A stretch of DNA of 64,000 bases from an uncultured Acidobacteriota bacterium (GCA_963724645.1 CAVRVJ010000003.1:279569-343568), one strand, 5' to 3'. Shown: positions 1 to 64,000, numbered from the stretch's first letter. Notes: generated from the letters alone by a model not told the origin. Made by a program: numbers and translations.

Positions 1-1
1 A

Positions 2-130
2 ATCGCCGCAGCGATCGCGCGTCTCGACGCCGACCGCCGGCGCGCCGAGACGATGGGGGATGCCGGCTACGAACGGGCCCGCGCGATTACCTGGACCGGC
101 GTCGTCGAGAAACTGGTGGGCGGCGGATGA
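2..130 (+). CDS. 3' end of a GT4-type glycosyltransferase (partial, window edge)
   Basis: Frame 2 reads IAAAIARLDADRRRAETMGDAGYERARAITWTGVVEKL, a typical GT-B C-terminal helix; stop overlaps the next ATG (ATGA). Confidence 0.7.
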   Translation: MAAAIARLDADRRRAETMGDAGYERARAITWTGVVEKLVGGG

Positions 131-1107
131 AGAAGCTCATCATCCAGATTCCGTGCCTGAACGAGGCGGCCACGCTGCCCCAGACCGTGACCGATCTCCC
201 GCGGGAGATTGCGGGCATCGACGTCATTGAAGTCCTGGTGATCGACGACGGGTCGCGCGACGGCACGGCCGAAGTCGCGCGCTCGCTCGGCGTCAGTCAG
301 GTGGTGCGATTCCGCCGGCACAAGGGGCTGGCCGCGGCGTTCACCGCCGGGATCGATGCCTGCCTGAAGCGCGGCGCCGATATCATTGTCAACACCGATG
401 CGGACAATCAGTATGCGGGCCGCGACATTCCACGGCTGATCGAGCCGCTGCTGGCGGGTCGCGCGGACATCGTCATCGGCGATAGGAATATTCGCGACCT
501 GGCCCACATGTCGTGGCCCAAGAAGCTGCTGCAGCGGCTGGGCAGCTGGACGGTCCGCCAGGTTTCGACCACGAATGTGCCGGACACAACAAGCGGTTTT
601 CGCGCGTACACACGCGAGGCCGCCCTGCGAATGACGATCGTGTCGGAGTTCTCGTACACGCTCGAGTCGATCATCCAGGCGGGCAAGAAACGCATGGCGG
701 TCGTGCACGTCGAAGTCAACACCAACCCTGACACGCGAGAGTCACGGCTGTTCAGCAACATGTTCTCGTATATCAAGCAGTCGTCGGCGACGATTGTGAG
801 GATCTACGCGATGTACGAGCCGCTCAAGGTCTTCACGTACATCGGCACGGTGCTCTTCCTCAGCGGGTTTCTCATCTCGCTCCGCTTCGTCTTCGACTAC
901 GTCATGAACGGCGGCTTCGGCCACATCCAGTCGCTGATTTTCTCCGCGGTCCTGATGATTGTCGGTTTTCAGGTCGTCCTCATCGGCCTGCTGGCCGACG
1001 TCATGTCCGGCACGCGAAAGCTGCTCGAGGACCTGCTGTACCGGGTCCGCGCGATGGAACTGCGCCAACGCAACATCCCCGCCGACGGCGACGGCCCGGA
1101 GTCCTGA
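127..1107 (+). CDS. GT2 glycosyltransferase (DPM1/GtrB-like, two C-terminal TM helices)
   Basis: IPCLNE, IDDGSRDGT, DAD motif, DTTSGFRAY. Confidence 0.9.
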   Translation: MKKLIIQIPCLNEAATLPQTVTDLPREIAGIDVIEVLVIDDGSRDGTAEVARSLGVSQVVRFRRHKGLAAAFTAGIDACLKRGADIIVNTDADNQYAGRDIPRLIEPLLAGRADIVIGDRNIRDLAHMSWPKKLLQRLGSWTVRQVSTTNVPDTTSGFRAYTREAALRMTIVSEFSYTLESIIQAGKKRMAVVHVEVNTNPDTRESRLFSNMFSYIKQSSATIVRIYAMYEPLKVFTYIGTVLFLSGFLISLRFVFDYVMNGGFGHIQSLIFSAVLMIVGFQVVLIGLLADVMSGTRKLLEDLLYRVRAMELRQRNIPADGDGPES

Positions 1108-1112
1108 GCGCG

Positions 1113-1973
1113 ATGGCAGATCCGGGCCTCGTGTCGATCGTCATCCCGGCCTGCAACGAGGCGGACGCGATCGGCGGCGTCGTTCGCGAGCTGGCCGCCC
1201 TGGCGCCCTGGCGCCAGATCCTCGTCGTCGACGACGGATCGACGGACGGGACCGCCGAGCTGGCGGAGTCGGCGGGCGCGCACGTGATTCGGCATCCATA
1301 CAAGAAAGGCAACGGTGCGGCGGTGAAAACCGGCATCAGGGCGGCCGCCGGCGAATACGTCCTCATCATCGACGGCGACGGCCAGCATCCGCCCGCCGAT
1401 GCCATCCGTCTGACGAATCGGCTCGGCGACTACGACCTCGTCGTCGGCGCGCGCGCGACCGAGACGCACGCGGGATTGGCGCGCCGGGCAGGCAACAACG
1501 TGCTGAACCGTCTCGCCAGTTATCTCGCCGACCGCCCGATTCCGGATCTGACGTCCGGCTTCCGGGCCGCGCGGCGCAGCGGCCTGCAGGAATTCATCCA
1601 TCTGCTGCCCAACGGCTTCTCGACGCCAACAACCACCACGTTGGCGTTTGTCAAGGCCGGGTACAGCGTGGCGTTCGAGCCGATCCATGCGCGCGAGCGC
1701 GCGGGCGCCTCCAAGATCCGGCTCGCGCGCGACGGCTTGAAGTTTCTGCTCATCGTCCTGCGAGTGATCACGATCTACAGTCCGTTCAAGGTGTTTCTGC
1801 CAATCGCCGTAGCCTCCTTTGTCCTGGGGATCGCCTACGCAGCCTGGACGATTCCCACGCAGGCGCACATCACGCCGACCTCAGTGCTGCTGATCTCGCT
1901 CGGTGTGATGGTGTTTCTGGTCGGCCTGATTTCCGAGCAGATCTCTGCCCTTCGTTTCGAGGGAAGGAAGTGA
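1113..1973 (+). CDS. GT2 glycosyltransferase (DPM1/GtrB-like)
   Basis: IPACNE, VDDGSTDGT, DGDGQH, DLTSGFRA, two C-terminal TMs. Confidence 0.9.
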   Translation: MADPGLVSIVIPACNEADAIGGVVRELAALAPWRQILVVDDGSTDGTAELAESAGAHVIRHPYKKGNGAAVKTGIRAAAGEYVLIIDGDGQHPPADAIRLTNRLGDYDLVVGARATETHAGLARRAGNNVLNRLASYLADRPIPDLTSGFRAARRSGLQEFIHLLPNGFSTPTTTTLAFVKAGYSVAFEPIHARERAGASKIRLARDGLKFLLIVLRVITIYSPFKVFLPIAVASFVLGIAYAAWTIPTQAHITPTSVLLISLGVMVFLVGLISEQISALRFEGRK

Positions 1974-3253
1974 CGACGAGTGACGCCGGGAGTCTTTTTG
2001 CGAAAAACGCAAAAGGACTCCCGGCATCATTTCTTGGCAGCGCCGCTCTGCTCGGCCTCCTCCTTCGCCTGCTCTTCTCATTCGGTTATTGGACCGGACA
2101 GCCGCTCACGCGCGATGAGCGGGAGTACTTGTCGCTCGCGCGCAGCCTGACGACGGGACAAGGATTCGTCTATGACGCCGCTTTGCTCGCCGACGACCCG
2201 GATCCATTCGGCCGCGCGCCAGGCTACCCGGTGTTCCTGGCGCTCGCAGGTGGAGGGGCGGCCGTCAGCACGAGCGTCCCGGCAACGGTCAAGATCGCGC
2301 AAGCGTGCGTCGGCGCCATCGGCGTCGTGCTGATTGGTGTCGTCGCCGGCCGGCTCGCGGGCCCTGCCGCCGCTGGGTCCGCCGCGCTCATTGCGGCCTG
2401 TTATCCACCGCTCGTCTGGATCGCCGCTTATGCGTACAGCGAGGCCATCGTCTGGCCCCTCGGCCTCGTCGTGGTCTGGCTGTTCGATCGAGCACTCAGC
2501 GCGCAGGGATCGGCTCATCGGGTCACCATGCTCCTCTGCGGCGGCCTCGCAGGCCTCACGATTCTCATCCGGCCCTCTACGATGTTCTTCCTGCTGTTGG
2601 CGACGGGCTGGCTGCTCTGGCGGCGGAGGTTCATGTTCGCGGTGGCTTTCGCAGTTGGTGCGGTCATCGTCGTGGCCCCGTGGAGCGCGAGAAACTATCG
2701 AGAGTACGGACGGTTCGTCGCCGTCGCGACCGAGGGCGGCGTGACCTTCTGGACCGGCAATCATCCGCTGGCGATCGGTGAGGGAGATTTCGCTGCGAAT
2801 CCGAATCTCAAGCGAGAGAGCCTCGCGTTGCGGGCGCGGCATCCGGCACTCAGCGAAGAGCAGATGGAGCCGGTCTACTATGACGAAGCGTTTGCCTGGA
2901 TCCGCGGGCATCCCTGGCGGTGGCTGACGCTGGAGGGTCGAAAGATTTTTTACCTCCTCATACCTGTCGGCCCCTCGTACCGTCTGCATTCGCTGCGGTA
3001 TTACGCCGCTTCCGTGATGTCGTACGCCTTGCTCCTGCCGGCTGCCCTGATTGGAGCCTGGCGGGTGGGTGCAGGCTGGCGGAGGGCGCCCGGATTGTGG
3101 CTGCTCGGGGCCTCCGCCGCCGTCGCGTCCCTCGTGTTCTTCCCGCAGGAGCGGTTCAGGATTCCGGTGATCGATCCCGTGCTGGTCGTCTGCGCCGGCG
3201 CGGTGTTCATGCCTGAAGAGGTGCGGCGCGACGCAGTCCGCCGGGTGCCATGA
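1970..3253 (+). CDS. GT-C membrane glycosyltransferase (ArnT/PMT-like)
   Basis: GTG overlaps the upstream stop; DE motif (TRDEREY) after TM1, RAPGYP, PWSARNY, QERFR; many TMs. Confidence 0.8.
   Translation: MTTSDAGSLFAKNAKGLPASFLGSAALLGLLLRLLFSFGYWTGQPLTRDEREYLSLARSLTTGQGFVYDAALLADDPDPFGRAPGYPVFLALAGGGAAVSTSVPATVKIAQACVGAIGVVLIGVVAGRLAGPAAAGSAALIAACYPPLVWIAAYAYSEAIVWPLGLVVVWLFDRALSAQGSAHRVTMLLCGGLAGLTILIRPSTMFFLLLATGWLLWRRRFMFAVAFAVGAVIVVAPWSARNYREYGRFVAVATEGGVTFWTGNHPLAIGEGDFAANPNLKRESLALRARHPALSEEQMEPVYYDEAFAWIRGHPWRWLTLEGRKIFYLLIPVGPSYRLHSLRYYAASVMSYALLLPAALIGAWRVGAGWRRAPGLWLLGASAAVASLVFFPQERFRIPVIDPVLVVCAGAVFMPEEVRRDAVRRVP
1981..2029. repeat. Palindromic REP-like element inside a CDS (22-bp arms)
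   Basis: TGACGCCGGGAGTCTTTTTGCG-AAAAA-CGCAAAAGGACTCCCGGCATCA. Confidence 0.8.
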
Positions 3254-3981
3254 CGTTTCTGGTCGTGCTGCCGACGTACAACGAACGGCTGAACCTCGAG
3301 CGTGTGACCGCGGGCATCCTGCAGCACGACGGCGCACGGCTGCTCGTCGTTGACGACAATTCACCGGACGGCACCGGACAGATCGCGGACGAGCTCGCCT
3401 GCCGCTTTCCTGGCCGCCTCGAGGTCATGCACCGCCGCGGACCACGCGGTCTTGGCCGTTCGTACATCGACGGGCTCCGCCGCGCGCTCGCAACCGACGC
3501 CGACGTCATCTGCCAGATGGATGCGGATCTGTCGCACGATCCTTCGTATCTGCCGGCGCTGATCGATGCAACGAAGACGTTCGATGTGGTCATCGGATCG
3601 CGCTATCTCGGCGACACCGTCAGCGTCGTCAACTGGCCCATTCACCGGATCGTGCTCAGCGCCTTCGCGAACCGGTACATCCGGCTCGTCACCGGCCTCA
3701 ATTCCTACGATTGCACCAGTGGCTATCGGGCATGGCGGCGTGATGCCCTGGCCAAACTGCCGCTCGATGACGCCCGGACGAACGGGTACGCGTTTCTGAC
3801 CGAAATGCTGTTCGAGGCCGGGCGGCTCGGCTGCCGGATCGGCGAGGTGCCAATCGTCTTCGTCGAGCGGCAGGAGGGCTACTCGAAAGTCTCGTGGAAG
3901 GTCCTCGCGGAATCGCTGCTGACGCCCTGGCGGCTGATCGCTCACGCCGGCCGGCTACCACGCCGGACGCCCGGTTCCTGA
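3250..3981 (+). CDS. Polyprenol monophosphomannose synthase-like GT2
   Basis: [42 protein letters not shown]. Confidence 0.9.
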   Translation: MTFLVVLPTYNERLNLERVTAGILQHDGARLLVVDDNSPDGTGQIADELACRFPGRLEVMHRRGPRGLGRSYIDGLRRALATDADVICQMDADLSHDPSYLPALIDATKTFDVVIGSRYLGDTVSVVNWPIHRIVLSAFANRYIRLVTGLNSYDCTSGYRAWRRDALAKLPLDDARTNGYAFLTEMLFEAGRLGCRIGEVPIVFVERQEGYSKVSWKVLAESLLTPWRLIAHAGRLPRRTPGS

Positions 3982-3986
3982 CTCGC

Positions 3987-5201
3987 ATGCGTCACGTCGC
4001 AGTCATGGTGACAACGTCGTACCCGCGGTTCCCCGGGGACGGGGTCGGCAGCTTCATGGAACCCATTGCCAAGGGGCTGGCTGCGCGCGGCCACGAGATC
4101 CATGTGGTGGCCCCATGGCATCCCGCGATAACCCGGCCGAAGGTCGAAGATGGCGTGCACTTTCATTTCTTCCGGTACGCGCCCGCGCAGTCGCTCAACA
4201 TCTTCGGCTACGCAGAAGGGCTGCGGGCCGACACGCATTTGCGGGCCGCGGTCTGGGCGGTCGCGCCGCTGGCGATGACCGCCGGCTGGTTCAAGGCCTG
4301 GCGCGTTGCGACAAAAAGACATGCCACCGTCATGCACGGCCACTGGATCGTGCCCGGCGGGATCATGGCCGCTGCCGCAGCCCGGCGTCTGCCGCTGGTG
4401 ATCAGCCTTCATGGATCGGATGTCTTCGTCGCGGAACGTCATGCCATCGCCCGAGCCGCCGCCCGTCGCGTCCTTCATCGAGCATCATGGGTGACCGCCC
4501 CGAGCGACGACTTGCGCCGCCGCGCCCAGCAACTCGGCGCGGACCCTGCCCGAGTCGAGACCGTTCCCTACGGCGTGGATGCCGATCGCTTCGCGCCCAG
4601 TCCGGCGATTGCCGCGGACGTCCGGCGCGACCTGTCACTTGGCAGTGGACCCGTAATCTTTGCGGCCGGCCGGCTCGTCCGCAAGAAAGGTTTTGAACAC
4701 CTGATCGCGGCCACGCGCACCCTCGCGACAACCCACCCGAGCGTACGCCTCCTGATCGCCGGCGACGGCGACCTCCGGGACGAGCTCACCACGCAGGCGG
4801 CCTCGGCCTCTCCCGCGCGAGTCACACTCCTGGGCAATCGGTCGCAGGACGAAGTTGCCCGACTCATCACGGCCGCCGACGTCGTCGCGGTGCCATCGGT
4901 GCGCGACGAGGCCGGCAACGTCGACGGTTTGCCGAATTTCGCGCTCGAGGCGCTCGCTTCGGGCACGCCGGTCGTCGCCTCGAGGGTGGGCGGGCTGCCG
5001 CAGACGATTGACGACGGCGTCACCGGGCTGCTGGTCCCCGAGCGGGATCCGTCGGCGCTTGCGAACGCGATGGCGGCGCTCATCGACCGGCCCGACTGGG
5101 CGCGTGCCCTCGGACAACGAGCCCGCGCGAGGGTGATTCAAGACTTCGGCTGGGCCCGAGTGGCCGAGCGATTCGAGAGTGCATACAATTCGCGCACGTG
5201 A
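3987..5201 (+). CDS. GT4 glycosyltransferase
   Basis: TTSYPRFPGD, GRLVRKKG, DGLPNFALEALASGTPVV. Confidence 0.9.
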   Translation: MRHVAVMVTTSYPRFPGDGVGSFMEPIAKGLAARGHEIHVVAPWHPAITRPKVEDGVHFHFFRYAPAQSLNIFGYAEGLRADTHLRAAVWAVAPLAMTAGWFKAWRVATKRHATVMHGHWIVPGGIMAAAAARRLPLVISLHGSDVFVAERHAIARAAARRVLHRASWVTAPSDDLRRRAQQLGADPARVETVPYGVDADRFAPSPAIAADVRRDLSLGSGPVIFAAGRLVRKKGFEHLIAATRTLATTHPSVRLLIAGDGDLRDELTTQAASASPARVTLLGNRSQDEVARLITAADVVAVPSVRDEAGNVDGLPNFALEALASGTPVVASRVGGLPQTIDDGVTGLLVPERDPSALANAMAALIDRPDWARALGQRARARVIQDFGWARVAERFESAYNSRT

Positions 5202-5249
5202 CCGTTCTTGTTCGCTTCTGTCACCCGTGTTAGCGTGACAGCGCCGACG

Positions 5250-5996
5250 ATGGATTCAGGCGCCGTGACGCGGCCTGTTGGCCTCAGCATCTTCTTCCCC
5301 GCCTACAACGACAGCGGCACGATTGCCAGTCTGGTGATCGGCGCGCGGCGGACTGCACAGAAGCTCACGGACAATTTCGAAATCGTCGTCGTGAACGACG
5401 GCAGCGCCGACGCGACGGGCGAGATTGCCGACGAGCTGGCGCGAACGTATCCGGAAGTGCGCGTCATCCACCACGAGCGGAACAGGGGTTACGGCGGGGC
5501 CTTGCGCAGCGGCTTTCTTGGAGCTAGCAAGGAGCTGATCTTCTACACGGACGGGGACGCGCAGTACGACCCGACGGAGCTCGAAGCCCTCTGGCCGTAC
5601 ATGAAGCCCGGCGTGGATCTCGTCAATGGCTACAAGATCAGCCGGTCGGACCCGCTGCATCGAATCGTGATCGGACGCATCTACCACTACACTGTCAAGT
5701 GGTTGTTCGGACTGAAGGTCCGGGACGTGGACTGCGACTTCCGGCTCATCAGGCGATCGGTGTTCGACCGAGTCCACCTGGTCGAGGACAGTGGCGTAAT
5801 CTGTCTCGAGATGATGAAGAAGATCACCGACGCCGGCTTCGTGATCGCCGAGGTGCCGGTGCACCATTACCACCGGGCGTACGGCAAGTCGCAGTTCTTC
5901 AATTTCAAGCGGCTCTTCCGGACGGCGGTTGACGTCGCGAAGCTCTGGGTGCAGCTGGCGCTGCTCGGCCGCCATCGCCGATCGGATCGCGGATGA
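5250..5996 (+). CDS. GT2 glycosyltransferase (DPM1-like)
   Basis: FFPAYND, VNDGSAD, YTDGDAQYD, DVDCDFRL; start uncertain (5208-5266). Confidence 0.88.
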   Translation: MDSGAVTRPVGLSIFFPAYNDSGTIASLVIGARRTAQKLTDNFEIVVVNDGSADATGEIADELARTYPEVRVIHHERNRGYGGALRSGFLGASKELIFYTDGDAQYDPTELEALWPYMKPGVDLVNGYKISRSDPLHRIVIGRIYHYTVKWLFGLKVRDVDCDFRLIRRSVFDRVHLVEDSGVICLEMMKKITDAGFVIAEVPVHHYHRAYGKSQFFNFKRLFRTAVDVAKLWVQLALLGRHRRSDRG

Positions 5997-7006
5997 GCGG
6001 CGATTATCGCGACTTCTACCGCGGACGCCGCGTGCTGCTGACTGGCGGTCTGGGGTTTATCGGCTCCAATCTGGCACGCCGCCTGGCAGCGCTCGAGGCG
6101 GATGTCCTGATCGTCGACTCCCTGCTCTCCGACTACGGCGGCAATCTGTTCAACGTCGCGGATATCGAGGATCGGGTCCGCGTCAATATCGCCGACGTGC
6201 GCCAAGGCACGACCATGAGTTATCTCGTGCGCGGCAGGGACGTGATTTTCAACCTGGCCGGACAGGTCAGCCATATCGACAGCATGCGGGATCCTCACAC
6301 CGACCTCGAGATCAATTGCCGGAGCCAGTTGACCATTCTCGAGGCATGCCGGCAGCACAATCCGGCCACGAAGGTCGTGTTTGCCAGTACCCGTCAAATC
6401 TATGGGCGGCCCGATCGATTGCCTGTCGACGAGTCGCATCTCGTCCGGCCGACGGACGTCAACGGGATCAACAAGGCCGCTGGCGAGAATTACCACATCG
6501 TCTACAACAACGTGTTCGGCATCCGCGCCTGTTCCCTGCGGCTGACCAACGTCTACGGCCCACGCCAGCTCATCCGTCACAATCGCCAGGGTTTCATCGG
6601 CTGGTTCATCCGCCTGGCGCTCGAGGGGAAGCAGATTCAGATCTACGGCGACGGATCTCAGGTCCGCGACCTGGTCTATGTCGACGATGTGGCCGACGCT
6701 TTCCTCCGGGCCGGCGCGACTGATGACGTGAACGGCGATGTCTTCAATGTCGGCGGCGCTAACCCGATCGCGCATCGCGATCTCGTCGAGATCCTGATCG
6801 AAGAAGCGGGACGAGGATCGGCGCGGTTCGTCGAGTGGCCGGAAGAAATGAAGCGCATCGATATCGGATCGTTCTATTGCGATTCGTCGAAGTTCAAGCG
6901 CGCGACCGGGTGGGAGCCGCGCGTCGATTTGCGGGAAGGGTTCCGTCGTACGCTGGCGTACTATCGCGCGAATTTCGACCAGTACGTGGACGCGTCGCCG
7001 TCATGA
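5993..7006 (+). CDS. NAD-dependent epimerase/dehydratase
   Basis: TGGLGFIGS, NGINK variant of YxxxK, NVYGPRQ. Confidence 0.9.
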   Translation: MSGDYRDFYRGRRVLLTGGLGFIGSNLARRLAALEADVLIVDSLLSDYGGNLFNVADIEDRVRVNIADVRQGTTMSYLVRGRDVIFNLAGQVSHIDSMRDPHTDLEINCRSQLTILEACRQHNPATKVVFASTRQIYGRPDRLPVDESHLVRPTDVNGINKAAGENYHIVYNNVFGIRACSLRLTNVYGPRQLIRHNRQGFIGWFIRLALEGKQIQIYGDGSQVRDLVYVDDVADAFLRAGATDDVNGDVFNVGGANPIAHRDLVEILIEEAGRGSARFVEWPEEMKRIDIGSFYCDSSKFKRATGWEPRVDLREGFRRTLAYYRANFDQYVDASPS

Positions 7007-8088
7007 CGCCGCGCGTGCCCTTTCTGGCGCTGCGGCCGGGCCCCGATGCGCCCGCCATCCGCGCAGCCATCGACCGGGTAATCGAGCGCGGCTGGTTCAT
7101 TCTGGGCCCGGAACTGACGGCGTTCGAGCAGGAATTTGCCGCGGCCTCGGGCGCGCGGCACGCCGTGGGCGTCGGCACCGGTACGGACGCAATCGCCCTC
7201 GCTCTTCGTGCGCTCGGCATCGGTCCCGGCGACGAAGTGATCACCTCTCCGCTCTCGGCAGCGTACTCGGCTCTGGCCATCCTCATGGCGGGTGCGACGC
7301 CTGTGTTCGCGGATATCAGTCCCGATCGTCTGACGCTCGATCCCGGAGCCTGCGAGGCCGCCGTGACTTCGCGGACGGCGGCGCTGCTGCCTGTTCATCT
7401 GTACGGACAGCCCGCCGACATGCCGGCGTTCGAGGCGATCGCGCGACGACACGGTCTGGCCCTCGTGGAGGACGCGTGTCAGGCGCACGCGGCGACATCA
7501 GCAGACCGGCCGGTCGGCACGTTCGGCGCGGCCGGGGCCTTTAGCTTCTATCCGACAAAGAATCTCGGCGCCCTTGGTGATGCCGGCGCGGTCGTCACCA
7601 ACGACGGGGCGCTGGCCGAAAAACTCGGGCGCCTCCGCAATGGCGGCCAGACCGACAGGTATCGCCACGTGGAATTCGGCGTGAACAGCCGGCTCGACGA
7701 AATGCAGGCGGCCGTGCTCCGGGCGCGCCTGGCGCGGCTGCCCGCGTTGACTGCACGCCGCCGCGAACTGGCTGCGCGCTATCGTCGCGCGCTTGCCGGC
7801 GGCCCGTTGGTCGTGCCGCCGGAGTGCGATTCGGGTCACGTGTACCACTTGTTCCCGGTGCGCACGCCCGACCGCACGCGCTTCCAGGCGGCGCTCGCGG
7901 CGCGCGGCATCGAGACACTCGTGCACTACCCGATTCCGATCCCGCGCCAGCAGGCCTTCACTTCCTTGAATCCAGCGCCATGCCCGATCGCGGATCGCGT
8001 CTGCGCCGAAATCTGTTCTCTGCCCCTGCATCCACTTATGAGCAATGCGGATGTGGACATGGTCGCCGAGGCCGTCATGGGCGTGTAG
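7003..8088 (+). CDS. DegT/DnrJ/EryC1/StrS sugar aminotransferase
   Basis: GTDAI, PVHLYGQ, EDACQAH, SFYPTKNLGALGDAG. Confidence 0.93.
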   Translation: MTPRVPFLALRPGPDAPAIRAAIDRVIERGWFILGPELTAFEQEFAAASGARHAVGVGTGTDAIALALRALGIGPGDEVITSPLSAAYSALAILMAGATPVFADISPDRLTLDPGACEAAVTSRTAALLPVHLYGQPADMPAFEAIARRHGLALVEDACQAHAATSADRPVGTFGAAGAFSFYPTKNLGALGDAGAVVTNDGALAEKLGRLRNGGQTDRYRHVEFGVNSRLDEMQAAVLRARLARLPALTARRRELAARYRRALAGGPLVVPPECDSGHVYHLFPVRTPDRTRFQAALAARGIETLVHYPIPIPRQQAFTSLNPAPCPIADRVCAEICSLPLHPLMSNADVDMVAEAVMGV

Positions 8089-8091
8089 CGG

Positions 8092-8130
8092 GACGGAGGT
8101 CGCTCGATCGAACGCCCGAGCGACCCTGTC
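8092..8130. other. Intergenic stem-loop
   Basis: GGTCGCTCG-N10-CGAGCGACC with an outer GAC/GTC extension; no U-tract. Confidence 0.45.
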
Positions 8131-8148
8131 ACCATGTCGCGTTGATCT

Positions 8149-10623
8149 GTGGTAATCACCTCCGTCCCCCTGCTCCTGCTTGTCGGCTATCTGCCTGGCG
8201 CGGTGATCTTTCGACTGCCGTTCGCCGGCCGCGAACGGCGTGCGGCGCTGCCGGCAGACGAGCGCGTGTTCTGGCACGTGATGCTGAGCGTGGCCTGGTC
8301 GCTGATCGTGGTGCTGCTGCTGGCGGCGCTCGAGAGCTACCGATTCGAGCGGCTTCTGCTTCTCAATGCCGGCCTTTGCGTCCTGCTGGTCGTAGGCAGC
8401 GGGGCGCGGCTGATCTATCGCGGCCAGGCCGTCCGGGTGGCGTTGACTGCCATGCTGCCGATCGGGTTGATCGCGCTTGGTGGCTGGCGATTCTTTCCGC
8501 CATCGGAATACATCATCGGCGGCAAGGACCCCGGCACCTACGTGAACGAGGGTATTCAGATTGCGCAGCGAGGTACGCTGACGATCCATGATCCGGTCAT
8601 TGCGGCCGTTCCGGAGTATGCGCGCGAACTGTTTTTTCCGTCGTATCACGTGGCCGAGTACTACAGCCTCCGGTTCATGGGGTTTTATCTGCGCGATGCG
8701 CACGGCACGAACGTGAACGGTCAGTTTCCTCAGTTGTTTCCAGCCTCCATCGCCATCGGCTACGGCCTCGGCGGATTAACCGGAGCCCGCCTCACAACCG
8801 GCGTCTGGGGCATCCTGGGACTGCTCGCGGTGTACTTCGCAGGCGCGCGGCTCGTCGGCCGCGCCGCGGCGTCCGCCGGCACGCTGCTCCTCGGCCTGAA
8901 CGTGACGGAGGTGTGGTTCGCCCGCTATCCCAACAGCGAACTGGTCACGCAGGCGCTGTTGTTCGCCGCCCTGCTGGCCTTCGCGCGCGCAGATCGGGAC
9001 GACGATCGGTTCTTCGCGCCCGTGTCGGGCACGCTCGTGGGCCTGATACTTTTCACGCGTATCGACGCGCTCCCGGTCATTGCCGGAATGCTCGCCGCCG
9101 GCGTCCTGGTCTGGCTGGTCGAGCGACGCACGATCCGCGCGGGATTTCTGGCGTCACTGATTCCATGGGGAGTGGCGGCAGCCTTTTATTACGCGGGGCC
9201 AATCCTTCCGTACACAAAACGGGCATTCCTGTATCTGGTCAACCTGCCGGCGCTCGGAGTCGCCGGTGCCGCCGCGGCGCTGGCTGCGGTCTTTGTCGCG
9301 CTCCTGCTGATGCGCAGCCATTTCGCCGAGCGCGCACGGCGTCTCGTGCCCGCGTCCATCACGATCCTGATCGTGCTGGCCGCTCTCTACGCCGCATTCC
9401 TTCGTCAACCGGGCGGCCGGCTGGCCGCGCACGACGCGTTCGCTTTGCGCAATTTCACGAACCTGTATCTCCTGTGGCCCGGCCTGGCGGCTGCCCTGAT
9501 TGGCTTTGCGGTCGTTGTGCGCCGTGACTTCTGGCGCGATCCGGCCTTCGTGTTGGTCTTCTCCGGCCTCTCGATGTTCTTCTTCTACAAGATCCAAATC
9601 GTGCCGATTGAATTCTGGGCGGCACGGCGATTCCTGCCGGTGATTCTGCCTGGTGCGCTGCTGTTCGCCGCGGCGGCCGGGCTCGGCCCTGCCGCCGGAC
9701 CACAGCGGCTGCGCCGCGCCGCGGGCATCGCGCTCGTGGCGCTCCTCGGATATCAGTACGTCGTGCGAGCGGAGCCGGTGATGCCGCACGTCGAGTACGC
9801 GGGCATAATCCCTGCGCTCGAACGTCTCGCCGCCAGATTCGATGACCGCGATCTGGTGCTCGTCGAAGCACGGAATGCAGGCGCGGACACCCACGTGCTG
9901 GCCGTGCCGCTCGCCTACATTTACGCGCGCAACGTGCTGGTCCTGAATTCGGCCCGTCCGGACAAGCTTCAGCTGCGCGCCTTCCTCGAGGACGGGTTGA
10001 AGAATTACAGGCACGTGTACTTCGTTGGGGGTGGGGGCACAGACCTGCTGTCGCGCCATATCAGCGCTCGCCCAATCGCCGACGAGAAGATCAAGGTCCC
10101 AGAGTTCGAATCGACCCAGGAACGATTACCGGCAACCGTCCGGCGGAAGGATTTCGACTACAGCGTGTACGAACTTGCGCTCGACGCGCCAGCCGCGGGG
10201 CCGTTCACCCTCGACGTCGGGGACCGCGACGACCTCCACGTCCTGAGGTTCCTCGCCAAGGAATCGAGCGAGGGCCGCACGTTCAGGTGGACCGGGCCGC
10301 AGTCGTTCGTGGCGATTCCGGGGATGAACGGGACCGAACGCGAGGTCGTGCTCGTCATGCACGACGGCGGACGTCCGGCGCAGGCCCCGAGGGCACACGT
10401 CGAAGTGCAGCTCAACGGCATGCCCCTCGGCGGGGTTGATGTTGGACCGGGCTTCCGTGAGTACCGCTTCGCGATTCCCCCGGGCGTTGCGGCCCAGGCC
10501 GCCAGTGTCGACGACCCGGCCCAGCTTACACTCGTATCGAGCGTGTGGATTCCCCAGCAACTGCTCGGCGGCACGGACGATCGCAAACTCGGCGTGATGC
10601 TCGACCGGGTGGACGTGCGATGA
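8149..10623 (+). CDS. Large GT-C-like membrane protein with C-terminal beta-sandwich domain
   Basis: Many TMs, GGKDPGTY loop, WFARYPNSE, RRFLP; C-terminal FRWTG...DDRKLGV domain. Confidence 0.72.
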   Translation: MVITSVPLLLLVGYLPGAVIFRLPFAGRERRAALPADERVFWHVMLSVAWSLIVVLLLAALESYRFERLLLLNAGLCVLLVVGSGARLIYRGQAVRVALTAMLPIGLIALGGWRFFPPSEYIIGGKDPGTYVNEGIQIAQRGTLTIHDPVIAAVPEYARELFFPSYHVAEYYSLRFMGFYLRDAHGTNVNGQFPQLFPASIAIGYGLGGLTGARLTTGVWGILGLLAVYFAGARLVGRAAASAGTLLLGLNVTEVWFARYPNSELVTQALLFAALLAFARADRDDDRFFAPVSGTLVGLILFTRIDALPVIAGMLAAGVLVWLVERRTIRAGFLASLIPWGVAAAFYYAGPILPYTKRAFLYLVNLPALGVAGAAAALAAVFVALLLMRSHFAERARRLVPASITILIVLAALYAAFLRQPGGRLAAHDAFALRNFTNLYLLWPGLAAALIGFAVVVRRDFWRDPAFVLVFSGLSMFFFYKIQIVPIEFWAARRFLPVILPGALLFAAAAGLGPAAGPQRLRRAAGIALVALLGYQYVVRAEPVMPHVEYAGIIPALERLAARFDDRDLVLVEARNAGADTHVLAVPLAYIYARNVLVLNSARPDKLQLRAFLEDGLKNYRHVYFVGGGGTDLLSRHISARPIADEKIKVPEFESTQERLPATVRRKDFDYSVYELALDAPAAGPFTLDVGDRDDLHVLRFLAKESSEGRTFRWTGPQSFVAIPGMNGTEREVVLVMHDGGRPAQAPRAHVEVQLNGMPLGGVDVGPGFREYRFAIPPGVAAQAASVDDPAQLTLVSSVWIPQQLLGGTDDRKLGVMLDRVDVR

Positions 10624-10655
10624 CGACACGCGTGTGAACCGGACGAAGAAGCCTG

Positions 10656-11882
10656 ATGTTCAGTCGCCTGCAGATCTACGATCCCCGGGAACGGGCGCTC
10701 GTCGGACTCGCCGATCTGCTCGCGGCGCCACTCGGGTGGCGAAGATCGCGACGCGATCAAGGCCCCGTCCGGCGCGTGCTGCTGCTGCGCCTCGAACGCA
10801 TCGGTGATCTTCTCATGGTGCTCGACGCGATCCGCGACGCGCGGACCGTGTGGCCTGCTGCCAGCATCGACCTCGTCGTCGGCAGTTGGAACGCGCCGAT
10901 CGCCGGGCTCATTCCGGATATCGACCGCGTGGAAGTCGCCGATGTGCCGTGGCTCGCACGTGACGGCGAGGGCCAGTCCTGGCCCGCGCTCGTGCGACAG
11001 GCGCGCCAATGGCGTCGCAGGAAGTACGACCTCGTGCTGAACTTCGAACCGGACGTGCGCAGCAATCTGCTGGCCTGGTTGAGCGGTGCCAGACAACGGC
11101 TGGGCTACTGGACCGGCGGCGGCGGTTCATTCCTGACCGACGCGCAACCCTACGATCCGACCAGCCATGTCGCGGTCAACGCACGACGCCTCGTCGCGCG
11201 CGCGGCAATGAGCCTGCCGGAGCGAAGCGGGGATCCGCGGGGCTCCGCCGCTCGACAGCCGCCCGGGCCGGAGGTACAGCCCGGCGGAGACAACCTCGAC
11301 GTGTGGCCCAGGCTCGTGCCGCCGCCTGACGCGCTCGACCGCGCCCGCACGGTGCTGGGGACGAACAAGCGGCCGCTCATCGGGCTCCACGCGAGCGGCG
11401 GCCGCGAGTCCAAGCAATGGCACGTCGATCGCTTTGCCGCAGCCGCGCGTCAATTGGCACGCGGCCATCAGGCCACGATCGTGCTGACCGGCGCGCCCGC
11501 CGATCGACAGATCGTTGACCTCGCACGCCGTGCCCTGCACGGCGTGCCGTTTGTGGACGCCAGCGGCGCGCTGGATCTTCCGACACTTGCCGCACTGCTC
11601 GGGGAACTCGATCTCCTGATCACCAGCGACACGGGACCCATGCACCTGGCCGCGGTCATGGGCACGCCGGTCGTGGCCCTGTTCGGGCCGTCCGACCCGA
11701 GGCGCTACGGGCCGCTCGCGCGGAACGCCCGGGTGCTGCGTGTGGACTTGTGGTGCAGTCCCTGCGGCCGCGTCCGGCTGCCGCCGGCGCGCTGCCGCGG
11801 CCACGTGCCCGATTGCATGGATGGCATCAGCGTCGACGCCGTCGTGACCGCCGCCAACGAACTGCTGGCGATCGACCGGTGA
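10656..11882 (+). CDS. GT9 heptosyltransferase-like
   Basis: RLERIGDLL, SKQW, ITSDTGPMHLAA, ALFGPSDP, Cys-rich tail. Confidence 0.9.
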   Translation: MFSRLQIYDPRERALVGLADLLAAPLGWRRSRRDQGPVRRVLLLRLERIGDLLMVLDAIRDARTVWPAASIDLVVGSWNAPIAGLIPDIDRVEVADVPWLARDGEGQSWPALVRQARQWRRRKYDLVLNFEPDVRSNLLAWLSGARQRLGYWTGGGGSFLTDAQPYDPTSHVAVNARRLVARAAMSLPERSGDPRGSAARQPPGPEVQPGGDNLDVWPRLVPPPDALDRARTVLGTNKRPLIGLHASGGRESKQWHVDRFAAAARQLARGHQATIVLTGAPADRQIVDLARRALHGVPFVDASGALDLPTLAALLGELDLLITSDTGPMHLAAVMGTPVVALFGPSDPRRYGPLARNARVLRVDLWCSPCGRVRLPPARCRGHVPDCMDGISVDAVVTAANELLAIDR

Positions 11883-13675
11883 AGATCACACGCGTCACAC
11901 CGCAAGGCCGGCGTCTCGAGTACGACCGCGCGTCGCTTGTGACGCCCGAACTGCGCGAGGCCGCGCGCGTGGAGACCAATCAGTGGATCAAGCGCCTGCG
12001 TCTCGTCCGCTACGGCTCCCAGACGATGCGCGAGCGATTCACGTATCGGCAGGACTCACTCTGGTGGTTCACGGAGCTCTACCTGCACAAGATGAGGCGG
12101 CTGGAGGCCGCGGTCGAGACGCTGCTGGCGCTTGGGATCGCGTACGACCTCGAGGGTGGCAGCTTCGTTGTTGACACGCCGGATCCGGCCGTCCGCGAGG
12201 CAGCAGTCGCGTTCGGGCGCGCTCGCGGCGTGCCGATCGAGTTGCGCGGGGCGGTGGCCCCAGCCGGCACACGCTGGGCCAGCATGCTGATCGATGTCAC
12301 GGCGCGGCTGTCCAGACTCCGCGCTGCCCGCGTCAGGCCTTCGCGCTCACCGATAGTGGCCGCGTTCGTCCACACGGCGTTCTGGTCCGCGCCGGATCCA
12401 CGGCAGGAGACCTATATCGGTGCGGTGCTCGACGCGCTCGTTCACGAGTCTGGCGGCGCGGACGATTTGTTTTTTGTGGGTCTGGGTCCGCGCAGAAATT
12501 TTCGGGCGCGCCGATGGTGGGATCCAGCGGCGCCGGGATCCAGAATCCGATCGCCGGTGACCTCGATTGAACGGCTCGCGCCTGCGCCGGCATTGGCGGG
12601 CTCACGCGCGCTCTGGCGCACCCGCCACCGGCTCGCGGCAGACCTCACGACCGGCGAGGAAATCCGCGCCGCCGCGAGGATTGCCGGCTGCGACTTGTGG
12701 CCGGTTCTAAAGCGCGAGCTCGAAGCGGCCGCGCTCATCCAATGGCCGTGGTCGGCGCGAGCGATGGACGAGGCCGCAGCCGCATTCGATGCGCTCGAGC
12801 CAAAGGTGATGCTGACCTACGCGGAAGCCGGGGCTTGGGGCCGCGCGCTCGTGCTCGAAGCGCGGCGCCGAGGCGTGCGGTCGGTCGGAATCCAGCACGG
12901 CTTCATTTATCGCCACTGGCTCAACTACATCCACGAGCCCGACGAAATGCACCCGGCCGGCGGCAACCCTGGCTTTCCTCTTCCGGACAGGACGTTGCTG
13001 TACGATCGCTGCGCCGCAGAGCAACTTGCGACCAGCGGACATTTCCCCGAGGCCCGTCTGAGCGTCACGGGCAGCGCGCGCCTGGAGGCCCTGGCCGCGC
13101 AGGTCGTCGAACAGCGCCCTGCGCGCGAGCAGATCCGGCAGCGTCTCGGACTCCGCGACGGCCAGCGACTCGCCGTGCTCGCGGCAAAATTCACGGAGAT
13201 CGGGCCAACGCTGCCGGCCGTCATCGACGCGGCCTCTCGGGTGCAGGACCTGCGTCTCGTCATCAGGCCCCATCCGGCGGAGGTGGCGACGGTCTACGCT
13301 CCGCTGCTCGCCAATCGAACCAGCGCGTCGATCGCTCCCGCCGGCGCCGGGCTTGCCGAGTTGCTGGCCGCTGCGGATGTCGTGATCACGATGAACTCGA
13401 CGGTGGCGGTTGACGGTCTCGTCCTCGGCGTTCCGGCGCTCGTCGTCGGGCTTCCGAACAACCTGAGCCCGTTCGTCGAAGCGGGCGTCATGGCCGGGGC
13501 TGATGGCGCCGAGGGGATCCAGCGGGAGCTCGAGTCCCTCCTGTATGATCGTCAGATTCGACAGGAGTTGGCCGAGCGGGCCCGCGAGTTTGCGGCCCGC
13601 TACCGCCTGGCGCCCGCCCCAGGCGCGGCCAGGCGCGCGGCGGCCGAGATCCTGGTGCTTGCGGAAGCAGACTGA
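11879..13675 (+). CDS. Surface carbohydrate biosynthesis protein, GT-B fold (KpsS/TagF-like motifs)
   Basis: GIQHG, VTGSAR, IRPHPAE, NSTVAVDGLVLGVP. Confidence 0.6.
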   Translation: MKITRVTPQGRRLEYDRASLVTPELREAARVETNQWIKRLRLVRYGSQTMRERFTYRQDSLWWFTELYLHKMRRLEAAVETLLALGIAYDLEGGSFVVDTPDPAVREAAVAFGRARGVPIELRGAVAPAGTRWASMLIDVTARLSRLRAARVRPSRSPIVAAFVHTAFWSAPDPRQETYIGAVLDALVHESGGADDLFFVGLGPRRNFRARRWWDPAAPGSRIRSPVTSIERLAPAPALAGSRALWRTRHRLAADLTTGEEIRAAARIAGCDLWPVLKRELEAAALIQWPWSARAMDEAAAAFDALEPKVMLTYAEAGAWGRALVLEARRRGVRSVGIQHGFIYRHWLNYIHEPDEMHPAGGNPGFPLPDRTLLYDRCAAEQLATSGHFPEARLSVTGSARLEALAAQVVEQRPAREQIRQRLGLRDGQRLAVLAAKFTEIGPTLPAVIDAASRVQDLRLVIRPHPAEVATVYAPLLANRTSASIAPAGAGLAELLAAADVVITMNSTVAVDGLVLGVPALVVGLPNNLSPFVEAGVMAGADGAEGIQRELESLLYDRQIRQELAERAREFAARYRLAPAPGAARRAAAEILVLAEAD

Positions 13676-13691
13676 GTTACGAGGATCACCT

Positions 13692-14696
13692 ATGAAAGCG
13701 TTACTCACTGGGGGCGCCGGGTTCGTTGGATCACACCTGGCCGAGGCGCTGCTCGATCAGGGCCACGCCGTGCAGGTCATCGACGACCTGTCGACCGGCT
13801 CGATGGACAACATCGTTCACCTGAAAGGGCGGACCGGCTTTGAATACGTGATCGATTCGATCATGAACGAGTCGCTGACGGCGGAGCTCATCGATCGATC
13901 CGACGTCGTGTTCCATCTGGCCGCGGCGGTCGGCGTCAAGTTGATTGTCGAGGCGCCCGTGCGCACGATCGAGACCAACGTTCATGGCACGGAAGTCGTC
14001 CTGACGCACGCAAGCAAGAAGGGCAAGCTCGTCGTCGTGTTTTCGACCTCGGAGGTGTACGGAAAGAACGCCGATGTTCCGTTCCACGAGGACGCCGATC
14101 TGGTGATGGGTCCGACGACCAAGCATCGATGGGCGTACGCGTGCAGCAAGGCGCTGGACGAGTTCCTGGCGCTAGCCTACTGGAAGGAACGCAAGCTGCC
14201 GGTCGTGGTCGTTCGTCTCTTCAATACCGTCGGGCCCCGCCAGACGGGCCGCTACGGGATGGTCATTCCAACCTTCGTGCGACAGGCGCTCATGGGTCTG
14301 CCGATCACCGTGTATGGCGACGGCGAACAGCGGCGGTCGTTCACCTACGTCGGCGATGTCGTGAACGGCCTGATTGCGCTCGCCGGCGAACCTCGCGCCG
14401 TCGGCCAGGTGTTCAACATCGGCAACACCGAGGAAATCTCCATCAGCGATCTGGCGCAGCGCGTGAAGACGATGACCGGCAGCTCGTCCGACATCGTCCG
14501 GATCCCGTACGGGCAGGCGTACGAGGCAGGGTTCGAGGACATGCCGCGACGGGTTCCCAGCCTTTCGAAAATCCGCGAGTACGTGGGCTATGCGCCAACG
14601 ATCGGCCTCGAAGAAATTCTTCGCCGTGTGGTCGACCATACCCGCGCGACCCTCGAGCCGGTATCGAGCCGTGCTGAGGGAATTCGCCGTCGATAG
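13692..14696 (+). CDS. NAD-dependent epimerase/dehydratase (UDP-GlcA decarboxylase/ArnA-like)
   Basis: RBS GAGGA; TGGAGFVGS, STSEVYG, YACSK, FNTVGPRQ. Confidence 0.92.
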   Translation: MKALLTGGAGFVGSHLAEALLDQGHAVQVIDDLSTGSMDNIVHLKGRTGFEYVIDSIMNESLTAELIDRSDVVFHLAAAVGVKLIVEAPVRTIETNVHGTEVVLTHASKKGKLVVVFSTSEVYGKNADVPFHEDADLVMGPTTKHRWAYACSKALDEFLALAYWKERKLPVVVVRLFNTVGPRQTGRYGMVIPTFVRQALMGLPITVYGDGEQRRSFTYVGDVVNGLIALAGEPRAVGQVFNIGNTEEISISDLAQRVKTMTGSSSDIVRIPYGQAYEAGFEDMPRRVPSLSKIREYVGYAPTIGLEEILRRVVDHTRATLEPVSSRAEGIRRR

Positions 14697-14710
14697 ATGC
14701 ACGCACGACC

Positions 14711-15658
14711 TTGTCTCTGACACGCCGCGCACGGTCGGTCGCCGAGCGAGCTCTGGTCGCGAATGCCAGACCCGTCCGCCGCTTGCTATTGGCGGCGGGC
14801 CGCGAGCGCGCGCGCCACCTGCCAGACATCGTGCAGATCGAGAGCACCAACCTGTGCAACGCGAAGTGCGTGTTCTGCCCGCGCGACGAAATGCACCGGC
14901 GCCAGGGCGTCATGGAGATGGACCTGTTCAAGAAGGTCGTCGACGAGTGCGCGGCGCTTGGCATCACGCACGTCCGCGTGCACAACTACGGTGAGCCCTT
15001 CCTCGACCGTCAACTGGTGGAAAAGGTGCGGTACGCCAAAGAGCGCGGCATCGCCGAGGTCGGCATGATCAGCAACGGCTCGCTCATCACGGAGCCGATT
15101 GCGCGCGGCATGATCGAGGCGGGCCTCGACGCGATCAACATCAGCGTGGACGCCTCGGGCAAGGAGACCTTCGAGCGAACCCGCGTCCACCTCGAGTACG
15201 ACACCGTGATCGCCAACATCCGGGCGCTGGCGCGCCTCCGCAAGGAGATGGGCCGCAGGCGGCCGAAGCTGATTCTGTCGTTCGTCCGGCAGGGCAATAC
15301 GGCCGACGAACAGGCCTTCATCGAAGAATGGAGCCAGGTCGCCGATAAGATCCACGTGACCGATCTGCACAACTGGGCCGGCACGCTCAACGAGACATCG
15401 AATGTCAGTTTTCCCTGCTACCGGCTCTGGCTGACGTTCACGGTGCTGTGGGACGGGCGCGTGTCACTCTGCTGTGCGGACTTCGACGGCCGTCACATCC
15501 TCGGCGACCTGCGGACATCGACGATCGCGGAGATCTGGAACTCGCCGACCTATCTGGCCGTTCGCCGGCAGCACCTGCAGGACGGGGGCCCGGGAATCTG
15601 CCGCTCCTGCGACCTGCCGAAGAAAGACTCGCCGCTCTGGATCAAGCGGCTTCTCTAG
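14711..15658 (+). CDS. Radical SAM protein with SPASM/Twitch domain
   Basis: CNAKCVFC, YGEP, C-terminal C..W..CCAD..G..W..CRSC. Confidence 0.9.
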   Translation: MSLTRRARSVAERALVANARPVRRLLLAAGRERARHLPDIVQIESTNLCNAKCVFCPRDEMHRRQGVMEMDLFKKVVDECAALGITHVRVHNYGEPFLDRQLVEKVRYAKERGIAEVGMISNGSLITEPIARGMIEAGLDAINISVDASGKETFERTRVHLEYDTVIANIRALARLRKEMGRRRPKLILSFVRQGNTADEQAFIEEWSQVADKIHVTDLHNWAGTLNETSNVSFPCYRLWLTFTVLWDGRVSLCCADFDGRHILGDLRTSTIAEIWNSPTYLAVRRQHLQDGGPGICRSCDLPKKDSPLWIKRLL

Positions 15659-15761
15659 CAGCCCGAGCACGGGTCCTGTCGTCATAATTGGAGTCCTGGC
15701 AGACCGTGGGGCATCACCGGGCGTCTCGTATACTGAAGAGCGGGCCTTTACAGGAGTCTTG

Positions 15762-16625
15762 ATGCGTTTCAGCTGTCCGATTGGCGCGGTGGTCGTGGGG
15801 CTGATCCTTGCGGCACCAGCAGTTGACTTCGCTCAAGGCCAGCGGCCGGTGGCCGTGCCTATTGTCGGTTCGCCCGCAGCCGAGCAGGCGCCACAGGCAC
15901 CGACGCAGGTGCCGCCGAGGCCGAGCCAGCCGGTGGCGCCGCCGCAGGTGCCGCAGGTGTCCAGTCCTGCGCCGGTTTTGCGGGCCGAGCGGAAGCTCGA
16001 GTTGTCGTTCAAGGACGGCACGGTGGCGCTCGACGCGCAGAACGTCTCGATTCGCGAGATTCTCATGGAGTGGCAGCGCCGCGACGGCTGCCAGTTCGTG
16101 AACGCCGACAAGTTGCCGTCGGCGCCGGTGACGATGCAGTTTCCGGCCGGCACGCCGGGGCTCGACGCCATCGATTCGCTGTTACGCGGCCTGGCGACGC
16201 CGACGACCGGATACGGCTACATCGTCGCGCCCGCAAGTGGCCAGAATGCCGCCGTGTGCGGTGCGGTCTACATTGTCCCGAGCAGCCGCCCGACCTCCTC
16301 GGCGAACTACTACATGCCGATGCCGAGCACGTCGCCAGTGGCCGCGCCGCTTGTGACGAACGTTTCGCCGGATGACGAGATTCCGCCGGTCGTGCCATTC
16401 GCGCCGGCTGTCCCACCGGGGCAGCCGCAGCCGTATCCTGGTGTGGTCAATCCCAATCAGCCTCGGCCGCCTCAGCAGAATCCGAATATGCCGGGCTCGA
16501 ACACGCCACCGCCGGCGCAACCGCCGGTCTTCGCCCCGATCGCCCCCACAGCTCCAGGGGCGGGCCGCATTGGCGCACCGCCGCCATCCCCAGCGCCCAA
16601 CAGCAACGGCCGAGGCGGGCAATAG
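15762..16625 (+). CDS. Secreted proline-rich protein with an STN/secretin-N0-like domain
   Basis: RBS CAGGAG, signal peptide, central VALDAQNVSIREIL...AIDSLL segment between Pro/Gln-rich stretches. Confidence 0.6.
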   Translation: MRFSCPIGAVVVGLILAAPAVDFAQGQRPVAVPIVGSPAAEQAPQAPTQVPPRPSQPVAPPQVPQVSSPAPVLRAERKLELSFKDGTVALDAQNVSIREILMEWQRRDGCQFVNADKLPSAPVTMQFPAGTPGLDAIDSLLRGLATPTTGYGYIVAPASGQNAAVCGAVYIVPSSRPTSSANYYMPMPSTSPVAAPLVTNVSPDDEIPPVVPFAPAVPPGQPQPYPGVVNPNQPRPPQQNPNMPGSNTPPPAQPPVFAPIAPTAPGAGRIGAPPPSPAPNSNGRGGQ

Positions 16626-16667
16626 CACCGCAGAAGGCAGAAGGCGGACGACGCCATTTGCCTTAAC

Positions 16668-17381
16668 ATGTGCTTCATGACCGAACCCGTCGAGCGGACG
16701 GGAGAATACGCGCTGCGCGGCGATTATCACCGCCAGCTCTCGCCGGACTGGGAGTTCTATCCGACGTACCTCGCCAAGCTCGATCTCGTGCGGCAGTACT
16801 TGTCGGCGGCGCCAGCTTCCACACGCGTACTCGACGCAGGCTGCGGCGAGGGCGTGCTCGTCGACGAATTCCACGGGCGGCTGGCGATCGAGGGCGTCGA
16901 TCCGAACTTCGCCTCGGATCATGTGCGCCGGGGGTCGCTCGTGGCGCTGCCGTATACGGATGGTGCCTTCGATCGCGCGCTCTGCCTCGATGTACTGGAA
17001 CATCTTTCGTACGCGGATCAGCCGCGCGCATTCGCGGAACTGTTCCGGATTCTGAAACCCGGCGGCGAGCTCTTCGTAACCGTCCCCAACCTCGCTCACC
17101 TGCAGTCGCGGATTCATTTTCTACTCGGCGGCCGGCTGATTCGGACCGCCAATCCCTTGAAGCACCCGGGTGACCGGCCAATCGGCGAATACCTCGAGCT
17201 GGCGGCGCGCGCCGGATTCGTGCTCGTCGAACGCCGGGGAATTTTTCCGACGGTGCCGGTGTTGACCCGCTGGATCCGGCGCTCTCCCGCGCGGCTTCTG
17301 CCGCTGCACCGCTGGCTTACGCGTCTCTTGCCCATCCCCGGGTGGTGCTTTCTCAACGTGCTCCGGTTCCGGCGGCCCTGA
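16668..17381 (+). CDS. Class I SAM-dependent methyltransferase
   Basis: VLDAGCGEG, LPYTDGAFD, LEHL, LKPGG. Confidence 0.9.
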   Translation: MCFMTEPVERTGEYALRGDYHRQLSPDWEFYPTYLAKLDLVRQYLSAAPASTRVLDAGCGEGVLVDEFHGRLAIEGVDPNFASDHVRRGSLVALPYTDGAFDRALCLDVLEHLSYADQPRAFAELFRILKPGGELFVTVPNLAHLQSRIHFLLGGRLIRTANPLKHPGDRPIGEYLELAARAGFVLVERRGIFPTVPVLTRWIRRSPARLLPLHRWLTRLLPIPGWCFLNVLRFRRP

Positions 17382-17387
17382 TCGGCT

Positions 17388-18896
17388 TTGCACTTGCGCG
17401 GTCCGGCCAAACATCTCGGCAAGGGCGTCGCGATTTACGGCGCCGGCGATGCGATCACGAGCGTCATCAACTTCTTTCTCCTCGGCGTCTACGTCAAGTA
17501 CAACATCCTGACGACGGTTGACTACGGCGCGCTTGCTTTGATTCTCTCGGCCGAGACGTTTGCCAAAGTCATCTCGCGCTGGGGCCTCGACGGCGCGTTC
17601 ATGCGCTTCTATTACGACCGCGAAGAGGGCCTGCCGCGGCGCCGGATGGCGAGCACGATCGTCTGGTTCATGGTCGCGGCCAATGGCGCGTGGCTCGCGC
17701 TGGCGCTTGCCGGATCCCGCTGGCTCGCCGGAACGCTCTCGCTCGACGCCGGCTATGTCACGGCGTTGCGCCTGATGTTGGTGAACATGGCGTTGATGGC
17801 ATTCACGTTCGTGCCGCTCCATACCATGCGCATGCGCAAAGAGGCGGCCACGTACAGCGCCTTCACGTTTGCGCGCTCCGCCGGCCAGGTCGTGCTGCGC
17901 GTCGTGTTCGTGATCGGGTTGCGGCTGGGAATCACGGGCATGTACCTGACCGACGTCGTCCTGACGGTGGTCCTGCTCGCCTGCATGTTCCCCTGGCTGC
18001 GATCGCTGGTCGGCTGGTCGTTCTCGACTGCGGAGCTGCGGCAGTCACTGCGTTTCGGACTGCCGCGGCTGCCGGCCGGCCTCGCGTCGCAGGCACTCGA
18101 CAGCAGTCCGAAAATTCTGCTCGGCAGGAGCTTCGCTCAGAGCGAGGTCGGGATCTACCAGAACGGCACGACGCTGGGCACGGCGGTCTCGTTCTTCAAG
18201 ACAGCATTCGAAACTGCCTGGGCGCCGTTTTATTACGAAACCTCGCGAACCCCCGAGGCCAAAACGGTGTTCGCCAAGATGGCCACGTACGGGGTCGCCG
18301 CGCTCGTGCTGCTGGTGGCGGGCACCACGGCGGTCGCCAGGGACGTGATTCTTCTGATCCTCAAGCCTGAGTACCTGGACGCTGTGCCGGTCGTGCCGCT
18401 GATCGGCATCGCCATGGGACTGCAGGGCGTGTACCAACTGACGTCGATCGGCCTGAACTTGACCAGCCGGACGGAGTTCTATTCTGTTTCGACGATTTCC
18501 GCGGCGCTGATCGGCATCGGATCCGGCCTGATCCTGATCCCGCGATTCGGAGTCGTGGGAGCTGCGTCGACCGTGCTGCTGGCGTACGCGACTCAGGCGG
18601 CCGTGGCCTTCGTCCTCGCGCAGCGGTTGTATCCGGTGCCGTACGAGACGGGCCGCCTGACGAGAGTGCTCGTCGCCGGCGTCGGCGCCACGGTGCTGGC
18701 CGGAGTATTGCCGCTCGAGTTGGCCCCGCTGGCCGGATTCATTGTCCGCGGAGCGGCCACCGTGGCGACATATCTCGCATTGCTGTGGATGAGTGGATTC
18801 TTCCGCCCAACCGAGCGGGCATTCATGCGCGAAATGATCGCGCGCGTGAGGCGGCGCCCGGCTGCCGCCGGACCCGCACCCATCGATGTCAACTGA
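17388..18896 (+). CDS. Wzx-like oligosaccharide flippase (MOP family)
   Basis: About 14 TMs, LTTVDYG, LRFGLP, EVGIY, LIPRFGVVGAA. Confidence 0.85.
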   Translation: MHLRGPAKHLGKGVAIYGAGDAITSVINFFLLGVYVKYNILTTVDYGALALILSAETFAKVISRWGLDGAFMRFYYDREEGLPRRRMASTIVWFMVAANGAWLALALAGSRWLAGTLSLDAGYVTALRLMLVNMALMAFTFVPLHTMRMRKEAATYSAFTFARSAGQVVLRVVFVIGLRLGITGMYLTDVVLTVVLLACMFPWLRSLVGWSFSTAELRQSLRFGLPRLPAGLASQALDSSPKILLGRSFAQSEVGIYQNGTTLGTAVSFFKTAFETAWAPFYYETSRTPEAKTVFAKMATYGVAALVLLVAGTTAVARDVILLILKPEYLDAVPVVPLIGIAMGLQGVYQLTSIGLNLTSRTEFYSVSTISAALIGIGSGLILIPRFGVVGAASTVLLAYATQAAVAFVLAQRLYPVPYETGRLTRVLVAGVGATVLAGVLPLELAPLAGFIVRGAATVATYLALLWMSGFFRPTERAFMREMIARVRRRPAAAGPAPIDVN

Positions 18897-20660
18897 GCAC
18901 CGGCTTCGCGTGCCCACGAAGTGGTCGCTTGGCGCGGTCTGTGTCCTGGGCCTCGCGCTCAGGGTCTGGGGCCTCAGCTGGGGACTCCCCGATCTCCATC
19001 ATCCCGATGAGCCATGGATCCTCAATCGCGCCCTTGCCTTCGCAAAGGGCGATCTCAACCCGCACAATTTTCTTTATCCGACCCTGTACTTCTACGTGCT
19101 CTTCGCCTGGGAAGGAATGTTCTTCGTCGTGGGCCGTCTGGCAGGCTGGTACGGGTCCGTCGCTGCATTCGAGCGCGCGTTTTTCGTCGACCCTTCCAGT
19201 GTCGTGCTCGCCGGCCGAGCGCTGACGGCCCTTTTCGGCGTGCTGACAGTGCCTGCGCTTTACCAATTCGGCGCGCGCCTGTACGGCCGCACGTGCGGGC
19301 TGACAGCGGCGCTGCTGCTCGCCGTCGCCCCGTTTGCTGTGCGCGACGCGCACTACATCAAACATGACGTGCCCGTCACGTTGTTCATCGTCCTGACTCA
19401 GGCCGCGGTCGCGCGCCTCGTCGTGGACGCCGAACGCCGCCGCCGACCGGCGCCAATGGCTGATCGCGGGGGCGACAGCCGGCCTGGCACTGTCGACGCA
19501 GTACTACGCGTTCCCTGTCATCCTCCCGATCATCGTGGCCGCCTGGATCGAGGCGAAGCGAACGGGCGCCTGGCGTGCCGCCGCTCGGCCACCTGCTCTG
19601 GGCCGGCGCGGCGTCGATGGGCGCCTTCGTGGCGACGAGCCCGTACTTTCTTCGCGAATTCGGAACGGTCGTGCGCGACATGGCCGCCGTCCGGCAGATT
19701 GACATGGATCGTGCCGTCGCACACGGAGGCGCATTCTCGTCTCTCGGCGCGTACGTCCACATGATCGCGACCGATGCCATCGGATGGACGACGGCCCTGC
19801 TCGCCGTCGCTGGCCTCGTGTTGGCGGTCATCGGCGATCGAAACCGGGGCTTGCTCCTCATCTGCTTCCCGCTGGCGTTTCTCGCGTTTCTCGCCAACAC
19901 CGTGCCGATGAGCCGGTATCTGAATCCGATGTTGCCGTCGCTGGCGCTGGCGGCAGCCGTCGCCCTGGCAAAGATTCTGAATGGACGGTGGCAGTCTTTT
20001 TACAGCGCCCGTCGAAAGACCCCCGGTATCATTTTCGCGGCGGTCCTGACGGCTGTTGTCCTGCCTGGTCTCATCGGCAGCCTCCGCGCCGACGCGTTCT
20101 ACCGGCAGGCGGACACGCGCACGCTGGCCCGGGAGTTCATCGCACGCACGGTGCCGGCCGGCGCCACCGTCCTGGTCCAGCCGCATGGCGTGCAGCTCCG
20201 CGCCTCACGCGAGGCGCTGCTGGAGGCTCTCCGCGCGCACCTCGGGTCGGAAACTGCGGCGTCGATCAAGTTTCAAAAGCAACTGGAGGCCGCCTCGCGG
20301 GTGGCGCCGACCTATCGCGTGCTGTACCTTGGGCGAGCGACCGACGGCGGCTTCGATCCGGACAAGATCTACGTAGCGCCCGACGCGTTCGACGCTGCGG
20401 CCGGTTTGCAGCCCCTCCGAGACCTTCGGGTGGCGTACGTGGCAGTAAACCGTTACAATAACGGGACTTCGGCATTCGGGTCGCTGGACGCGGCGCTTCA
20501 ACGGGAGGCGCGCCTGCTCGTCACGTTTTCGCCGTATCGCGCGGAGGCCGGCCCGAGCCAACGCGCGGCGATCGCGCCGTTTTTCCACAACACCGCGGAT
20601 CGGATCGATCCGGCGCTCGAGCGGCCTGGACCAATCGTCGAAGTCTGGCGAATTGAATGA
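18886..20660 (+). CDS. GT-C/ArnT-like glycosyltransferase (frameshifts near 19440 and 19580)
   Basis: HHPDE, LNPHNFLYP, GRALTA, RYLNP, DTRTLA; three frames join into one protein. Confidence 0.78.
19980..20035. repeat. Degenerate copy of the 1981-2029 palindromic element inside a CDS
   Basis: AATGGACGGTGGCAGTCTTTTT...AAAGACCCCCGGTATCATTTT resembles AGTCTTTTT...AAAGGACTCCCGGCATCATTT. Confidence 0.55.
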
Positions 20661-20664
20661 ATAG

Positions 20665-20762
20665 AGGCGCGTCGAAGACGCATCTCACCGGAGCGAGGCG
20701 GGCCGTGGGGGTCCCTGCGAGCGAGGGTCGCAAGGGAGTCCGCCGGGGCGAGTCCCCCGGAA
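20665..20762. repeat. Intergenic multi-hairpin REP-like element
   Basis: GCGTC-GAA-GACGC, CCCTGCGA..TCGCAAGGG and CCGGGG-CGAGT-CCCCGG hairpins in series. Confidence 0.55.
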
Positions 20763-20763
20763 A

Positions 20764-21992
20764 ATGATGGAACTGAACCGTCGCCTGAAAGAGACCGTGG
20801 CGCGCCGCGCGCGTGGGATCCCGTTCCTCACGCACGCCTGGGCGAGGTATCGGCCGGAAACGCTACGAGCGCCGCGTCGAGAGCTTCCTGCGTGAAAAGG
20901 ACGGACACGCGGGACGGCTGCCGGCGGGCGTGGTCTACGAAGCGACGATGCGCTGCAACCTGCACTGCGAGTTCTGCTACGTCGGCGATCTGCTGAACAT
21001 CGAAGGCGAATGGCGGGAGGAACTGCCGCTCGACGTGCTGCCGTCGCGCCTTCCCGGACGACGCCGGCCTGCAGGTGAGCCTGACTGGCGGCGAGATCTT
21101 CATGCGCAAGGACATCCTGGGTGTCATGGACGTCTTCAAGCACAAGGGCTACACCTGCGGCTACCTGACGACGAACGGGACGATCATCAGCGAGGAACGG
21201 GCCGATGCGCTCGCCGAGCTGGCGCGCGCGGGCTTTCTCAAGCACATCAGCGTCTCGGTCGACGGCCCTGGCGAGCTGCACGATAAGGCGCGCGGCGTGG
21301 CGGGAACGTTCGAGCGTACTGCCGCAGGTCTGCGTCGGCTGCAGGCAGCCGCCCGGCGGAAGCATGCGCCACTGCGTGTCAGCATCAATACGACAGTCGC
21401 TCACGAAACGCTTGACGCGCTCGATCGAATGGTCGACGTCGCCGTCGAGCTCGGCGTCGACGCGATCGGCCTGAATCATCTGATGTTCAGCACGCCCGAA
21501 GAAGTGGCGGAAACCGTGCGCCTCACCGGCGCTGCAGGGCCATCGGCAATCTCGACGTTCGTCACGTCGGACCCCGGCGTTGCCGCGGCTCGCGTCCGTG
21601 CGCAGGTCGACGCGCTCGCGGCCAAGTGCCGCGCGCGCAATATCCGCTTCGACATGCGGCCAAAGGTGGGCCCGGCCATTCTGCAGGACTACTACACTCC
21701 CGGCCGCCGGCTCGAAGGCCGCTGTCTGTATCCTTTCCTGCATGCGCGCGTGTCGTTCAGCGGCAAGGTATATTTTTGTCCGTTCATCCGCGTCGAGGTG
21801 GGGGATCTGACGACGCAGTCGCTCGAAGAGGTATGGACGGGCGACCGCTACGTCGCGCTGCGGAAGCGGCTGGTCGACGAAGGGCTGTTTCCGGTCTGCC
21901 GGCGCTGCTGCAAGGTCGAGTTGTCGGGAGGCGCCGCCGGCGCCGAACGTGAGCCGGCAAAGTTCGAGCTGGAAGTGGTGGAGTGCAAGTGA
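20764..21992 (+). CDS. Radical SAM/SPASM protein (frameshifts near 20850 and 21045)
   Basis: CNLHCEFC, LTGGE, TTNG, SVSVDG, C-terminal CLYPF..FCPF..CRRCC. Confidence 0.85.
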
Positions 21993-23488
21993 GCGGACCG
22001 ATGTTGGGGACCAGGACGTTGCTCGTGAATCCGCCGCTCATCGGCGGCATCGCGTTCACCCGGCAGGGGCGCTGTCAGGAACGCGAGGAAGTCCTCGGCA
22101 CGACGAAGCCGCCGTACACGCTCGCGCTTGCCGCCGCGCTCCTGCGCGATCGCGGATTCGAGGTGCGTCTGGTCGATCTGACCGCGACGGCGCGTTCCGT
22201 GGACGATCTGATCGCACGGCTGGACGCCGAAGGGTTCGTGCCGACGATGATCGTGTTCCCCAGCACGACGCCGACGTTCGACGCCGATGTCGCGCAGATG
22301 GCCCGCCTGAAGGCGCGGTACGGCGCCCCGCTCTTTTGCTTCGGCCCGCAGGCCTCCTGCACGCCGCAGGAGTCGATGGACCGGGCCCCCGAGGTCGACG
22401 GCCTCTTCGTCGGCGAACCCGAGGACGGCCTGCTCGCAGCTGGCCGGCCTCGATTCGATCGATCGGCTGGAAGAGGTTCCGGCGCTCACGTTTCGACACG
22501 GCGGCCGGATCGTGCCGCACCGGGCGCACGGCTCGTTCGCCGGCTTCCTGGACGCGCCCTGCCCGGCCTGGGATCTGCTCGACCTCGATCGCTACCGCAT
22601 GCCGCTGACCAACCGCCCCTACGTCATCGTCGAAACGTCACGCGGATGCCCGTATTCCTGCGACTTCTGCGTGGCGCCGATTCATCAGGGTCACAAGTTT
22701 CGAGAGAAGAGCGCAAAGGCGCTCGTCGATGAGATCGAACATCTCTACCGGACGTTCGGCCTGCAGTTCTTCTATCTCTGGGGCGACACCGTCACGCTCA
22801 ACGTGAAGACGTTTCGGCAGCGTTTTGCGAGGAGCTCATCGCGCGGCGGTTGCCGATTCAGTGGTTCGGCAACGCCAGAGCCGACAATCTCGTGGATCCT
22901 GCGTTCGTCGCCGCGGCTGAAAGCGTCGGGCTGCTGGATGCTGGCGCTCGGGATCGAAACGGAGTCCGACAGCACGCGCAAGGACATGATGAAGCGGCTC
23001 GAGGGGCAGAAGATCCGCCTCGCCATCAAGAACATGCGGGCGGCCGGCGTGCGGTCGTTCGGGTTTTTCATCCTCGGCTATCCCGGCGAAACGCCGGCCA
23101 ACCTGGACCGCACGATCGAGTACGCGTTGGAGCTGGATCCGGATTTTGCGAATTTCTATCCGGCCGTGCCGTACCCCGGAACGGAGCTGTACGCGAAGGC
23201 GAAGCGCGATGGATTGCTGGCGAGCGAGGACTGGACGCGCATGGAGTATTCCTACTACCTGCTGCGCGGCAACGGGCTCGACGAGAAGATGGTCATGGGC
23301 GCGATCAATCGCGCGCGGCGGCGATTCTTCCTCCGGCCGACTACCTGCTCCGCCACACCGGCGATGTCCTGCGCCTGGTCACCTCCAAGTGGGGGGTCGT
23401 CTGGCATATCGCGTCGCGCGTGATGTTCGGCGCGGCCGTCACGGACGCGGGCAGTCTGTCTCCGCCGGCCGATCAGCGTGCCGCCTAG
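21989..23488 (+). CDS. B12-binding radical SAM protein (several frameshifts)
   Basis: LLVNPP..KPPYTLA cobalamin-binding domain, TSRGCPYSCDFC, LGIET, FILGYPGET, PYPGTELY. Confidence 0.85.
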
Positions 23489-24261
23489 GCGTTGCGGGGA
23501 GCCGCTCGACGTCGGCCAAACTCAACGGCCGATAGTCGCGGGCCGGCATCCGCCGCGACCAGCGGAGCCAGTACAAGTCCCTCAATTGCACGAGATAGCT
23601 GGCTGCTTCCCGAAAGCTCATCTTGCTCTCGCCGAGCTCACGATCGTCAAACCGATACGGCAGCTCGACAATGCGCGTCGGCCAGCCGCGGACGAGCAAC
23701 TCCAGGCAAATCTTGAACCCGCCGGCCTGGATGGTCACGCCGCGCGCGATCGAGGCGCGGATCAGGAAGAATCCGGACGCGGCGTCCCGAATCGGCGACA
23801 AGGGCCGCGCCAGCAGACACGCCAGCCGTGAGAGCAGGCGGCGCCGCATCGGCCAATTCGGCGTGCTGCCGCCTGGCAGATACCGGCTGGCCACGACCAG
23901 GTCCGCTGAACTCGCCTGCATCGCCGCGAACATTCGCGGCACGAGCGCTGGCGGATGGCTGAAGTCCGCGTCCATGACGCCGACGACACTCCGCCGAGGC
24001 GGCGGCGAACCCTTCGACGACCGCCGTGCCAAGGCCGAGCTTCCCGGCGCGGTGGATGACACGGATCCGATGAGATCGCGCCAGGTCATCGGCAATCTCA
24101 CCCGTGCCGTCCGGCGAGTTGTCGTCCACGATGACCAGTTCGAGCGCGAGCCCGTGCGGCTCGACCGCGTCAAACAGCGCCCTCACCAGCTCGGCCAGCC
24201 GATCCCGTTCGTTGTAGGTCGGGACGACGATCGTCAGATCGGCCGCCGGGACGCCTGCCAC
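23439..24261 (-). CDS. Polyprenol monophosphomannose synthase-like GT2 (frameshift near 23995)
   Basis: [39 protein letters not shown]. Confidence 0.87.
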
Positions 24262-24267
24262 GTGAGC

Positions 24268-24275
24268 ACTATAAT
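24268..24275. promoter_or_regulatory. Overlapping divergent -10 boxes
   Basis: TATAAT on + (24270-24275) and TATAGT on - (24273-24268) in a 32-bp divergent gap. Confidence 0.6.
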
Positions 24276-24293
24276 TCAAGCCACTACGGCAGC

Positions 24294-25920
24294 ATGACGC
24301 GCGCGGAGACCGCACCAGCATCACACGCGATCGTGTGGACGCTCGTCCTGGTGATGCTGCTGGCGGCGCGGCTGCCGTCGCTGGTCGAGCCGGCAGGCGC
24401 CGACCAGAGCCTGTACGCGTACGTCGGTCAGCGCATCAACGCGGGTGATGTCGCGTACCGCGATGCGTGGGATCAGAAGCCGCCGGCCATTCATTTCATC
24501 TATGCAGGGCTCTGGCAGCGTGTGGCCGCACGATCGAAGTCGTCGCCGCCGCCGATCTCATGGCGGCCGGCGTCGTCGCCTGGCTGCTGGTCATGCTCGG
24601 CCATCGCACGTTCGGATCGAGCGCAGGCTTCCTGGCAGCCGGGCTGTTCCTGGTGCTCGGAAATCCGGCGATCCAGCGACTGAGCGGTGTCCGCGTGCGC
24701 GCGCAATGCGAAACGTTCGTCGCGCTCGCCGTGACCGCGGCGATGGTCATCCTGGCGGGCAAGGACGCCGGCAGGCGGGTTCACCTCGTGCTGGCCGGCG
24801 TCCTCCTGGGCCTGGCATTCTGGCTCAAGTACAACGCGGGCATCTACGTGCTGCCCGCCCTCGCACTGGCTGCAGAACCACTGAGGCTTGCCGGGCGGGG
24901 GGTGACGGGCCGCGGCCTGCTCTTGCGAGCCCAGTCAACCTGTGAAATTCGCTGGCCGCTCGGGTTCGCCTTCGTCGGCGTCGCGTTTCTCGGATATTTC
25001 GCGGCGCACGGCGCGCTGGCCGATCTCGGTCTCGCGACGGTCTCCTACAACCTTCAGTACTCGGGCGAGACGTACGACAGCTTTCGAGGCGTGCTCGACT
25101 ATCTGACATTTCCCATCGACCGGGCCAAGCTCGACTTGCTGTGGTATCTCGGCGGGATTGGCGCGCTCGTGCTGCTCTTGACGGAGCGGCGAAACCTCCA
25201 TGCGTGGGTCACGATCGGATGGATCGCCGCCGCCTGTGTATCGATTGCGGTAAACGGCGCGCGAAATCTGCCTCAGTATTTCGTCCAGGCGAATCCCGCG
25301 CTGGCGTTGGCCGCCGGCGCCGGTTGGATGCCGCTCGTGCGCCGCAGCACGCCGGCGCTCGCGCGCCTGTGCCTTGCAGGCCTGCTGTTGGCGGGCATGT
25401 GGAAGGTCGGAGATGAACGCGCACTGTTTCGGCTTGGTGGGCTGCCCGAGGCCGTGCGAAATACGTGGTTCGATCTCGACTACGCGCGCGGGCGGGTCGA
25501 CCGCGCGTGGCGTACCTGCGTCGATTTCAGCAGCAGGCGGAGGCAAAATACGTGCCCCTCGCCGCCGAAGAACTCACAGCACGGGTCCAGGCCACGACCT
25601 CCCCGACCGATCGAATTCTCGTGTTCGGCCTCGCCGCGAATGTGTACGTCAACGCACCGCGTCAAAGCGCGTCGCGGTTCTTCTGGAGCCGCCCGGTCGT
25701 CGTGGAATTCGGCCGCGGGCGGCCAGGTTACGGATCGGCCGGCCTGCTGCAGGATCTTCGACGGACGCCTCCGGCCCTCGTCGCCCTGCAGAAACACTGG
25801 GACGATCCAAGCCCGAGGGACTTCTTCATGAGCAATCCGCCGCTGCGCGCCTGGCTCGAGTCAGGCTACGTCCTGGCAGACGACACGCCTGAGTTCACGA
25901 TCTGGCGGCGGCGGACGTGA
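24294..25920 (+). CDS. GT-C/ArnT-like membrane glycosyltransferase (frameshifts near 24525 and 25505)
   Basis: [31 protein letters not shown]. Confidence 0.78.
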
Positions 25921-27641
25921 TGACGCGACGAACGTTCGTCGCCGGCACGCTCCTTATCCTGACGGTTGGCGCCGTGCTGCGGTTCGCGTGGCTGACGAGC
26001 GATCCGCCGACGGCGGCCGTGGTCGGCGTCGTCTGGCACGACGAGGGTGCCTGGGTGCACAACGCCAGAAATCGGGCGTTGTGGGGCGCGTGGCGAACGG
26101 ACAACTGGAACCCGGTGTACCTCGCCCCCGTCTTCACTGGTCTCGAGTACGGCGCGTTTCGGATCCTCGGCGTCGGTACCTGGGAGGCGCGCGTTGTCCC
26201 AGCAAGCTCCGGGCTGATCGCCATTGCCTTGCTCATGGCCGGTCTCGGCGCCCTTCGAGGACGGTATGCCGCCCTCCTGGGCGGCGCGCTGCTCGCGGGC
26301 AACTATGTCTTCGTGATGTGGAATCGCGCCGCGCTGATGGAATCCACGATGACGTCGTTGATCGTCGTCAGTTGGGCGGCCTACGCGCTCTCGGAGCGCA
26401 CGCCGGCGTGGGGACTCGCCGCGGGTGCGGCCGCGGTGCTTGCCTTCTTCACCAAGGCCTCGGCGGCATTCTTCATTGCGGCTCTGCTCTTTGAAGTGTT
26501 GACCACGGTCGCGCTTGAAAGGCGGATGACGGAGAGCCTGGCGACTCGTGATGGAGGCGCAGCCGCGGGCGCGCTCCGCGCTGCGGCCGGGGTGGCCATC
26601 GCCGCGGCGGTCATTGGCGCGTTGTTCGTTCTTCCGCACTGGTCCGAATTCCAGTTCTACAACTGGCAGATGTCGGTCACTCGCAAACCCGAGTACAGCC
26701 TGCACGCGCTGCTCGTCCGCGCTTCGTGGCTGCCTCTCGTACACGATTTCTTCTCGTGGATGTGGCCGCTGTTGGTGTTCGCCTGCATCGGCATCGTGAA
26801 CGTTGTCATCCGCTGGGGCTCGGCTCGGCCCGCGCATCGCCTTCTGGTCTTGTGGGTTGTCGTCGGCCTGATCGAACTCATCGTCCACGACTCAGGAAAC
26901 GAGCGGCGATACGTGATGTTTCTGCCTGCGCTCATCGCGCTGGCCGCACTCTGGCTCGTTCCATTCCCCGGTGTGTCTTCATCGTCGGATGCCATCCAGC
27001 CCCGGAAGCTGTGGGTGGTCGTGCCGCTCCTGCTCGGGCTCGGCTACCTCGTCGCGGGCAGCCTCGTTCGAGTGGCATTTCTCGAACAGATCCATGCCGG
27101 CCATCTGCACACGACCGTCGTGATCTCGACGGCGGCGGCGAGTCTTGGAGTGTTGCTCATGTTCGTCCGGTGGAGATCGTGGCTGGCCTGGCTGGCCGTC
27201 GGCCGTTCGCGCCTGCCGGGAGCGATCGCGATGGCGGCCGTGCTCCTGACGCTCGGGATCGACCTCGCCCACTTCACGCAATGGGCGATCAGGCGGCAGG
27301 ACCTGAACTATCAGGCCTCCGTCGAAGTCGGGCGGCGGCTCGCGCCGGGCACGCTCGTGCAGGGCAAGCTGGCCAACGGCCTCTCGCTGGAGAACCAAAT
27401 CAGGCCGATCTTCATCGGGCACGGGTTCGGCAATTACGACGACCGCCTGCAGCGCGATGACGTGCGCTATATACTGACCTACGTCTCTCCGAGCGTAGGC
27501 TTCGAGAGCCAGGCGGGCTCCGATCTGATTCAGGAGCTTCTGAATCGATATCCCCACCGGCGCACCGTTGCGACGTTGACGGTCAACGAGACCGGCGGCT
27601 TCGATCGCGCCGCGCTCATCGACAAGGTCCCGGGAAGATAA
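25917..27641 (+). CDS. GT-C/ArnT-like membrane glycosyltransferase
   Basis: WHDEG, GVGTWEAR, NRAALME, FTKA, ERRY. Confidence 0.8.
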   Translation: MMTRRTFVAGTLLILTVGAVLRFAWLTSDPPTAAVVGVVWHDEGAWVHNARNRALWGAWRTDNWNPVYLAPVFTGLEYGAFRILGVGTWEARVVPASSGLIAIALLMAGLGALRGRYAALLGGALLAGNYVFVMWNRAALMESTMTSLIVVSWAAYALSERTPAWGLAAGAAAVLAFFTKASAAFFIAALLFEVLTTVALERRMTESLATRDGGAAAGALRAAAGVAIAAAVIGALFVLPHWSEFQFYNWQMSVTRKPEYSLHALLVRASWLPLVHDFFSWMWPLLVFACIGIVNVVIRWGSARPAHRLLVLWVVVGLIELIVHDSGNERRYVMFLPALIALAALWLVPFPGVSSSSDAIQPRKLWVVVPLLLGLGYLVAGSLVRVAFLEQIHAGHLHTTVVISTAAASLGVLLMFVRWRSWLAWLAVGRSRLPGAIAMAAVLLTLGIDLAHFTQWAIRRQDLNYQASVEVGRRLAPGTLVQGKLANGLSLENQIRPIFIGHGFGNYDDRLQRDDVRYILTYVSPSVGFESQAGSDLIQELLNRYPHRRTVATLTVNETGGFDRAALIDKVPGR

Positions 27642-28499
27642 GTGCGCCAGATTCGAGAAGACTTGATCAAAGCGCATGCCGATCGGCGCTTTCGATCCGA
27701 ATACGACTACGCGCTGTTCGAGTACTACCGCAGCGCCAAGGTCATCGCGTTCCTGGAGCGCGCCGGGGTACGGATCGCCGGGTGGGTCCTGGATGCCGGC
27801 TGCGGCGGCGGGGGGATGCCTCTCTCGCTCGCCGAGCACGCCACCACTGTGATCGGGATCGATCCGATCGATCGGTTCGGGCACGCGGGCGTCACGCTCG
27901 CCGTCGAACGGCACGTCGGAAACCTGCGGTTTCTGCGAGCGGACGGAATGGCCATGCCCTTCAAGGCGGGCACGTTCGATCTGGTGCTGTCTCACGCGGT
28001 CATCGAGCACGTTCCCGATGCCGATCGCTACCTCCGGGAGTGCCGGCGCGTGATGAAGCCGGGCGGCCGGTTCTACTTGTCCACCGCGCCCTACCTCTCG
28101 TTTGCCGGCGCGCATCTGCCGCGGTTGCGGGTGCCCGTACCCTTGCACTTGATCGCCGGCCGGCCGGTTGCCTTCCGGACGTTTCGCTGGCTCGCGCGGC
28201 ACGCCGCCTGGACGCTTCGCGAGCCCGCGCACGAGAACTCGTTCATCCGGGACGCCCGGCGTGGCGTGGAGAAGGAGGACGACCTGCTCGAGAAGGTTCG
28301 CGTCCGGCGCCTTCGCGATCAGATTGCAGCGGCGGGCCTGCGGACGATTCGCGAGGAACTGCACGTCACCGCAACGGTGCGGCGCCTGCCGGCGCCACTG
28401 GAGCGCTGGGTCCGCGACAGCCCCCTGATTCAGGATGCGCTGATCAGCAACATGGAATACGTTCTGGCGCCCGGCGGCAACGCACGCCCTCATGGCTGA
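27642..28499 (+). CDS. Class I SAM-dependent methyltransferase
   Basis: VLDAGCGGGG, ADGMAMPF, FDLVLSHAVIEH, MKPGG. Confidence 0.9.
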   Translation: MRQIREDLIKAHADRRFRSEYDYALFEYYRSAKVIAFLERAGVRIAGWVLDAGCGGGGMPLSLAEHATTVIGIDPIDRFGHAGVTLAVERHVGNLRFLRADGMAMPFKAGTFDLVLSHAVIEHVPDADRYLRECRRVMKPGGRFYLSTAPYLSFAGAHLPRLRVPVPLHLIAGRPVAFRTFRWLARHAAWTLREPAHENSFIRDARRGVEKEDDLLEKVRVRRLRDQIAAAGLRTIREELHVTATVRRLPAPLERWVRDSPLIQDALISNMEYVLAPGGNARPHG

Positions 28500-29535
28500 G
28501 ATCGACCGCTACCGTCCGGACGATCGCCGTCAGGTCGAGGCGCTATATCGCCGCGTCTTCGGTCACGACTCGGCCGACGCGAACCGGCTGCGGTGGGAAT
28601 GGCAGTATCGCCGAAACCCGAACGGCCAGCCGGGCGGTCCGCTCATCTGGATCGCGCGCGAGGGCCAGACCATCGTCGGACAGTACGCCGCGATGCCGGT
28701 GCGTGTGGCGGTCAAGGGCCGCGAGATCGACGGCGCCTGGGGCATGGACGTGATGGTGGCGCCCGAGCGCCAGCGGCAGGGCCTCGGCGAGGATCTGTTT
28801 CGCACGTGGGACCGCGCGGTTGGCGCGTCGCTCGGCCTTGGCCTGTCCGAGGCATCCGCCCGCCTCTTTCAAAAGATGCGCTGGCCGGATGTCGGGCCGG
28901 TGCCGTGCCTGGTCAAGCCGCTCAGCCGGCGCGCATTGCGGCGCCCGACGTGGCCCGTCAGCCTCAACCGCTTCGTCTCGGCAGTTACGCTGCCGTGGAT
29001 TCGGCTGATCGCCCGCGCGCGTCCGCTGCACGGAGAGGTGCGCGCGCTCCGCCAGTTCGACGAGAGCTTTACCCGACTCTGGGAACAGATCAGTCCGAAG
29101 TTCGATTTCGCGATCCGGCGCGATAGCGCGTATCTCAACTGGAAGTACGTCCAGGCCCCGCACGTCCGCTACTCGCGGGCCGCGCTGTGGCGCGACGGCG
29201 AACCGGCTGGCTACGTCGTCTATCGCCACGTGCAGGAGCCGCGCGGCAGGGTCACGCTGCTGGTCGATTTTCTTGCGGATCCGGACGATCAAGCCGGTCT
29301 GGTCACCCTGCTGCGGTGGATCGACCGCGAAGCGCGCGCCGCCGATTCGGACAAGATCCGGACGTTTGCGATGCACGAGGGATTCCGCCGGCTGCTGAGA
29401 AAGTCGGGGTACTACTCTGTCAAATCGACGATGGAATTCGTGGCGAAGATCAACGCCATCGACCTGCCGGCGAGCTTTTACAAGACGACCGACGCCTGGC
29501 ACGTCACGCTTGGCGACTCCGATCAGGACCGATGA
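28492..29535 (+). CDS. GNAT-family N-acyltransferase
   Basis: WEWQY..NP, DVMVAPERQRQGLG acetyl-CoA motif, RDSAYLNWKY. Confidence 0.85.
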   Translation: MAEIDRYRPDDRRQVEALYRRVFGHDSADANRLRWEWQYRRNPNGQPGGPLIWIAREGQTIVGQYAAMPVRVAVKGREIDGAWGMDVMVAPERQRQGLGEDLFRTWDRAVGASLGLGLSEASARLFQKMRWPDVGPVPCLVKPLSRRALRRPTWPVSLNRFVSAVTLPWIRLIARARPLHGEVRALRQFDESFTRLWEQISPKFDFAIRRDSAYLNWKYVQAPHVRYSRAALWRDGEPAGYVVYRHVQEPRGRVTLLVDFLADPDDQAGLVTLLRWIDREARAADSDKIRTFAMHEGFRRLLRKSGYYSVKSTMEFVAKINAIDLPASFYKTTDAWHVTLGDSDQDR

Positions 29536-30593
29536 CCGGCCTTCGCGAACCGCTCACGTCGCTCGCCGCTCCGGCCAGGCAAGCGGGCAAGGGGCCGACA
29601 TTGCTCGTCGGAATCGATACCGAGGGCGACAATCAATGGGACGTCCGGGCGCGGGCGAATCAGACGTTCGAGAACCTTTACGCCCTCCCGCGGCTCCATG
29701 AGTTCTTCGAGCGGCATGGCATCCGGCCGACGTATCTCATCACCTACCCAGTGGCGAGGGATCCAAGGTCTGCAGAAGTTCTACGGACCCTCCTGGCGCG
29801 GGGCAACACCGAAATTGGAGCGCACCATCACGCGTGGGAAACGCCGCCTTGCCGCGCGGAAGACGTCGCGCGGCACGCGTACGCCCTCTCCCTGCCGCTC
29901 GAACAATTCGACGCACAGCTCGAGGCATTGACGACGGCCGTTGAGGAGGGCGTGGGATGCCGGCCCCGTGCCTATCGGTCGGGCCGGTTTGGGTTCTCGG
30001 CCACTCACGTGTCGTCGCTCGAGCGGTGTGGCTACCTGGTCGAATCGAGCGTCGCTCCGCTGTTCTATGAAGCGCACAAGCGGGGTCCGGATTTTGTCGA
30101 CGCGCCGCTGGACCCGTACTTCCTGAGCTACGATTGCGCCACGCGCCAAGGCTCGAGCCACCTGCTGGAGCTGCCGATTTCGTCGGCGCTCAATCGTCCG
30201 GTGCCGGCCCTGGTGGCCCGCTGGTACGCCCGCGCGCCTCGTCCGTACCAAACGAAGCGCATCCTGCGTTTGCTCCGCATTGCGGATGTGCGCTGGCTGC
30301 GCCCATCGTACACCTCCGCCTCCGACATGATGGCGCTCGCACGCCAACTCGCAGGTCGCGGCCGCCTCATGCTCAACCTGCTGTTTCATTCGAGCGAGGC
30401 GATCGTCGGCGGCAGTCCTTACAATCGCACGGCCGGCGAACTCGATGGCTTCTTCGACCGGCTCGACACCTTCTTTCGCTATGCGACCAGCGAACTTGGC
30501 GCGACGCCTGCGACTTTCAGCGAGTTCAGGAGGAGCTTCGTCGAGTCTGACATTGCCTCATCGCCCCACGGCCCCACCGCCCCAATCAGGTGA
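29532..30593 (+). CDS. WalW-like polysaccharide deacetylase
   Basis: GIDTEGD, PTYL, EIGAHHHAWETPP, YRSGRFG, FHSSE. Confidence 0.82.
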   Translation: MTGLREPLTSLAAPARQAGKGPTLLVGIDTEGDNQWDVRARANQTFENLYALPRLHEFFERHGIRPTYLITYPVARDPRSAEVLRTLLARGNTEIGAHHHAWETPPCRAEDVARHAYALSLPLEQFDAQLEALTTAVEEGVGCRPRAYRSGRFGFSATHVSSLERCGYLVESSVAPLFYEAHKRGPDFVDAPLDPYFLSYDCATRQGSSHLLELPISSALNRPVPALVARWYARAPRPYQTKRILRLLRIADVRWLRPSYTSASDMMALARQLAGRGRLMLNLLFHSSEAIVGGSPYNRTAGELDGFFDRLDTFFRYATSELGATPATFSEFRRSFVESDIASSPHGPTAPIR

Positions 30594-31777
30594 TGCGAAT
30601 CTGCCACGTCTCCCCGCACCTGCCGCCCGATCAGGCGGCCAACGCACTGCTCCCGGCCGAGCTCGGGCGCCGGATGGCGGCGCGAGGCGATGAGGTGACG
30701 TTCGTCGCGCATGAGCCAGGACAGGGCGGATTGCCGGCACGGGTGCACGCGGATCCGGTGTCAGCCGGCGGCGACGCGCCGACCAGCTCCGCTGTCCGCT
30801 GGATCCCGCGTCGCCGATCGACCGGCGTGCTGCGATCGTCGAAGGTCGACGCGTGGCTGGTCGTGCGGCGCGTGAATGCTGCGTTGAAGGGCGTCGCGGA
30901 TCATGCCGATCTGTTGCACCTGCACAGCAACGGCCTGATCATCGAAGCCGCCGCCGCGTGGGCGCACCGGCGCCGGATTCCGTATGTGCTCACGCTCTAC
31001 GGCACCGAGATCTGGCACTACAAGCAGCAGCGCCGGGCCGATCGATTCACGGAGGCGTATCGCGGCGCAGCGCAGGTGACCTTCTATAGCCAGCGCCTGA
31101 TGGAGCGCGCCAGGAGCGAAGGGCTCACTCGCGACGGCCTGTCGGTGGTCTATCCGGCGGTGACCGAGGCGTTCGGACTCCGCGACGACGCGACGCGGCA
31201 GGCCTGGCGGCAGCTTCTGGGCATTGCCGAGCGGCTAGTGATTCTGAATGTGAAACGTCTGCACCAGCTCGCCGGCCAGCGCTTTCTTCTGTCGGCCTTT
31301 GCCCGTCTCTGCGAATTCCGGCGTGACATCCGGCTGGTGATTTGCGGCGAGGGCCCGCTCCACGACGACCTCGTCACTCAAGCGAAGACGCTTGGCGTGG
31401 CCGACCTGGTGACGATGACCGGCGTCGTGCCGAACGATACCGTGGCGCGGTATATGGCCGTCGCCGACGTTTTTGCCCTGCCCTCGCTGCTCGAGGCTCT
31501 GCCGACCGTCGCGGTGGAGGCGCTGGCCTGCGGGACGCCGGTCATCTCCGCCGACCATCCCGGCGGCCTCGAGCTGCACGGCATCTTCGGCGACGACGTC
31601 ACGATCGTGCCGAGGGAAGCGGTCGAGCCGCTGGCTCGGGCGCTGATCGAATTCTTCAACAGGCCGCGACGAGCGAACCCTGAGACGGCCGCGCGGATCG
31701 CGGCCCGTTTCAGGCCCCCTTCCGTGCTCCAGGCCTTCGATCGCGTGTACGACGAGGCGCGTCGGAAATCCCGGTGA
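30590..31777 (+). CDS. GT4 glycosyltransferase
   Basis: ICHVSPHLPP, VKRLH, PSLLEALPTVAVEALACGTPV. Confidence 0.88.
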   Translation: MMRICHVSPHLPPDQAANALLPAELGRRMAARGDEVTFVAHEPGQGGLPARVHADPVSAGGDAPTSSAVRWIPRRRSTGVLRSSKVDAWLVVRRVNAALKGVADHADLLHLHSNGLIIEAAAAWAHRRRIPYVLTLYGTEIWHYKQQRRADRFTEAYRGAAQVTFYSQRLMERARSEGLTRDGLSVVYPAVTEAFGLRDDATRQAWRQLLGIAERLVILNVKRLHQLAGQRFLLSAFARLCEFRRDIRLVICGEGPLHDDLVTQAKTLGVADLVTMTGVVPNDTVARYMAVADVFALPSLLEALPTVAVEALACGTPVISADHPGGLELHGIFGDDVTIVPREAVEPLARALIEFFNRPRRANPETAARIAARFRPPSVLQAFDRVYDEARRKSR

Positions 31778-32712
31778 AGATCCTCGTCACCGGGGCCAGC
31801 GGATTCCTCGGAGCCGAATGCGCCGGCCAACTGCGGTCGGCGGGCCACGAGATCGTGACTGTGGACAAGTGGGGCGCGGCCGACCGGACGATCGATCTTG
31901 CCGACGCGCCGGCCGTGCGTGAACTGCCCGATGTCGACGCCGTCGTTCACTCCGCCGCCGTGCAGTATGTCTCCAGCGACCTGCCGATCTTCCGGCGGCG
32001 GGCGTACTTCGAGCACAACAACGTCGCGGCGACCTGCCGCCTGGTCGAGCGCTACAACAACAGCGGCACCCATTTCATCAACATCGGCACGAGCATGATG
32101 TACGAGCAATCAGGGCGCGCGATCTACGACGTGCGCAGTCCGTGGCGGGCGCAGGGCGTCTACACGGCGTCGAAGATCGAGGCGCAGCGGCACGTGGACG
32201 GCATGACCAATCCGACGGCGTGCGTGATTCCCTGCATCATTGCCGGCGAGGGGCGGGGCGGGTTGTTTGCGTCGCTCGTGCAATCGATGCGCCGGTGGCA
32301 CACGGCGATCGTTCCGGGCCCCGGCACCCACAAGATCCATCTCGTGCACGTACGCGACGCGGCGGCGCTGATCGTCCAGGTCGTGGCGCGCCGTGCGACC
32401 GGACGATTCAACGCCGCGTCGCCGCAGCCTCTGTCGATCGTCGAGTGGATCGGCGAGATGGCGGACGAACTGGGACTGTCCCGCGTCCGGCGTCTGACGC
32501 TTCCACTGGGTCCGATTGAGATCGCGTCGGCGGCATCGCGCTACCGGTTGCTGGCCCGCGAACAGGTCTTGATGCTCCGCCTCGCGCACGTGCTGTCGAT
32601 CGAGGAAAGCCTCGCGCTGGACTGGACGCCGCAATATACCAATGCCCGGATCGTGCGCGAGACGGCGCGAGCGCTCACTGCACCCAGCCGATCCACTGCT
32701 GAGCGGCGCTGA
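31774..32712 (+). CDS. NAD-dependent epimerase/dehydratase
   Basis: KILVTGASGFLG, HSAA, YTASK, VHVRD. Confidence 0.87.
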   Translation: MKILVTGASGFLGAECAGQLRSAGHEIVTVDKWGAADRTIDLADAPAVRELPDVDAVVHSAAVQYVSSDLPIFRRRAYFEHNNVAATCRLVERYNNSGTHFINIGTSMMYEQSGRAIYDVRSPWRAQGVYTASKIEAQRHVDGMTNPTACVIPCIIAGEGRGGLFASLVQSMRRWHTAIVPGPGTHKIHLVHVRDAAALIVQVVARRATGRFNAASPQPLSIVEWIGEMADELGLSRVRRLTLPLGPIEIASAASRYRLLAREQVLMLRLAHVLSIEESLALDWTPQYTNARIVRETARALTAPSRSTAERR

Positions 32713-34648
32713 ACGCAGCAAGGCCGACGACGCCGGCCGCGGCCGCCCGTGTCGCCATGCCCGCGCACCAGGCCCACCGCGCACCTCGCGCCGCCAGCAC
32801 GATCGCCGCCGGTGACCCGGCGTAGGCGGCGCGCGCGATGAACTCCATCGCCTGGCGCTGATGTCCGACTCCGCCGGGCGCAACGATCCCGAAAACGAGA
32901 AACGTGCCGCAGCCTGCGGTCCAGCCCGCGATCGCCCAGGTCAGCCGGCCGGACGCGCGCTCCGCCCAGACCCGCCACAATCCGAGGACTCCGAGGATCA
33001 GGATCGGCGCGCCCAGCGCATCGCGGGCGAGGCCCATCGCACTCCCAATCCGTTCGGGCAGGCGCGTCGTGGGAATGGCACCTTCCGCCAGACGTTCATC
33101 CGCAGGGGCTTTCGATCCCTCAGGCGAGACTGCTCCGCTCGATGCGGCGGCGCCGACCTTCGCCCCTCGAACGGATTTGTACGCATCGATGAACTCCGGA
33201 CGCCCGTAATACAGCGCCGCGGACGCGATGGCGGCGATCGCGATCGCCAGGACGACGGACCGCGCCGGCGCCGCGAGGGCGCGGCCGCCCCGCCATCGAT
33301 AGACGACAGCCGTTGCCGTCATGGTCCCGACAAGAAGCGCACAGGTGCTGACGTGCGACAGAAACGCCAGCGCCGCCAAGGCCGAAAGACCGATCGTCTG
33401 AAGCCAATCGCGCGGTCCCAACGGCCAGGCAATCGCTGCCGCCATCGCCACGAGCGCGGCCGACTGACCGAAGCCGTTCGTGAGATTGGCGTTGCCGACA
33501 ATCCAATACGAGACCGGCAGGAGGTGAAGAAGCACGACCGCCGCAACTGCAACTTGTCGATCGCCCCATGTCCTGGCAATCGCCCAGTACAGACAAACGC
33601 CCGACAACGCCTCGGATGCGGACACGACGATTCTCAAGAGGGCGATGTGATCGCGGGTGAACGCCGCCCATGGCGACGCGAAGACGTACAGCGCGATCGC
33701 GTACGGAAACTGCACGCCGCCCGGCATGACCTGCGTGAAGAAGTAGCGGCCAGACAGCACGTACTCGAGGCGATGCGCGTGAAACAGCGCGTCAACGATC
33801 GCTTTCGAGGGGTGCAGCAGGGCCACCAGTTTCAGATAGAGGGCCGCCGCCGAAAACGCCACGGCGACCTGGGCCGCGGTCGTCAGCGGCTGCCGGCGGC
33901 TCCATTCCAGCATCTTGACGACAACGACCACCGGCGCCGCGATCCAGCACGCCATCCAGGCGACGCGGCCGGCGTAGTCGGTGTAGGGAGCCAGCCCGAT
34001 CGATAAAGGCCACGCCTGGGCCAGTGCCACCAACGCCGCGCCGCCCAGAACGATCACGGTTGACAAGCCGATCAGTCCAGACGCCGCGGCGAGTGCGGCC
34101 GCGGCACCACCAGCGCTCAGTAGAGCGGTTGAAGGTGGAAGCGCGAACTGTCCTGGATCCGGACGGCAGGACACGCGGTCGACCTGGACGCCTAGCGGGC
34201 GCGGGTCCGATGGTCCCGGCACGAACGTCGAGGAACTGACGATCGCCACTTTCAGACCTGGGAACGGCCGCGCGGGCGCCGTCGCCTCTATCTCCTGATA
34301 GTCGTTGCCCGCCGTCCGCGACGCGAGGGTCGTGCCATCGATCGCGAGCGTGACGACCGGCTGCGGGAGTCCAGGCGCACGGGCGCCGCGAAACCTCACC
34401 ACGCAAAGCCACGGCGTCCGTCGATCGACACCCGGCACGTTGATCTGCGCACGGTCGGACGTCCAGGCAAACGTCTGCTCCCTGGAGAATTCGACCGGAT
34501 AGAAACCGGAGGTGATGCGCGCCGGCAGATCCCGATCCATTTCGAAGGTCAACTCGGGATGGCGGCTGAAGGCGAACACAAGGAAAGCCGCGCCCGCCAG
34601 CCCGCCGATCAGCGCGGCCGCCGCCGCGCGCAGGATCGTGCGATTCAT
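32675..34648 (-). CDS. Membrane protein: N-terminal beta-sandwich domain plus GT-C-like TM region
   Basis: GFYPVE..FAWT..DPRPLGVQVDRV domain; DALFHAHR, FPY, GNANLTNGFGQ, LSH. Confidence 0.65.
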   Translation of the reverse strand: MNRTILRAAAAALIGGLAGAAFLVFAFSRHPELTFEMDRDLPARITSGFYPVEFSREQTFAWTSDRAQINVPGVDRRTPWLCVVRFRGARAPGLPQPVVTLAIDGTTLASRTAGNDYQEIEATAPARPFPGLKVAIVSSSTFVPGPSDPRPLGVQVDRVSCRPDPGQFALPPSTALLSAGGAAAALAAASGLIGLSTVIVLGGAALVALAQAWPLSIGLAPYTDYAGRVAWMACWIAAPVVVVVKMLEWSRRQPLTTAAQVAVAFSAAALYLKLVALLHPSKAIVDALFHAHRLEYVLSGRYFFTQVMPGGVQFPYAIALYVFASPWAAFTRDHIALLRIVVSASEALSGVCLYWAIARTWGDRQVAVAAVVLLHLLPVSYWIVGNANLTNGFGQSAALVAMAAAIAWPLGPRDWLQTIGLSALAALAFLSHVSTCALLVGTMTATAVVYRWRGGRALAAPARSVVLAIAIAAIASAALYYGRPEFIDAYKSVRGAKVGAAASSGAVSPEGSKAPADERLAEGAIPTTRLPERIGSAMGLARDALGAPILILGVLGLWRVWAERASGRLTWAIAGWTAGCGTFLVFGIVAPGGVGHQRQAMEFIARAAYAGSPAAIVLAARGARWAWCAGMATRAAAAGVVGLAAFSAAQQWIGWVQ

Positions 34649-34691
34649 GGACGCCGCATTCTCGCATGAAACATTCGGGTATCCTTGGCTC

Positions 34692-35144
34692 ATGCCGACC
34701 CTTGTGGAGCAAGTCACCAAGGACATCGCGGACGCCATGCGCCAGAAGAACCAGGCCACGCTGGCCCCGCTTCGCATGCTGAAAGCGGCGCTGATGAATC
34801 GTGAGGTTGAGAAACGCCGGCCGCTCGACGACGCCGAGTCGCTGCAGGTGGTTCATCAGCTCATGAAGCAGCGGCGCGACGCGATCGACCAGTTCCGCGC
34901 CGGCGGCCGTCAGGACCTGGCCGATCGCGAACAGGCCGAAGTGATATTCCTGGAACACTACCTGCCGCCCGCGGCCGATGAGGCGACCGTGCAGGCGGCG
35001 ATCGATGCGGCCATGACCGAGACGGGCGCCGCCGGTCCCAAGGACATGGGCAAGGTGATGAAGGCCGTCATGGCCAGGCTGGCCGGCGCCACCGTCGACG
35101 GGCGCCTGCTCAGCGACGCGGTCAAGAAGCGATTGTCAAAGTAA
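34692..35144 (+). CDS. yqeY: GatB/YqeY domain protein
   Basis: LRMLKAA, KQRRDAIDQF..GGRQDLA..E, YLP, KDMGKVM. Confidence 0.92.
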   Translation: MPTLVEQVTKDIADAMRQKNQATLAPLRMLKAALMNREVEKRRPLDDAESLQVVHQLMKQRRDAIDQFRAGGRQDLADREQAEVIFLEHYLPPAADEATVQAAIDAAMTETGAAGPKDMGKVMKAVMARLAGATVDGRLLSDAVKKRLSK

Positions 35145-35165
35145 GGCCGGCCCCGGCCTTCTTTC
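35143..35165 (+). terminator. Putative terminator after yqeY
   Basis: AAGGCCGG-CC-CCGGCCTT followed by CTTTC. Confidence 0.5.
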
Positions 35166-35170
35166 GCGCG

Positions 35171-35200
35171 GCAAACTTTTCAGGGCCGTCTTCCGTCTAA
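35171..35200 (+). promoter_or_regulatory. ECF sigma-type promoter
   Basis: GCAAAC-N17-CGTCTAA fits the AAC...CGTC ECF consensus. Confidence 0.65.
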
Positions 35201-35206
35201 CGTTTT

Positions 35207-35283
35207 TGAAAGGCGCGGAAGTGCCTCTCATCCATCCTCCTGGCAGGGGCCTCAGCCGCAGCGGTTGAGGCCCCTTCTTTTTT
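35207..35283 (+). ncRNA. Candidate small RNA (GNRA hairpin, anti-SD linker, intrinsic terminator)
   Basis: TGAAAGGCGC-GGAA-GTGCCTCTCA; TCCATCCTCCT; 14-bp GC stem plus TTCTTTTTT. Confidence 0.6.
35245..35283 (+). terminator. Rho-independent terminator
   Basis: AGGGGCCTCAGCCG-CAG-CGGTTGAGGCCCCT then a T-tract. Confidence 0.85.
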
Positions 35284-35303
35284 CCGGTACGCTGGCCGGG
35301 TCC

Positions 35304-36920
35304 TTGGCTTTGCCGGAACGCGCGTCATCCCAGAGTCTGGCCCGTTCGGCGGGACTGATCAGTCTCGCGACGTTCGCCAGCCGACTCCTCGGATTGGTAC
35401 GCGATCAGGTGCAGGCGGCCCTCTTCGGGACGACCCCCGCCGCCGATGCGTTTGCAATCGCGACGCGAATCCCGACACTTCTGCGCGATCTGTTCGCCGA
35501 AGGCGCGATGAGCGCGGCCTTCGTGCCCACATTCACCCGCTGCCTGACGCAGAATGGCCAGCCCGCGGCGTGGCGGCTGGGATCGCAGGTCGTCAACGCC
35601 CTGCTGCTCGTGACGGGCGCTATTGTGCTCCTGGGGATGATCTTCGCGAGCCCGCTCGCGACGTTCTACGCGGGTGACTTCTCGAAGATTCCCGGCAAGC
35701 TCGAGCTGACCATTCTGTTGACGCGCCTCAACATGCCCTTCCTGCTGCTCGTGGCCATCGCAGCGGCGTACATGGGGATGCTGAACGCGCTGCGACGGTT
35801 CTTTATTCCGGCGATGGCCCCGGCGATGTACAACGTCGTGTTCATCGTGTGTGCGATCGGGCTGTATCCGGTGTTCAAGCGCCTGGGACTCCACCCGGTG
35901 CTCTCGCTGACGGCAGGCATGCTGGCCGGCGGCCTCGCGCAAATCGTGACGCAGTGGCCGGCAGTGCACCGCGAAGGCTATCGCCATCAGTGGGTTCTCA
36001 ATTCGAGCGATCCGAATCTCCGGGAGGTGCTGGTCCTGATGGGGCCGGGTACGCTCGGCGGCGCCGCGGCGCAGATCAACGTTTTCGTCAACACGATGCT
36101 GGCCACGAGCGAGAACGGCGCCGCAGCCGCGCTGAATTTCGCGTTCCGGCTGATGTACCTGCCCGTTGGAATCTTCGCGGTCTCCGTGGCGACGGCGGCG
36201 ATTCCAGAGCTGGCCAGGCACGCCACACGACAAGCGCACGGCGATATGCGTTCGACCATCTCCTGGAGTCTGCGACTGATGCTCATGCTCAGTGTGCCGG
36301 CGACGGTCGGGCTCATGGTCCTGTCGAATCCGATTGTGGCGCTCATCTACGAGCGCGGCGAGTTTGACGCGAACTCTGAAGCCATGGTGGCGTCCGCTCT
36401 TGTCTTTTATGCCATCGGGATCGTGGGCTACTCCGTCGTCAAAATCGCGCTGCCAAGCTTCTATTCGCTGCAGGACGCCCGGACCCCGGTACTGGTGAGT
36501 CTGGTGACGATCACCGCCAACGTCGTCCTGAACGTCTCGTTCCATCGGGTGATGGGCTACCGCGGTCTCGCGCTCGGCACGGGAATCGCCGCGACGGTCA
36601 ACGCGGGCATTCTCCTGTTTCTGCTGTCACGGCGCCTCGGTGGTCTCGAGGGCAAGCGCGTGCTGAAGTCGCTGCTCAAGATCGCCCTCGCGTCGGCCAT
36701 CATGGGCGTCGTGGCCTATGCCAGCGAGGCGTGGTTGCACGATCGGTTTCCCGCGCGCGCGCTGTGGCCACATGCCATCCGCGTCTTCGGCGGCATCGGC
36801 GCCGGCGTCGCCACCCTCGCCCTCGCGGCGTGGGTCCTCCGGATCGAAGAATTCAGTCAGGCCGTGAAGCGCGTGCTCGCGCGGGTGCGGCCATCCAGGC
36901 CCTCCAGTTTCGAATTGTAA
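35304..36920 (+). CDS. murJ: Lipid II flippase MurJ (MviN)
   Basis: SRLLGLVRD, RIPTLLRDLFAEGAMSAAFVP, RLMYLPVG, ERGEF, DARTP; start TTG 35304 or 35310 after TTGAGG-N17-TACGCT. Confidence 0.93.
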   Translation: MALPERASSQSLARSAGLISLATFASRLLGLVRDQVQAALFGTTPAADAFAIATRIPTLLRDLFAEGAMSAAFVPTFTRCLTQNGQPAAWRLGSQVVNALLLVTGAIVLLGMIFASPLATFYAGDFSKIPGKLELTILLTRLNMPFLLLVAIAAAYMGMLNALRRFFIPAMAPAMYNVVFIVCAIGLYPVFKRLGLHPVLSLTAGMLAGGLAQIVTQWPAVHREGYRHQWVLNSSDPNLREVLVLMGPGTLGGAAAQINVFVNTMLATSENGAAAALNFAFRLMYLPVGIFAVSVATAAIPELARHATRQAHGDMRSTISWSLRLMLMLSVPATVGLMVLSNPIVALIYERGEFDANSEAMVASALVFYAIGIVGYSVVKIALPSFYSLQDARTPVLVSLVTITANVVLNVSFHRVMGYRGLALGTGIAATVNAGILLFLLSRRLGGLEGKRVLKSLLKIALASAIMGVVAYASEAWLHDRFPARALWPHAIRVFGGIGAGVATLALAAWVLRIEEFSQAVKRVLARVRPSRPSSFEL

Positions 36921-36958
36921 ATTGTGAGTTGTCGATTTCCTGGTGGTACCATCCGCCC

Positions 36959-37702
36959 GTGAGCCCTTCGCCTTCGCGCCTTAGCTATTCCTTCGGCCCC
37001 GGTCCGATGACGCCGGCCGTACGGGCGATTATCTACGCCAATATTGCCGTGTTTCTCGTCACGCTGTTCATGCCCGGCCTGATTGTCGACACGTTCGGGC
37101 TATCGCCGGCGTTGGTGGTTCGCGCGCTCCGGTTGTGGCAGCTCGTGACCTACCTGTTCGTGCATTCACCGACGCAGCTGTCCCACATTCTTTTCAACAT
37201 GCTGGCGGTGTGGATGTTCGGCGTCGACCTGGAGCGGCGCTGGGGCACGCGGGAGTTCGTGAAGTACTACTTCATCACCGGTGTCGGCGCGGGCGTCTCC
37301 ATGATCCTCGTCTCCCTGCTGCCCTTCGCGGCCACGCGCGCGACATTCGAGGCCGTGACGATCGGCGCGTCCGGGGCCGTGTACGGTCTCCTGATGGCGT
37401 GGGGCCTGATCTTTCCCCACCGGCAGATCCTGTTCATGCTGATCTTTCCGCTGCAGGCTCGCGTCTACGTCCTCATCATGGGCGCGATTGCGTTTCTTTC
37501 CGCAGTCGGCGCGAGCGGCGGTCCCGTCGCCAACGTCGCGCACCTCGGCGGCCTTGTCGTCGGCTTCATCTACCTCAAAGGCCCCGGCAATCTGCGGCTG
37601 GAATTGCGCTATCGCTTGACGAAGTGGCGCATGGAGCGGATGAGGCGCCGATTCAACATCCACAAGGGCGGCCGGGACGACTGGGAGAATCGCATTCATT
37701 GA
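36959..37702 (+). CDS. Rhomboid intramembrane serine protease
   Basis: WQLVTY, HILFNM, GASG (catalytic Ser), AHLGG (catalytic His). Confidence 0.93.
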   Translation: MSPSPSRLSYSFGPGPMTPAVRAIIYANIAVFLVTLFMPGLIVDTFGLSPALVVRALRLWQLVTYLFVHSPTQLSHILFNMLAVWMFGVDLERRWGTREFVKYYFITGVGAGVSMILVSLLPFAATRATFEAVTIGASGAVYGLLMAWGLIFPHRQILFMLIFPLQARVYVLIMGAIAFLSAVGASGGPVANVAHLGGLVVGFIYLKGPGNLRLELRYRLTKWRMERMRRRFNIHKGGRDDWENRIH

Positions 37703-39024
37703 GCCTCGCCCGTCGGCTCCTGGTTCCCGGCCTCGTCCTTGGCGCGCTCGTCCGCGCCGCGGCGTTGCCGCAGCCCGGCACCGGCGACGTCGATGTGTGG
37801 AAAATCTGGAGTTTCGGCGCAGCCCACGATCTGACGGGCGTCTACGGCGTTGGAGGGTCGCCTCCCGAGCGGCGCCTGCTGCGCTGGCAAGGCGATCAGA
37901 CCACCGTGAACTACCCGCCGATCGCGATGGCGGAGCTGGCCGCGGCCGGTCGACTGTACCAATGGCGCGATCCCCTGTTCAGGGACTCGCCTGTTCTCAA
38001 TGCAGCGGTAAAACTGCCCGCGCTGGCGGCGGAAACGCTGCTCGTCGTCGTGATCCTCACGTGGGGCCGGCGCCGGTTCGGTCTTGAGGCCAGCGCCTGG
38101 ACTGCCCTCGCCATCGCACTGAACCCGGCGATGGTGCTTGCGGGGCCCCTGCTCGGTTATATCGACGCACAAATGGCCGTACCGGCGGTGATGGCGCTGG
38201 CAGCGGCCGCAGCCGGTCCTGGATGGCTGGCAGGCGTGCTGGCGGCGATCGCGGTATTCACCAAACCGCAGGCGATCTTTGTCTGCCCTGTGATCGGCGC
38301 GATCCTGATCTCCCGGGGTCCTGGCTGGCGATGGGCCATGGAGGCGATGCTCGGCGCGGCCGTCACGTCCTCTATCGTGCTGCTCCCTTACATCGCTCGC
38401 GGGGCCTGGGCAAATATGGTCCAGGCGCTCGGCCGCCTCGCAACTCACGACATGCTTTCGGCCAACACGGCAAACCTCTGGTGGATCGTCACGTGGATCC
38501 TGCGCGTTGTCGATGTCGCCGGCGAATGGGGGTGGTGGCGTGCGCTGTCGCAGGAGGTTCGGATTCTCGCGATCTCGCGCGCAGTCGCTTTGGGCTACCC
38601 GAACGCCAGAGTCATCGGGATGGCACTTGTCGCTGCCGCGTGCGCCTGGGCGACCTGGCGCGCCCGCGCCGCCTCGCTTGCGCAGGCTGCAGCGCTTGCC
38701 GGCTGGTCGGCTCACGCCTACGCGTTGCTCGCCGCCCAGGTGCACGAGAATCACCTGTATCTCGCCGTGCCGTTCTTCTCCATCGCCGCAGGCCTCGACC
38801 GTCGATACCGCGCCGTGCTGTGGTGGGTCTCGGCGATTTTTGCGCTGAACCTGCTGCTGTTCTACGGCCTTGGACGAGGTCTGCCTTTTCCGCTCGAACG
38901 CCACTGGACCGGCATCGACACATCAGTCCTGCTGGCATTCGTCAATGTCGGAGTGTTTATCTGGTGCGGCAGGCTATTGGCGGCCGGAGCCGCGGGCAGC
39001 CCGAGGCCCGTCGTGGGAACCTGA
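37699..39024 (+). CDS. GT-C glycosyltransferase with ALG6/ALG8-like motifs
   Basis: TGDVDVW, NYPP, LNP, TKPQ, ANLWW, QVHENH; TTG overlaps the rhomboid stop. Confidence 0.72.
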   Translation: MSLARRLLVPGLVLGALVRAAALPQPGTGDVDVWKIWSFGAAHDLTGVYGVGGSPPERRLLRWQGDQTTVNYPPIAMAELAAAGRLYQWRDPLFRDSPVLNAAVKLPALAAETLLVVVILTWGRRRFGLEASAWTALAIALNPAMVLAGPLLGYIDAQMAVPAVMALAAAAAGPGWLAGVLAAIAVFTKPQAIFVCPVIGAILISRGPGWRWAMEAMLGAAVTSSIVLLPYIARGAWANMVQALGRLATHDMLSANTANLWWIVTWILRVVDVAGEWGWWRALSQEVRILAISRAVALGYPNARVIGMALVAAACAWATWRARAASLAQAAALAGWSAHAYALLAAQVHENHLYLAVPFFSIAAGLDRRYRAVLWWVSAIFALNLLLFYGLGRGLPFPLERHWTGIDTSVLLAFVNVGVFIWCGRLLAAGAAGSPRPVVGT

Positions 39025-39056
39025 AGGCCCGCCGCTTTATCAGGGAGTGATGCCTA

Positions 39057-40064
39057 TCAGCCCGAGCCCTGGGCCTTCAGGCCCGGGGATTGAAAGGCCA
39101 TCGCATTGAGCGCCTCGATCCGCTTGGCCATCGGTGGATGGGTGGCCCAGAGATTTGCCCAGCCGCTGTCCGAGTCATTCAGCTTGCGGCCGAGCGGATC
39201 GGCGATGCACAGGTGCGCGGTACCGCGTTTGATCGCGGCGGTCGGCTCGACGGCGTCCTCTATTTTTTCCAGCGCGCCGGCCAGTGCGAGCGGGTTGCGC
39301 GTCAGTTCTGCCCCGCTGGCATCCGCGAGGTACTCGCGCCGGCGCGACACGGCCATTGCAAGCACCTGGCCGAGGATGGGCGCCAGCGTCACCGCCACCA
39401 GCCAGATCACGAGAAACAGAATGGCGAGCCCGCCGCCGCCTTTCTCGCCTGTCGCGAGAGCGCGACCCGCCGCCGACGCCAAACCGCATCATACGGCCGG
39501 TCCAGTCGGCCAGCAGGACCAGCGCCCCGACCAGGGCTGCCACGACGGTCATCAGACGAATGTCGAGATTGCGAATGTGCGACATCTCGTGCGCAATCAC
39601 GCCCTGAAGCTGGTCGCGATTGAGCATTTTCAGCAGGCCGTCTGTGACGGCAATCGACGCGTGCGCGGCATCCGGCCCCGTCGCAAAAGCGTTCGGGTCC
39701 GGATCGGGCACGACGTAGATCGCCGGCTTCGGCAAGCCCGAGGCAATCGCCATTTCCTGCACGATGTTGTCGACCTGGGTGTACCGCAGCCTCATGTCGT
39801 CGGTGGGGCCCTGCGCGACCAGTCCTCCAAGGGCTGCGCGGCGGACGACTTGAGCACGGCCCGATCGCCGAACCGGAGGCTCCACCACGCCTGGCCGCCG
39901 CCGATCGCCAGTGCGGCGAGCGTGCCGATCGGCACGAAGACCTCACCGCCGCCGACGACGAACGCGTCGAACCCGACGCCGACCACGAGCAACAGGGCGA
40001 TGAACGTTGCCATCACGAGCCAGGTGCGGCGGCGGTTGAGCGCCTGTTGTTCGTAGAGATTCAT
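39057..40064 (-). CDS. htpX: M48 zinc metalloprotease HtpX (frameshifted)
   Basis: PNAFATG, HEMSH, SRRREYLAD, ATHPP. Confidence 0.88.
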
Positions 40065-40178
40065 TGCGGACCGCGCGAACCTCAAAATCTGCGAACAAGA
40101 TTCCAGTCAGGATCGTGATCTCCGATCGCAATCTGGAATCCTGCATCGTGAATTCTGATTACCGCCGGCAACGGCGTG

Positions 40179-40744
40179 CTATTTCGACTTCATGGTCAAG
40201 TCCACCGCCGGAACCGCGCGGTCGGCGTCATCGGTAATCTGGAACAGTTCCGCCGCGGTGAAGTTGAACGTCGACGCGAGAAGTTGGACGGAAAGGTCTC
40301 GCGCGCGATGTTGTACTTCGTCGCGATATCGTTGTAGAACTGCCGCGCGAAGCCGATCTTGTTCTCGGTCGACGCCAGCTCTTCCTGAAGCATCTTCACG
40401 TTCTCGCTGGACTTGAGCTGCGGATAGTTCTCGGCGACGGCAAACAGCCGTCCGAGCGCCTGGGTCAGCTCGCCTTCCTTGCGGCTGGCGTCGGCAGGTC
40501 CCGCCGCGCTCATGGCCCGCGCGCGCGCGTCCATCACCGCCGTCAGGGTATCGCGCTCGAACTCCATCGATCCCTTCACGGTGTTGACGAGATTCGGAAT
40601 CAAATCGTGACGGCGCTTGAGCTGCACGTCGATTTGCTTCCAGCCGTTCAGACTCTGATTGCGAAGACCGATGAGCCGGTTATAGGCGGCGATCGCCCAG
40701 AAGGCGATCACGACGACCACGGCAAGCGGAACCAGAAGAAGCAT
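40179..40744 (-). CDS. lemA: LemA family protein (frameshift near 40290)
   Basis: IDVQLKRRHDLIPNLV, AENYPQLK, TENKIGFARQFYN. Confidence 0.92.
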
Positions 40745-40771
40745 ACGGACCCCTTTCGCCGTGTGACCTGC

Positions 40772-41088
40772 CTACGTCGTGCTTCTCACATCCAAGACAA
40801 ACGTATCGTCGAGCGCCTCGGCCTGGTGCGGCGCCAGAGCCGGCACCTGCAGCACCTCGCCCTCACGCACGGTGACTTCCTCGCCGTCGACGAGCGCGCG
40901 CAGCGCGCCTTGGAGCACGTAGATCAACTGCTCCCCGGGTGCGCATGCATCGGGATGAGCGCGCCCTTCTTGAAGTAGGCCTGTGCCAAGGTGTGCTCGG
41001 CGCCGGGGATCGCTTTGCGGGCGATCATCTCGGTCACCTTCTGCAGCTCGAGCGCCTCCCACCGGTAGAGAGCCACGCGGCGGGTCAT
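40772..41088 (-). CDS. Cupin domain protein (frameshift near 40945)
   Basis: [25 protein letters not shown]. Confidence 0.85.
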
Positions 41089-41102
41089 GGCAAAGTTCCT
41101 GG

Positions 41103-41110
41103 AGTATAAT
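41103..41110. promoter_or_regulatory. Overlapping divergent -10 boxes
   Basis: TATAAT on + (41105-41110) and TATACT on - (41108-41103) between the cupin and E1 genes. Confidence 0.6.
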
Positions 41111-41145
41111 CGACTGTTGCGCCGCGCCACCAAGGCCATCACGGG

Positions 41146-43326
<2,181 letters not shown>

Positions 43327-43345
43327 CGATCGTTCAGAGTTCACA

Positions 43346-44374
43346 ATGCGGAATTCAAAGTTGATTTTGAATCTTGCATTGTCAATTGCGAGTTTCCTGG
43401 TCCAGTCCCATCCGATACAGGCCGCCGGCGCGGTCGAAACCCTTCGGCCGATCGGCGCGCTGCCGCTGCGGCTGGTCGAGGACATCCAGAGTCCCCGGGC
43501 GTTCGTGGAGACCAGCACGGGCGAGGCGATCGTGCTGGATGCGGCCGCGCAGACCGTTTATGCAGTTGACGCCGGACGCAGCAGGATCCGGCGGATCATC
43601 GATGTCGGCGTCGAGGCGGGCCACATCATCCGGCCCAACGGCTTTGCGCTCGGTCCCAACGATCTGTTGGCGATTGCCGATTCGCCTGGCAGTTACTCCC
43701 GGCTCCAGAATTTCGATGCCACAGGACGGCTCATCGGCTGGTTCTATCTGTTGGAACGGCCGGGCGCACGGATGGCCCTCGGTGGCCTGGCGCTGCAGGG
43801 GCCCGGTCCGATCGCGTCGACCGGCAGGACGTTTTTGTTCAACGCGCCGAAGACCGGCAGTCTCATCAATGAATTCGACGCGCGTGGCGATGCGGTACGC
43901 AGCGTCGGCACGCTCCGGCCGACCGGCCACGAATCCGATCCCGCGCTCCATGTTGCGCTCAACAGTGGACTGCCGCTCGTCGATCCGACCGGTGGGTACT
44001 ACTTCGTCTTTGAGGCAGGCGTGCCGATGTTCAGAAAGTATGACGCTGAGGGCGCGCTGCGCTTCGAGAGGCACATCGAAGGAGTCGAAATCGACGCGGC
44101 CATTGCGCGGCTGCCCACGCTCTGGCCGGCCCGCCCGCAGGATGGCAGCCACCCGTTCGCGCCCGGCCTCGTCCAGACAGCGGCCGTGGATCCCCTGGGC
44201 CGCCTGTGGATCTCCCTATCAGCCGGCTACACCTATGTGTACGACGAGCGCGGCGACAAGTCGCGGACGATTCAGTTTCGGACTCCGGGCCCTGTCTCGC
44301 CCGTCAGTCTGTTTTTTGCCCGCGGCAGTCGGTTACTCGTTACCCCCGGCTGTTACGAGTTCTCCATCAATTGA
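43346..44374 (+). CDS. Secreted beta-propeller (NHL-like) hypothetical protein
   Basis: Signal-peptide-like N-terminus; repeated FDxxG, AVDPLGRLW and YDERG blade motifs. Confidence 0.6.
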   Translation: MRNSKLILNLALSIASFLVQSHPIQAAGAVETLRPIGALPLRLVEDIQSPRAFVETSTGEAIVLDAAAQTVYAVDAGRSRIRRIIDVGVEAGHIIRPNGFALGPNDLLAIADSPGSYSRLQNFDATGRLIGWFYLLERPGARMALGGLALQGPGPIASTGRTFLFNAPKTGSLINEFDARGDAVRSVGTLRPTGHESDPALHVALNSGLPLVDPTGGYYFVFEAGVPMFRKYDAEGALRFERHIEGVEIDAAIARLPTLWPARPQDGSHPFAPGLVQTAAVDPLGRLWISLSAGYTYVYDERGDKSRTIQFRTPGPVSPVSLFFARGSRLLVTPGCYEFSIN

Positions 44375-44449
44375 GCGCGGGCTGCAGAGTCCGGGTCCAT
44401 TCAGGGTTTTCCCCGATTGACCCGCCGCGCGGCGAGCCGTAGCTTTGCG

Positions 44450-44640
44450 GAACTCATGCTGCCGACAGCGACCGGCCGCTTCCAACCATCGACGCTTCCG
44501 GAAAGTGCCGGTGGTGGTCATGACCGCCCACCCGAATCCCGCGGGTGAGGCCGAGTGGCTCGACCCCGAAGGCGTCCTGCCCAAACCACTGGACCTGCAC
44601 GCCGTCCTAACGATCGTCAGCCGTTGCTACGGACCCCACG
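44450..44640 (+). pseudogene. Remnant of a response-regulator receiver domain
   Basis: ELMLPTATG, then in another frame RFRKVPVVVMTAH...VLPKPLDL; N-terminal half absent. Confidence 0.55.
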
Positions 44641-44859
44641 ACAGGAATCTCGGCCTCCACCGTTCATCGGGTAGTTGTGGCAATTAATTAGAGGAAATAC
44701 CCGAGCGTGATCAGGCATTTACCGGAGGCATCCGCGTCGACGCGTACATGATGATGACGGCGCAGTTAAGAAACTGCCGGCTGAACGTCTGAATTTCGAA
44801 CAACCCGCGCCGGGTCCCCGGATGGGTGTGGGATCAGCCGCGTTCATGAGCAAGGTGCA

Positions 44860-47800
44860 ATGGGGAACCACGGGACAACCACCCGCATGAAACTGTCCGG
44901 CCGAACGCTGGCTGGCGAACTCCCGAGTCCGACACCGCTCGTTGACACCCTTCAAAGCCAGTCGAGCGAGCTGCTCAATGCGCTGCTTGCGCTGCGGGAC
45001 GGCGATTTCTCCGTGCGCCTGCCACGCGACTGGACCGGCCTCGACGGCAAGATCGCCGACACGTTCAACGAGATCGCGGCCGCCAACGCGAAGATGGCCG
45101 ACGAGTTGAACGCGTCGGCAGCGTGGTCGGCAAGCAGGGCAAGACCCGTCAGCGCGTGAAGTTCGACCGTCTGACGGGCGCCTGGGGCGAGATGGAGACG
45201 TCGGTCAACACCCTCATCGACGACCTGCTCTGGCCGACGACCGAGATGACGCGCGCGCTGGCGGCCGTCGCGCAGGGCGACCTGCTGCAGACGGTCCGTC
45301 TGGACGTCGACGGCCGTCCGCTCGAAGGCGAGTTCCTGCGGTCGGCCACGATCGTCAACACGATGATCCGGCAGCTCGGCGTCTTCACGTCGGAAGTCAC
45401 GCGCGTGGCGCGCGAGGTCGGCACCGACGGCAAGCTCGGCGGCCAGGCGCAGGTGCAGGACGTCAGCGGCGTCTGGAAGGACCTGACCGACAGCGTCAAC
45501 CTGATGGCCAGCAACCTGACGGCGCAGGTCCGCAACATCGCCGAGGTGACCATCGCGGTCGCCAACGGCGACCTGTCGAAGAAGATCACGGTCGACGTCC
45601 GCGGCGAGATTCTGCAGCTCAAGGAAGCCATCAACACGATGGTCGATCAGCTGCGGTCGTTCGCGTCGGAAGTCACGCGCGTCGCGCGCGAAGTCGGCAC
45701 CGACGGCAAGCTCGGGCGGCCAGGCGATCGTGCCGGGCGTCGCCGGCACGTGGAAGGACCTCACCGACTCGGTCAACGCGATGTGCGGCAACCTGACCGG
45801 TCAGGTGCGCAACATCGCGCAGGTCACGATGGCGGTCGCGCGCGGCGACCTGTCGCGCAAGATCACGGTCGACGTCCGCGGCGAGATTCTCGAGCTGAAG
45901 GACACCATCAACACGATGGTGGACCAGCTGAACGCCTTCGCGTCGGAAGTCACGCGCGTGGCGCGCGAGGTCGGCACCGAAGGGCAAGCTCGGCGGCCAG
46001 GCGCAGGTGCCCGGCGTCGCCGGCACGTGGAAGGACCTGACCGACAACGTCAACTTCATGGCGAGCAACCTGACCGGCCAGGTGCGCAACATCGCCGAGG
46101 TCGCGACGGCCATCGCCAAGGGCGACCTCTCCAAGAAGATCACGGTCAACGTCAGCGGCGAGATCCTGCTGCTGAAGGAAACCATCAACACGATGGTGGA
46201 CCAGCTGAACGCGTTCGCGTCGGAGGTGACGCGCGTCGCGCGCGAAGTCGGCACCGAAGGCCGGCTGGGCGGCCAGGCCAACGTGCTCGGCGTCGCCGGC
46301 ACGTGGAAGGACCTGACCGACAGCGTCAACTCGATGGCCAACAACCTGACGTCGCAGGTGCGCAACATCGCGGAAGTGGCGACGGCCATCGCGAGCGGCG
46401 ACCTGTCGAAGAAGATCACCGTCGACGTCAGCGGCGAGATTCTGCAGCTGAAGCAGACGATGAACACGATGGTCGACCAGTTGAACGCGTTCGCCGGCGA
46501 GGTGACGCGCGTGGCGCGCGAGGTCGGCACCGAAGGCAAGCTGGGCGGACAGGCGCAGGTGCCGGGCGTCGCCGGCACGTGGAAGGACCTGACCGACAAC
46601 GTCAACCTGCTCGCGGCCAATCTGACGACGCAGGTCCGCAACATCGCGGAAGTCACGACGGCGGTCGCCCGCGGCGACCTGTCGCGCAAGATCACGGTCG
46701 ACGTCAAGGGCGAGATCCTCGAGCTGAAGAACACCATCAACACGATGGTCGACCAGCTCAACGCGTTCGCGGCGGAAGTCACGCGCGTCGCGCGCGAGGT
46801 CGGCACCGAAGGCAAGCTCGGCGGCCAGGCGGTCGTGCCCGGCGTGGCCGGCACATGGAAGGACCTGACCGACTCGGTCAACGCGATGGCCGGCAATCTG
46901 ACCGTCCAGCTGCGCGACGTGTCGAAGGTCGCGACCGCGATCGCGAAGGGCGACCTGAGCCAGAAGATCACGGTCGACGTCAGCGGCGAGATTCTGCAGA
47001 TCAAGGACACCATCAACACGATGGTGGACCAGCTCAACGCGTTCGCGGGCGAAGTCACGCGCGTCGCGCGCGAGGTGGGCACCGAGGGCCGGCTGGGCGG
47101 CCAGGCCAACGTGCTCGGCGTCGCCGGCACGTGGAAGGACCTGACCGACAGCGTCAACTCGATGGCCAACAACCTGACCGCGCAGGTCCGGAACATCGCG
47201 GACGTCGCGACCGCCATCGCGCGCGGCGACCTGTCGCGCAAGATCACGGTCGACGTCAAGGGCGAAATCCTCGAGCTGAAGAACACCATCAACACGATGG
47301 TCGACCAGCTCAACGCGTTCGCCGCCGAAGTGACGCGCGTCGCGCGCGAGGTCGGCACCGAAGGCAAGCTGGGCGGCCAGGCGCAGGTGCCAGGCGTCGC
47401 CGGCACGTGGAAGGACCTCACCGACAACGTCAACTTCATGGCGAGCAACCTGACCGCGCAGGTGCGCAACATCGCGGAAGTCGCGACGGCCATCGCCAAG
47501 GGCGACCTGTCCAAGAAGATCACCGTCGACGTCCGCGGCGAGATCCTGCTCCTGAAGGACACGCTGAACACGATGGTCGAGCAGCTGCGGTCGTTCGCGG
47601 CCGAAGTCACGCGCGTGGCGCGCGAAGTCGGCACCGAGGGCCGGCTCGGCGGTCAGGCCGTCGTGCCGGGCGTCGCCGGCACGTGGAAGGACCTCACCGA
47701 CAACGTCAACCTGCTCGCCGCCAACCTGACGACGCAGGTCCGCAACATCGCGGAAGTCACGACCGCGGTCGCGCGCGGCGACCTGTCGCGCAAGATCACC

Positions 47801-50800
47801 GTCGACGTCAAGGGCGAAATCCTCGAGCTGAAGAACACCATCAACACGATGGTCGACCAGCTCAACGCGTTCGCGGCCGAAGTCACCCGCGTCGCGCGCG
47901 AGGTCGGCACCGAAGGACGACTCGGCGGCCAGGCCGACGTGCCGGGCGTCGCCGGCACGTGGAAAGACCTCACCGACAACGTCAACGTCATGGCCGCCAA
48001 CCTCACCGAGCAGGTCCGCGGCATCGTCAAGGTCGTCACCGCCGTGGCCAACGGCGACCTGGAGCAGAGCCTGACGGTCAAGGCGAAGGGCGAAGTGGCG
48101 GCGCTGGCGTCGACAATCAACAACATGACGCAGACGCTGGCGACGTTTGCGGATCAGGTCACGACCGTCGCGCGCGAGGTCGGCGTCGAGGGACGGCTGG
48201 GCGGGCAGGCCAACGTGCCCGGCGCGGCCGGCACCTGGAAGGACCTCACCGGCAACGTCAACCTGCTGGCCGCGAACCTGACGACGCAGGTACGCGCGAT
48301 TGCCGAAGTGGCCACCGCGGTGACCAAGGGCGACCTGACCCGATCGATTCAGGTCGATGCCCGCGGCGAGGTCGCCGAGCTGAAGGACAACATCAACACG
48401 ATGATCGACAACCTTCGGCTTGACGACCGACCGCAATACCGAGCAGGACTGGCTCAAGACGAACCTGGCCCGCTTCACCGGCATGCTGCAGGGCCAGCGC
48501 GACCTCGTGACCGTCGGCCGCATGCTGCTCTCGGAGCTGGCGCCGCTGGTCGGCGCCCATCAGGGCGTCATCTATCAGATGGAGACCGATCCGATGCGGC
48601 TGCGGCGGCTCGCCGGATTTGCCGATCAGCGGGAGGGCCACCAGGAGTACGTCGGCCTCGGCGAAGGATTACTCGGGCAGTGCGCGACCGAGAAGGAGCG
48701 CCTCCTCATCACGGACGTGCCACCGAGCGCCGTGCCCATCGGCTCCGGCCCTCCTGAGAGCCATTCCCCGCAACATCGTCGTGCTGCCGGTGCTGTTCGA
48801 AGGGCAGGTCAAGGCCGTCATCGAGCTGGCGTCGCTCAGCTCGTTCACCGAGTCGCACCTGGTGTTCCTCGACCAGCTCACGGCCAGCATCGGCATCGTC
48901 CTGAACAGCATCGAAGCGACGATGCAGACCGAGGGGCTGCTGCAGCAATCGCAGCAGCTCGCCAGCGAGCTGCAGTCGCAGCAGAAGGAGCTGCAGCAGA
49001 CCAACGAGCAGCTCGCGCAGAAGGCGCAGGAGCTGGCCGAGCAGAACGCCGAAGTCGAGCGGAAGAACCAGGAAATCGAGCAGGCGCGCCGCGCGCTCGA
49101 AGAGAAGGCGGCCGAGCTGGCGCTGACCTCGAAGTACAAGTCCGAGTTCCTCGCGAACATGTCGCACGAGCTGCGGACGCCGCTCAACAGCATCCTGATC
49201 CTCGGCCAGCAGCTGGCGGACAACGCGGACACCAATCTCACGGCGAAGCAGGTGGAGTTCGCGCGCACGATTCACGGCGCCGGCACCGACCTGCTGAACC
49301 TGATCAGCGACATCCTCGACCTCTCGAAGATCGAGTCGGGCACGGTCACGGTCGACGCCGAAGACAGTCTACTTCAGCAATCTGCTGGACAGCGTCACCC
49401 GGACGTTCAAGCACGAGGCCGAAGGCCGCGGCCTGTCGTTCGAAGTGGTCAGCGATTCGCGACTGGGAAGGACGCTGCTCACCGACTCCAAGCGGCTGCA
49501 GCAGGTCCTCAAGAACCTGCTGTCGAACGCCTTCAAGTTCACCGCGCAGGGCGGCGTCCGGCTGACCGTCTCGCCGGTGGTCGGGGGCTGGAGCCCCGAC
49601 CATCCCGTCCTGAGTCAGGCGCCGACCGTCGTTTCATTCGAAGTCGCCGACACCGGCATCGGCATTCCGCCGGAGAAGCAGCGCATCATCTTCGAGGCGT
49701 TCCAGCAGGCCGATGCGAGCACGAGCCGCAAGTACGGCGGCACCGGCCTCGGTCTGGCGATCAGCCGCGAACTGGCGAATCTGCTCGGCGGGGAGATTCA
49801 TCTGCGCAGCACGCCGGGCATCGGCAGCACGTTCACGCTGTACCTGCCGCTGCGGTATTCCGGCCCGGTCACCGCCCTGAAGGGGAGGATCGATCACACG
49901 CCCGCCGCGGCGCAGGGACCGGTCCCCCCCGTGCGGCTTCAGGAACGGCCGGTCGAAATCGAAGACGACCGGAACTCCATCGAGCCTGGCGACACGACGC
50001 TGCTCGTCGTCGAGGACGACCCGCATTACGCGCGGATTCTCGTGGATCTCGCGCGCGACAAGGCCTTCAAGGTGCTGCTCGCCATGCGCGGCGACGAGGC
50101 GCTGACGCTTGCGCGGCAGTTCAAGCCGACCGCGGTGTCGCTGGACGTGTTCCTGCCGGACATGCTCGGCTGGACCGTCCTGAGCCATCTCAAGCAGGAT
50201 CCGCAGCTGCGGCACATTCCGGTGCAGATCGTCACGCTCGACGAGGATCGCAGCACGGCCTGGCGCGCGGCGCGTTTTCGTTCGTCACCGAAGCCCTCGA
50301 GCGCCGAAGGCCTGAACGTCGCGCTCGAACGCATCAGGGAATACGCGCGGCCGCGTCGCAAGCGCCTGCTCGTCGTCGAGGACAATCCCGCCGAACAGCT
50401 GAGCATCGGCGAGCTGCTCGGCCACGACGACATCGACATCATCACCGTTGGAACCGGCAGCGACGCGCTCACGGCCCTCGAGACCGGGCGGCTTCGACTG
50501 CGTCGTCCTCGACCTTCGGCTGCCCGACATGTCGGGCTTCGAGGTCCTCGAGCAGATGGCGAAGCAGGATGCTCTGCGCGAGCTGCCCGTCGTCGTCTTC
50601 ACCGGCCGGGAGCTGTCGCCCGACGAGGAATCCCGCTTGCACGACTACGCGCGCAGCGTCGTCGTCAAGGGCGTCGAATCGCCCGAGCGCCTGCTGGACG
50701 AGACGGCCCTGTTCCTGCATCGCGTGATCGAAGATCTTCCCCGGACCAAGCAGCAGATGCTCGAGCGGCTGCATCGATCGGACGAGGATCTGGTCGGCAA

Positions 50801-51164
50801 GGGCGTGCTCGTCGTCGACGACGACGTGCGAAACATCTTCGCGCTGAGCAGCGTGCTCGAGCGCCGGGGGATGAACGTGCTGACGGCGTCGACCGGCCGC
50901 GAGGCGATCACGGCGCTCGAGGCAGACCCGGACCTGTCGATGGCGCTGATGGACATCATGATGCCGGAGATGGACGGATATGAGACGATTCGGGCGATCC
51001 GGCAGAAGCCCGAGTTCCGCCGGCTGCCGATCATCGCCCTGACCGCGAAGGCGATGAAGGGCGACCGCGAGAAGTGTCTCGAGGCGGGCGCGTCCGATTA
51101 CCTGGCGAAGCCGGTGAACACCGAACAGCTGTTGTCGTCCCTTCGCATGTGGCTGCACCGATGA
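44860..51164 (+). CDS. Giant poly-HAMP hybrid histidine kinase: HAMP repeats-GAF-HisKA-HATPase-3 REC (frameshifted)
   Basis: 11 WKDLT repeats of 92 aa, [36 protein letters not shown], three receiver domains. Confidence 0.92.
45400..48420 (+). repeat. 276-bp coding tandem repeat (HAMP units)
   Basis: TGGAA(G/A)GACCT at 45474, 45751, 46028, 46304, 46580, 46856, 47132, 47408, 47684, 47960 and 48236. Confidence 0.95.
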
Positions 51165-52769
51165 GTAACTCTCTCGAGAAGGGCGTCCCGTCGGCCCCCA
51201 GTCCCGCAAACAGGCCAACATGCTGCTGGTCGACGACCAGCCGGCCAAGCTCCTGACCTATCAGGCGATCCTCGGGGGCATTGGCGCCAATCTCGTGACG
51301 GCCAGCTCGGCGCGCGAGGCACTCGAGCATCTTCTGAAGAACGAGTTCGCGGTCGTCATCGTGGACGTCTGCATGCCGGACCTGGACGGCTTCGAGCTGG
51401 CGGAGATGATCCGCGACCATCCGCGCTTCCGGCAGACGGCGATCATCTTCGTGTCCGGCGTGCACATGACGGACCTGGATCGCTTGAAGGGCTACGAGCG
51501 CGGCGCCGTGGACTACCTGCCCGTGCCGATCGTCCCCGAAATTCTTGCGCGCGAAGGTGCAGGTCTTCGTCGACCTGCACCTGAAGACGCGGGAGCTCGA
51601 ACGGTTGAACAGGAACCTCGAGCGGCGCGTCGCCCAACGCACCGAGGAGCTCGAGGAAGCCGGTCGCCGGAAGGACGAGTTCCTCGCCGTTCTGGCGCAC
51701 GAGCTGCGAAATCCCCTCGCGGCGATCCGCATGGCCGCGCAGTCGATCGGCCTGCGCGAGCCGGACGTCGACGACCGCGAGCGCTGGGCCAACGTGATCG
51801 AGCGCCAGGTCGGACATCTGTCGCGGCTCATCGACGACCTCGTGGATGTCTCGCGAATCACCCGCGGCACCATCGAACTGCAACGCAAAGCGGTGGACGT
51901 CGGCGGGATCGTCGCCGAGGCGGTCGAGGCCAGCCGGCCGCTCATCGACGATCGGCAGCACGGCCTCATCGATCAACCTGCCGGACGGCCATTTGTCCGT
52001 ATACGGCGACGCGCCCCGGCTGGTCCAGGTGATCGCCAACCTGCTCCACAACGCGGCGAAATTCACGCCCAAAGGCGGTCAGATCACCGTCGCCGTCGAG
52101 CGCGACGGGCAGGACATCGCGATCCGTGTCACCGACAACGGCATCGGCATCGACCCCGAACTCCTGCCGAAGATCTTCGAGATGTTCTCGCAGGTCGGCC
52201 GTCCGCTCGATCGGCCCTCGGCCGGACTCGGCATCGGGCTGGCGCTCGTGCGGACGCTGGTCGAGCTGCATGGCGGCTCGGTCACAGCGCAGAGCCAGGG
52301 GCGCGGCACGGGCACGACGATCTCGGTGCGGTTGCCGGCACTCGACGTGGCGCCGCTGGCCGACGAGGCCGCACGTCAGCCGGCCGGGCTGCCGGCGCTG
52401 CCTCCCTCGCGGATCCTCGTGGTCGACGACAACGCCGATGCCGCCGACGCGCTCGCGTTCATGCTTCGCGCCGCTGGCCACGAAGTGAACACGGCCAATG
52501 ACGGTGTCGAGGCCTTGAACATCTCGCCCGACTTCCGCCCCGAGATCGTCCTGCTGGACCTCGGCATGCCCAATCTGAACGGGTACGCCACCGCCCACCG
52601 AATGAGGGAGGAGCCGTGGGGACAGGACATCGTCCTTGTCGCGCTCACAGGCTGGGGGCAGCCCAAGGATCGCGATCGCACGTCGCGCGCCGGCTTCGAC
52701 GCCCACCTTGTCAAACCGGTCGGCGTCGATGAGCTCTTCGGGATGCTCGCGCAGCTGCGCAGCTCCTGA
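51161..52769 (+). CDS. REC-HisKA-HATPase-REC hybrid kinase (frameshifted)
   Basis: LLVDD..DVCMP, LAHELRNPL, NLLHNAAKFT, GLGIGL, C-terminal receiver; ATG overlaps the upstream stop. Confidence 0.9.
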
Positions 52770-52775
52770 CGATCC

Positions 52776-54359
52776 CTATTTCAGGTCCTTCTTCACGACC
52801 TTCCCCGTCGGTCCGACCGGCAGCGAGTCGCGAAACTCAATCGACCGCGGGTACTTGAACGCGGCCATCTGCTCTTTGCTCCACGCGATCAGCTCTTCCG
52901 CGTTCAGGGCGGCGCCCGATTTCAGCACGACGTACGCTTTGATCTCTTCGCCGAGCCGCACGTCGGGCACGCCAACCACGGCGGCGAGCGAGACGGCCGG
53001 ATGCGTGAGCAGCACTTCTTCGATCTCGCGCGGGTACACGTTCATCCCGCCCCGCAGAATGAGATCCTTCTTGCGATCGACGATCGAGAGAAACCCGTCC
53101 TCGTCGAGCACGCCGATGTCGCCGGTGTGCAGCCAGCCGCCCCGCAGGGCTTCAGCCGTCTCTGCCGGCCGGTTGTAGTAGCCCTTCATGACGTTGTGGC
53201 CGCGGATCACGACCTCCCCGCGCGCTCCGGCGGGGACCGGCTGGTCCCGATCATCGACAACGCGGATTTCGCATCCGGCCACGGGAATGCCAACCGTTCC
53301 GGGTTTTGACGGCAGGAAGACCTGGTTGAAGCAGGCGACCGGTGAGGTCTCCGACAGACCGTAGCCCTCGAGCAGCCGGACGTTGAACGTACGCTCGAAG
53401 TCCCGCAGCAGTTGAACCGGCATCGGCGCCCCACCGGAAACGCAGACTTTGAGTGATGCCGCCGAGCTGGCGACGTCCGTCTGCGATTCGCGCACATGTT
53501 GCAGCAGTACCCAGTACATCGTTGGGACGCCGACCCAGTACGACACGGCCTCCTCCACGAACGCGCGCAACACGGCAGCCGGGTCAAAACGCGGCAGCAG
53601 CACGAGCGTGAAACCGCCGGCGATGCCCGCGTTCATCTGCGCCAGTCTGGCCGGTGGAGTGAAAGAGCGGAAGCGTGATGAGCGAAACCATCCTTGCGTC
53701 GACGGCGAACCCGAGCAGCGGCAGGATCATGTCCCGCGATGCCATCGCGTTCATCGTCATGTTGACGTGCGTAAGCTCGGCGCCCTTGGGCTGACCGGTC
53801 GTGCCCGAGGTGTAGAGCATGACGGCTGTGTCATCCGGCGCAGTGGCACAGCTTTCGAAGATCGACGGCTGGCCGTCGATGACTTGTCCCAGGGTCAGCG
53901 ACCGATCGACCGGGCTGGCCGCCGTGGGATCGATCGTCATCACGATGAGATGCCGGCACCCCGGAACGCTGGCGCAGGCCTGTTCGCGCCATGCGGGCCA
54001 TTGGCAGTTCCGGCGTGCCTTCAAAGACAAGCAGAGCCTGGGCATCGCTATCCTGCAGGTGATACGCGATCTCGCGCGGTTTGAGCAGGACATTGAGCGG
54101 CACGACGACGCCGCCGAGTTTCAGGATCGCGTAGTACGCGATCGGAAACAAAGGAGTGTTCGGGCAGGCCAGAGCAATGTGATCGCCCGGACCGAGGCCG
54201 AGCGTGGCGAAGTCCTGAGGCCAGCTGGCTCGCCGCCGCATCGACCTGCGCATATGTCAGCCGGTGCCCGCCGCAGACGACGGCGGTCCTGCCCGGCGTG
54301 AGACGCGCCTGATGTTCAAGCAGGTTACAAAGATTCAGCGTGGTGGCGGTCGGAAACAT
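52776..54359 (-). CDS. Long-chain fatty acid-CoA ligase (frameshifted)
   Basis: YTSGTTGQPKG, EGYGLSE, HTGDIG, DRKKD, YPREIEE, PTGK. Confidence 0.9.
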
Positions 54360-54383
54360 TGGCGTCGATTGTGGTCGGCTGGA

Positions 54384-55799
54384 CTATCGACCCATTTGCC
54401 CGACGGCAGATCCGCTCACGGCAAACGCCAGCAGGACGTTGCCTGGCGTTCCCCCGAAGCGGGGGTAGCCCGAGTTCACGAACATCATCCCGCCAACGAT
54501 GACGGGTCCAGCGCCGTCGAGTGATCCGCCCTTGCCCTGAACGCCATTGACCGTCGAACGGACGAGCATGGCCGGGGCGCCAAAATCGTGGTCCGGACCA
54601 TTGTTGCGAGGACAATTCGCTCCCTGAATGTTGCACGCCGAATTGTAGACGTCGTTGAGCGTCGTCTGCTGTGACCAGAGGATCCGGCCCGTCTTCAGGT
54701 CGAGCGCGACGATGGCGTCGCTCGTCGTTGTTGCCGGATACGAGTAATTGTCGCCTGTCGTGATGTAGAGGACGCCGCGTGGAACGTCGACCGTGGGAGT
54801 CGACCAGACGCCCGCACCCGAGGGGCCCAGGGTGTCGGCGCCGCTTGCGGCGATTCCTGTCTTGCTCGGCACCCCGACCAGGTACGCCTTCCAGACCTTC
54901 GAGCCGTCGCGAACGCGAAGCGCGGTGACGCTGCCGCGAAACGTGCAGCACGGATACTGCGCATCGATCGCGCGCGTTTCTTCCCAGGAGGCAGCCGGCA
55001 CGAACACGATGTCTCCGTTGACCGCAGCCGCGGCGGTCAATCGCACCGCTTCGTGTTCTTCCACTCGCTCCTTCCAGCGGAGGGATCCGGTCCGTGCGTC
55101 GAGCGCGTAGACCCAGCCGATCTGGTCGCTGAAGACGAGCGTCCGCGCCCCGTGATCGTCGGCCACAACGGGCGCCGATCGAACGGGACCGTTCGCCTGA
55201 AAAACCCAGTACAGGCATCCCGTGCCGGCGTCGATCGCGTGAACGGATCCACCGGCGCTGCCGACGAACAACGTGCCATCGTGCACCGTCGGCGCGGCCA
55301 CAGCCATGATGTCGCCCTGAAACGCGAACGCCCACTTCAGCGTCAGTCGGCCGAGGTCTGACGTAGTGAGCCCGGCGAACCCGCCGGTCTGGAATCTCGC
55401 ATTCGTCGCGTCAGGGCTCCAGCCGTTCCACGACGGTGCGGACGGGGACGATCCCATGGCCTGCCCGCCTCGGCACGACGCGCTCGCCGGCAGAGCGGGC
55501 TCCGCGTCCTTCGTGCCGATGAAGCTTGCCACCGCTTCGCGTTCATTGCGCCGCAGGGGATACGCGATGCTCATCATGACCCCGAAGTCTAGGGTGCGAA
55601 GGATGCGCGAGGCCGGCATCTTCTGAAGCTCTTCGCGTCGCGGAATGCGAGGACTCGCCTGGTCGTGGCAGGACGCGCAATATTTCCGGTAGATCTCTTC
55701 GCCGGACGCGGCAGTCGCTTGCGCCCGCAGCGCAGCAAGGCCGCACACGGCAGCCGCAGACGCAAGAGCGAACGCGATCGAGGCTCGCATCGATGTCAT
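54384..55799 (-). CDS. Cytochrome c/PQQ dehydrogenase (PVA dehydrogenase-like), apparently internally deleted
   Basis: CASCH heme motif, PQQ propeller AxDxxTGxxxW repeats, PCCTFRGS, C-terminal NSGY..GNVLLAF. Confidence 0.78.
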   Translation of the reverse strand: MTSMRASIAFALASAAAVCGLAALRAQATAASGEEIYRKYCASCHDQASPRIPRREELQKMPASRILRTLDFGVMMSIAYPLRRNEREAVASFIGTKDAEPALPASASCRGGQAMGSSPSAPSWNGWSPDATNARFQTGGFAGLTTSDLGRLTLKWAFAFQGDIMAVAAPTVHDGTLFVGSAGGSVHAIDAGTGCLYWVFQANGPVRSAPVVADDHGARTLVFSDQIGWVYALDARTGSLRWKERVEEHEAVRLTAAAAVNGDIVFVPAASWEETRAIDAQYPCCTFRGSVTALRVRDGSKVWKAYLVGVPSKTGIAASGADTLGPSGAGVWSTPTVDVPRGVLYITTGDNYSYPATTTSDAIVALDLKTGRILWSQQTTLNDVYNSACNIQGANCPRNNGPDHDFGAPAMLVRSTVNGVQGKGGSLDGAGPVIVGGMMFVNSGYPRFGGTPGNVLLAFAVSGSAVGQMGR

Positions 55800-55816
55800 C
55801 TAATCCCGGAAAGCTC

Positions 55817-55902
55817 CGGAAAGCACTTGACTTGACGTGGTATCGTCGCGCGCCCGCGAGGGCGCGGGCGGAGTGTACCACGTCAAGTCAAGTGACTTTC
55901 CG
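55817..55902. repeat. ~86-bp hairpin element, copy A
   Basis: CACTTGACTTGACGTGGTA / TACCACGTCAAGTCAAGTG perfect 19-bp IR plus CGGAAAG/CTTTCCG; inner CGCGCCC-GCGA-GGGCGCG. Confidence 0.85.
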
Positions 55903-56192
55903 TAGATAGAACGAGGCCGGCGGTCAGTCCGTGCCCCCGCCTCCGCGGCCCCCGCCGGCCCGCCGGTCCCCATCCTGCGATCGCCGCCTCTCGCGGAACG
56001 AGTAAGTCGATCGCGGGGTCAAGGCGCTCGATCCCGCCGACAGGTTCGGTCGATGTCATGAGTCCCTGGGAGACGCGCCGCTAACTGTCGATCAGATGCG
56101 CGTCCACGGCAAGCTGGAAACGCCGCTCGGGCCCGTTGCGGCAGGACGACGGAGCGCCAGTGCCGGCGCCCGACACCCGCTATACTGAAAGG

Positions 56193-58033
<1,841 letters not shown>

Positions 58034-58039
58034 CGCCCG

Positions 58040-59434
58040 TCAACGCGGAGGCCGGAAGTGCACCTGCCGGCCGTCATAGATGCAGACGACCCGCGGGTCG
58101 TTCCCGGCGGGAATCGATGCGTCCGCGTACGCGATCGTGCCGAAAATGTGCGTTCGGCCGAACGTATCCGAGAACACGACATTCAGGTACCCACTGATGC
58201 CGTCACGCAGCAACCGCTCGGTGCGTGAATCCCCAGGGACCAGAACGACGTCTCCGTGATAGCTGCGAACCCACGGATCGTCCCGAATTCCCCGGGTGAA
58301 AGCCGCGGTGAACGCAGTGACCTGATGCGATTGGATCGCCAACGCGACCTGATAGCCGGCGAGTCCGGCGACGTAGATCGTGAGCATTGCCGGAAGGAGG
58401 CGGCCCGATGGCAAACGCGCCCAGAGTCGAGCCGTGACATGCCCGGCAGCCAGGCATAGTCCAAACCCCGGCAGGTACAGGTACAGCTCGCTCCTCGCCA
58501 CGACCGGCAGCACCGGTGCGATGAACACGAGAAACCAGACGATGCCGTACAGGGCAAGACGCAGGAGCGAGAGATCCGCGGTCTTGTTCGTTCTGCTCCG
58601 CCCGCGAAGGGAAAACGCCGCGGGGCCTGCCACGAGCGCGATGAGCGCCGCCGGAGATGGGACCGCCCGTAACAGGTAGATCCGGGCGCCGCGGATCCAT
58701 CGCGACAGCGCGAACACCCACTTGTAGTGCTCGTCGGTCGACAGCGGCATAAGCGCGCCCGAAGCCATCCGCAAGAGCATCGGAGCGGCGCCGAGGGCCA
58801 GCAGCACGGCGACTCCGAGGATGCGCCGGCGCGTGAGAAGAGGGCCGGCAGGCGGCGTAAACAACATCAGGACCGGGAGAAGCGCGGCCGTCTCCTTCGA
58901 CAGAAACGCGGCTACATATGCCACGCCCGCCGCGACAAGCCAGCGACGCGCGCCTCCTTGCTCCCAGCGCAGCCAGCACAGAAGCGCCACGAACGAGCAC
59001 GCGCTCATGAGCAGCTCGGGACGCGCCGAAGGCCAGAAGATCGCAATGGTATGCGCCTTCGGGGTCAGGACGAACGCCAGTGCCGCCAGAAACGCCGCCC
59101 GCTCGCTCAATACGCCTCGGGCGAACTGATGCGCGGCGGCAATCACCAGAAGATGCACCGCCAGGTTGCTGATCCGGAACATGACCGGACTGAAGCCCCA
59201 GACGATGGCGTCGCCAAGGAGCGCGCTGTGCGCCAGCGGCCGGTAGAATCCGAAAGGATCCGGCGACGAAAAGATCTGCAGCACCGTTGGCCCCGTGAGC
59301 AGGCGGGCGATGTGGACGAAGTCGTCGCTCACCCAGCCACCCCCGAGGAAGGGCGCCGCACTGGCGCCGAGTACAAGCACCAGGGTTCGATACAGGACTT
59401 GGGGATGCGACAGCCGCGCCATCAATGGCCGCAT
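58040..59434 (-). CDS. GT-C-like membrane protein (TMTC/ArnT-like motifs)
   Basis: SDDF, FYRPL, SARPEL, LSKE, YLYLP. Confidence 0.72.
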   Translation of the reverse strand: MRPLMARLSHPQVLYRTLVLVLGASAAPFLGGGWVSDDFVHIARLLTGPTVLQIFSSPDPFGFYRPLAHSALLGDAIVWGFSPVMFRISNLAVHLLVIAAAHQFARGVLSERAAFLAALAFVLTPKAHTIAIFWPSARPELLMSACSFVALLCWLRWEQGGARRWLVAAGVAYVAAFLSKETAALLPVLMLFTPPAGPLLTRRRILGVAVLLALGAAPMLLRMASGALMPLSTDEHYKWVFALSRWIRGARIYLLRAVPSPAALIALVAGPAAFSLRGRSRTNKTADLSLLRLALYGIVWFLVFIAPVLPVVARSELYLYLPGFGLCLAAGHVTARLWARLPSGRLLPAMLTIYVAGLAGYQVALAIQSHQVTAFTAAFTRGIRDDPWVRSYHGDVVLVPGDSRTERLLRDGISGYLNVVFSDTFGRTHIFGTIAYADASIPAGNDPRVVCIYDGRQVHFRPPR

Positions 59435-59484
59435 GTTCGGACGGGCATTCTACTGTGCCGATCAGGTGGGGTACGCTGTTCCCC

Positions 59485-60625
59485 GTGCCGAATCGCCTGC
59501 GACCGTGGCTGTGGCCTCTGGTAACTGTCGCGGTCGCCGTCCTCGCCTACGCCCTGCTGCGCCACAAGCGAACCGAGCTCGTCGACTTCGCGGTACCCCG
59601 CACGGCTGCCATGCGCGTGATTGCCGCCGAGCCCCTGTATCGGCCGGAGGACGGTCACTATCAGTACAAGTATCTGCCGGCGTTCGCGTTCTTCATGATC
59701 CCGTTCACCTGGCCGCCCAAGGAGGCCGCGGAAGGTCTCTGGTTCGCGCTGACGGTCTACATGACCTGGGTGTTCGTGCGGCTGTCGCTTCGCGCGTTGC
59801 CGGACCGCCGGATGTCGGTCCAGCCCCTCGTCTGGCTGACCTTATTGCTCAACGGAAAGTTCTTGGTAAAGGAACTGGCGTTCGGCCAATTCAATCTCCC
59901 GCTCGCCCTGCTGTTCATCGGCGCGGTGATCGCCGCGCAGCGCAAGAGACCCATTCTCGCCGGGGTGTTCGTCGGGATCGGGGTCTTCGTGAAACCGTAC
60001 GCGCTCGTCCTGCTGCCCTGGCTGGCGTGGACGCAGGGCTGGCCCGCACTTGCCGCGTTCGGCGGCGTCACGACTCGCCGGTCTCGCGCTTCCGGCATCC
60101 GTCTACGGCTGGAGCGGTAACCTCGCCCTGCTTCATGAGTGGTACCGCACGGTCACCGAGACGACGGCACCGAACCTGCTCGTGGGCGAAAACATTTCTT
60201 TTGTCACCATGTGGTCGAAGTGGCTTCGACCCGGGGCAACGGCGTCGGCGCTCGCAGCGGCGACCGCGGCCGCCGCACTCGGGCTCGGCGCGCTCGTCCT
60301 GCGGAAGGGTCGCCTGGTCACCGAGCCGAACTACCTCGACTGCGCGTTCTTCTTCGTGCTGATCCCGCTGCTCTCGCCGCAAGGGTGGGATTACGTGCTG
60401 CTGCTGGCGCTGCCGGCCTACATGTGCCTTGTCGATCGCTGGTCCGACTCGACGCCCGCCTGGCGGGCCGCAGCGATGGCGGCGTTCATTCTGACGAGCT
60501 TCACGATCTTCGACGTGTTGCGGCGAGGCCTGTACCTGCATCTGCTCGCGCTGTCCGGCGAAAGCGTCGGCGCAATTCTGCTGGCCGTCTGTCTCGCCCG
60601 CCTCCGCTGGCGCGCTGTGGCGTGA
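59485..60625 (+). CDS. GT87/DUF2029 glycosyltransferase (frameshift near 60075)
   Basis: VDF, YKYLPAFA, GQFN, VKPY, NIS, LSPQGWDY. Confidence 0.83.
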
Positions 60626-60674
60626 TCGGCGGCCGCAGCCGCCACGTGGGCTGCGGCTATACTTTGTCGCTGAG

Positions 60675-61808
60675 ATGAAGGCGAAGTTGCGCCCATTCCT
60701 TCTGCCGCTGGTGCTCGCCGTTCTCGCAATTCTCGTCTACAACAAGCGCGTCCAGCACGAGATGGTCGACTTCACCATCTGGCGGCAGGCGGCGGTGCGC
60801 GGGCTTCAGGCGCAACCGCTCTATCGCCCCGAAGACGGCCACTACCAGTTCAAGTACTTTCCGGTATTCGCCCTCATGATGGCGCCCTTCGCGGTCCTGG
60901 ATCAGGACACGGCCAAGATGATCTGGTTTGCGGTGTCGTTCGGGTTGCTCGCGGCCTTTCTGCGCTGGTCAATTGCGGCGCTGCCCGAACGCCGGCAGTC
61001 GGAGCGCGCGCTGCTCTGGCTTGCTATCGTGCTCATGGCGAAGTTCTATGCGCATGAGCTGCTGCTCGGTCAGACCAACCTGTTGCTGGGCGCCCTCCTC
61101 GTCGCGGGCCTCCTGGCCATTCAGATCGATCAACCCGTGATGGCCGGCGGCCTCATCGGCGCGGCGGCATTCGTGAAGCCTTACGCGCTCCTCATTCTTC
61201 CATGGCTGGTCGTCATGCAGGGTGTGGCGGCTGGCGTCATGGCGGCAGGCATCGTTGTGACGGGCCTGTTGCTGCCGGCTGCCGTGTACGGCTGGATCGG
61301 TAACCGCGATCTGCTGCTCGGGTGGTACCGCACGGTGTCGGACACGACGGAGCCGAACCTGCTCGGGAACGACAACGTCTCGCTGGCCGCGATGTGGGCC
61401 AAGTGGATCGGACCGGGACCGTCAGCGTCGGTCCTGGCGGCCCTTTCCGCGGCTGTGCTGGTCGGATTGGTCGTGATGATCTGCCGTAGACGCCGCGGCA
61501 TCGCCACGCCGGAGTACCTCGAGTTCGCGCTGCTGATGCTGCTCATCCCGCTCCTGTCTCCCCAGGGCTGGGACTACGTCCTTCTTCTCGCCACACCAGC
61601 CGTCGTCTGCCTGCTCGATCGCTGGCGCGAGCTGACCAGAGCCTGGCAAGCCGCGCTCGGCCTGGCCCTCGTGCTCATGTGCCTGACCATGTTCGACGTC
61701 ATGGGCCGGGATTTGTACGGCCGGTTCATGGCGCTCTCCGTTGTCACCGTGAGCGCCCTTGGTGTCGCCGCCGGTTTGGCTCACCTCCGCTGGCGGAAAC
61801 TGGCGTAG
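60675..61808 (+). CDS. GT87/DUF2029 glycosyltransferase
   Basis: MVDF, FKYFP, GQTN, VKPY, NVS, LSPQGWDY. Confidence 0.85.
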   Translation: MKAKLRPFLLPLVLAVLAILVYNKRVQHEMVDFTIWRQAAVRGLQAQPLYRPEDGHYQFKYFPVFALMMAPFAVLDQDTAKMIWFAVSFGLLAAFLRWSIAALPERRQSERALLWLAIVLMAKFYAHELLLGQTNLLLGALLVAGLLAIQIDQPVMAGGLIGAAAFVKPYALLILPWLVVMQGVAAGVMAAGIVVTGLLLPAAVYGWIGNRDLLLGWYRTVSDTTEPNLLGNDNVSLAAMWAKWIGPGPSASVLAALSAAVLVGLVVMICRRRRGIATPEYLEFALLMLLIPLLSPQGWDYVLLLATPAVVCLLDRWRELTRAWQAALGLALVLMCLTMFDVMGRDLYGRFMALSVVTVSALGVAAGLAHLRWRKLA

Positions 61809-61922
61809 CTCGTCGCGGGTAGCGACTACCCCGGACCAGTCGCCTTGTGTATCTATTGCCCTTGTCGCCGGGCCGGTCAGGCCTATCACAGGGGTAACGG
61901 TCCTCCCCACACGTGTCGAGCC

Positions 61923-61937
61923 TGGCATGTTGCTTGC
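61923..61937 (+). promoter_or_regulatory. Sigma54 -24/-12 promoter
   Basis: TGGCATGTTGCTTGC matches TGGCAC/T-N5-TTGC with exact GG-N10-GC spacing. Confidence 0.65.
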
Positions 61938-61983
61938 GGGACGCGTCCGTGCCTTGCCGTCACAGCGCACCGGGGAGGAAAGC

Positions 61984-62184
61984 ATGAACGTGCACCGGCA
62001 CCGCCAACTGCACCTGTGGATCACGGAACGCGATTATTCGCTCCTGCGTGAGTTGGCGAAAGCGCGCCGGGAGACGCTGTCGTCGGTCGTTCGACGCCTT
62101 ATCAAGCTGCAGCGTGCCGGTTCGGTGGTCGGCGACCCCGAGCCCCCGTGCGCGCGAGGCCATGCGGATCTCGGGCCGGCCTGA
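61984..62184 (+). CDS. Small ribbon-helix-helix (CopG-like) protein
   Basis: RBS GGAGG; RQLHLWI strand followed by DYSLLRELAK and TLSSVVRRLI helices. Confidence 0.65.
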   Translation: MNVHRHRQLHLWITERDYSLLRELAKARRETLSSVVRRLIKLQRAGSVVGDPEPPCARGHADLGPA

Positions 62185-62258
62185 CCGAGCCTGAGCTTTC
62201 GCTATAATCAGCGCCTCAGGGGACGGACGGAGTCCCCGGTCAATGGAGTGAGATCCCT

Positions 62259-62957
62259 ATGAGCATCAGAAAAGTCGCTCTATCGTTTGTGCTGGCGCTG
62301 GTCTTCTCAGTGCCGTTCCTTCTGCGCGCGCAACAGCCGGCCGCGCCCGCGGCGGGTCAGGCCAGGGGACCGCAGCAGCCGATGTCGTTCTTTGTGACGA
62401 GTGATCCGATCGGTGACGGCGGTAATCTCGGCGGCGTCGCCGGCGCGGACGCCCATTGCCAGAAGCTGGCCGTTGCTGCGGGCAGCACCAAGACGTGGCA
62501 TGCGTATCTGAGCACTCAGGGCACGGGCGCCGTCAACGCGCGCGATCGTATCGGCCCCGGACCTTGGTACGGCTCCCGCGGCAATCTCATCGCCAGCAGC
62601 GTGGCCCAATTGCATGGCGACACGGCCGAGGACGCGCGGCTCTGGCCGAATCTCAACAAGAGCACGGCGTTCACTGAGAAGAAGGAAATGCACAAGGGAT
62701 TCGGCGACACGCCGAACGAGCACGACATTCTGACCGGCACGCAGCCTGACGGCCGCGCGTACACGGATGCCGCGGACCACACGTGCGCGAATTGGACGAG
62801 CAACACCAGCACCGGCCGCGCGCAGCTCGGCCACTTCGACCGGACGGGTGGACCCAACGCGTCGTGGAACTCGGTGCACGGCAGCCGCGGCTGCGCGCAG
62901 GCCGACCTGATTCCGACCGGCGGAATCGGGCTGCTGTACTGCTTCGCGGTGAACTGA
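62259..62957 (+). CDS. Secreted endostatin/DUF1554-like (lectin-like) protein
   Basis: Signal peptide; FFVTS..GNLGGVAGADAHCQ..WHAYLS..ARDRIG.GPW, TCANWTS, LLYCFA; TATAAT and GGAG upstream. Confidence 0.75.
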   Translation: MSIRKVALSFVLALVFSVPFLLRAQQPAAPAAGQARGPQQPMSFFVTSDPIGDGGNLGGVAGADAHCQKLAVAAGSTKTWHAYLSTQGTGAVNARDRIGPGPWYGSRGNLIASSVAQLHGDTAEDARLWPNLNKSTAFTEKKEMHKGFGDTPNEHDILTGTQPDGRAYTDAADHTCANWTSNTSTGRAQLGHFDRTGGPNASWNSVHGSRGCAQADLIPTGGIGLLYCFAVN

Positions 62958-63040
62958 GGAGGCACTGGACTCGACGTGGTGCCGTCGCGCGCCCGAGGGC
63001 GCGGGCGCAACCTGCCATGTCAAGTCAAGTGACTTTCCGT
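62958..63040. repeat. ~83-bp hairpin element, copy B
   Basis: Collinear with 55817-55902; identical GTCAAGTCAAGTGACTTTCCGTA end. Confidence 0.85.
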
Positions 63041-63975
63041 ACAGGCAGGATCGCGCTGGCGCGGCCGAGGCGCGTCAGCGCGACGCCTGTCAGCACGCAC
63101 CCGGCACCGACCAGCTTTCCAAGTGACACCGGCTCGTGCAGCCAGAGGATCGCGACCGCCATCGCGGTGATCGGGACGAGGTTGGAGTAGATCGCGGTTC
63201 GGGCCGCGCCTATCTGCTGCACCGCTGCGTACCAAATGAGGTACGACAGACATAGCGCCAGCAGCGACGAGAGCACGAGGGCTGAGAGGCTCCAGACGCT
63301 GACGTGCGCCCAGGGGACCTGCGTCACCTGCGGCAGCATGAGGGTGGCGTACGGCAGGCCGCCCAGCGCCATCGTCATGCCGGTGACATAGAGCGGCGAA
63401 TGCCGCGCAATCAACCGGCTTGATCCCAGCGTGTAGATGGCCCAGCAGATCATCGAGGTCGCCACCATCAGATCTCCGCTCAGGGTAGTTCCACCGAGCG
63501 AGGCGCCTCGTCCGACGACGAAGTAGACACCGAGGATGGAGACGCCTGCCCCGGCCCAGTGCACGCGCGGGATCCGTTCGTGGCCGACTGCCGCTGACAA
63601 GATGGCGACAACGGCTGGCGTCGTGCCGATGATGAGGGCCGCATTGGATACGCTCGTACCGGCCACACCGCGCACGAAGCAGAACTGGTAGACGAAGTGG
63701 CCGACCAGCCCCAGCCAGACGAGGTCCCACCGGTCACGCGGAGTCAACACGGCCGGCGTGTAGAGCACGCGCGAGAACGCTCCGTCCGACTGCCGCCCGC
63801 GGCGCCGGCTCCAGACGATCGCGGCCAGGAACACGAGCGCAGCGATGGTGATGCGCACGGCGTTGAACGCCTGCGGCGGCACTTCTTCGAATGCGCGCTT
63901 GATGACGCTGTAGTTGGCACCCCAGATGAACACCATCAGGAGCAGAAGGATGTCGATGTGCCCGGGCCGTCTCAT
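63025..63975 (-). CDS. EamA/DMT family transporter
   Basis: IWGANY, 10 TMs, TSVSNAALI, YSNLVP, LHEP. Confidence 0.9.
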   Translation of the reverse strand: MRRPGHIDILLLLMVFIWGANYSVIKRAFEEVPPQAFNAVRITIAALVFLAAIVWSRRRGRQSDGAFSRVLYTPAVLTPRDRWDLVWLGLVGHFVYQFCFVRGVAGTSVSNAALIIGTTPAVVAILSAAVGHERIPRVHWAGAGVSILGVYFVVGRGASLGGTTLSGDLMVATSMICWAIYTLGSSRLIARHSPLYVTGMTMALGGLPYATLMLPQVTQVPWAHVSVWSLSALVLSSLLALCLSYLIWYAAVQQIGAARTAIYSNLVPITAMAVAILWLHEPVSLGKLVGAGCVLTGVALTRLGRASAILPVRKVT

Positions 63976-64000
63976 GCGCACGGGACCTGGAGAAGGCCAC

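Follow-up and report, generated by a model that had tools for sequence, protein, structure and literature searches.

The spacer between yqeY and murJ in the 64,000-nt stretch of DNA that we analysed (hereafter the window; 66% G+C, from a lineage of the Vicinamibacterales within the Acidobacteriota) carries an element which, on balance, is probably the gene for a trans-acting anti-Shine-Dalgarno sRNA of approximately 77 nt, transcribed from an ECF-type promoter and representing a new family that is conserved across the Vicinamibacterales. As far as can be judged from its sequence, the element is a self-contained unit of four parts, i.e. an ECF-type promoter (cAAAC plus T-tract, 16-17 nt, CGTCTAA), a 5′ hairpin, an unpaired pyrimidine stretch and a Rho-independent terminator, and it makes a good candidate for the first regulatory small RNA in this order.

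Architecture of the element in the window

The whole sRNA unit, promoter included, occupies positions 35171-35283 of the plus strand, on which all of the features described below also lie unless stated otherwise. Its upstream neighbour is yqeY (34692..35144), encoding a GatB/YqeY-domain protein of 150 amino acids (Pfam PF09424 YqeY, E = 1.4e-43), and its downstream neighbour is murJ (35304..36920, with a TTG start at 35304 or 35310), encoding the lipid II flippase (Pfam PF03023 MurJ, E = 4e-112). The ECF-type -35 block, in which GCAAAC (35171-35176) is followed by a T-tract to give GCAAACTTT (35171..35179), is conserved in relatives, and a 17-nt spacer separates GCAAAC from the ECF-type -10 block CGTCTAA (35194..35200). 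The predicted primary transcript (35207..35283), the 5′ end of which was placed from the promoter geometry, is covered by a covariance-model match at 35201-35284 (90.5 bits, E = 4e-18). It would begin with a 5′ hairpin (helix 1; 35207..35230) closed by a GGAA loop, which is present in both the minimum-free-energy and the centroid folds, and continue into the unpaired UCCAUCCUCCU (35231-35241), which contains the anti-Shine-Dalgarno CCUCC and is open in the centroid fold. A conserved pyrimidine core, the 16-mer CTCTCATCCATCCTCC (35225..35240), overlaps one arm of helix 1 and this unpaired stretch.

The unit ends in an intrinsic terminator (35245..35283), identified by terminator scan and by folding, which consists of helix 2 (35245-35275) and the U-tract TCTTTTTT (35276-35283). 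According to the terminator scan its stem has 14 pairs, ten of them G-C, and a loop of 3. The terminator folds with -29.2 kcal/mol (z = -5.8) and the 80-nt unit as a whole with -41.9 kcal/mol (z = -4.99), and in neither case did any of 200 shuffled sequences equal these values. The centroid structure of the 80-nt unit consists of the two hairpins only, with the pyrimidine stretch open. A first-pass annotation of this DNA had described a promoter of the form GCAAAC-N17-CGTCTAA, a 5′ hairpin, an unpaired stretch and a terminator between the two genes, and the sequence, the folds and the terminator scan recovered all four at the positions given here.

The same annotation had proposed a comparison with Rfam, and no match to Rfam 15 was found at gathering score in the window, the element or eight related loci. 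The whole window returned zero matches at this score. When the element was searched at E <= 10, the matches were at chance level only (miRNA hairpins on the terminator, ArcZ with 16 bits and BjrC68 with 15.6 bits), and among the eight related loci, seven of which carry the element, the sole match at E <= 0.5 was a sub-threshold one to suhB on the divergent locus L024.

Conservation and covariation in related loci

Relatives were obtained by scanning the MurJ of the window against species-representative genomes, which gave 80 loci with MurJ proteins 50-67% identical to it, all of them from Vicinamibacterales or Vicinamibacteria MAGs of the Acidobacteriota; yqeY lies directly upstream of murJ in 67 of the 80. 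A covariance model (R1) was made from 14 close copies of the element (alignment A2) and rebuilt as R2 from 40 matches (alignment A4), and R2 was then used to search both strands of the window and the 80 loci with flanks of up to 10 kb, a total of 1.57 Mb. At E <= 5 this search gave 63 matches. In 56 of the 81 sources there was a plus-strand match between yqeY and murJ, with E values from 1e-18 to 0.055, so that homologues upstream of murJ, which the first-pass annotation had suggested collecting, are present in 55 of the 80 related loci as well as in the window. The remaining seven matches comprised six on the minus strand over the same elements and one at L056:16510 (E = 1). R2 found no second copy of the element in the window or in the flanks of up to 10 kb across the 1.57 Mb, i.e. 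the element is single copy per locus.

The element is carried by 56 of the 68 sources in which yqeY is upstream of murJ and by none of the 13 in which yqeY is not beside murJ; one of the latter (L074) has just 52 nt upstream. A match is lacking in 12 yqeY-adjacent loci, and in nine of these the spacer is no longer than 68 nt. One locus (L050) contains a look-alike that was recognized by eye but not reported by R2, and this was scored as absent. In a blastn-short comparison with the spacer, an 18-nt stretch, GCCTCTCATCCATCCTCC, was 100% identical in loci where MurJ is just 52-58% identical.

Structure statistics were derived from a 56-sequence alignment (A5) that was fitted to the model, so that its pair counts lean towards structure; in this alignment 95.4% of the cells were paired, compared with 77.4% in shuffles, double changes were present in all 20 modelled pairs (7/7 in helix 1 and 13/13 in helix 2), and 97.2% of the helix 1 cells were paired across the 56 members. 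The covariation score was 0.453, compared with 0.149 ± 0.010 for shuffled alignments, none of 500 of which reached the observed value, and it was 0.03-0.09 when the partners were slid. RNAalifold applied to A5 returned the same two helices with 17 pairs, every one of which showed compensatory changes. Among the 40 closest members the terminator covaries at 13/13 pairs and helix 1 has a double change at one of its seven pairs; helix 1 is mostly fixed in close members, and its compensatory changes are found in the distant loci L014, L021, L028, L026, L031 and L066. RNAalifold was also applied to 30 diverse members aligned with MAFFT alone, an alignment in which the variable terminators were out of register, and gave three spurious pairs; the model-guided alignment was used instead. 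Since it recurs in 55 of the 80 related loci with covarying helices, the element, as a sequence feature, is more than chance.

The most strongly conserved part of the predicted RNA is a nearly invariant pyrimidine stretch that reads (CUCUCAU)CCAUCCUCC in RNA form. Between the two helices, CATCCTCC is present in 49 of the 56 members and is unpaired in the folds, giving a conserved and unpaired motif of the CCUCC type. The 16-mer CTCTCATCCATCCTCC is identical in 30 members, a second form of the core, CTCTCACCATCCTCC, is found in eight, and in L018, L024 and L051 the usual motif is replaced by CACCCTTCC or CTTCC. The first-pass annotation had named covariation of the helices and invariance of the seed and the promoter as tests of its proposal, and the related loci bear these out, with the double changes and shuffling results given above, the inter-helix motif retained in seven-eighths of the members and both promoter blocks nearly invariant. 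Its interpretation of the element as an sRNA is supported by these comparative sequence data.

Across the 56 members we found no conserved ORF over the core on either strand; the ORFs that do cover it differ in frame, start, length and peptide, with lengths of 11-64 amino acids on the minus strand and 7-64 amino acids on the plus strand. Read on the minus strand, the seed gives a perfect Shine-Dalgarno sequence and then ATG (AGGAGG-AUGG-AUG), so that this strand might carry a gene for a small protein, with an ORF of 31 amino acids in the window (35231..35136). We regard such a gene as extremely improbable, however, as the minus-strand ORFs of the 56 members lie in differing frames and encode unrelated peptides, both frames meet early stops in the CACCATCC variants, and a 1-nt indel is found within the conserved core itself (TCATCCATCC compared with TCACCATCC). 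Coding readings on both strands were rejected on the non-conserved frame, start and peptide together with this indel. The element has what is generic to an sRNA gene with Rho-independent termination, namely a promoter, a covarying structure, a terminator and no conserved ORF.

The putative promoter and the flanking transcripts

The 56 upstream regions were aligned on GTCNA. In the -10 block, C is present in 55 members, G in 56, T in 56, C in 56, T in 52 and A in 56, followed by A in 44 or T in 10, and in the -35 block A is present in 53, A in 56 and C in 46, with T-rich positions after it. AAC and CGTC lie 17 nt apart in 43 of the 56 members, 16 nt in ten and 13 nt in one (in two the distance was not located), and the spacer sequence between the blocks is unconserved and without covariation. 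Because helix 1 begins 6-7 nt past GTCTA in 43/56 members and the intervening bases are variable, transcription would most naturally start at the foot of the hairpin, from which we infer a transcript of approximately 77 nt in the window.

According to the available text of PMC5758882, ECF promoters have AAC at -35, a CGT or CGTC at -10 marks the promoters of sigmaX/W/M/V, several ECF groups have in their consensus a T-tract next to the -35 motif (tGAAACnTTTt), and the Bacillus subtilis PsigV promoter has GCAAAC at -35 and CGTC at -10. The part of PMC1540707 available divides the ECF -35 element into a G region, the AAC motif and a T-rich portion. The features of an ECF (group IV) promoter that were found upstream of the element are AAC with a T-tract, CGT(C) at -10 and a spacer of approximately 16-17 nt. 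The promoters of B. subtilis sigmaV/W/M/X (ECF30, ECF01 and relatives) share with it GCAAAC or tGAAAC plus T-tract at -35 and CGTC at -10 (PMC5758882), the window having GCAAAC-TTTT ... CGTC-TAA, although the likeness is one of promoter class alone and the sections of that paper available report no sRNA under those promoters. By these comparisons the putative promoter is a close match to the ECF class, as the first-pass annotation had proposed: its blocks vary little among the 56 members and fit both published descriptions as far as these were available (PMC5758882, PMC1540707).

The two-block promoter pattern has 46 matches on the two strands of the 1.57 Mb, compared with a chance expectation of approximately 0.6 (a composition estimate), and 45 of these are upstream of this RNA. 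The sole match elsewhere, in L032 before a MacB/FtsX-type permease, is within the chance expectation. ECF sigma factors usually control their own genes from a similar promoter; a search of the flanks with the promoter pattern (1.57 Mb) found no autoregulated sigma gene with this promoter, and none of the 57 window ORFs scanned was a sigma factor (sigma-70_r2/r4) gene.

An insulating terminator for yqeY, which the first-pass annotation had placed immediately upstream of the element, did not withstand examination. The putative structure (35145-35158 plus UUCUUUC) folds with -13.4 kcal/mol (z = -0.65), a value equalled by 51 of 200 shuffled sequences, and it was not called by the terminator scan. 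In addition, the distance from the yqeY stop to the -35 block is approximately 15 nt or less in 32/56 members, which leaves no room for a separate yqeY terminator. Judging from this spacing, yqeY transcripts in most relatives must also stop at the sRNA terminator, and in the window they probably end there as well. A processed 3′-UTR form of the RNA besides the primary one is possible.

An extreme version of this arrangement would be that the element is nothing but the yqeY 3′-UTR and its terminator, with no promoter of its own, the upstream blocks being an RNA motif or a processing site in the yqeY transcript. Such a reading would fit the short gap, as yqeY transcripts must then traverse the element in those 32 members, and it would also fit the absence of the element from all 13 loci without yqeY beside murJ. 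However, two blocks kept at a constant distance, with a sequence between them that varies freely and does not covary, are characteristic of a promoter rather than of a structured RNA, and the blocks agree in every letter with a known promoter class (PMC5758882, available text). Furthermore, the blocks move with the RNA: in L026, L031 and L066, where 435-500 nt are inserted after yqeY, they stay beside the RNA. We therefore consider a promoterless 3′-UTR to be very unlikely, and processing of the yqeY 3′-UTR is compatible with an sRNA gene that has its own promoter, as a second source of the same RNA. As the promoter starts within approximately 15 nt of the yqeY stop in most relatives and the terminator is shared, the layout would be that of an sRNA embedded at the 3′ end of a gene with a promoter of its own.

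On the other side of the element, a murJ -10-like hexamer, TACGCT, preceded by G-G (35288..35293), would belong to a sigma-70-like promoter separate from that of the sRNA. The pattern TA[CA][CG]CT, which has a background frequency of 0.17 per kb, is found just upstream of murJ in 51 of the 81 sources; the TAC(G/C)CT hexamer mostly follows TGTGG or TGTGC and is also present in loci without the sRNA. Since an ATG or GTG often lies 10-16 nt past the hexamer, the sequences suggest that murJ may be leaderless or have a very short leader. The first-pass annotation had given murJ a promoter made up of TTGAGG and TACGCT with N17 between them, and only the second half of this holds: the -10 recurs as described, whereas the -35-like TTGAGG (35265-35270) is an arm of the terminator and is unconserved where the terminator sequence differs.

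The proximity of the two transcription units raises the question of whether the element is instead a cis-acting, stress-inducible leader of murJ, in which the ECF promoter would boost murJ via a conditional terminator that is read through, with the short RNA as a by-product. The element is indeed upstream of murJ and on the same strand in 56/56 members, and in the window 4 nt lie between the end of the terminator and the murJ -10. A leader of this type is nevertheless quite unlikely in our estimation. The terminator is strong (14 bp and a U-tract) and is kept by covariation, RNAalifold found no conserved alternative antiterminator pairing in the 56-member alignment, and the RNA ends anywhere between 17 and 298 nt from the murJ match across members. 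In addition, murJ keeps a -10 of its own, also in loci without the element, and the invariant CCUCC stretch would be left unexplained. If the element is a separate sRNA gene, as we prefer, murJ with its sigma-70-like -10 would probably be outside its control.

The surroundings of the sRNA element in the window include envelope genes (a large glycosyltransferase cluster, murJ and a rhomboid protease gene). The adjacency to murJ is conserved synteny and this wider neighbourhood is synteny, neither of them being functional evidence, and an envelope-stress signal for the candidate sRNA would be an analogy with known systems.

Possible action and relation to known small RNAs

Target searches spanned less than 2 Mb drawn from 81 genomes. 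In the window, a search for exact complements of the seed and for complements with up to three mismatches returned the element alone, and RNAduplex on both strands gave a best seed duplex of -31 kcal/mol, which does not improve on the -27.8 to -34.2 kcal/mol for the best duplexes of ten shuffled seeds. The 9-mers complementary to the core numbered 62 in the window and flanks, within the 4-132 seen for 20 shuffled motifs, and had no recurrent gene context. A rough list of GGAG, GAGG and GGAGG sequences before the start codons of the window contained mostly internal sites and no candidate target. A rough scan also indicated that Shine-Dalgarno use is weak in the window, and no GGAGG is present upstream of yqeY or murJ in its sequence; because of this, an anti-Shine-Dalgarno RNA may have few clients here.

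The length of the conserved core requires separate consideration. Its 16 conserved nucleotides, one helix 1 arm included, exceed what a seed typically needs, and the sequence pattern could instead reflect a protein or a single highly conserved RNA as the partner. The RNA might then be a decoy directed at a protein or at the ribosome, whose 16-nt stretch binds a protein or mimics the 3′ tail of 16S rRNA and has no defined set of mRNAs. Constraint over CUCUCAUCCAUCCUCC (identical in 30/56 members) and over both arms of helix 1 is more than a short seed explains, the scarcity of double changes in helix 1 among the 40 closest members (1/7 pairs) points the same way, and no mRNA target emerged from the window and flank searches. 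A variant of the core, UCACCAUCCUCCUU, presumably resembles the 16S 3′ end. On the other hand, the simple build (hairpin, then single-stranded CCUCC, then terminator) is that of base-pairing anti-Shine-Dalgarno sRNAs, and the failure of a target search over so small a part of 81 genomes says little. We thus think a decoy unlikely as compared with an sRNA that pairs with mRNAs.

A related and speculative proposal, which we rate as rather improbable, is that the RNA is induced by stress and imitates the anti-Shine-Dalgarno tail of 16S rRNA, so that on activation of an ECF sigma factor it would mask strong GGAGG sites genome-wide and shift translation towards leaderless or Shine-Dalgarno-poor mRNAs, of which these bacteria would have many and of which that of neighbouring murJ may be one. 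We keep it in view because the core is over-conserved for an ordinary seed, the searches yielded no specific target and neither flanking gene has a Shine-Dalgarno sequence. If it were true, the RNA would be a device for global translational reprogramming and not a regulator of few targets.

For the preferred reading, a trans-acting anti-Shine-Dalgarno sRNA, we propose the following mechanism. An ECF sigma factor, freed by its anti-sigma factor under some stress, would transcribe the RNA, and the exposed CCUCC stretch would then pair with GGAGG-type (GGAGGAUGG-type) ribosome binding sites of several mRNAs. This pairing would block the initiation of translation, as with the anti-Shine-Dalgarno sRNAs of alpha-proteobacteria, so that the RNA would be to the sigma regulon what MicA, RybB and MicL are to that of sigmaE, a repressing non-coding arm.

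Sigma-dependent sRNAs of this kind have been described in enterobacteria (MicA, RybB and MicL) and in Fusobacterium (FoxI/FoxJ), where they form the repressing arm of the sigma regulon, in the available parts of PMC1804206, PMC4102768 and PMC11005410. From the same sources, these RNAs and the element have in common that they are small, end in a terminator and have a promoter of the ECF/sigmaE type, and MicL in addition resembles it in its position, at the 3′ end of a protein-coding gene, and in having its own promoter (PMC4102768). However, the element has no sequence or Rfam relation to the sigmaE-dependent sRNAs, none of whose families was among its matches at E <= 10 or among those of the window at gathering score, and the phylum is a different one. 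The seeds of enterobacterial sigmaE-dependent sRNAs are at the 5′ end, whereas the presumed seed of the Vicinamibacterales element lies between the hairpins and is an anti-Shine-Dalgarno CCUCC.

The literature that we found on anti-Shine-Dalgarno CCUCC sRNAs concerns other phyla only. Our literature search, which covered few subscription journals, found no ECF-linked regulatory sRNA in Acidobacteria and none in Vicinamibacter. The candidate sRNA is a new family of an already known kind, and the proposed mechanism is not of a new kind. If it is transcribed as predicted, it would be the first sRNA family for an abundant and little-studied soil order, with a covariance model ready for use, and it would provide a defined ECF promoter motif with which the cognate sigma factor and its regulon might be traced in complete genomes. 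It would also, again if transcribed as predicted, add a further independent example in which the regulon of an alternative sigma factor includes a repressing arm of non-coding RNA, supporting the idea that this design recurs across phyla.

A fixed CCUCC motif in unpaired RNA, together with stems of variable sequence, is likewise a property of NfeR1 of the alpha-r14 ('cuckoo') family and of AbcR1/2 of rhizobia, and the ultraconserved CCUCCUCCC motifs of NfeR1 occlude ribosome binding sites, as far as the available text of PMC10746234 describes them. The alpha-r14 RNAs have three hairpins with CCUCCUCCC in each loop, whereas the element has two helices and one CAUCCUCC in the linker and so falls outside that family as described there; NfeR1 is, moreover, under the control of LsrB/NtrC and not of an ECF sigma factor (PMC10746234).

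The nearest architecture to that of the element is found in MmgR/SuhB (alpha-r8, RF00519), a trans-acting sRNA of 77 nt with an anti-Shine-Dalgarno motif and a terminator (PMC7143759, available text), and this is resemblance and not membership. MmgR differs in being alpha-proteobacterial, in having RpoD/RpoN promoters under NtrC/AniA control, and in its three predicted stem-loops with the motif in a loop, according to the same text (PMC7143759). The element of the window had no match to RF00519 at E <= 10, and the divergent variant in L024 scored 27.1 bits against it (gathering score 41), aligning over the pyrimidine stretch and the terminator.

Divergent forms of the predicted sRNA and of its spacer

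Among the 80 related murJ loci with their flanks, a divergent variant of the predicted sRNA lies at positions 3072-3145 of locus L024, where the seed reads CACCCUUCCC and the helix-1 loop reads CCUAGUCA, and the same type of variant is shared by L018 and L051. Compared with the Rfam family RF00519 (suhB/MmgR), the L024 form scored 27.1 bits, which is under the gathering score of 41. Helix 1 also differs in L026, L031 and L066, being of the form CCGA...UCGG, and these three loci carry an insert of about 435-500 nt between yqeY and the sRNA and retain the sRNA promoter. The insert seemingly holds a small minus-strand ORF, and palindromes of the TAGACC...GGTCTA type were seen 3' of the sRNA terminator in the same loci. 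The L019 locus is without the sRNA, and its yqeY-murJ spacer, at about 9850-9960, is filled by a unit (GGTCTACCGGAACGGCTTAACGCCGTTCC...) that forms a hairpin, measures about 36 nt and occurs three times in tandem.

The yqeY-murJ loci of two MAGs labelled 'Bifidobacteriaceae' (L053 and L077) and of one labelled 'Cyanobacteriota' (L061) are Vicinamibacterales-like, and the sRNA is present in L053 and L061. The taxon labels or the binning of these three MAGs look wrong.

Promoter-like elements at murJ and beyond

A -10-like element of the extended type, TG(T)G(G/C)TAC(G/C)CT, is conserved immediately 5' of murJ in 51 of the 81 sources (the window at 35280-35310, and L049, L060, L068 and others 5' of the murJ match), and it is found in loci both with and without the sRNA. 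As the start codon often lies only 10-16 nt downstream of this element, the spacing suggests that murJ of the Vicinamibacterales is leaderless or has a very short leader.

In the 1.57 Mb made up of the window and all 80 loci, the sole match to the ECF-like promoter pattern beyond the sRNA promoters was at 15812..15785 (-) of L032, where an ATG 6 nt past the match starts an 835-aa ORF for a MacB_PCD/FtsX-type permease. By our own estimate, about 0.6 chance matches to this pattern were expected; the match before the permease could mark a regulon member or be a chance occurrence.

Other genes of the window

Upstream of the sRNA, a long polysaccharide or LPS-type biosynthesis cluster occupies 127-32712 (+), with glycosyltransferases (GT2, GT4 and GT9), a DegT aminotransferase, epimerases/dehydratases, methyltransferases, three radical-SAM proteins (two with SPASM), a Wzx-like flippase and PMT_2-type proteins. 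The region 45123-48757 (+) encodes a 305-aa HAMP protein followed by a 916-aa protein with nine HAMP stretches (a poly-HAMP array), and response-regulator and histidine-kinase genes lie farther downstream.

Several genes appear to be divided into adjacent or overlapping ORFs, at 56136-58033 (+), 52776-54093 (-) and 59425-61808 (+), and these splits may be frameshifts, assembly errors or the result of crude ORF calling in our analysis. The apparently split genes include TypA/BipA (GTP_EFTU part at 56136-57518 and BipA_C part at 57515-58033, both +), an AMP-binding enzyme (53584-54093 and 52776-53636, both -) and GT87 proteins.
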